A DNA stretch of 34,929 nt from a candidate division WOR-3 bacterium (GTDB lineage Bacteria > Hydrothermota > Tepidihabitantia > Tepidihabitantales > Tepidihabitantaceae). Below, in pieces: positions 1-34,929 of the stretch. Location: positions 1 through 34,929 of the forward strand of contig CBFGIT010000025.1 of assembly GCA_965648905.1 (NCBI GenBank), given 5' to 3'. The notes beneath the pieces are model-generated. The model did not search any database and was not told the origin of the DNA. It was given only the letters and a program-made list of their open reading frames with translations. Position 1 is the stretch's first letter, and each line of letters opens with the position of its first letter. Made by a program: the position numbers and the translations under genes.

Positions 1-38
1 CAGGGCGGCGAGAAGAAACTCGCCGCCCTGTTCTTGTT
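1..38 (+). terminator. Intrinsic terminator-like hairpin of a gene upstream of the window
   Basis: Perfect 12-bp stem CAGGGCGGCGAG (1-12) / CTCGCCGCCCTG (19-30), 6-nt loop, followed by TTCTTGTT. Confidence 0.7.
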
Positions 39-96
39 CGAATGGGGCCCACGGCTATGCCAGAAATGGCCGGCCTCTGACCAGAGAGTTCCTCCT

Positions 97-372
97 GCGG
101 CTTGCGGCGCGGATTGGAAGGCGGCTTGCCGAGCGACGCCCGAAGCGGCTTGGCAAGCGACGCCCGAAGCGACTCAGGCTGCGCACCCGAGAGCGCAGTG
201 CCGAGCCGCAAGGAGAGCCGAAAGGGCTGCGCCTCGGGTCGCGACAGTCGCCGGGGCTCGGGCCACGCCGGCCTGAGCCGCGGCCCAAGCCGCAGGGAAA
301 GCCGCGCCGAGAGCGCTTCAGGGTTCGCTCCGGGTAGCGGTTCCCTGAGCCGTATAGGGAACCGTTCCCCCC
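97..372. repeat. Degenerate 12-bp periodic tandem array A (23 units)
   Basis: In-phase 12-mers, most starting GC[GC]: gcggcttgcggc gcggattggaag gcggcttgccga gcgacgcccgaa gcggcttggcaa gcgacgcccgaa gcgactcaggct ... gccgtataggga. Confidence 0.8.
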
Positions 373-526
373 GGGGGGTCTGAATGCCGGCCCATTTTCA
401 GCTAACTCCTTGATACTCAGAGTTTTGAGCCTCAAAACCGGCCAAATCGCCATTATACAATCCTGCAGGGTGCCCTTGAGCCGCTACTCGTGAAGCATAC
501 CCAGACCGCATCGATGTGCGGTCGGG

Positions 527-2602
527 TCAGCGTCGGAGCACGAGTTTCCGCGTAGTGGTACGACCGTCGACGGTCAGTCTGAGCAGATAGACGCCAGCCG
601 GCATTGCGCCATGGTCAAGGGGGAGAGCGGAGTGATGAGCAATGAGTGATGAGTGATGAACGAGCCGACCTGAGGCGTCGTAGATGCTGAGGCGGGCACG
701 GTCGGATACGGGCGAGCCGGCAGAGGCAGCGAGCATGGCTAGAGCAGTCTGCCCGTTTGGGGACTGAAGTGTGCCAGGGCCCGAGCCCGCCAGGGTCGTT
801 TCCGTGACCGTGCAGGTCCAGAGTTCGCGGGTCTTGTTACCTTTGAGCGCGAAGAACCGGCCCGGTGTGCCGAACGGGTCAAGGCAGAGGTCGCCGCCGT
901 GGTTGACTCGCTTCTTGCGGCCGGTCGTGCCGAACGAGGGTATCGTGTCTTTCTCAGTCCAGGTGCTCGTGGCCGGGTCGAAGACCCAGAACTCGCCGGT
1001 GTTGCCGCCCTTGAGCGCGTAAATCCTGCCGTTGTAGACCGCGGCGCTTGAGCCGTCTTTGGCTTTCTTCTTCCGGCCCGCAGAGTTGTAGAGCGGGAGT
1101 GCGGGCAGGGGTGTGGTTGACCATTTCTGGGTGGCGAGGTCGAAGGCGAAGAATTCGTGGTAGCCGGCTTTGTGGCAGTAGATTCTGTCGCCGACATGGG
1201 CGAGCCAGGAGCCGTACTTGTACTTTGGTTTGGTGCCGGCCGGAGCGTTTTCGAGTTGCTGCCATCGGCCGGCCGCGATGTCGTAGCGGTAGAACTCGGT
1301 CAGCTCGCCTTTGAGCAGGTAAAGGTGGCCTTCACCGGAGTCGGCCGAAGTCGGCACGTAGACAAGGTCGGACCCGCCCTTGACGTTCTTACCGCTGGGC
1401 CCGGGTGGTACGCGGTCGAGTGCCGACCACGTGCCTGATGGAATGTCATAACACAAAAACCAGTGGGTGTTGTTGCCGAGCACGACATAGACCCGGCGGC
1501 CGGCACAGACGCCGCGACCGCCCTTGTCGGTCTCGTTCGGGCCGGGTGTGCCCTGGCCCAGTCCGAGCAGCACGGCCCAGGAGTCGGTGAGCGGGTTGTA
1601 GGAGTAGAAGTCGCCGGTCTTCTGGCCCTTGGCGGCGTAGATTAGTCCGTTGGCTTCGCAGGCGGCCAGCCAGCCGCCGCGCTTGACGTCTTTGCCTGAA
1701 GGCTGCAAAGGCATGGGGCACTTCTCGGTCCAGCGGCTCGGGCTGGGCGGAGGTTCTTTGACCTGGAAGGGAAGCGCAACTGAGTTGTTGGCCGGCCAGG
1801 TGTCGCCCGGCTGGTACACGCTGCAGCGGGCGACAAACCGGCCGAGCCGGGCGGTCCACGAGGCGAAGTTCAGGGTGAGCGAGTCGCCGGGCAGAACGAG
1901 CGTTTGAACCGAGTCGGAAAGGTAGGCGGTGCGAAGCTGGATGTCGTCAAGACAGATGCCGGTGCCGGCCTGGCCGCTGCGCATCCGGTACTGGAACCCG
2001 ATGTACACCCAGGTGTCGCCGACCGACGAGAAATCGGCCCAGCCGGGCAGGTAGATGGAATTGTTGAAGTCGAAGGCCTGAAGCAGGTGAATGAAAGACG
2101 CCGGCGATGAGTCGGCAAGCGAGACCCGGACACGGAGCGATTCCATCTGCGGCCCCAGTGCCCGGAACCAGAAGAAGAGCGTGTCGCGGGCGGTGACCTT
2201 CACCCGGGGCGAGATGAGCCAGTCGTCGTTGTCGAGCAGGGTTACCTCGCGCCGGCAGGCGGCATGATTGGGCGGAGTAAGCGGGAACGAGCTGTCGCGC
2301 AGCCAGGTTGAACTGCCACCATCCATGTCAAACACCTGCCAGTTGGCCGGGGGCCAGAGCAGTGAGTCGGTGAACGACTCCAGTATGCCGCCGCCGGGCC
2401 GTTCAATCGAGAAGAAGGTGGTGATGCTGTCGGCGGAGTCGCCGAAGTTGGCAATCCGGGCACGGGGCTGCATCAGGCCCGGATTGATTTCGCTTGTCGG
2501 GGCGATGATACCGACAACGCCGGCATCAGGCCCGGCCTGCAATGACGCGGGCACGAGCAGTGCTGTCAGGACGAACCGGCTGAGCCATCGGCAAGAGAAC
2601 AT
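527..2602 (-). CDS. Secreted protein: Ig/CARDB-like domain with nested cleaved-adhesin-like domain, Kelch-like beta-propeller and C-terminal T9SS/FlgD-like sorting domain
   Basis: Signal peptide (…ASLQA); DDWLISP and LDDI adhesin motifs; repeated LKG..T.EF and K.VKGG Kelch-like blades; C-terminus IYDASGRLV…AGVYLLRL…TRKLVLRR; AGGAG upstream of ATG. Confidence 0.8.
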   Translation of the reverse strand: MFSCRWLSRFVLTALLVPASLQAGPDAGVVGIIAPTSEINPGLMQPRARIANFGDSADSITTFFSIERPGGGILESFTDSLLWPPANWQVFDMDGGSSTWLRDSSFPLTPPNHAACRREVTLLDNDDWLISPRVKVTARDTLFFWFRALGPQMESLRVRVSLADSSPASFIHLLQAFDFNNSIYLPGWADFSSVGDTWVYIGFQYRMRSGQAGTGICLDDIQLRTAYLSDSVQTLVLPGDSLTLNFASWTARLGRFVARCSVYQPGDTWPANNSVALPFQVKEPPPSPSRWTEKCPMPLQPSGKDVKRGGWLAACEANGLIYAAKGQKTGDFYSYNPLTDSWAVLLGLGQGTPGPNETDKGGRGVCAGRRVYVVLGNNTHWFLCYDIPSGTWSALDRVPPGPSGKNVKGGSDLVYVPTSADSGEGHLYLLKGELTEFYRYDIAAGRWQQLENAPAGTKPKYKYGSWLAHVGDRIYCHKAGYHEFFAFDLATQKWSTTPLPALPLYNSAGRKKKAKDGSSAAVYNGRIYALKGGNTGEFWVFDPATSTWTEKDTIPSFGTTGRKKRVNHGGDLCLDPFGTPGRFFALKGNKTRELWTCTVTETTLAGSGPGTLQSPNGQTALAMLAASAGSPVSDRARLSIYDASGRLVHHSSLIAHHSALPLDHGAMPAGVYLLRLTVDGRTTTRKLVLRR
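631..665. repeat. Heptamer micro-array within the C-terminal domain of the Kelch protein
   Basis: agtgatg agcaatg agtgatg agtgatg aacgagc; read on the minus strand as HHSSLIAHH. Confidence 0.65.
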
Positions 2603-2703
2603 GCCACGCTCCTTTGTTCAGTCTGGGCTGGGTGGTCGGTACAGGGAACGGCGATGCAAGTCCGGTTTGATGGGACTGACGTGAATGTAGACATCGCCAA
2701 GAC

Positions 2704-2731
2704 ATAGTACCACATGGCCCGGCGTTGTCTA
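2704..2731 (-). promoter_or_regulatory. sigma70-like promoter of the Kelch gene
   Basis: TAGACA-N16-TACTAT with extended -10 TG on the minus strand. Confidence 0.55.
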
Positions 2732-2763
2732 TGTCGGCTTGGTTGCCCGGCGCAACAATACGT

Positions 2764-3342
2764 CTAGCGGACTTCGGCGAATTTGGGGCGGGCGAACACG
2801 ACCCGGCCGACGTCGGTGTCGAGCGCGCCGCTGATGACGACCTCGATCTCGTTGCCCAGGAATCCGGCCGCGTGTTCGACCACGACCTTGACGCCGCCCT
2901 CGAGGTAGCCGATACCTTCGTTCTTCTCCTTGCCTTTCTTGGTAATCCGCAGCTTCAGCTCGGTGCCGGGCAGGTAGGTCGGCTTGAAGAACTGGTAGAT
3001 GTCGAGGGTCAGGATCGCGGGCAGCGGTGCCGCGGCCGCCTTCAGGTCGGCGCACGAGGTGATGAGCAGGGCCTTGTTGCGACGCAGGGCAGCGAGCAGA
3101 CCTTCCCGCGTGGTCAGCTTTCGGTCGAGTTTGACCGTAATTCCCTTGATTGCCTTGAGCCGGTCAATCGTTTCCCAGGCCCGGCGACTTCGGTGGTCGT
3201 TTTCGCCGTCGGTCTTGACCGCGGGCGGTTCGGGAAGCAGGAACTGCCCGGTGACCAGTCCGAGTGCGAGAAACTCGGCAATTCGCGGGTCGCTCATCGT
3301 GTCAATGTCCATGACAAACGTCTTCTTAGCACCAAAGAGCAT
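2764..3342 (-). CDS. YacL-like PIN/TRAM protein, soluble, with degenerate PIN
   Basis: C-terminal TRAM (LPGTELKLRITKKGKEKNEGIGYLEGGVKVVVE…GRVVFAR); directly downstream of radA as for yacL; start placed at MLFGAKK after GGAGGA. Confidence 0.8.
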   Translation of the reverse strand: MLFGAKKTFVMDIDTMSDPRIAEFLALGLVTGQFLLPEPPAVKTDGENDHRSRRAWETIDRLKAIKGITVKLDRKLTTREGLLAALRRNKALLITSCADLKAAAAPLPAILTLDIYQFFKPTYLPGTELKLRITKKGKEKNEGIGYLEGGVKVVVEHAAGFLGNEIEVVISGALDTDVGRVVFARPKFAEVR

Positions 3343-3404
3343 CAATCCTCCACCCCGGAGTCGTCTCCGGGTCGGTTGTGAACATTTTCTCAGCAGGTCG
3401 GGCG

Positions 3405-4778
3405 CTACCCGCCATACAGGTCCGCACATTCGAGGGCCGCTCGTACGGTCTCGACGCCGATTGCCTGAGTGCCGGCCCGGCGCAGACGCGGACTGAGGCT
3501 GCGCCGGGGCATGACCACGCGCTTGAAGCCGAGCCGGGCTGCTTCGGCCAGCCGCGACTCGGTTCGCGCCACGGACCGGACTTCGCCGCCGAGCCCGGCC
3601 TCGCCGATAAACACGGTGTCGTCGGGCAGGGGCCGGTTGCGCAGGGCCGAGCCGAGCGCAGCGAGCACGCCTAGGTCAACAGCCGGCTCAGTGAGTTTGA
3701 GACCGCCGGCGACGTTCAGGAAGATGTCCTGACCGGTGGCGCCGATGCCGGCCCGGCGTTCCAGCACACAGAGCAGCATGTTGAGGCGCCGGGTGTCGAA
3801 GCCGGTTGTCACCCGCTGGGGCAGCGCATAAGGCGTGGCCGCGGCCAGAGCTTGAATCTCGACCAGCAGGGGCCGTGACCCTTCGACCGTGGCAACCACA
3901 GCCGAGCCGGCCACGTCGGCCCGACGGCCGGACAGAAAGAACTCGGAGGGGTTGGCCACCTCGACCAGTCCGGCGTCGGTCATCTCGAAGACGCCGATTT
4001 CGTTGGTCGAGCCGTAGCGGTTCTTGGCCGCCCGGACGATGCGATATTGCTGGAAGCCTTCGCCCTCGAAGTAGAGCACGGTGTCGACCATGTGCTCGAG
4101 GGTCTTGGGCCCGGCAATCGCGCCGTACTTGGTGACGTGGCCGACGATGAACGTGGTCACGGTGCGGGACTTGGCTAGGCGCAGCAGCTCGGCGGTACAC
4201 TCGCGCACCTGTCCCACGCTGCCGGGCGCGCCCGCCAGGCTGGCGCGGAACACGGTCTGCACCGAGTCGACGACCAGGAGTCCGGGCTCGACTTCTTCGA
4301 CCGCGGCGAGGATGTCGTCCAGGTCGATGGCACAAAGGATGTCAATCCCGGTGCTCTGAACGTTAAGCCGAAGAGCCCGCAGCCGGACCTGTTCGGCCGA
4401 TTCCTCGCCGGTGACGTAGAGAACCCGGGTGCCGGTCCGCGCCAGTCGGTCGCATACCTGCAGGGTGAGCGTGGACTTGCCGATGCCCGGTTCACCACCC
4501 ACGAGGAGCATCGAGCCGGGCACGAGCCCGCCACCGAGTACCCGGTCGAGTTCAGCGATGCCGGTCGGCGTGCGCGGAGCCGGCCGGGTCGGAACCTGGG
4601 CGAGTTTGACGGGCCGGGCGCCTGCGGTCGAAACGGTCACCCGGTCGTTGCTCCGGGACTTTCGGGCGGTGCGCTGCTCTTCGACCAGGCTGTTCCACTG
4701 GCCGCAGTTCGGACAGCGGCCGAGCCAGCGGGGTGTCTCGAACCCGCATTCCTGGCAGACGTAGACCGAGCGCTTCAC
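3405..4778 (-). CDS. radA: DNA repair protein RadA/Sms
   Basis: CQECG…CPNC zinc finger, Walker A GEPGIGKST, KNRYG motif, Lon-like C-terminal domain. Confidence 0.97.
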   Translation of the reverse strand: MKRSVYVCQECGFETPRWLGRCPNCGQWNSLVEEQRTARKSRSNDRVTVSTAGARPVKLAQVPTRPAPRTPTGIAELDRVLGGGLVPGSMLLVGGEPGIGKSTLTLQVCDRLARTGTRVLYVTGEESAEQVRLRALRLNVQSTGIDILCAIDLDDILAAVEEVEPGLLVVDSVQTVFRASLAGAPGSVGQVRECTAELLRLAKSRTVTTFIVGHVTKYGAIAGPKTLEHMVDTVLYFEGEGFQQYRIVRAAKNRYGSTNEIGVFEMTDAGLVEVANPSEFFLSGRRADVAGSAVVATVEGSRPLLVEIQALAAATPYALPQRVTTGFDTRRLNMLLCVLERRAGIGATGQDIFLNVAGGLKLTEPAVDLGVLAALGSALRNRPLPDDTVFIGEAGLGGEVRSVARTESRLAEAARLGFKRVVMPRRSLSPRLRRAGTQAIGVETVRAALECADLYGG

Positions 4779-4878
4779 CGTGACCAGTCACCGTGCGGCG
4801 ATGACCCGGCCTCAATGACCAATGACCAATGGGTCGGCAGCGTTGCTGCTGTCGTTCTGTCTGGCGACCGGTTACTGG

Positions 4879-6294
4879 TCATTCCGGCAGCATGTCGTCC
4901 GGGGCTTCGACGCCGGGCGGTTCGGGGATTTCCCGAACAAACGGGTTCTCAAACCTCATGCACGGTCCCAGAAACGCGAGTTCAATCGTGCCGAGCGGAC
5001 CGTTGCGCTGCTTGGCAATCATCAATTCGGCCCGGCCCCGGACGCTTTCGTCTTCGGGACGGTAGAACTCGGCCCGGTAGAGCAGGAGGACGAGGTCCGC
5101 GTCCTGCTCGATGGCGCCGGACTCGCGCAGGTCGGAAAGCTGCGGACGTCGGTCAGTTCTGGCTTCGGGCGCGCGCGAGAGCTGGGAGATGGCGATGACC
5201 GGGACGGCAAGTTCCTTGGCCATCGCCTTGAGTGCTCGAGTAGTGTCCGATATCTCCTGCTGCCGGTTGCGGTCGCGCCGGCCCTCACCGTGTGCCTCCA
5301 TGAGCTGAAGATAGTCGATGACCACGAGTCCGACCGGGACTTCGGACTTGAGTCTCCGGGCGCGGGCCCGGATGTCGAGCGCGTTGAGACCAGGCGAGTC
5401 GTCAATGAAGACCTGGGCCTCGGCCAGGGGGCCGAGCGCGGCGACGAGCTTGGCCCGTTCCTGGGGTGTGAGCCGGCCCCGACGCAGGTTGGCCATCGAG
5501 ATGCCGGCTTCCGAGCACATCAGACGCTGGACCAGCGCTTCGGTCGACATCTCCAGGCTGAAGACCGCGACCGGGATGTTGCGCCGGGTGCTGGCGTTGA
5601 TGGCGACGTTCAGGGCAAACGCGGTCTTGCCCATGCTCGGCCGACCGGCGACGATAATCAGCTCGCCGGACTGCAGACCCGAGGTCTTTTCGTCGAGCTC
5701 GTGGAATCCGGTTTCGACCCCGGTGACGAACCGGCGCTCGGCCAGCGCCTGCTCGACGCGCTCCATCTCGGTCATCAGCAGGTCCTTGACCCGGCTGAAT
5801 CCCTTGCGATAGCCGCTTTCACGAATCTCGAAGATCTTCTGCTCGGCTTCTTCCAGCAGTTCGCTCGCGCGCCGCGCATCATCATAGCCGGCCTGAACAA
5901 TCTCGGTCGCGGTCTGGATGAGCTGGCGCTGGACCGACTTCTCGAGTACCAGCCGGGCGTGTTCTTCGCAGTGGGCGGTAGTGAGTACGGTGTCGAGCAG
6001 GGCGGAGAGGAACGGCGGCCCGCCGACCGCGTCGAGTTCCTTCATCCGCTTCAGTTCTGCGGTCACGGTGACGATGTCGGTCGGCGAGGTTCGCTCGAAC
6101 AGGTTCAGGATTGCTTGGTAGACCTTGCGGTGGCTGAGCAGATAGAAATGCTCGGGCTTGAGGTACTGTATGACGACCGGCACGGTCTCGGGCTCAAGCA
6201 GCATCGCGCCCAGGACCGCGGCCTCGGCCTCAAGCGCCTGGGGCGGGCGCCGACCAGCGGGGTTGTTCCGCTCGAGGTCCGTGTCGGTCTTCAT
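4879..6294 (-). CDS. dnaB: Replicative DNA helicase DnaB
   Basis: PPQALEAEAAVLG, AGRPSMGKT, DYLQLM, SQLSR, LSDLRESGAIEQDAD, KQRNGP; start placed at the ATG just after the coaBC stop; no intein. Confidence 0.97.
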   Translation of the reverse strand: MKTDTDLERNNPAGRRPPQALEAEAAVLGAMLLEPETVPVVIQYLKPEHFYLLSHRKVYQAILNLFERTSPTDIVTVTAELKRMKELDAVGGPPFLSALLDTVLTTAHCEEHARLVLEKSVQRQLIQTATEIVQAGYDDARRASELLEEAEQKIFEIRESGYRKGFSRVKDLLMTEMERVEQALAERRFVTGVETGFHELDEKTSGLQSGELIIVAGRPSMGKTAFALNVAINASTRRNIPVAVFSLEMSTEALVQRLMCSEAGISMANLRRGRLTPQERAKLVAALGPLAEAQVFIDDSPGLNALDIRARARRLKSEVPVGLVVIDYLQLMEAHGEGRRDRNRQQEISDTTRALKAMAKELAVPVIAISQLSRAPEARTDRRPQLSDLRESGAIEQDADLVLLLYRAEFYRPEDESVRGRAELMIAKQRNGPLGTIELAFLGPCMRFENPFVREIPEPPGVEAPDDMLPE

Positions 6295-6295
6295 T

Positions 6296-7588
6296 TCAGG
6301 AGCGTCTGAGAAGTCGTGCTTTCCGGCGGTGTGCCAGTTGGGCAATCTCGGCCACGAGCAGACGCGCGAAGTCGGACTTGGTCATGCGGGGCAGAGCCCG
6401 ACGCCGGCCGTTACCAAACAGCAGGGTCGGTCGGATGAGTTCTGACCCGGGGGTAGCGAGCGGATTGGCCACGACCAGGTCAAGGCGCTTGCGTTGCAGC
6501 TTGAGGCGGGCCCGGCTGAGCGAATCGTCGAGCGAGAAGCCGACGACCAGGGCATGGTGTTCGGTGGTGCTCACGGTTCTCAGTATATCGGGCGTGCGTT
6601 CGAGTTCAACGGTCAGGTTCGGGCCCGAGTACTTGCGCGGGAGCGGACGTGCCGGCCGGAAGTCGGCGACCGCCGCACACATTACGAGGACGTCGGTTCG
6701 GGGCAGATCGGACATCACCGCATCGAGCATCTCGGCGGTTGACCGGACCAGCGTCGTTTCGACCCCGGTCGGCAGCGACGTCGAGACCGGGCCGGCGACA
6801 AGCCTCACCGTTGCGCCCGCGGCAGAGAGGCTGGCGGCCACCGCAATACCCATCCGACCGGAAGAGCGGTTGGTGATCACCCGCACCGGGTCGATCTCCT
6901 CTTCGGTTCGACCGGTCGTGACCAGGGCTCGGAACCCGGCCAGCGAAACGTCGGGCGAACGGGCCGGTGCATCCAGGCCGAGCGCGGTTCGGCAGTGGCA
7001 GAAGATATCCTGCGGCTCGGCCATCCGACCAGCGCCGTGTGTTCCGCAGGCCAGCTCCCCGGTTCCGGGCGCGACGAATCGATACCCGAACTCACGCAGC
7101 CTTGTGACGTTAGCCTGAACCGAAGGATGCTGCCACATATTCACGTTCATTGCCGGAGCGAGCAGCACGCGACCGGAACGGAGTGTTGCAGCCGGGACCG
7201 CGAGTAACAGAGTCGAAACGAGGTCGTCGGCCACGCCCGATGCCAGCTTGCCCAGGATGTTGGCCGTGGCCGGAGCGACGACAACAAGGTCGGCTGAGGC
7301 GGCCAGGTCAACGTGAATGACCGGCGGCTCTTTTCCGGCTGCGGGCCGGACTTGGGCACGGGTGTGAGGAAACAGTTCAAGCGCGACCGGGTTGCCGCTC
7401 AGGGTGCGAAATGACTCCGGGCCGACGAACCGGCGCGCGGCCCGAGTCATGGCGACAACAACGTTCCAGCCGGCCCGCCGCATCAGCCGGACAAGCTCCA
7501 GCGTCTTGTACGCGGCAATGCCGCCGGTCACTGCCAGGAGCACGCGCCGGTCCGCCGGCCGGCGAGCCCGGGCGCTGACGCCCGTCAT
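6296..7588 (-). CDS. coaBC: Bifunctional phosphopantothenoylcysteine decarboxylase/ligase
   Basis: TGGIAAYK, APATAN, APAMNVNMW, LACG, DPVRVITNRSSGRMG, AAVADF. Confidence 0.95.
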   Translation of the reverse strand: MTGVSARARRPADRRVLLAVTGGIAAYKTLELVRLMRRAGWNVVVAMTRAARRFVGPESFRTLSGNPVALELFPHTRAQVRPAAGKEPPVIHVDLAASADLVVVAPATANILGKLASGVADDLVSTLLLAVPAATLRSGRVLLAPAMNVNMWQHPSVQANVTRLREFGYRFVAPGTGELACGTHGAGRMAEPQDIFCHCRTALGLDAPARSPDVSLAGFRALVTTGRTEEEIDPVRVITNRSSGRMGIAVAASLSAAGATVRLVAGPVSTSLPTGVETTLVRSTAEMLDAVMSDLPRTDVLVMCAAVADFRPARPLPRKYSGPNLTVELERTPDILRTVSTTEHHALVVGFSLDDSLSRARLKLQRKRLDLVVANPLATPGSELIRPTLLFGNGRRRALPRMTKSDFARLLVAEIAQLAHRRKARLLRRS

Positions 7589-7612
7589 CTCTTGTGGCTG
7601 GTTGGTTCTGAC

Positions 7613-7876
7613 CTAGAGGCTGGGTGCCCGGCTGATCCCGGGTTCGTCAAACCCTTCGCGTGCCATCGCCTCGATATCGGCCTCGGTCAGCCGGGCGTGA
7701 GCCAGCTCGCCCCGGACGGTTCGTTCAAGCGCAATTTCATACGGGCTTCGGGGTAGTTGGACTTCATCATGCTGCATGTTCTCGATGATGCGCCGGGCCT
7801 CAAGCGCAGCTACGTTCAGGGCCAGGTACTTGTTCGGGTATCTCTTCCAAAGCTGTTCTGGTGATATCAACTTCAT
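7613..7876 (-). CDS. rpoZ: RNA polymerase omega subunit
   Basis: NKYLALNVAALEARRI…PYEIALE; conserved gmk-rpoZ-coaBC order; AGGAG before MKLISP. Confidence 0.8.
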   Translation of the reverse strand: MKLISPEQLWKRYPNKYLALNVAALEARRIIENMQHDEVQLPRSPYEIALERTVRGELAHARLTEADIEAMAREGFDEPGISRAPSL

Positions 7877-7880
7877 TCGG

Positions 7881-8513
7881 TCATCTCCTTGCATTGTCCG
7901 GCCGTGCAATCTTGCGGGCGGGGAACAGCCGCGTGGTTCTGAGCCGCTCGGCCCGGACGATTGCCATCACGTCCCGCACCGCGTTTTCCAGCCGGTCGTT
8001 CACGATCACATAGTCGAATTCAGGTATCGCAGCGAGCTCAGCGCCGAGCTCGGCCTCGCGGCAGGCAAGTGCCTCGGCTGAATCAGTACCCCGACTGCGC
8101 AGCCGGCGGGACAGCTCGCCGCGGCTCGGCACCGTAACGAAGACACCGACCGTGCCGGGCAGAGCCTGTTTGCAGGAGCGCATTCCCTGGATGTCAAGGT
8201 CGGCGACGACATCCCGGCCCCGGCCAAAGTGCTTCAGCACCGGTGTGCGGGGCGTGCCGTAGTGGTGTCCGTAGACCCGGGCATGTTCGAGCAGTGCGCC
8301 CTGCCTGACTTTCTTCATGAATTCGGACTCGGAATAGAAGAAGTAGCTTCGGCCGTGAACCTCGCCGCGGCGTCGGGGCCGGGTAGTTGCCGAGACCGAG
8401 TAAGCGAGGTTTCGATCCTGTTTGACCACTTCCCGCAGAATCGAGGTCTTGCCCGCGCCGGAAGGCGACGACAGGACGACAAGAAACGGCTGGTGGCGCC
8501 GGACCTTACTCAA
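7881..8513 (-). CDS. gmk: Guanylate kinase
   Basis: SSPSGAGKTS, SVSATTRPRRRGE, YGTP, FDYVIVND. Confidence 0.96.
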   Translation of the reverse strand: MSKVRRHQPFLVVLSSPSGAGKTSILREVVKQDRNLAYSVSATTRPRRRGEVHGRSYFFYSESEFMKKVRQGALLEHARVYGHHYGTPRTPVLKHFGRGRDVVADLDIQGMRSCKQALPGTVGVFVTVPSRGELSRRLRSRGTDSAEALACREAELGAELAAIPEFDYVIVNDRLENAVRDVMAIVRAERLRTTRLFPARKIARPDNARR

Positions 8514-9381
8514 CGTTGCGCACCTGCTCTTTCAGCTTCTCGATTTCGCCCTTGATTTCAATCGTCCGCCGCGAGATTACCATGTCGCGGGCCTTGGCCG
8601 CCATCGTGTCGGTTTCGCGCAGCATCTCCTGGGCAATGAAGTCGAGCTTCTTGCCCGAAGTCTGCGCCGACGAGAGTGCGCGCAGGAACATCGTCGCGTG
8701 ACTCTTGAGCCGGACGCACTCCTCATGAATGTCAACCTTCTCGGAAATGAAGGCAACTTCCTCAAGAATGCGCTTCGGGTCAGAGTCGACCTTCATCTCC
8801 CGTAACTGGGCCAGGAGGTTCTCGCGGCGCTCGCGCAGCCGCGCCGGCACTCGACGTTCAATCGCGGCGATCGCCCGGCGAATCCGAGTCAGGCGTTGAC
8901 GAAGGTCTCTTACCAGCGCGCTCCCCTCGGTCCGCTTCATTGCCAGCATGGCATCGAGCGCCCGGACAATTACGCGCCGACACGCCCGCCAGAGCCGGAC
9001 GTGATTGTCGTCTGCCTTGCGGGCGCTGACGATGCCGGGGTAGACGAGGACGGTATTGATGTCGAGCTCGCCGGCAACGCGGTAGCGGCTCTTCAACTCG
9101 CGGCAGACCCGGAGGTAGTCGCGCAGCAGCCGGTGGTCGAGGACCAGACCCGGGGCTTCGGCGCTTTCGTCGAGCGTGACGGTAAGCTGAAGGTAGCCGC
9201 GGCGTACCCGTTGGCGCACGAGGTCGCGGATTTCGCCCTCGAAGGCGGCCAGTTGCGGCGGCAGGCGCGGCACGACTTCGAGGAACTTGTGGTTCACGGA
9301 ACGAACGTCAACAACGATGTGGCTGTGCCAGGGCTCAAGCACCGACTCGGCCCGGCCGACTCCGGTCATGCTCTTCATCAT
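8506..9381 (-). CDS. yicC: YicC/YloC family endoribonuclease
   Basis: KSMTGVGR, RSVNHKFLE, DIHEECVRLKSH, GKKLDFIAQEMLRE, EKLKEQVRNVE. Confidence 0.93.
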   Translation of the reverse strand: MMKSMTGVGRAESVLEPWHSHIVVDVRSVNHKFLEVVPRLPPQLAAFEGEIRDLVRQRVRRGYLQLTVTLDESAEAPGLVLDHRLLRDYLRVCRELKSRYRVAGELDINTVLVYPGIVSARKADDNHVRLWRACRRVIVRALDAMLAMKRTEGSALVRDLRQRLTRIRRAIAAIERRVPARLRERRENLLAQLREMKVDSDPKRILEEVAFISEKVDIHEECVRLKSHATMFLRALSSAQTSGKKLDFIAQEMLRETDTMAAKARDMVISRRTIEIKGEIEKLKEQVRNVE

Positions 9382-9839
9382 GGCGCCGGTCTCTCCTCAG
9401 TTGGTTCTTCAAGCATCAAGGTTACCGGTCCTTCATTGACAATCTCGACGGTCATCCGTTCGCCGAACCAGCCCCGGACCGTCGGAACGCCCAGATAGGC
9501 GAGCTCGGCCGAGAACTGCTCATAGAGCGCGCAGGCGCGAACCGGCTCACAAGCCGCGGTGAACGAAGGGCGCAGTCCCCGGCTCGCGTCGCCGTAGAGC
9601 GTGAACTGGGACACGACCAGGGCCTGACCGTGGATGTCGAGCAGGGAGCGGTTCATCTTTCCGGCTTCGTCGTCGAAGATGCGCAGCCGGGCGACCCGGG
9701 ACGCGAGACGCCGACCGGTTTCCTCGCCATCGTGCCAGCCCACGCCGAGCAAAACGACCAGCCCGGCGCCGATTTCGCCGGCCGGTCTCGTGCCCGACGT
9801 GACCCGGGCGCGTGTCACCCGCTGGACTAGGGCGCGCAC
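9378..9839 (-). CDS. dtd: D-aminoacyl-tRNA deacylase
   Basis: RALVQRV, LRIF, SQFTLYG, RPSF, NEGPVT. Confidence 0.96.
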   Translation of the reverse strand: MRALVQRVTRARVTSGTRPAGEIGAGLVVLLGVGWHDGEETGRRLASRVARLRIFDDEAGKMNRSLLDIHGQALVVSQFTLYGDASRGLRPSFTAACEPVRACALYEQFSAELAYLGVPTVRGWFGERMTVEIVNEGPVTLMLEEPTEERPAP

Positions 9840-10462
9840 CTGGAGGTCAGAGCTCGTACGACTGCCTGGGAGAACGCGACGGCGTGCTCGGCCGAGGCAG
9901 CGGTAATAACGTTCTGGTCGACGACGAGCGGCCCGAAGCTGTGCCGACTGCCCGCCTGTTTCAGTATGTCCACCGCGGCACGCTCGGGGAACACCGTTGC
10001 CCGTCGGCCGCGCAGGACGCCGGCATGGGCCAGAGCAATCGGCGCGATGCCGATGGCGGCAACCACCTTGCCCGATTCGGCGAACTCCCGGCAGCGGGCG
10101 AGCAGCAGCGTGTCGTCCCAGTGAAGCACCGCCCCGGAACCGCCAATCAGCACCAGCCCGGCGTAGTCGGTCGGGTCAACGTCGGCTATGACCACATCGG
10201 GCTGGACCGTCTGGCGGTTGATGCTTGTCACCACGTCTGAGCTGGCTGCAGCGATTCTCAGTGCGAGTCCGGCCCGTTCCAGGCTGCGATTGAGCGGCTC
10301 GAACTCGTCGTCGGAGTAGAACTGCTGGGGCAGATAGACCAGCACGGTCTGCTCAGGTGCGCGCTCGCGGCCGGCTCCAGCCGGAATCGAAGGCGGCTGG
10401 GCCGCGCACAGCGCTGCGACACTGACCAGCGCCAGAACAATAAGTGGACTTCGGGATATCAA
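9827..10462 (-). CDS. DJ-1/PfpI family protein with signal peptide; nucleophilic Cys replaced by Gly
   Basis: DYAGLVLIGGSGA, KVVAAIGIAP, LAHAGVLRGRRATVF, VVDQNVITA; start placed at TTG 10462 just downstream of a promoter. Confidence 0.82.
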   Translation of the reverse strand: MISRSPLIVLALVSVAALCAAQPPSIPAGAGRERAPEQTVLVYLPQQFYSDDEFEPLNRSLERAGLALRIAAASSDVVTSINRQTVQPDVVIADVDPTDYAGLVLIGGSGAVLHWDDTLLLARCREFAESGKVVAAIGIAPIALAHAGVLRGRRATVFPERAAVDILKQAGSRHSFGPLVVDQNVITAASAEHAVAFSQAVVRALTSRCAP

Positions 10463-10472
10463 AGCGTAGTTT

Positions 10473-10500
10473 AGAATAGTCGGGTGCTCAACAAAGTCAA
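10473..10500 (-). promoter_or_regulatory. sigma70-like promoter
   Basis: TTGACT-N16-TATTCT. Confidence 0.6.
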
Positions 10501-11138
10501 GAATCTTGGCGGTCCTGACCCGGCTTGCGGCGCGAGCGAACGACGGCGAGGACGGCAAGAACCAGCAATACCGTACCGGCCAGGAGCGCGCCCCAGAGAC
10601 GAAGCAGCGAAAGCATGGTCACGACCACGGCGGCCACGAGTACTCCAAGGAAGATGGCGAGCAGGGCGCGACCATAAGGCAGTGCCATCAGCACCGAGGC
10701 AATTGCGCCGGTCCATGCGCCGGTCATCGGCAGCGGAATTCCGACAAAAATCACCAGCCCCCAGAACTCATACCGGGCGATTACGCCGCTGCGGGAGCGG
10801 GTGCGCCGAAACAGCCAGTCAAAGAAACGCCGGAACAGCGGCACGCGTCCGAGCCAGACCGTAAGTCGTTCCAGCAGAAAGACGACCAGCAGTATCGGCA
10901 GCATGTTGCCGACAATCGCCAGGCTCAGGGTCTTCCACAGCGGCAGATGGAAGAGGTTCTCGCCCACTGGAATCGCGCCGCGCAGTTCGACAATCGGCAG
11001 CATCGCCACGAGCAGCACAATCGCTTCCGGAGCCAGCCCGCGCGTGCGCAGGGACTGGGCAATCCGGCTGCCGGTATCGGCCTGCGCCGAGCCGGCCAGA
11101 ACCATGATGATGAGCACCAGGGCGAACGTTCGTCTCAC
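10497..11138 (-). CDS. COG2426-like (putative small multi-drug export) membrane protein
   Basis: AMLPIVELRGAIP and FVGIPLPMTGAWTG motifs; GTGA overlap with the upstream stop. Confidence 0.88.
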   Translation of the reverse strand: MRRTFALVLIIMVLAGSAQADTGSRIAQSLRTRGLAPEAIVLLVAMLPIVELRGAIPVGENLFHLPLWKTLSLAIVGNMLPILLVVFLLERLTVWLGRVPLFRRFFDWLFRRTRSRSGVIARYEFWGLVIFVGIPLPMTGAWTGAIASVLMALPYGRALLAIFLGVLVAAVVVTMLSLLRLWGALLAGTVLLVLAVLAVVRSRRKPGQDRQDS

Positions 11139-13120
11139 AGAAGACCCTGCTTTCGTCTCAGCCACCACTCCAGCCCGGCGAGAAGAGCGACAAGCACATA
11201 AGCCCAGGCTGCGCGTCTGGGCTCGAACACCAGCCGGCGTTCGTAAGTGCCGAGCCGCAATTCCGACGCCGGCCCATCGACGCTCGGCGGGTTGCCGAGC
11301 AGGCTGTCGGCCGCGAAGTAGCTGCCGCCGCTGGCCGCAGCGATCGCCTCGAGCAAGCCCTGGTTCAGGCCGAGCTGGGCAAGTTCCACGCTCTGCTCGG
11401 CCACGGTGAATTCGGCGGCAGCCCGGCCGACAATCGAATCGCCGAGACTGACCGTGGCCAGGACTTTGTGGGTTCCGGCCGGCAGGGCCATGAGCACGGC
11501 TTCGTAGGTTCCGTTGCCGACCTCGGTCATCGGCACTCGCACCTCGCCGGTTGTCGCCGATACCACCGCGTCAAGACCGCTCCACGCCCGGCCGTCCGGG
11601 CCGACTGCCCGGAGGGTCAATCGCACCGGCTCACCTTTGAGAAACCCGGGTTTGTCGGGCTGGAGCACAAACGGGCTGGTGTCCGACTCGGCAAGAAACC
11701 GGACCACACCGGAAAGGAACGTGCCGAGCGCTGATTCGTATGCGCCAAAGCCCCAGCGCCACAACGGGTATCCGGCAACGAACACGGTTCTGCCCCGACC
11801 GGTTCGCCCGGCCACGACCAAAGGCAGGCCATTCTCGCGTGCCCTAATCCAGGCCGGTGCGCGGCCAGCAACGTTCAGAGCGCTGAGAAAAGGCGGGACC
11901 TTGCCCAGGTCAACTCCGCTGCCCGGCGCGAACCAGGGCAGAGCCTCACCGGCCGAGGTCAGTTCCGGCGTCAATGGCCCGCGCAGCAATTTGTCTCCGC
12001 CTGCTGACCCGGGCGCGAGCGGCAGCAGGGATTCAAGAACCGGCCCGGGTTTGAACTCGGGGCCGGCAAGGCCGAGCACCCCGGCACCACCTCTTACTCG
12101 GCGCAGGACCGCCTGCCACAGGGCCGCTTCAGACTGCTGCTCGACCACGCCGTCGACAATGACGACGTCGGCCCGAGTGATGTCCGACTCCGGTACTGCG
12201 AGCGCACCGGTCAGCTCGACATGAGTAACAAGCTCAACCCGCTCATCACCGGCCAGGCAGGCGAGCACAAATCTTGTCTCCGGGCCGGGCCGGTTGGTCA
12301 GGTAAACTACATGGTAGCGGCCTGGCCGTACATCGGCAAACACGGTCCGCTGATTATCGGCATACGTTCCCTCAGCAGAAAGGCTCTCTATCGACGCCGT
12401 GACCGCCTGGGGCCCAGGTCTGGGAAACACGTGCCGGAACTCGGCCTCAAGCTCGGTCCGGCCCCTGCCCATCTCAACCACCCGGGTCGCATCGCCGAGC
12501 CGGACTTTGACCGGGCCGGGCTCAAGTCCGGTTCCGACTACCCGGACGCGTAGGTCCGCAGTGTCGCCGGCGTGGATGCTTGCTGGTAGGATGACCTGGG
12601 TGACAGCCAGATTCTCGTCCGGCAGCGCGCCCAGGCCGATCGTGTGTACCGGCACGCCCAGACTCCTCGCCGCATCGACCGCCGACCTCTCGCCGTTGTC
12701 TTGGCCGTCACCAACAAGGACGACTGCGGCCGGACGGGTGCGCCCAACCTGTTCCAGTGCTGCGGCGATGCGGGTCCGGTTCGGGCCGGGAACGTTGTTA
12801 CCTCGGCGGCAGGAGTCGGCAAAACTCCAGACATCGCGCCGGACCCGGGATGGGAAGCTGAACGTGGCCAGGACACGGTCAAGCAGCGTATCAGCCCTGA
12901 TGGCTGCCATGCTTGCCGAGCGGTCAAGGAGCAGGGCGACATGCCGGGGCCGCACAGTCCAGGTCTTCGTGAGTCTGACGCCGGCCAGAATCGTGCCGAG
13001 GAGCAGGAGCGTTCCGAGCCGGAGCAGCAGAAGCCCGAGCGTGGCCGGGTGCGCAAGCTGCCGGCGATAGGCCAGCACCCCGAGCAGAAGCAGAGCGACA
13101 CTAGCGACGACGAAAACCAC
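11135..13120 (-). CDS. Membrane protein with vWA-like, Ig-like and glutamine-amidotransferase-like domains
   Basis: N-terminal TM helices, LLLDRSASM (MIDAS-like), LVGDGQDN, LWRWGF, C-terminal LEWWLRRKQGLL. Confidence 0.75.
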   Translation of the reverse strand: MVFVVASVALLLLGVLAYRRQLAHPATLGLLLLRLGTLLLLGTILAGVRLTKTWTVRPRHVALLLDRSASMAAIRADTLLDRVLATFSFPSRVRRDVWSFADSCRRGNNVPGPNRTRIAAALEQVGRTRPAAVVLVGDGQDNGERSAVDAARSLGVPVHTIGLGALPDENLAVTQVILPASIHAGDTADLRVRVVGTGLEPGPVKVRLGDATRVVEMGRGRTELEAEFRHVFPRPGPQAVTASIESLSAEGTYADNQRTVFADVRPGRYHVVYLTNRPGPETRFVLACLAGDERVELVTHVELTGALAVPESDITRADVVIVDGVVEQQSEAALWQAVLRRVRGGAGVLGLAGPEFKPGPVLESLLPLAPGSAGGDKLLRGPLTPELTSAGEALPWFAPGSGVDLGKVPPFLSALNVAGRAPAWIRARENGLPLVVAGRTGRGRTVFVAGYPLWRWGFGAYESALGTFLSGVVRFLAESDTSPFVLQPDKPGFLKGEPVRLTLRAVGPDGRAWSGLDAVVSATTGEVRVPMTEVGNGTYEAVLMALPAGTHKVLATVSLGDSIVGRAAAEFTVAEQSVELAQLGLNQGLLEAIAAASGGSYFAADSLLGNPPSVDGPASELRLGTYERRLVFEPRRAAWAYVLVALLAGLEWWLRRKQGLL

Positions 13121-14198
13121 GGATTAGGCCGGGCAGGGTTTCGGGCGCGAGCTGGAAATCGAGGCTGTCCTGAGGCGGAGCAAAGCTCCTGATTGTCGCA
13201 CTAAGGTCAACATTGCCGTCGAAGTCGGTGTCGCAGACAGCGACCGCGTGCCAGGTTCCGGGCCGGAGCCGGGTGGCGTACGAGCCGTCCGGCAACAGGG
13301 CGGCCAGACCCGTGGCCCGCGCAGACGTGTCGGTGAAGAAAAAGACCGTGCCGGAGACAGCAGCGGGCCGGGTAGTGAACCGGACCCGACCTTTGACCGG
13401 CTCGCCGGCGAAGACCGAGTCGGGCGTGAAGTAGGTGAACGCGGTCGTGCGTGACCGGTTCGCCTCAAGGTCGCGGAAACCGGGCAGGAGCTGGACATAG
13501 ACGATTGAGCCGGCCGGGAGCGTGTCAGCAAGGGTAAGGCGAACGCTCTGCCAGTCTGGTTCCCAGGTGCGGCGAAACAGCGTGTCGTAGTCTTCGGGTA
13601 CGAAGAGCCATTCGGGAACAACGGCCGTATCAATCGGCTCACTGAACCTGACCGCCACCGTCGCGCCGTACCTGAGTCCGGTTGCAGCCGGAGACGGGGA
13701 GATGCGGCTCACAGTCGGAGGAATCGTATCCTGCCGCTCCGAACCGCGGAACCGCGCCCGGAACGCGCCCCTGTTCCCGGCCATGTCCCAGACCACGCCC
13801 TGTACGTGGTACAACTGCACCGACTGAACCGGAGTCCAGAGCATGACGCTTGAGCTTGAGCGTCCCAGCGACGCGCCGCGCAGGCGCACGCCCAGGCCGT
13901 TCGCGTCCGAAACGTAGAAGCTGTCCACGAACACACGCCGACCGTCAATCGGCTCGTCAAAGACAAGCTCGACCTGGCTTCGATTCCGGGTCACAATCTC
14001 TTCAGGGCTCGGCGCGAACCGATCCGGGCTCGGTGGCATCATCTTCTTGGCACAGGCCGTGACACCAAGCAGGGCCGCGACCGCGAGCAACCCAAGGGAG
14101 GAATGGACGAGGTCAGAAGCCAGATTGCAGAATCCAGAAGCGAGAACGTCCGGACTCGACCGACGATTGCCGGAACCGACTCGTGCCCTGTCGGTCAT
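13101..14198 (-). CDS. Lipoprotein with Ig-like (SbsA/Big_5-type) domains; exact start uncertain
   Basis: Lipobox LLGVTAC then AKKMMPPSPDRFAP; FDEPI and FSEPI, DMAGN, DTIPPTV motifs. Confidence 0.7.
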   Translation of the reverse strand: MTDRARVGSGNRRSSPDVLASGFCNLASDLVHSSLGLLAVAALLGVTACAKKMMPPSPDRFAPSPEEIVTRNRSQVELVFDEPIDGRRVFVDSFYVSDANGLGVRLRGASLGRSSSSVMLWTPVQSVQLYHVQGVVWDMAGNRGAFRARFRGSERQDTIPPTVSRISPSPAATGLRYGATVAVRFSEPIDTAVVPEWLFVPEDYDTLFRRTWEPDWQSVRLTLADTLPAGSIVYVQLLPGFRDLEANRSRTTAFTYFTPDSVFAGEPVKGRVRFTTRPAAVSGTVFFFTDTSARATGLAALLPDGSYATRLRPGTWHAVAVCDTDFDGNVDLSATIRSFAPPQDSLDFQLAPETLPGLIRGFRRR

Positions 14199-15079
14199 CG
14201 TGAAGTCAACACGGTTCTAAGCCGGCACGGGGCAGGCCGGGTGAGTCCTTTGCTTGCGGCGAGTTCGACGAGACGCAGCGACAGCTCGCGGTACATCGGC
14301 ACAAGCTCAGGCGCATAGCGGGCAAGTGCCTCAAGGTGCGCGCGGACCGTCTCAGTGTCGCCCCGTTCAACCGGGCCGGTAAGGGCCTGAGCCGGGCCGT
14401 GCCGTAGCACGTTCTCAAGCGAAGCACGGGCCAGGGGCCCGAGTGTCTCAACCATCCTGCCCGGCATCATGCCCAGACTTGGGCCGATGCGTTCGACCGC
14501 GTCGAGCAGCGCTGCCTGGAAGTTGGACGCAAAGACGCAGGCTGCATGCCAGGCAGGTCGGGCCTCACTCCTGACGGTTACGGCCTTTCCTCGGAGCAGT
14601 CGGACAAGCCTGCGGCCGAAGGCCAGACCCTCTTTCGAGCCGTCGAGCGCCCACCATGAGTCGGGTAGACTCTTGATTGCCTGGGCATGACTGGCGAATA
14701 CTTGAACCGGGTGAAGAGCTAGAACCTCAAGACCGGTACGCTCATAGCCCTCGAACACCTCAAGGCCGAGCGCTCCAGAGCAATGAGCGACAATCGTGCC
14801 GGGCATCGGACGAGCAGCCCGGAATGCGGAGACAATCGAGCAATCTGACACAGTGAAAAAGACAACGTCGCTTTCCCGGGCAAGCTCGGAAGATTGCATA
14901 TTGCAGAAGCGGAGACCCAAGCGACGGTATGCGGCCCGAGCCTTACTCAAGTCTTTGTCGGCCAGACCGACAAGACCGAACCCGGCTTTGCGGCAGTGCC
15001 AGGCCAGGGCGGTCCCGACCCGGCCAGCGCCAACAAACCCGATGCGCGCGATGACTTGCCTGCGATGATGTGCCGACAT
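14195..15079 (-). CDS. Rossmann-like/DUF2520 oxidoreductase (PanG-like)
   Basis: IGFVGAGRVG, AHCSGA, LHPVQVF, HAACVFASNF, ALTGPVERGDTETVRAHL. Confidence 0.88.
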   Translation of the reverse strand: MSAHHRRQVIARIGFVGAGRVGTALAWHCRKAGFGLVGLADKDLSKARAAYRRLGLRFCNMQSSELARESDVVFFTVSDCSIVSAFRAARPMPGTIVAHCSGALGLEVFEGYERTGLEVLALHPVQVFASHAQAIKSLPDSWWALDGSKEGLAFGRRLVRLLRGKAVTVRSEARPAWHAACVFASNFQAALLDAVERIGPSLGMMPGRMVETLGPLARASLENVLRHGPAQALTGPVERGDTETVRAHLEALARYAPELVPMYRELSLRLVELAASKGLTRPAPCRLRTVLTSR

Positions 15080-15089
15080 GGTCCGGGCC

Positions 15090-15176
15090 AAGATACTCAC
15101 GCAGACGCCGGAGTCAAGAGCGGGCGAGCGGCGAACGGCGAGCGATGGTTGACTGAGCAGCAGAGTGTCTTATGAT
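15090..15176. promoter_or_regulatory. Divergent sigma70-like promoter pair
   Basis: Minus: TTGACT-N16-TATCTT (15117-15090). Plus: TTGACT-N16-TATGAT (15149-15176). Heptamer repeats lie between the two -35 boxes. Confidence 0.65.
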
Positions 15177-15185
15177 TGCTGGCCG

Positions 15186-16205
15186 ATGGAGTCGTCTTCC
15201 TTGCCCGACAGCATTCGGCTGGCCTTGCGGCGGTTCGGCCCGGCCGGGCCGGACGCCAAGTTGCCGATTGTCCCGGACAAGGCCGGAAAGGCTGTTGTCG
15301 AGGCCGGGGGCCGGAGCTGGCTTGACTTCGCCAATGGCGGGCTGGTGCCGCTTGGTTATTGCCATCCGGAACTGACGCGCGTCATCGCCGAGACCGGCCA
15401 CATGCCGGGCAGTGACCTGACCTGCTGGCCTCAGCACGTCGAATTGATGCGCAAGTTGGCTGAGCTGGCACCAGGCGGGATGAATCGGCGGGTGCTGCTT
15501 GCCGACTCAGGCGGTGAGGCGCTGGCCCAGGCAATCAGGCTGGCCCGGGCCCGGACCGGCCGGGAGCGCGTCGTCTATGTCGACCGTGAGGAGTCAGTTG
15601 TCAGCGATGGTGTCGCGGTCGTAGTTGTCCACCCTTTTGACCCGAGGCTTGCTGAAATCAGGTCGGCGTGTACCAGAGCCGGCGCTCTGCTCGTAAGCGA
15701 CGAGCGGTCAATCGGGCCCGGGCTGGTCGGCCGGATGTTCGGCATCGAGCCGAGCGGGGTGCGGCCGGACCTGTATGTGCTGGGTCGGGGCTGGGCCGGC
15801 GGAATGCCGTTCGGCGCGTGCATCACCGGCAGTTCGACGTTGCGCTGGCCTGCGTTCACTGCCGGCTGCTCGGTGCTCAGCGCCGTCGCGGCGCTGGCGA
15901 CAATCCGGCTCGTGGAGGGCGGTCTGGCCGAGCAGGCGTCGCGACTCGGCGCGCATCTGGCCGAGCGGCTGAGTACGATTCGGGCCGGTGCTGCCTCGGG
16001 TCTCGGGCTGGTGTGGACGGTCGTTCTGCCCGACAACGTCGGTGCGCAGTCTCTGGTCCGGCGTTGCCAGGAGAATGGGCTACTGTTGCGGTTGCTTTCG
16101 CCCGACTCAGTCGGCATCAGGCCGCCGCTGGTTGTGACCGAGTCGGAGATTGACCGGGCGGTCGATGTCTTCGCGCAGTTCGTTGGCGGAGCGGGCCGGT
16201 CATGA
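15186..16205 (+). CDS. Class III aminotransferase-fold protein (ArgD/GabT-like), degenerate PLP site
   Basis: WLDFANG…LGYCHP, SGGEA, LLVSDE, GVRPDLYVLGRGWAGGMPFGA, IRPPLVVTESEID. Confidence 0.82.
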   Translation: MESSSLPDSIRLALRRFGPAGPDAKLPIVPDKAGKAVVEAGGRSWLDFANGGLVPLGYCHPELTRVIAETGHMPGSDLTCWPQHVELMRKLAELAPGGMNRRVLLADSGGEALAQAIRLARARTGRERVVYVDREESVVSDGVAVVVVHPFDPRLAEIRSACTRAGALLVSDERSIGPGLVGRMFGIEPSGVRPDLYVLGRGWAGGMPFGACITGSSTLRWPAFTAGCSVLSAVAALATIRLVEGGLAEQASRLGAHLAERLSTIRAGAASGLGLVWTVVLPDNVGAQSLVRRCQENGLLLRLLSPDSVGIRPPLVVTESEIDRAVDVFAQFVGGAGRS

Positions 16206-17182
16206 GACTTTCAGTCCTGGGCACCTTTCTCGACACGGTTGAGTACTACGGCCTGCTTTCCTGCGGGGACCGGGTTCTGGTCGCGGTCTCGGGCGGTGCT
16301 GACTCGGTCGGCCTGCTTGACCTGCTCAATCTGGTGCAGGAGCGGTACGAACTCACCTTGACCGGTTTTCACCTGAACCACGGTCTGCGGCCGACTGCCG
16401 CCCGAGACCAGGAGTTTGTGTCAGACCTGTTCCGTGGTCTGGGAATCGAGCTGGTGGTGAGCAGGGCGCGGGTCCGGCTTTTTGCCCGGCGCCACAAGCT
16501 CGGGCTGGAGGAGGCGGGCCGGGTGCTGCGCTACCGGCACATGCTCCGGGTTGCCCGCCTCAAGGAGTGCAACCGGATTGCGCTCGGCCACACGGCGAAC
16601 GACAATCTGGAGACCATCCTCCTCAACCTGTGCCGCGGCACCGGACCTTCGGGCCTTGCTGGGATACCGGTCTGCCGCGACCGCTTCATTCGGCCGCTCA
16701 TTGACATTGCTCGTCCGGCCCTGGAGCAGCATCTTAGGGTCCGCGGCATCCAATGGGTCGAGGACCAGTCGAATCAGGACCTCGACTTCCGGCGCAACCT
16801 GGTCCGACACCGGGTCGTGCCGGTGCTGGAACAGGTCAATCCCCGCGTTGTTGCCCATGCCCGCCGGGCCGCGCAACTGCTAGACGACGAGAACCGTCTG
16901 CTCGACCGAATCGCGGCCCAGGCGGCTGTCAAGTGCAGTCAGCGCCGACGACGTTCGGTGCGGATTGACACTGTCCGGTTCCGGAACTATAATACCGTTC
17001 TGAAGCGAAGAGTCGTCCGTCACCTGCTGCCCGGACTCGACTCAGAAGACGTGGAAAGCATTATCCGGCTGTGCCACGGCCGGCCGGGTACAAGGCTGGT
17101 ACTGGCCCGGGGCCTGATCGGACGGTGCTTCTCAGGCTTCGTCGAGCTGCATCTCTCCAAGGAGTCTTTCGGAAATGGCTGA
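16202..17182 (+). CDS. tilS: tRNA(Ile)-lysidine synthetase (short form)
   Basis: AVSGGADS, HLNHGLR, LEEAGRVLRY, GHTANDNLET, IRPL, EDQSN, RNLVR; adjacent to ftsH. Confidence 0.93.
   Translation: MRLSVLGTFLDTVEYYGLLSCGDRVLVAVSGGADSVGLLDLLNLVQERYELTLTGFHLNHGLRPTAARDQEFVSDLFRGLGIELVVSRARVRLFARRHKLGLEEAGRVLRYRHMLRVARLKECNRIALGHTANDNLETILLNLCRGTGPSGLAGIPVCRDRFIRPLIDIARPALEQHLRVRGIQWVEDQSNQDLDFRRNLVRHRVVPVLEQVNPRVVAHARRAAQLLDDENRLLDRIAAQAAVKCSQRRRRSVRIDTVRFRNYNTVLKRRVVRHLLPGLDSEDVESIIRLCHGRPGTRLVLARGLIGRCFSGFVELHLSKESFGNG
16965..16993 (+). promoter_or_regulatory. Consensus sigma70 promoter inside tilS, probably driving ftsH-dapA-dapB
   Basis: TTGACA-N17-TATAAT. Confidence 0.7.
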
Positions 17183-19037
17183 CCAACCCCAGCGTGGCCG
17201 CGTCCTGACCCCGCTGTTCATCTGGCTGCTTGTGTTCCTGGCCGCGTGGGCGGCTTGGACGTTCTTCTCGTCGCGTCGAGCAGGCCGGGTGAGCATCGAC
17301 TACACTGACTTTCTGCGCGAGCTGGACTCAGGCAATGTCGCCGAAGTGACGATTGTCGAGCGCGACATCTCGGGCAGTCTGAAGCTGCAGTCTGAGGTCA
17401 TCACCGAGCGGGGTACGGTGAAGTATCGTGAGTTCAAGACCTATGCGCCGGATGACCCGAGCCTGGTTGGTCAGCTTAAGGAGAAAGGCGTGCGCTATCG
17501 GGCGCGGCCTTCGTCGCAGTGGCCCGCGATCCTGGTCAGCATCCTGCCTTGGGTGCTGGTCATCGGCATCTGGGTTCTGTTCATGCGCCGGATGTCGTCC
17601 GGGCAGGACCGGGCGTTCATGTTCGGGAAGTCGCGGGCCCGGGCCATGACCTCGGACCGACCCAAGGTGACGTTCAGTGACGTGGCCGGGGTGCAGGAGG
17701 CAAAAGAGGAGCTGCGCGAGATTATCGCGTTCCTGAAAGCGCCGCAGAAGTTTCAGAAGCTGGGCGGCAGGATTCCCAAAGGAGTGATTCTGGTCGGCCC
17801 GACCGGTACAGGCAAGACGCTTCTGGCCAAGGCAGTCGCGGGCGAGGCGGGCGTGCCTTTTCTTTCGATTTCCGGGTCGGACTTCGTGGAGATGTTTGTC
17901 GGGGTCGGGGCGGCACGGGTGCGCGATCTTTTCGAGCAGGGGAAGCGGAATGCCCCCTGCATCATTTTCATCGACGAGATCGACGCGGTCGGACGCCAGC
18001 GCGGGGCCGGGCTTGGGGGCGGACATGATGAGCGCGAGCAGACCCTGAATCAGTTGCTGGTGGAGATGGACGGGTTTGAGACATCGGACGGCGTGATTAT
18101 CATGGCCGCGACGAACCGGCCTGATATCCTGGACCGGGCATTGCTGCGGCCCGGCCGGTTCGACCGCCAGATTGTTGTCGACCGGCCGGACGTGCAGGGC
18201 CGGGAGGAGATTCTCAAGGTTCACGTCCGCAAGATTACGGTCGCGCCGGACGTGGACCTCAAGGTTCTGGCCCGGGGCACGCCCGGATTCTCCGGGGCCG
18301 ACCTGGCCAACATGGTGAATGAAGCGGCGCTGCTGGCAGCGCGCCGGGCCCGTTCCGCGGTGACGATGCAGGACTTTGAGGATTCGAAGGACAAGGTGCT
18401 GATGGGCGTGGAACGCCGAAGTCTTCTAATCAGCGACAAAGAGAAGCGCTGGATCGCCTATCACGAGGCCGGCCATGCGCTGGTCTCGCGGATGATACCG
18501 GGGACCGACCCGGTTCACAAAGTCACGATTATTCCGCGCGGTCAGGCACTCGGCTTGACCCAGCGGCTGCCGCTTGACGACAAGCGCATCTACGCGCGCG
18601 AGTACTGCCTGGACCAGCTTGCCATCATGCTTGCCGGCCGCGAAACCGAGAAGCTGGTGTTCGGCGACGTCTCGACCGGCGCGCACAACGACATCGAGAA
18701 CGCGACGACGCTGGCCCGCAAGATGGTCTGCGAGTGGGGCATGAGCGAGAAGGTCGGGCCCCTGACCTATGGTATGCAGGGTGAGGAGATTTTTCTTGGT
18801 CGGGAACTGGGGATGCAGCGGACGTTCTCGGACGAGACCGCGCGGTTGATTGACGCCGAAGTGCGTCGGTTCGTGGACGAGCAGGCTGAGCGGGCCCGCA
18901 ACATCGTTGTTCAGAACCGGGCACGGCTGGACACGCTGGCCCAGGGTCTGCTCGAGCGTGAGGTCATTTCCGGCGAGGAGGTCGACCGGCTGCTCGGCAT
19001 CACGCCTGGCCAGGCTGAGACTGCAGTCGGTTCCTGA
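17175..19037 (+). CDS. ftsH: ATP-dependent zinc metalloprotease FtsH
   Basis: Two TM helices, [20 protein letters not shown]…[14 protein letters not shown]. Confidence 0.98.
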
Positions 19038-19061
19038 CCCCGCTTTTCCAAGGAGGCAGAG

Positions 19062-19988
19062 ATGAAATTGAGGCTCCACGGCTGCATCACGGCACTCGTA
19101 TCCCCTTTCCGGCACGGTCGGCTCGACATTCCCGGGTTCAAGCGTAACGTCAGCTTCCAAATTCGGAATCGGGTTTCGGGTCTGCTTGTTGCCGGCTCAA
19201 CCGGTGAGTCACCGAACCTGACCGAGTCTGAATGGGAGCGCCTGCTGGTCACGGTGCGGGAGCAGGTCGGCACCAGGGTTGTCGTTATCGCCGGTGCCGG
19301 GACCAACAGCACGAGCAAGTCGGTCAAGCAGGTGCGCAAGGCCGAGCGGTTGAAGGCCGATGCGGTGCTTGTGGTCGCGCCCTACTACAACAAGCCGTCC
19401 CAGGAAGGTCTGTACCGCCATTTCCGCACGGTTGCCGAGGCTACTGGGCTGCCGATGGTCGTCTACAATATCCCGCCGCGCAGTGTGGTGAACGTCCTGC
19501 CCGCGACCATCGAACGACTGGCCCGGGACTGCGAAAACATCGTCGCGGTCAAGGAAGCATCGGGCAGTCTAGACCAGTCCACGGAAATCATCGGTCGGTG
19601 TGGCGACCGGATTACCGTGCTTTCCGGCGACGACTCGCTGACGCTGCCGATTCTTTCGGTCGGCGGCAAGGGCGTGATTTCGGTTGCCTCGAACATCGTG
19701 CCGCTTGATATTGTCAAGATGATTGAGCACTACTCGGGCGGCAAGGTTGAGCTTGCCCAGGGGCTGCACCGCAGGCTCTTCCCGCTAATCAAGGCGCTCT
19801 TCATCGAAGCGAATCCGGCCCCGGTCAAGGTGGCGATGAACATGCTTGGCATGGCTGCGGGCGAACCGCGACTGCCGCTTGTTCCGCCGACTCCTGAGAA
19901 CCAGCAGGCAATCAGGCAGGCGCTTCTGGACTACGGACTGCCGGTTGAGAGGACAACGGTCAAAGGACGAAGGACGAATAACCCGTGA
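19062..19988 (+). CDS. dapA: 4-hydroxy-tetrahydrodipicolinate synthase
   Basis: GSTGES, PYYNKPSQEG, YNIP, KEASG, SGDD, NPAPVK; AAGGAGG RBS. Confidence 0.95.
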   Translation: MKLRLHGCITALVSPFRHGRLDIPGFKRNVSFQIRNRVSGLLVAGSTGESPNLTESEWERLLVTVREQVGTRVVVIAGAGTNSTSKSVKQVRKAERLKADAVLVVAPYYNKPSQEGLYRHFRTVAEATGLPMVVYNIPPRSVVNVLPATIERLARDCENIVAVKEASGSLDQSTEIIGRCGDRITVLSGDDSLTLPILSVGGKGVISVASNIVPLDIVKMIEHYSGGKVELAQGLHRRLFPLIKALFIEANPAPVKVAMNMLGMAAGEPRLPLVPPTPENQQAIRQALLDYGLPVERTTVKGRRTNNP

Positions 19989-20719
19989 CGATGCGGGTCG
20001 TCGTTGTCGGCTGCGGCGGCAGGATGGGCAGCGACGTCTGCCGTCTGATTGAGACGCAGTCTGACCTGGTCCTGGCCGGCGGGGTTGAGGAATCTGGTCA
20101 CAGGCTTGTCGGCTCGGTGCTGGGGTCGGGGATGGTGACCGATGAGCTTACCCGGTCTGCCGGGCAGGCCGACTGTATCGTTGACTTCTCAACTGCCCGG
20201 GTCGCGGCTGCCAACTGCGAAACCGCGGCCCGGGCGAAGAAGCCCTATGTGACCGGCGTGACCGGGCTGTCTGCTGAAACGCTGAGCCTTTTCGCGCGTT
20301 GCGCGGCGCAGATTCCTCTGGTCCATGCACCGAACTTCTCTCTGGGTATCAGCGTTCTCGCCCGGCTGGTGACTGAGGCAGCACGTCTGCTTGGGCCGGA
20401 CTTCGACGTCGGGATAGTCGATACCCACCATCGTGCCAAGAAGGACGCGCCGTCCGGGACTGCGCTCAGGCTGCTTGAGGCGGTTAGGCAGGTCGGGGTG
20501 CTGAGGACAGAAGGCAGAGGGCAGATAGTGTCATTGAGGGTCGGCGACGTGGTGGGCGACCATACGGTTGTGTTCGGCGGCCCGGGCGAGCGACTGGAAC
20601 TGACGCACCGTGCGACCAGCCGGCTGGCCTTCGCCTCGGGTGTGCTGGCCGCGGTCAGGTTTGTGCGCGACCGGGGACCCGGGCTTTACTCCATGGCCGA
20701 CGTCTTGGAACGGGCGTAG
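19985..20719 (+). CDS. dapB: 4-hydroxy-tetrahydrodipicolinate reductase
   Basis: GCGGRMG, VDFS, PNFSLG, HHRAKKDAPSGTA, VGDHTV, FASG. Confidence 0.95.
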   Translation: MTMRVVVVGCGGRMGSDVCRLIETQSDLVLAGGVEESGHRLVGSVLGSGMVTDELTRSAGQADCIVDFSTARVAAANCETAARAKKPYVTGVTGLSAETLSLFARCAAQIPLVHAPNFSLGISVLARLVTEAARLLGPDFDVGIVDTHHRAKKDAPSGTALRLLEAVRQVGVLRTEGRGQIVSLRVGDVVGDHTVVFGGPGERLELTHRATSRLAFASGVLAAVRFVRDRGPGLYSMADVLERA

Positions 20720-20760
20720 CCCGCAGGTTTCCTCGGGGAAGCGCGGCGGTTCGGGCCGGG

Positions 20761-21150
20761 TCAGGTACGGGTGAGTCGGACTTCGTTCCGGCCGGTCTCA
20801 GCCAGGAACTCAACCAGGTCGGCGAATTTTTTTCGCCCGCGATAGGTGAAGAACCGAACAAGCATCGGCAGGTTGACTCCACAGATGACGGCGACATTGT
20901 CGCGCCGACGTTCGAGCCGGGCGCAGGTCGTAGCACAGCTCGTACCGTACATGTCGGCGAACACGATGACGTCGCCGTCCGAACGCTCGTCGAGTAACCG
21001 GGTCAGGGCGGCGTCCAGCTCCTCGGCCGACGAGTTGAGATTGGAGAGGATTGAGACCCCGTCAGCACTGCCGACAATCGAGGTCGCGGCTTCAAGCAGG
21101 GCCCGGGGCATTTCGCCGTGGCCGACGATGATGGCGTAGGTTGGGGGCAG
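20761..21150 (-). CDS. PTS mannose/fructose-type EIIA component (probable CTG start)
   Basis: Frame reads LPPTYAIIVGHGEMPRALL…ADMYGTS…GVNLPML; the conserved HG lies upstream of the first ATG (21111). Confidence 0.8.
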   Translation of the reverse strand: MPPTYAIIVGHGEMPRALLEAATSIVGSADGVSILSNLNSSAEELDAALTRLLDERSDGDVIVFADMYGTSCATTCARLERRRDNVAVICGVNLPMLVRFFTYRGRKKFADLVEFLAETGRNEVRLTRT

Positions 21151-21153
21151 CGG

Positions 21154-22146
21154 CTACTCCTGGTCGTTGGTGATGAACGGGTCGATGATGGGGGACTTGC
21201 TCATCATGCGCGTCAGTTCGTCATCGAACACCTTGGCCGGATGGTAGCCGAAGACCTTGAGGATGTGGTTCTTGGCAATGACTTCGAGCACGAGCGCGAG
21301 ATTCTTGCCCGGGATGACCGGAATCGTCACCAGTGGAATCCGGACACCGAGGATTTCCGAGAGCTGGTCTTCGATACCGGTGCGCTCGTAGTCCATCCCC
21401 TGGGTCCAACTGACCAGCTTGACCTCGACCTCGACCCGTTTCTGGATGCGGATGGCGCGCACGCCGTACAGGCTGTAGACATCGACGATGCCGACGCCGC
21501 GAATCTCGATGTGATGGGCGAGGAGCGCGCTCTTGGCCGCTGAGTACCCCATGATGATGCCGGTGCCGCGGCGCAGGACTTTGACCAGGTCGTCGGCCAC
21601 CAGGCGGTGGCCCCGGTCAACAAGGTCAAGGGCACACTCGCTCTTGCCGATCCCGGACTTGCCGGTGATGAGCAGCCCGACGCCGAAGACGTCCACCAGC
21701 TCGCCGTTGATGTAGTCCTCGGGCGCAAGCCGATAGTCAAGAAAAGCCGACAGGGCATGGATGAACGGGGTCGTATCCATCGGCGTGAGCAGGATGGGCA
21801 CGCCGGCTTTGTCGGCCTCGGTGCGCCAGACCGACGGCAGTTCCAGGTTCTTGGTGACGATGATGCAGGGCGCGCCCAGCTCCATCAGCCGGCGAACCGC
21901 AGCACGCTGGGCGTCGGCCGTCAGGGTGGCAAGATAGGAGAGCTCGGTCGAGCCGACAATCTGTATCCGCTCGGCGAGGAAGACGCCGGTGTAACCGGCC
22001 AGGGCCATGCCCGGCCGGTTGATGTCGCCGGTGACGACCGCACGGTGCTCCATCTGAGCAATGCCGGCCAGGGGACGGAGTCCCCACTCCTCCTGTTTCT
22101 CACTAAACAGAGCGGCAACGGTCATCTTCTTGTCAAGGATGGCCAT
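21154..22146 (-). CDS. hprK: HPr(Ser) kinase/phosphorylase
   Basis: INRPG, ERIQIVG, GKSGIGKSECAL, LVADD, EIRGVGI, PGKNLA. Confidence 0.96.
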   Translation of the reverse strand: MAILDKKMTVAALFSEKQEEWGLRPLAGIAQMEHRAVVTGDINRPGMALAGYTGVFLAERIQIVGSTELSYLATLTADAQRAAVRRLMELGAPCIIVTKNLELPSVWRTEADKAGVPILLTPMDTTPFIHALSAFLDYRLAPEDYINGELVDVFGVGLLITGKSGIGKSECALDLVDRGHRLVADDLVKVLRRGTGIIMGYSAAKSALLAHHIEIRGVGIVDVYSLYGVRAIRIQKRVEVEVKLVSWTQGMDYERTGIEDQLSEILGVRIPLVTIPVIPGKNLALVLEVIAKNHILKVFGYHPAKVFDDELTRMMSKSPIIDPFITNDQE

Positions 22147-22203
22147 GACTAGTGCCGAGTAGTGAGGAAGGGGAAAGGAGGACGGGGCAGGGTCAGTTCC
22201 ATG

Positions 22204-22509
22204 TCAAACCGTCGGCTGACGCTTGCGGGTGCGGAGCTTGCCGTCGTGGCGTCGGAGCTGGACCAGGAGTTTGTCCACGAGGTCGTTGACCGCCATGTAC
22301 ATGTCGTCACCCTTACCGGTGGCGGTCAGGACGGCGTGTTTGAGGTGAACCTTGCCTTCGGCCATGTCTTTGGTGCTGTCCTTGGCAAGGACGATTTCGG
22401 CCTGGGTGATGTGGTCGTTGTAGCGTTCGAGCTTCTTGACCTTTAAGGCAACGTGGTTCTTAAGATAGGGGGTGATTTCGATGTGTCGTCCTGTCAGTGT
22501 CAGATTCAT
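22204..22509 (-). CDS. hpf: Ribosome hibernation factor (short HPF/RaiA family)
   Basis: LTGRHIEITPYLK…KVKKLERY…DMYMAVN…KLLVQLRRH; GGAGG RBS. Confidence 0.9.
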   Translation of the reverse strand: MNLTLTGRHIEITPYLKNHVALKVKKLERYNDHITQAEIVLAKDSTKDMAEGKVHLKHAVLTATGKGDDMYMAVNDLVDKLLVQLRRHDGKLRTRKRQPTV

Positions 22510-22536
22510 CGGTACCTCCGGTTGGATGCTCGGATA

Positions 22537-22564
22537 ATGATAGCCGGTCGCTGATGTGGGTCAA
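22537..22564 (-). promoter_or_regulatory. sigma70-like promoter of hpf-hprK-EIIA
   Basis: TTGACC-N16-TATCAT. Confidence 0.65.
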
Positions 22565-22619
22565 GGTTGGGTTTCGCGCTGGCTAAGACCGCTCCGGCCA
22601 CGCAACGACAGAGCTGAGG

Positions 22620-23207
22620 TCAGAGCTCGCGGCGGCCTTCAAATGCCCGGGACAGAGTCTCGCCGTCGGCCAGGTCCAGGTCCGAACCGACCGGTAGTCC
22701 CCGGGCGATGCGCGTGACTTTGATTGGCAGCGAATGAAGCTGCCGAGCAAGATAGACTGCAGTCGCCTCGCCTTCGGTGGTCGGGTTGGTGGCGATAATC
22801 ACCTCGCGCACCGTGCCGGAGCCGGCCCGGAGGAGCAGCTCGGCGATGTGAAGATGCTCCGGGCCGATGCCGTCAATCGGGGAGAGCGTACCGCCGAGGA
22901 CATGGTAGGTGCCGCGATGCTGGCCTGACTGCTCGAGGGTCAGGACGTCGGCCGGGTCTTCGACGACGCAGACCAGGCCCTGGTCCCGATTCGGGTCGGC
23001 GCAGATGGCGCAGCGTTCGGCCTCGTCAAGGCTGAAGCAGACCAAGCAGGGACGGAGCCGGGTTCGGGCTTCAGTGACCGCCTCGGAAAGCTCCTGACCG
23101 ACCGAGTCCTGTTTGAGCAGGTAGAAAGCGATGCGCTGCGCGGTCTTCGGACCGATGCCGGGCAGTTTGACCAGCGCCTGGACCAGTCGGTCGAGCGACT
23201 TCTTCAC
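22620..23207 (-). CDS. recR: Recombination mediator RecR
   Basis: LPGIGPKTAQR, C4 zinc finger, YHVLGGTLSPIDGIGP, EGEATA, RIARGLPVG; GTG start. Confidence 0.96.
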   Translation of the reverse strand: MKKSLDRLVQALVKLPGIGPKTAQRIAFYLLKQDSVGQELSEAVTEARTRLRPCLVCFSLDEAERCAICADPNRDQGLVCVVEDPADVLTLEQSGQHRGTYHVLGGTLSPIDGIGPEHLHIAELLLRAGSGTVREVIIATNPTTEGEATAVYLARQLHSLPIKVTRIARGLPVGSDLDLADGETLSRAFEGRREL

Positions 23208-23211
23208 CGGT

Positions 23212-23517
23212 TTAGTCGCGGTCGAGGAGTCCGGGCAGCGGCAGCCCGGCCAGCGAGCGGAGCTCTTTGCGTGCCTGTTCCCGGGCGTGATTCGCGGCCT
23301 GGTTGACCGCAGCCCGGATGAGGTCCTCAAGCAGGCCCGGGTCATTCTCGGCAAAGACCGCCGGGTCGATATGGACATCGAGTACCTCACCGTACCCGTC
23401 GCAGACGACCGTTACCATGTCACCACCGGCTGAGGCTGAAGCCCGCACGCTGCGCAGACGTCGTTCCATTTCCTGCTGCATGGTTCCGAGACGGGAGAGT
23501 ACTTCGGTCAGCTTCAA
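23212..23517 (-). CDS. ybaB: YbaB/EbfC nucleoid-associated protein
   Basis: AGGDMVTV…LLEDLIRAAVNQA; dnaX-ybaB-recR order. Confidence 0.92.
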   Translation of the reverse strand: MKLTEVLSRLGTMQQEMERRLRSVRASASAGGDMVTVVCDGYGEVLDVHIDPAVFAENDPGLLEDLIRAAVNQAANHAREQARKELRSLAGLPLPGLLDRD

Positions 23518-24977
23518 CGCGGTCGTTCCTCCTCAACCCGGCCGAAGTGCTTGGTCAGCTTCTGAAGCACCGGGTCAGGGCCGGGTTGCTGCCCGTGTTT
23601 GACCTTGAGTTGTGCCGGTCGGCCCAACACCTCGCTGAGGATACGGTCAAGCAGGGCCTGGTCAGCCTGAAGCTTCGGCTCAACTGCCTTGTGCGTGGGC
23701 GGCAGGGTGATGGTCAAGCCTTTCTGGTCAAGTGCGAGCGGCGCGGCAAGCTCAAGAACCGAAGCCAGCAGCGGCTTGCGCTCATTGACCCGCAGGCGCA
23801 ATTCGGCCCAGGCGGTATCGAGTGCCGGGGGCCGGTCTTGAACCGCGGCGGTGGGCGGCGCCGGGTCAGGCACGACCTCGGCCCGCGGCGCGTTCTGACC
23901 TGCGGCCAGCTCGAGCGCGAGGACTTCAAGCAGGATGCGCGGCATCCGGGTGTGCTTGGCCGAGGTTTCGGCCCGGGTCAACGCATCGAGGATGACAAGC
24001 AGCCGCTCGCGGCCGAAGGACCGGGCCTGGACAGTGAGCCGTTCGGTCTCTTCGGGCAGAAGCCCGAGCGACTCAGCCGGGCCGATGACGTCAAGCAGGA
24101 GCAGAGTCCGGAAGTGACCGACCAGTCCGGAGTAGAACTCGAGGTAGTCGTATCCGGTCTCAAACAGCCTGTCGATGAACCGGACCAGACCGGCAGCATC
24201 ACCGGCAAGCACCAGTTGGGCAAAGTCGGAAAACCGTTCTGCGGGCACGATTCCCAGGAGGTCCTCGACATCGGCCAGCTCGATGCCCTCGGGCTTGTAG
24301 GCGGCGAGCTGGTCGAGGATTGACTCGGCGTCACGAATCGCACCGTCGGCCCGACGGGCGACCGCGACCAGAGCGGCGTCCGACGCCTTGATTTTCTCCT
24401 GGCCGGCAAGCCAGGCGAGCCGGTCCCGGATTTCGTTGACCGTGGCCTTGCGGAAGTCGAACCGCTGGCACCGGGAGATAATCGTCACCGGCACCTCGTG
24501 GGCATGGGTGGTGGCGAAAATGAACTTGGCGTGGGCCGGGGGCTCTTCCAGGGTCTTGAGCAGAGCGTTGAATGCCTGGGGCGTGAGCATGTGGACTTCA
24601 TCGATGATGTAGACCTTGTACCGGCAGGCAGAGGGCGCGTAACGGATATTCTCGCGCAGTTCGCGCACCTGTTCGATGCCCCGGTTCGACGCGCCGTCGA
24701 TTTCGAGCACGTCGAGCGAACGCGAACCAGTGATGTCGAGGCAAATCGAGCACCGATTGCAGGGCGTGATGGTCGGCCCCTTCTCGCAGTTCAGGCTCTT
24801 GGCCAGAATCCGGGCGGTCGTGGTCTTGCCGACCCCGCGCGGGCCGGTGAAGAGGTAAGCATTGGCCAGCCGGTTGCGGGCCACGGCCCGCTTGAGTGTG
24901 TCGCGGACGTGGTCCTGAACCCAGAGTTCGTCGAACGTCTGAGGCCGGTACTTGAGGGTCAGGATTTTGCCGCTCAT
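23514..24977 (-). CDS. dnaX: DNA polymerase III subunit gamma/tau
   Basis: KYRPQTF, GPRGVGKTT, EIDGASN, IIDEVHML, AFNALLKTLEEPP, SRCQ; start moved to MSGKIL because the longer ORF overlaps the SRP RNA. Confidence 0.97.
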   Translation of the reverse strand: MSGKILTLKYRPQTFDELWVQDHVRDTLKRAVARNRLANAYLFTGPRGVGKTTTARILAKSLNCEKGPTITPCNRCSICLDITGSRSLDVLEIDGASNRGIEQVRELRENIRYAPSACRYKVYIIDEVHMLTPQAFNALLKTLEEPPAHAKFIFATTHAHEVPVTIISRCQRFDFRKATVNEIRDRLAWLAGQEKIKASDAALVAVARRADGAIRDAESILDQLAAYKPEGIELADVEDLLGIVPAERFSDFAQLVLAGDAAGLVRFIDRLFETGYDYLEFYSGLVGHFRTLLLLDVIGPAESLGLLPEETERLTVQARSFGRERLLVILDALTRAETSAKHTRMPRILLEVLALELAAGQNAPRAEVVPDPAPPTAAVQDRPPALDTAWAELRLRVNERKPLLASVLELAAPLALDQKGLTITLPPTHKAVEPKLQADQALLDRILSEVLGRPAQLKVKHGQQPGPDPVLQKLTKHFGRVEEERPR

Positions 24978-25028
24978 GGTCACTGCTCGCTGTTCGCCTT
25001 TCGCCCTGGACGGCTCGTCCCCGGAAAA

Positions 25029-25309
<281 letters not shown>

Positions 25310-25358
25310 AGAGAGGCCAGAGCGCGTCCGATGCGCAGGTCAAAGGTCAAAGGGCAAA

Positions 25359-26324
25359 TCAGAGTTTGAGCGTTGCCGGGTCGACGAACATCAACTTGGT
25401 TTCCAGTTCGGCCGAGAGCACGCCCGCGGTCTTGAGCCGCACCGCCAGTCCGGCAACTGCCGACCGGTTGATTTCGGTCAGGCGTTGAATGTCGGGCAGG
25501 CGGCAGAACCCGCAGGCGTCGCGACAGTACGGGAAGTACTTGGCGACAATCGTCTTAGCCCGGTCGCCCTTGGCGGCCGAGATCGCCACGGCCGCGTCGG
25601 TCGAGACCTTGAGCCGGCCGGCCGCAACCCGGCTGAGACTCGTCAGCCCCCGGGAGTAACCCAAGGCCGCGCCCGGGAATGGCTGAGACACATAGCGGGG
25701 CAGGGCCGCGGCCTGGATGATGCGAAACTCGGTGCTCTCAATCGGGCAGACCATCGGCTCGATTATCCAGGCGGCATCACCCGCGCCGGCGCGGAGCTGT
25801 TCGACCAGACCGGAGAATGGAACCTCGACCAGCTTGACCTGGGCCCCGCTCAGCCCGGAGTTGAGCAGGAACAGCGGCATGTAGTCGCGCAACTGAGGCG
25901 GGTATAGCAGTCGTTTGCCTTTCAGGTCGGCCAGGGTCTTGACCTTGGACTTGGTCGGTACGACAATCGCGTCAACCGGCAGGGACTGACGGTAGTCGAG
26001 TGAGAGGAGAACCTTCAGAGTTTCGCCGTGCTCGACCGCGCGGCGCATGATCGTGCTCCAGGGGAACACACCGGCCTCAACCCGGCCGGCAAACAGGTCG
26101 GCAAGAGCGCTGTCCGGGTCGGAGTAGAAGACCAGCTCCGGGATAATCTTGTTCTTGACAAACAGCGTCTCCTCGACCGCAACGATGAGCGGGGTCGCGG
26201 CAATCGAGCTGTCGCAGGCGAACCGGACCGTTACCGGCCGACTCTGCTGAATCTGCGGATAGAGGATGACAAAGACCAGTGCCGCAGCCAGCAGGACGAT
26301 GAGCAGATTGAGCAGTCTTATCAT
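25359..26324 (-). CDS. NitT/TauT/SsuA-like ABC substrate-binding protein
   Basis: N-terminal TM anchor; PLIVAVEE, VKTLADLKGK, LRAGAGDAAWIIEP motifs; no permease nearby. Confidence 0.75.
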   Translation of the reverse strand: MIRLLNLLIVLLAAALVFVILYPQIQQSRPVTVRFACDSSIAATPLIVAVEETLFVKNKIIPELVFYSDPDSALADLFAGRVEAGVFPWSTIMRRAVEHGETLKVLLSLDYRQSLPVDAIVVPTKSKVKTLADLKGKRLLYPPQLRDYMPLFLLNSGLSGAQVKLVEVPFSGLVEQLRAGAGDAAWIIEPMVCPIESTEFRIIQAAALPRYVSQPFPGAALGYSRGLTSLSRVAAGRLKVSTDAAVAISAAKGDRAKTIVAKYFPYCRDACGFCRLPDIQRLTEINRSAVAGLAVRLKTAGVLSAELETKLMFVDPATLKL

Positions 26325-26342
26325 TGGCGTGTCCCTTTCCGG

Positions 26343-27980
26343 TTAGCGGCCCTTGCGGATTCGGTCCGCGGCCTCAAAGGCAGCCAGGGCCTTGTCTTTC
26401 TGGTCGGTCTCGCGAAAGCAGATACCCAGGTTCTGATAGGCGTCGGCGCTCTTCGGGTCGAGCTTGAGTGCGACCTCGAGATTGGCGATGGCCTGGTTGA
26501 ACTTGGCCCGGCGAGCCTCCTTGTCTTTGACCGGGTCCATGGCCGAGGCCAGCCCGGTCTGGCTCGAACCGAGCCAGAGATAGACCTGTTCGAGAAGCTG
26601 GGGCGGCAGGACACTCAGGAACATCCCGGTCAGGTCGGCCCGGGTCGCGGCAACAAAACCCTGCTTCTGCTTCAGGTCCGGGCAATAGAGCCAGTTGTAT
26701 CCGACTGCCGGGCGTCCCTGGGCAGAGAGAACCGAGTCGGCCCGGGCCGCAACCGGCCCGACGAGCTGGACGTAGCCGGCTTGGGCCGCAGTTGGAGTGA
26801 TGAGCGTAAGCAGTTCGTCAGCAAGCGCTTCAGGCAGCAGTTTGAGGGGGACGATAGCACCGTCGGTCACGTGCTGGAGCGATTGCTCGGCCTGCGCGTC
26901 CTTGCCGGCCTGGTACTGGGCGATTCCCAGGTCGAAGAGCGCGGTGAAGTCGGTCGAGTCGTACTCGACCGCCCGGCTGAAAAGTGTCTCAGCCTGACTC
27001 CGGAAGCGCTCGGACTCGGAGCCTTTGGTCTCCGCCGCAGCCCGGAGCATGGCAGTTCCGGCCCGCGCGCTGGCGGCATTGAGATTGTTCGCCGAGAAGA
27101 AAAGCTGGCTCGCGAGGGCAGCGATGTCGACAAGCTGCCGGCCCGCGGCCAGGTCCTTCTCGATATAGTTCTTCAGGTCGGTCTGGTCCTGGTTGCGGCT
27201 CAGAGCCACGAGCCGCCAAGTGACCTCGTTGAGTCGAACCGGGTCAGCGAGCTTGAGTTTCTGAGCGAGCATGGCTTTGGCATTGCTGAACCGCTTCTCG
27301 TAGTGAGCGATCGCCTGGTTATAGTAGTATGCTGCTGAATCCCAGCGGGCGGCTTTGGCCTCACTCGTGAACCAGAGGCTCTCCGGCTTCTGCAGAAAGT
27401 ACAGCCCAAGCAGGCCATAGGCCTCGGCTGCCCCGGCGTCGAGTTTCAGGAGCTGGTCGGCAACCGCGCGCATTTCCTCGTGCCGGCCGAGTGCGCTGTA
27501 GGCGTTGGCCAGCAGGGTGTAGTTCTGAGACTTGGTCGGGTCAACCTGGAGCGCGGTCCGGGCATAGCGCAGCGCGGCTTCGGCCTGGTCGGCATTGAGT
27601 TCATCGCGCGTACGGTTGATGAGCGCAGTCCAGGCATAGTACTGCCACTGCTCGTCCTTGCGAATCTTGGCGGCGTAGGCCGAGTCGGCCTCAAGCGCAA
27701 CAGCGAAGTGCTCGGCCGCAGCCGAGAAGTTGCGCAGTTGCGCGTCACACAGGCCGAGCCAGGTGTGAATCTGCGCCAGGGTTGAGTTGTCTGCTCCGGA
27801 CCCATATTGGTCCAGAGCTTTCTGGAACTGCTCCTTGGCCCGCTCGAAACGCTGGCCGTCGTAGTGAATCCGGCCGCCGCGCAGCAAGGCGTCGAGCGGT
27901 ACGTTCTGGGCCAAGGCAGGCAGGCTGAATATCATAACGGACAAGGACAGCAGTAGTCTCAGCTTCGGGAAACGTCGCAT
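26343..27980 (-). CDS. Exported tetratricopeptide-repeat protein
   Basis: Signal peptide (…PALAQ); several TPRs (ALKLDPKSADAYQNLGICF); AAGGAGG RBS before MRRFPK. Confidence 0.85.
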   Translation of the reverse strand: MRRFPKLRLLLSLSVMIFSLPALAQNVPLDALLRGGRIHYDGQRFERAKEQFQKALDQYGSGADNSTLAQIHTWLGLCDAQLRNFSAAAEHFAVALEADSAYAAKIRKDEQWQYYAWTALINRTRDELNADQAEAALRYARTALQVDPTKSQNYTLLANAYSALGRHEEMRAVADQLLKLDAGAAEAYGLLGLYFLQKPESLWFTSEAKAARWDSAAYYYNQAIAHYEKRFSNAKAMLAQKLKLADPVRLNEVTWRLVALSRNQDQTDLKNYIEKDLAAGRQLVDIAALASQLFFSANNLNAASARAGTAMLRAAAETKGSESERFRSQAETLFSRAVEYDSTDFTALFDLGIAQYQAGKDAQAEQSLQHVTDGAIVPLKLLPEALADELLTLITPTAAQAGYVQLVGPVAARADSVLSAQGRPAVGYNWLYCPDLKQKQGFVAATRADLTGMFLSVLPPQLLEQVYLWLGSSQTGLASAMDPVKDKEARRAKFNQAIANLEVALKLDPKSADAYQNLGICFRETDQKDKALAAFEAADRIRKGR

Positions 27981-28017
27981 CAATTTCCTCCTTGGGAGTC
28001 TCGACGGTTCGTGGGGA

Positions 28018-28045
28018 ATGATAGCCATAAGAGCACCGCTGTCAA
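28018..28045 (-). promoter_or_regulatory. sigma70-like promoter of the TPR gene
   Basis: TTGACA-N16-TATCAT, extended -10 region TGGC. Confidence 0.7.
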
Positions 28046-28140
28046 CATCATGGGCCAGAGGCCCAAGCCGCTGATTCATACTGCATATACCACGCCGGTT
28101 GCCGGCTTAGTCGTGCCGAGCGTACGTGTTGTCGCCGGGT

Positions 28141-28168
28141 TTGACTTGGGTCGGGCCTGTGCTATAGT
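28141..28168 (+). promoter_or_regulatory. sigma70-like promoter of gyrA (probably leaderless)
   Basis: TTGACT-N16-TATAGT with TG extension; GTG start 8 nt downstream, no SD. Confidence 0.7.
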
Positions 28169-28176
28169 CTTGCTCC

Positions 28177-30627
28177 GTGCCACATGACGAATCGATAGTC
28201 CCGGTTTACATCGAAGACGAAGTCCGGCGCAGCTTCCTCGACTACGCGATGTCGGTCATCGTCGCCCGCGCTCTGCCGGACGTGCGCGACGGTCTGAAGC
28301 CGGTTCAGCGCCGTATCCTCTTCACAATGAATGAGTTGGGCCTTGGGCCCACAAGGCCGTTCCGCAAGTCAGCCTCAGTGGTCGGCGATGTGCTGGGCAA
28401 GTATCACCCGCACGGAGACTCTGCGGTCTACGACGCGATGGTCCGGATGGCCCAGAACTTCTCCCTGCGCTACCCGCTGGTTCACGGCCAGGGAAACTTT
28501 GGCTCGATTGACGGCGATGCGGCCGCAGCGTACCGGTACACTGAGGCAAAGCTCCAACCGCTGGCCATGGAGCTGCTCCGCGACCTGGACAAGGACACGG
28601 TTGATTTTCAGCCCAACTTCGACGAGCGGCTCAAGGAGCCGAAGGTTTTGCCCGCGGCGTTCCCCAACCTGCTGGCCAACGGCGCAGCAGGCATTGCGGT
28701 CGGCATGGCGACGAATATCCCGCCCCACAATCTCGGCGAGTTGATTGATGCGCTGGTCCTTTTGATTGATGAGCCGGGCGCCGATACCAAGGCGCTGATG
28801 AGACACATCAAAGGCCCGGACTTTCCGACCGGCGCGACGATTGTCGGGGTCGAAGGAATCAAACAGGCCTACGAAACCGGCCGGGGTTCGATTGTCCTGC
28901 GCGGCACGGTCGTGTTCGAGGAAGTGAAGGCAGGCAAAGACCGGTTGGTCATCAACGAGATTCCCTATCAGGTGAACAAGACCAGTCTGATTGAACGGAT
29001 TGCCCATCTGGTGCGGGACAAGAAAGTCCAGGGAATCGCCGACCTGCGCGACGAGTCGGACCGCGACGGCATGAGAATTGTCCTTGACCTGAAGCGCGAC
29101 GCGGTCAAAGAAGTCATCCTGAATCAGCTCTACAAGTACACCGAGCTTCAGTCCTCATTCGGCATCATTCTGCTCGTGCTGGTGGACGGCCAGCCCAAGG
29201 TGCTGCCGCTGAAAGCGCTGCTTGAGGAGTTTCTCAAGTTCCGGTTCGAGACCGTGACCCGCCGGACCCGGTTCGAGCTGGCCCGGGCCGAAGAGCGGGC
29301 CCATATCCTCGAAGGTCTCAAGATTGCGCTCAAGAACATCGATGCGGTTATCGAGCTGATTAAGAAGTCAAAGGATACGGAGGCGGCCAAGGCCGGTCTT
29401 GTGAGCCGGTTCAAGCTGTCGGATCGGCAGGCTGATGCTATCCTTGAGATGCGCCTTGCCCGGCTTACCGGGCTGGAGCGTGAGAAGATCGACGAGGAGT
29501 ACCGGGAACTTATTAAGGAAATCGCCCGGCTCAAAGGGCTGCTCGACTCGCGCAAACTGATGATGGGCGAGATTCGTGCCGAGCTGCTCGAACTGAAGAA
29601 GAAGTTCAGCGACGAACGCCGGACCAAGATCGTCCGCGGTGAGGCTGAGGAGTTCTCGATTGAGGACCTCATCAAAGAAGAAGACATGGCCGTGACCGTG
29701 ACCCATCGCGGTTACATCAAGCGCATGCCGGTATCGGTGTACCGACGCCAGGGCCGAGGCGGCCAGGGACGGACCGGCGTCTCGGTCCAGGAAGAGGACT
29801 TTGTCGAAGGGCTGTTCATCGCTTCGACCCATGACTACATGATGTTCTTCACCGACAAAGGTCGCTGCTACTGGCAGAAGGTCTACGAGATTCCGGAAGG
29901 GTCATACGCGGCCAAGGGCCGTTCGATTGCCAACCTGGTCGAAATGGAGAAGGACGAAGTCACCACGTCTTACCTTGCGGTGCGCGACTTCTCGGCCAAG
30001 CAGTTTGTTTTCTTTGTCACCAAGTCGGGTAAGGTCAAGCGCACTGAGCTTGAGGCCTTTTCCAATCCCAGGCGCAAAGGTATCATCGCGATGTCAATCG
30101 AGAAGGGCGACGCCCTCGTCGCCACCCTGCTCACTTCAGGCAAGGACGACATCCTGATTGTCACGCGCAACGGCCAGTCAATCCGCTTCCATGAGAAAGA
30201 CGCCCGCGACATGGGCCGGGCAGCGGCCGGTGTGCGCGGCATCAGGCTGGCCAAAGGCGACTCGGTCATCGGCGCGGTCGTGGTTCGTGAGGGCCAGTGC
30301 CTGCTGACAGTGTTTGAGAACGGGTTCGGCAAACGGACCGCGTTTGAGGAGTTCCGGGTCCAGAGCCGCGGCGGGAGCGGTATCATCGCGGCCAAGCCGG
30401 TCGAGAAGTCGGGCAAGCTCGCTGCAGCCCGCTCGGTCGGCGAGTCGTCCGAGGTCATCGTCTCCAGCCGCAACGGTGTGGTCATCCGGGTCAAGTGCTC
30501 GGAAATCCGCCAGTGCGGCCGGGCAACGACCGGGGTCAAGGTCATGAGTGTGGACAAGGGCGACGCGGTCGTGGACGTCGCGCTTATCGAAGAAGAGACC
30601 GAGACTCAGGCTCCGGCCAAAGCCTAG
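28177..30627 (+). CDS. gyrA: DNA gyrase subunit A
   Basis: [29 protein letters not shown] catalytic Tyr, GyrA-box QGRGGQG, pinwheel repeats. Confidence 0.98.
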
Positions 30628-30688
30628 CCCGGCGGCCGCGCTTCTCATCATTACCTTCTCGGAATCCGGGTCGGCACTGTACGAGCAG

Positions 30689-30716
30689 TTGACGTCATGC
30701 CGAAGCAGGCTATACT
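30689..30716 (+). promoter_or_regulatory. sigma70-like promoter of the C25 gene
   Basis: TTGACG-N16-TATACT. Confidence 0.7.
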
Positions 30717-30750
30717 GAGCAGAGTCTCAGAATCCGTCAAGGAGACCGAT

Positions 30751-32352
30751 ATGCGTGCTTCATTCGTCGCGTTCTCTCTTGCGACCGTGCTCTGTCTGAC
30801 CGCTGCGGCCGAGCCGGGTGCTCGCTATCTGATTGTGGCTCCGGACAGTTTCGTGTCCGCGGTCATGCCGCTAGCCCAGTGGAAGACCGCCAAGGGTGTG
30901 CTGGCCAAGGTTGTCCCGCTCTCGGTGGCCGGCACGACGCCTGAGGCGATCCGGACCTACATCCGCGACGCGTGGAACAACTGGCCGGTAAGGCCGGAGT
31001 ACGTGCTCATCTGCGGCGGCCCGGCGCAGATTGGGTTCCCAGGCTCGTACTACGACGTGCGGTACGGTGATATGACCGGTGACTACAAGATGGAACTGGC
31101 TGTGGGTCGGTTCTGGCTGCGCACGGTGCGCGAGTGCAGCACAATCGTGGCCAAGACTCTGGCCTATGAGCGGCCGTCGCTCGACGACACTGCCTGGTTC
31201 CTGAGCGGCCTGACCGTGGTGCGCGAAGACGTGCACCCGGACGACTCGATATACTGGAACGATTCGCGTATCTGCCTTCAGTACTGGCGGCAGCATGGTT
31301 ACATCAACATCGACAGCTTCAGCAGGACCCTGGGTGATTCAAGCCATGATGTGGACCGGGTGGCGAACCGGGGCACGGCGTTCATCACCTACCGGGGCCA
31401 GTGTGGCGGCAACTGGTGGGCGCCCTTTGACCGGATGGACCCGTACACATGGACCAACCGCGGCAGACTGCCCATTGTCGTAGCCGGCACATGCGCGTCG
31501 GTGCTGACCGAGCCGGACTGGTCGTGGTTCAGCGACAAGCTGATACGGGCCATTTCGCCGTCGGCGCTCGGCGGCGGCATCGCTTACTTCGGTACAACAT
31601 CCATCTCGAACGCTATCAGGCAGCGCAGCCGGTGTATGCGGGCGTTCTTCCGCGCGCTGTACGAAGAAGGCGAACATGACCTGGGCAAGGTCACGCTCCG
31701 GGCCCGGCGGTGCGTTGACTCCCTTTTCCCCGGGCAACAGGAGCGGTACGAAGAGTGGACCCTGCTGGGCGACCCGGAACTCGGGGTCTGGACCGCGGTG
31801 CCGCGGCGACTTGCCGTAGCGCACGACTCCGTCATTAGCACCGGACCGCAGGACTTCAACGTTACCGTGCTTTCGGGCGGCGTGCCGGTCGAAGGTGCGG
31901 TGGTCTGTCTGTCGATGGACAGCACGGTTCAGGTCTACTCAAGGACGAACAGCGCCGGACAGGTAGTGCTGCACATCGAGCCGGTGCATTCAGGGTTGAT
32001 GAGCGTGGTTGCGTCGGGCCGCAACCTGCTGCCGTACCAGGGAACGTGCATCGTTGCTCCGACCGCGGTCACGGAGACCGAAGTGCACCATCCGGTCCGA
32101 GTCGGTTTCGACATGCCCGCTACCGTCACTAGGAGCACATCTCTCCGGCTCACGCTTTCGTCTGCGGGTCGGGTGGAAGTCGCGGTGTACGACGTGCAGG
32201 GCCGGAGGGTGGCGGCTGGTGGTGGTTTTTGCTGCTCGGGCTCGAACGAACTACCGGTGCAGATTGACCGGCCATCTCCGGGTATCTACTTCATGCGGCT
32301 CGCCATCGACGGCCGCGAGTATGCCCGGCGTAGGTTTCAGTTGGTGCGCTGA
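30751..32352 (+). CDS. Peptidase C25 (gingipain)-like secreted protein with Ig-like and C-terminal sorting domain
   Basis: Signal peptide after AAGGAG; YLIVAP…LAQWK..KG, PEYVLICG, VGRF, GGIAYFG, LLGDP; C-terminus VYDVQGRRV…PGIYFMRL. Confidence 0.85.
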   Translation: MRASFVAFSLATVLCLTAAAEPGARYLIVAPDSFVSAVMPLAQWKTAKGVLAKVVPLSVAGTTPEAIRTYIRDAWNNWPVRPEYVLICGGPAQIGFPGSYYDVRYGDMTGDYKMELAVGRFWLRTVRECSTIVAKTLAYERPSLDDTAWFLSGLTVVREDVHPDDSIYWNDSRICLQYWRQHGYINIDSFSRTLGDSSHDVDRVANRGTAFITYRGQCGGNWWAPFDRMDPYTWTNRGRLPIVVAGTCASVLTEPDWSWFSDKLIRAISPSALGGGIAYFGTTSISNAIRQRSRCMRAFFRALYEEGEHDLGKVTLRARRCVDSLFPGQQERYEEWTLLGDPELGVWTAVPRRLAVAHDSVISTGPQDFNVTVLSGGVPVEGAVVCLSMDSTVQVYSRTNSAGQVVLHIEPVHSGLMSVVASGRNLLPYQGTCIVAPTAVTETEVHHPVRVGFDMPATVTRSTSLRLTLSSAGRVEVAVYDVQGRRVAAGGGFCCSGSNELPVQIDRPSPGIYFMRLAIDGREYARRRFQLVR

Positions 32353-32497
32353 CTCGAAGGCTCGGAGTATGCGGCGCGGCCGCATCATGGCGGTTGAGGA
32401 AGGCGACGGGTTCGCTGACGACGCGCTTATCGCAGAAAAGACCAACACTCGGGCCCAAAGTCCAGCCCGGCTGCCGGAATCAGCCCGCATACGGCCT

Positions 32498-32800
32498 GCG
32501 GCCCGCAGGTCGCGGCTTGCCTTCCGCTTGCGGATTCGCGTCTTGCTCGCGCCTCGACGTCGGCGCTGCTCTGAGGCTAGCTTCCAGTTCTGGTTTCAGG
32601 CCCGGGTTCCAGCGCGGACCTGGGTCTGCCCGCCAGCCTGCAATCCCCTCTGCTTGGGCGCACGCTGACAACCCTGCTGTCCCATGTGGCTGGCGTCCCG
32701 GAGTTCTGCCTGCCGGTCAGCCTGCCAAGGCGGACGACGGGCGACCTGCCTTCTCGTTTGCTGGTCGGTTTGGTGGGGGAAGTGACTCCCGGAGTCGTTC
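32498..32800. repeat. Degenerate 12-bp periodic array B
   Basis: From 32592: ggtttcaggccc gggttccagcgc ggacctgggtct gcccgccagcct gcaatcccctct gcttgggcgcac gctgacaaccct …; 17 consecutive units start with G and most end in Y. Confidence 0.65.
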
Positions 32801-32989
32801 CCGACACCAGAACCAAGACCAGACTCAGAATGCGATTCACGGGCCTAAGCCCGGGTACTACCCGAATTAGGTCAAGTACTGCATGGCTTGGAGCTTGGTC
32901 AGGGTCCGGTCCATCTCCGGAGTCCTCAAGCTGCAGGCCGTCAGCCGTAAGCTGCCAGCCGCCAGCTTCCGACCACGGAGTGTCAGTTT

Positions 32990-33361
32990 CGTCCCACCCA
33001 GCAGCTCACCCGGCAGCCGGAAGGGCAGCCCGAAGGGCTGGTCCCGGGCCCTTCCCCAGGCCATATCTGCCGCCACTTGCGGCTGCATTTCAAACTCGAT
33101 TACCGATTCGCTATCCAGTTCTCCCACCAACTTCCTGACGCGTTCGATAGCGCATTCACTGGCCAGTTCTCTCTTGAGTTTCACGGCCAGTTCTCCAGCC
33201 AATTGCACAGCTAAGTCCATCGCCAATTCCATTCCCATTCGCGTCACCAACTGCGTTCTGGATTCCACTACCAATTCCATCACCAACGGCCTTTCGCGTT
33301 GCATCACCAGCAGCATTTCCGGTTTCCTGTTCGATTCCAGAAGCACGACCAGGCCAGGAGG
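32990..33361. repeat. Degenerate 12-bp periodic array C (31 units, core consensus about CATCACCAATTC)
   Basis: catcgccaattc cattcccattcg cgtcaccaactg cgttctggattc cactaccaattc catcaccaacgg … in unbroken phase. Confidence 0.8.
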
Positions 33362-33609
33362 GTGTCGGAATACCCCCGCCGAGCGGCAGGGGACCACCCT
33401 AGTGGACAGCACCGCGCCCTTCGACCGCAGCCCATCGTAACGTGTCAGTCTTGTCAATGGTTTCTCCGACAGGCTCCTGGTGAGAAGGCCTGGGTCAGTT
33501 TGGGCAATCCATCCTCCGGTCTGATGTTGAGGAGCACGTTGTCCTCCAGTGGTTGCTGGAGTAAGTCCGCCCAGAAAGTTGCGGTTCTGGAGTTGGAGCG
33601 ACATATCAT

Positions 33610-33638
33610 TTGACAACCGGCCCGACTTGCGCTATAAC
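33610..33638 (+). promoter_or_regulatory. Possible sigma70-like promoter
   Basis: TTGACA-N17-TATAAC. Confidence 0.45.
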
Positions 33639-33761
33639 CATCTCACGTTGGCAATAATCAGCGCAGGAATACCGGGGCTGGCATGAAGCACTGGCTCGAC
33701 CGACTCGACCCGAGGGCCGCCAGCCGTGAGCCGTTGGCCGTCAGCCCTCTTTCCCGCGCAC

Positions 33762-33789
33762 TTGACACCGCCCCGGCCCTGCCTATCAT
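33762..33789 (+). promoter_or_regulatory. sigma70-like promoter upstream of the lipoprotein gene
   Basis: TTGACA-N16-TATCAT. Confidence 0.65.
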
Positions 33790-33891
33790 GGACACATCAT
33801 GGTGACTGAAGTCGATGCCGAAACACCAGTTCTGGCCGAGCGGGCGGGGAGATGACGTGTCACCGAAACTCCCGAGGAAAGAGAGGAAGCT

Positions 33892-34527
33892 ATGCGTAAC
33901 CTGGTCGCTATCGCCGTGCTGGCACTGATTGTGCTCATGGCCGGCAGTTGCGGCAAGTCAACCCGGGCCGGCAGCCCGACCGACTACTATCCATTGACCG
34001 TCGGCAGCGTCTGGAAGTACCGGCTCTGCAAGCACGACAGCACCGGCAAACCAGACGTCGAACAACCGATGCAGCGGTCCACCGTCCGAATTGCCGCCAA
34101 GGACAAGCTGGCCAGCGGGGAAGAAGCGGTCATGGTCGTCACCCAGAATGAACTGCCATATGTCTTCGTCGAGACGACCTTTGTGCGCCAGTCCGGTGGG
34201 TACATACTTGAGTTCCGGAAACGTGACAGCGAGCACTGCGACACACTGCTCGCCGTGCCGCCCGCGCAAGGCAAATGCTGGCATCGCGTGTTCTCGGTCG
34301 CGATCCCAATCGCGGTTCGATTCGCCGACCAGCAGGCAGTAACCGTCAAGGCCGGTACTTTTCCTCAGGCCTGGCATACCGTCGAAGAGTCGGAATCCCT
34401 CCGCGTCAAAGCCAGTTCCTGGTATGCGCCCGGTGTCGGGTTGGTCAAGTACTATTCCGAGACCGCGACGAAAGACGGCAGCACCTTCGCGGCGACGTAC
34501 GAATTGACCGGCGCCAGCGTCAAGTAA
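33892..34527 (+). CDS. Hypothetical lipoprotein (beta-rich, DUF3108/TapB-like)
   Basis: Lipobox MAGSC; DYYPLTVGSVWKY, VTVKAGTF, WYAPGVGLVK motifs; GAGAGG RBS. Confidence 0.75.
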   Translation: MRNLVAIAVLALIVLMAGSCGKSTRAGSPTDYYPLTVGSVWKYRLCKHDSTGKPDVEQPMQRSTVRIAAKDKLASGEEAVMVVTQNELPYVFVETTFVRQSGGYILEFRKRDSEHCDTLLAVPPAQGKCWHRVFSVAIPIAVRFADQQAVTVKAGTFPQAWHTVEESESLRVKASSWYAPGVGLVKYYSETATKDGSTFAATYELTGASVK

Positions 34528-34929
34528 GGTACACGGAGTGCCAGACCGTCTTGACAGGGCGGCAATTGGTGGGCAATCGGTGACGCTAGACCATTCTCGC
34601 CCCGCGCACAGACACCGCCCCGGCCGAGCGTGCGGCCATCGGGGCAAGAGAGGTCGGCGCTAGTCGGTTGCTCACAGACGAGAGGAGAGCGCGGCCATAG
34701 CGGCCTACACGAAGGCCTCTATGGTTGGCGACTACGTGAACGAGGGTGCGTCGTGGAACCTCGCGCTGACCTTCAAGGAGGTCGAGAATTCTGGGGACGG
34801 GTTTGTTAGTCAAGCCGTGCGTTAGCTGCTCTCCCCTGAGACAAGGCTGACGACGGCGTCGGCCCATTTCTTGCTGCCCTGCCGCTTTCGATCGGTGTGA
34901 TGGCATGCTGCGACCGTGGGTCGCCCCCA

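What the first reader, a model, noticed from the sequence alone, without database searches (positions are those of the whole stretch)
32990..33361. Array C: second 12-bp array with a different consensus but the same architecture
Seen: 31 in-phase 12-mers drifting from GC-rich units (cagccggaaggg, cagcccgaaggg) to a core near CATCACCAATTC, strongly C/T-skewed on plus. The minus strand reads x-E-L-x tetrapeptides (MELAMDLAVQLAGELAVKLKRELASE); a plus frame reads S-I-x-N. Like array A it is followed by a C-run/G-run (TACCCCCG…GGGG) and then CCCAT…TAAC…TCA..GTTT. Same period, similar length and similar right flank but unrelated unit sequence suggests a shared generating mechanism rather than simple duplication (inference). 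This is the best candidate for an undescribed system here.
Basis: partly seen in the sequence, partly recalled or inferred. Interest (0 to 1): 0.8.

Follow-up and report, generated by a model that had tools for sequence, protein, structure and literature searches.

The report
Orphan 12-base DNA track, capsid-linked
This stretch is one of about 80 tracts in this bacterium, nearly all outside genes, that keep an exact 12-base rhythm with unrelated repeat words; it is likely a landing track (or footprint) for chromosomal relatives of the archaeal-virus coat protein that wraps DNA 12 base pairs at a time, although no such gene lies beside this copy.

Summary
Array C is real: 31 in-phase 12-mers, lag-12 identity 0.50 against 0.30 in shuffles, the strongest of 78 period-12 tracts in this genome. 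The 249-aa ORF is a shadow frame: no homologue, poor codon usage, and its 5' part is a broken IS481-like end. The tracts fall into many families with unrelated units. Copies keep the 12-phase (net indel a multiple of 12 in 16 of 24 pairs; consensus positions diverge less). Tracts occur across the order (31 in 1.37 Mb) and hardly outside it (1 in 0.93 Mb). The same order encodes many homologues of the SIRV2/Adnaviria capsid protein (55 of 55 genomes, 0 of 171 outside), whose viral relatives hold 12 bp per dimer. Tracts are enriched beside some subfamilies of these genes. Best reading (about 0.5): a track for these proteins; binding is untested. Array C is an orphan: a singleton, no capsid-like gene nearby, a decayed right-hand cap and uncertain polarity. 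The scan found this class before on other DNA of this genome; I took the capsid lead from those notes and re-tested it.

The parts
32990..33361 (.). Array C: 31 degenerate 12-bp units in phase; best core 33074-33337; recurring marks C at unit positions 1 (24/31) and 6 (25/31), C or G at position 12 (28/31)
32990..33073 (-). GC-rich distal units; possibly a decayed leader of the H-type arrays, which precede a capsid-like gene elsewhere (unresolved)
   Evidence: pairwise p 0.01-0.11; profile search negative
33360..33375 (.). G-run/C-run dyad closing the array (GGGTGT-CGGA-ATACCC)
   Evidence: sequence; similar G/C-run dyads end other arrays, but not matched by the learned motif
33375..33477 (+). 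Dispersed 'I-type' flank, about 72% identical to C41:19426, C4:38414 and C3:31507, none of which carries a long array on that side
33437..33465 (.). Decayed dyad cap (TAA-N4-TTGA-spacer-TCAA-N4-TTA type, 5-bp spacer); IHF-site-like halves
   Evidence: score 8.0 here, 15.1 and 14.2 at the aligned place in C41 and C4, 5.1 in C3; 99th percentile 12.5
33480..33603 (-). Truncated left end of an IS481-like element; fuller copy with an rve/HTH transposase at C17:43.5-44.9 kb; it supplies the 5' part of the 249-aa ORF
   Evidence: 89% over 118 bp; Pfam rve, rve_3, HTH_28 below cut-off
32867..33616 (-). 249-aa shadow ORF spanning IS end, I-flank, array C, heptamer run and the tail of array B; judged non-coding
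   Evidence: no Pfam, no homologue, CAI 0.48 against 0.66-0.74 for six genes of the window
32937..32966 (.). Heptamer run bordering the left end of array C; similar runs in genomes G010, G018, G024
32500..32900 (+). Array B (family of 4 in this genome) with its G-run double dyad (32774-32803) and TAA-N18-TTA cap (32846-32869); shares the same 1.5-kb spacer
33610..33638 (+). Promoter-like TTGACA-17 bp-TATAAC just outside the IS end, facing the lipoprotein-like gene at 33892
   Evidence: sequence; not called by the scanner, which needs a final T and called a second site at 33762-33789

Best explanation
Array C is an orphan copy of an order-wide class of intergenic DNA tracts that hold an exact 12-bp phase, and it likely serves (or once served) as a track on which chromosomally encoded homologues of the Adnaviria major capsid protein would polymerise, one dimer per 12 bp. 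Shown: the class, its phase-keeping evolution, the capsid-protein family, their matching taxonomic range and local enrichment. Inferred: a protein bound at the polar leader (an IHF/HU-like bender at the dyad cap and/or the HTH-capsid fusion) would nucleate a short filament of about 20-40 dimers. That filament would wrap the tract, and selection or in-register conversion would keep the marks in phase. Different paralogues would likely prefer different marks, which would explain unrelated units. The likely output is local control of the neighbouring promoter or local chromosome structure. In array C the leader is decayed and an IS fragment has replaced what followed, so this copy may be a relic.
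For: Class: 78 tracts at score >=0.15 against 0 in a shuffled genome, 71 of 78 not inside a stop-free frame of 300 aa or more. Besides 7/14, only 12 and its harmonics give many arrays; periods 10, 11, 13, 15 and 18 give none. Phase is kept: net indel between related copies is a multiple of 12 in 16 of 24 pairs, and the 8 exceptions break phase only 230 bp or more from the leader, while 0 of 20 leader indels are multiples of 12. Consensus-matching positions diverge less in 5 of 5 families, and new alleles lean towards the unit consensus in 4 of 5 (p 0.006, 0.0005, 0.02, 0.04; F 0.40). Protein: profiles hit SFV1, SSRV1, SIRV2 and AFV1 capsid chains (E 1e-7 to 7e-4). The model (pLDDT 94) has 3j9x and 6wq0 as top folds (TM 0.77, 0.72; E 0.002, 0.013). 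AFV1 holds 12 bp per repeat (PMC5517147, passages). Range: the family is in 55 of 55 genomes of the order and 0 of 171 outside. Tracts number 31 in 1.37 Mb inside (6 of 8 genomes) and 1 weak hit within a long open frame in 0.93 Mb outside (7 genomes). Neighbourhood: 5 of 10 testable capsid-like loci in this genome have a tract within 900 bp upstream against 4.6% of 1491 long ORFs; in three other families 7 of 23 hits have one upstream and 10 of 27 downstream. HTH-capsid fusions sit behind array, G/C-run, cap and promoter. Array C's unit profile best matches the H-type arrays, which precede a capsid-like gene.
Against: No binding is shown. Co-occurrence is one phylogenetic event, and two genomes of the order with 4-5 capsid-like genes gave no tract in 200 and 111 kb. 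The conserved core subfamily is not linked to tracts (1 of 31 upstream, 0 of 36 downstream). Only 3 of the 78 strong tracts lie within 1 kb of a capsid-like gene, and none of the family's hits is on array C's contig. There is no universal mark across 47 families, and no excess dyad symmetry that a two-fold dimer might favour (7 of 47 against 8 of 47 for a mirror control; array C p 0.44). The cap also occurs in a genome without the capsid family (7 sites against 0 control in G060). Viral capsid proteins coat whole genomes without known sequence preference (my own knowledge). H-type homology of array C fails a profile test.
Confidence: 0.5

Rival explanations
1. Footprint rather than track: a protein lattice with a 12-bp step (likely the same capsid-like family) biases slippage and conversion to whole steps, so any DNA next to a nucleation site is turned into a 12-bp array with no selected function of the array itself.
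For: Unrelated units in 47 families; similarity between units falls with distance in array C; whole-unit indels among units only about 40-50% alike; copies of array C's right flank without a long array.
Against: Consensus positions diverge less and are held over long divergence, as selection would give, though in-register conversion could mimic this.
Confidence: 0.17
2. Selfish or neutral dispersed repeats (MITE/REPIN-like or microsatellite-derived, kin to the heptamer repeats), copied by a transposase such as the RAYT-like Y1 enzyme; the capsid link is hitch-hiking of cassettes.
For: Families of 10-16 near-copies; G-run dyads resemble the motifs flanking the Y1 transposase at C3:109286; 52 heptamer arrays and 11 four-helix-bundle hits in the same genome.
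Against: Only 4 of 78 tracts have that REP-like motif within 300 bp; array C does not fold better than shuffles (z -0.52); no terminal inverted arms seen; does not explain strict phase keeping or the order-limited range.
Confidence: 0.18
3. The tracts are binding arrays for another repeat-reading factor (for example the HTH domain of the HTH-capsid fusions, or an IHF/HU-organised complex) and the match to 12 bp per dimer is coincidence.
For: IHF-like dyad caps beside 59 of 101 arrays (motif trained on the same set); two HU/IHF-family genes; HTH fusions beside arrays.
Against: The marks are 2-4 bp, too little for usual HTH sites, and 12 bp does not keep sites on one face of B-DNA (my own knowledge).
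Confidence: 0.08
4. Array C encodes a short x-E-L-x tetrapeptide-repeat protein (for example from the ATG at about 33320, which has an AGGA 8 nt upstream).
For: The minus frame is open through the array.
Against: No homologue; CAI 0.49 within the array; synonymous positions are fixed at DNA level (fourth-codon four-fold sites G 12, A 2, C 0, T 0; first-codon Glu GAA 10 to GAG 1); the frame is a chimera of unrelated elements; sister families carry stops in their tetrapeptide frames.
Confidence: 0.05
5. Units are written by a reverse transcriptase or primase from a template, as in telomerase-like or CRISPR-like growth.
For: Polar leader plus array; the genome has two RTs.
Against: One RT sits in a DGR-like locus (Avd-like gene, template repeat, RT, target genes) and the other looks like a group II intron RT; units are heterogeneous; indels between copies are spread along the body, not at one end.
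Confidence: 0.02

Closest known systems
Nucleocapsids of Adnaviria (SIRV2 3j9x, SSRV1 6wq0, SFV1 6d5f, AFV1 5w7g/3fbz/3fbl; Pfam PF12193)
   Same: Homologous alpha-helical protein by sequence profile and predicted fold; 12 bp of DNA per repeat in AFV1 (PMC5517147) equals the array period.
   Different: Bacterial chromosome, 2 to 49 hits per genome, HTH fusions, non-coding tracts of about 200-500 bp instead of a packaged genome. PMC10848233 (passages) calls the capsid protein unique and says adnavirians do not appear connected to viruses of bacteria.
REP/REPIN/BIME elements with RAYT, including IHF-binding BIMEs (recalled; BIME passage in PMC6907758)
   Same: Intergenic dispersed families, short dyads, IHF-like sites, a Y1 transposase in the genome.
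   Different: Long phased body, no fold-back structure, the genome's REP-like motif is near only 4 of 78 tracts.
Short-period intergenic repeats (cyanobacterial STRR heptamers and kin; recalled, and named in earlier scan notes)
   Same: Degenerate tandem units between genes; heptamer runs lie next to array C.
   Different: Period 12, single polar tracts with a leader rather than mirror-image arms, phase maintained, confined to one order in my samples.
CRISPR leader plus array (recalled)
   Same: Polar leader with IHF-like site next to a fixed-period array.
   Different: No repeat-spacer alternation, period 12, no Rfam match, no polar growth.

Membership tests
Order-wide 12-bp phased tracts (class defined here) | Exact 12-bp phase over 15 or more degenerate units, intergenic | tested here: met
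Order-wide 12-bp phased tracts (class defined here) | Polar leader: G/C-run dyad then TAA...TTA cap | tested here: inconclusive
   cap decayed (p about 0.1) but strong in 2 of 3 homologous flanks; G-run motif not matched; possible H-type leader at the other end
Order-wide 12-bp phased tracts (class defined here) | Adjacent capsid-like gene (true of a minority) | tested here: not met
   no hit on contig C25; 3 of 78 strong tracts have one within 1 kb
Adnaviria-type nucleocapsid | SIRV2-fold capsid protein encoded | tested here: met
   elsewhere in the genome, not at this locus
Adnaviria-type nucleocapsid | Dimer wraps A-form DNA at 12 bp per step | not testable with these tools
   known for AFV1; untested for the bacterial proteins
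Adnaviria-type nucleocapsid | Part of a linear viral genome or provirus | not tested
   no systematic provirus search; array C lies between a C25 peptidase gene and a lipoprotein-like gene on a contig of housekeeping genes
REPIN/BIME | Paired REPs of the resident RAYT forming a hairpin | tested here: not met
CRISPR array | Conserved repeats of about 23-50 bp with unique spacers | tested here: not met
Tetrapeptide-repeat protein gene | Homologues, genome-like codon usage, free wobble positions | tested here: not met
Structured RNA | Folding better than shuffles or Rfam match | tested here: not met
   z -0.52 for the plus strand only; one chance-level Rfam hit, E 0.78

The most novel reading that the evidence does not exclude
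One bacterial order has domesticated (or is the cellular source of) the DNA-wrapping coat protein of archaeal filamentous viruses as a programmable chromatin system. Paralogues and HTH fusions nucleate at leaders and polymerise along 12-bp-phased tracks written into about 80 intergenic sites, converting them locally to a capsid-like, possibly A-form, filament that controls neighbouring promoters. Array C is one such track, of the H unit type, orphaned by an IS insertion.
Probability: 0.4. Interest if true: 0.93.

Novelty: categorically new. Interest (0 to 1): 0.76.

Why it matters
The Adnaviria capsid protein is described as unique to viruses of archaea (PMC10848233, passages). A bacterial order with many chromosomal homologues, plus DNA tracts whose period equals the protein's step, would give a cellular counterpart for that capsid fold and a new way of marking chromosome sites for a protein coat by rhythm rather than by a word. 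It is directly testable in vitro with small proteins and 400-bp DNAs. Array C adds a strong, independent unit type and shows that tracks persist without an adjacent gene, but by itself it is a decayed, orphan member.

Tried and rejected
Coding readings: Pfam, a 5.8-billion-protein search on residues 95-215 (near lengths only) and the ESM Atlas gave nothing. Orthologous locus: DNA search of 41 genomes matched only the IS end and the heptamer run, never the array; homologues of the two flanking genes were found, but the loci examined showed no array-C-like tract. The I-flank profile found only the four own copies and one weak G018 hit without an array in 61 genomes; an exact pattern scan of metagenomes found 0. 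Expression and strain variation: no RNA holder listed; the one DNA run did not cover the array. Dyad symmetry of units: no excess. H-family profile: no hit on array C, p 0.27 against unit shuffles. RT link: rejected from gene context. REP link: 4 of 78. Loci for capsid-like genes of G001, G003, G005, G010 and G027 were not obtained, so the neighbourhood test lacks the minor subfamilies of those genomes. Two key papers (DiMaio 2015, Krupovic 2021) are not held. No complex prediction was run, since DNA cannot be a partner there.

Full report
Observation. The 372 bp from 32990 to 33361 read as 31 units of 12 bp with no slip. Identity at lag 12 is 0.50, at 24 and 36 it is 0.47; 5000 codon shuffles give 0.296 +/- 0.024, maximum 0.389. 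Tandem Repeats Finder sees only fragments because units are about half identical. Column counts show C at positions 1 and 6 in 24 and 25 of 31 units and C or G at position 12 in 28 of 31. Neighbouring units are more alike than distant ones (Mantel r -0.19, p 0.002; -0.16, p 0.02 without the seven GC-rich units), so the drift is real. The skew is moderate (C+T 59%).

Setting. The window is the whole contig C25 of a 3.0-Mb, 62% GC genome; from its C25 peptidases and C-terminal sorting-like domains I take it to be WOR-3-like, which is my recall and comes from no call. Array C lies in a 1.5-kb spacer between a C25 peptidase gene and a lipoprotein-like gene. From left to right the spacer holds array B with its dyads and cap, a heptamer run, array C, a 100-bp flank shared at about 72% with three other places in the genome, and 124 bp of an IS end. 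The fuller IS copy on C17 encodes an rve/HTH protein and begins with TGT, IS481-like by my recall.

The ORF. The 249-aa minus frame runs across all these unrelated pieces. It has no Pfam match, no homologue among 231 candidates for its repeat part and no Atlas hit above 0.79. Its codon adaptation is 0.48 against 0.66-0.74 for six genes of the window. Synonymous positions are fixed in DNA: at four-fold sites of the fourth codon G 12, A 2, C 0, T 0, where neighbouring genes use C as well as G; Glu in the first codon is GAA 10 times and GAG once. I treat it as a shadow frame. The array does not fold better than shuffles on the plus strand (z -0.52) and has no meaningful Rfam match.

A genome-wide class. 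A period scan found 73 arrays of period 12 and 52 of period 7, but none at 10, 11, 13, 15 or 18 and one at 9. With a refined score there are 106 at 0.12 against 2 in a shuffled genome and 78 against 0 at 0.15; array C has the highest score (0.35) and no sister copy. The others form families of 16, 14, 14, 11, 10, 4, 3 and 3 copies plus singletons; a further cluster of 4 weak hits was left out of the family analyses. Most families end in a G-run/C-run dyad followed by a 25-bp dyad of type TAA-N4-TTGA-N3-TCAA-N4-TTA; the learned cap was found beside 59 of 101 arrays, a count inflated by training on the same set. Each half resembles the IHF consensus as I recall it; the one passage I read prints that motif in the H-NS row of a table, apparently swapped (PMC6907758). 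The GC mark of unrelated families sits at a nearly fixed phase to the cap (5 in A and D, 3 or 5 in F, mostly 0-1 in G); by hand from coordinates array C's mark is at 4, which fits but could be chance. The cap is not specific to the system: it is enriched in many relatives and also in G060, which lacks the capsid family.

The phase is maintained. Along minimum spanning trees of six families, 17 of 59 gaps in array bodies are 12, 24 or 36 bp and most others come in compensating pairs. The net shift is a multiple of 12 in 16 of 24 pairs with gaps, and all 8 exceptions break phase 230 bp or more from the leader. In leaders 0 of 20 gaps are multiples of 12 (63 of 69 members could be anchored). Positions that match the unit consensus diverge less than the rest in all five large families (for example 0.084 against 0.178 in D), and minor alleles lean towards the unit consensus in four of five. 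These tracts are therefore not simply decaying microsatellites. Array C, a singleton, cannot be tested this way.

The capsid link. Earlier notes of this scan on other contigs of this genome proposed that the tracts go with homologues of the Adnaviria major capsid protein; this changed my reading, and I tested it. PF12193 gave two weak hits. Iteration gave nine strong and three weak loci, one fused to an HTH. Profiles of 8 and 48 sequences hit SFV1, SSRV1, SIRV2 and AFV1 capsid chains with E 1e-7 to 7e-4. The AlphaFold model (pLDDT 94) has SIRV2 and SSRV1 as best folds, TM 0.77 and 0.72, though no match reached E 0.001. In AFV1 the DNA repeat is 12 bp (PMC5517147, passages). The family is in 55 of 55 genomes of the order and 0 of 171 others of the phylum. 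In sampled DNA, tracts at 0.15 number 31 in 1.37 Mb from 8 genomes of the order (none in G003 and G027) and 1, within a long open frame, in 0.93 Mb from 7 genomes outside. Locally, 5 of 10 testable capsid-like loci of this genome have a tract upstream (threshold 0.12) against 4.6% of 1491 long ORFs. In G025, G026 and G035, 7 of 23 hits have one upstream and 10 of 27 downstream (threshold 0.15), tandem genes not being independent. The best-scoring core subfamily in 29 loci from relatives of the own family almost never has one (1 of 31 and 0 of 36). HTH fusions in G035 and G025 lie behind array, G/C-run, cap and promoter. Against this, only 3 of 78 strong tracts here are within 1 kb of such a gene, 100 arrays fall into 47 families with no common mark, and units show no excess two-fold symmetry.

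Where array C fits. No capsid-like hit lies on its contig. Its right flank is a decayed cap: 8.0 bits with a 5-bp spacer (p about 0.1), but the aligned place scores 15.1 and 14.2 in the C41 and C4 copies, above the 99th percentile. Those copies have no long array on that side. Whatever followed the cap has been replaced by the IS fragment. On the other hand, the unit profile of array C scores best on the three H-type arrays of this genome and on an H-type array of G001, and H arrays precede a capsid-like gene or its stump.

Mechanism. I commit to a protein-lattice reading at about 0.5 for a selected track, and 0.17 more for a mutational footprint of the same lattice. Shown are the class, the kept phase, the protein family, the shared range and the local enrichment. 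Inferred are binding, nucleation at the leader, filament length and any regulatory output. Repeat-element (0.18), other-reader (0.08), coding (0.05) and RT (0.02) readings are set out among the rivals.

Novelty. PMC10848233 (passages) calls the capsid protein unique to Adnaviria. Eight full-text searches listed no paper whose title or abstract start describes bacterial homologues or 12-bp phased tracts; I saw listings only, and subscription papers and two key papers were not available. The scan itself has reported the class several times from this genome. On my own tests I class the system as categorically new if the link holds, and array C as an orphan, partly decayed member.

Noticed in passing
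G000:C3:87170-92428 (L022, L023): DGR-like locus: Avd-like gene, template repeat, 387-aa RT and two FGE-sulfatase-like target genes, one fused to a Ser/Thr kinase; short 8-bp-period ATCTG runs follow both targets; a period-12 array lies just downstream.
   Followed up: partly
G000:C3:109286-109954 (L019): RAYT-like Y1 transposase flanked by a REP-like motif; 25 near-matches to the motif genome-wide, some in tandem at contig ends.
   Followed up: partly
G000:C31:9147-10967 (L021): 607-aa RT frame that looks like a group II intron protein.
   Followed up: no
G000:C1:191956-192800 (L037): Two capsid-like domains in tandem in different frames behind an F-like array; C11:22916 and C21:28899 also look broken or truncated.
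   Followed up: partly
G000:C5:85809-86698; C8:6478-7329; C11:95773-96520: F and G arrays sit head to head with their caps between them.
   Followed up: no
window 45-378 and 32500-32900: Arrays A (family of 10) and B (family of 4) are members of the same class; B's cap is one base shorter than the common one.
   Followed up: partly
L267 (G026:C1) 2150-3000: Capsid-like gene pair, then a leader and TAA-marked 12-bp array, then a gene whose translation looks like HU (not searched).
   Followed up: no
L002, L009, L014 (G021 contig starts); G000 C2:103036, C14:57460: Ends or fragments of the same IS481-like element; contigs break at it, so it is probably multi-copy.
   Followed up: partly
genome-wide: 52 period-7 arrays and 11 four-helix-bundle (PF05635) hits coexist with the period-12 class.
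   Followed up: no
window 33762-33779 and 34613-34626: A short GACACCGCCCCGGCC word occurs on both sides of the lipoprotein-like gene 33892-34527; the first overlaps a promoter-like site.
   Followed up: no
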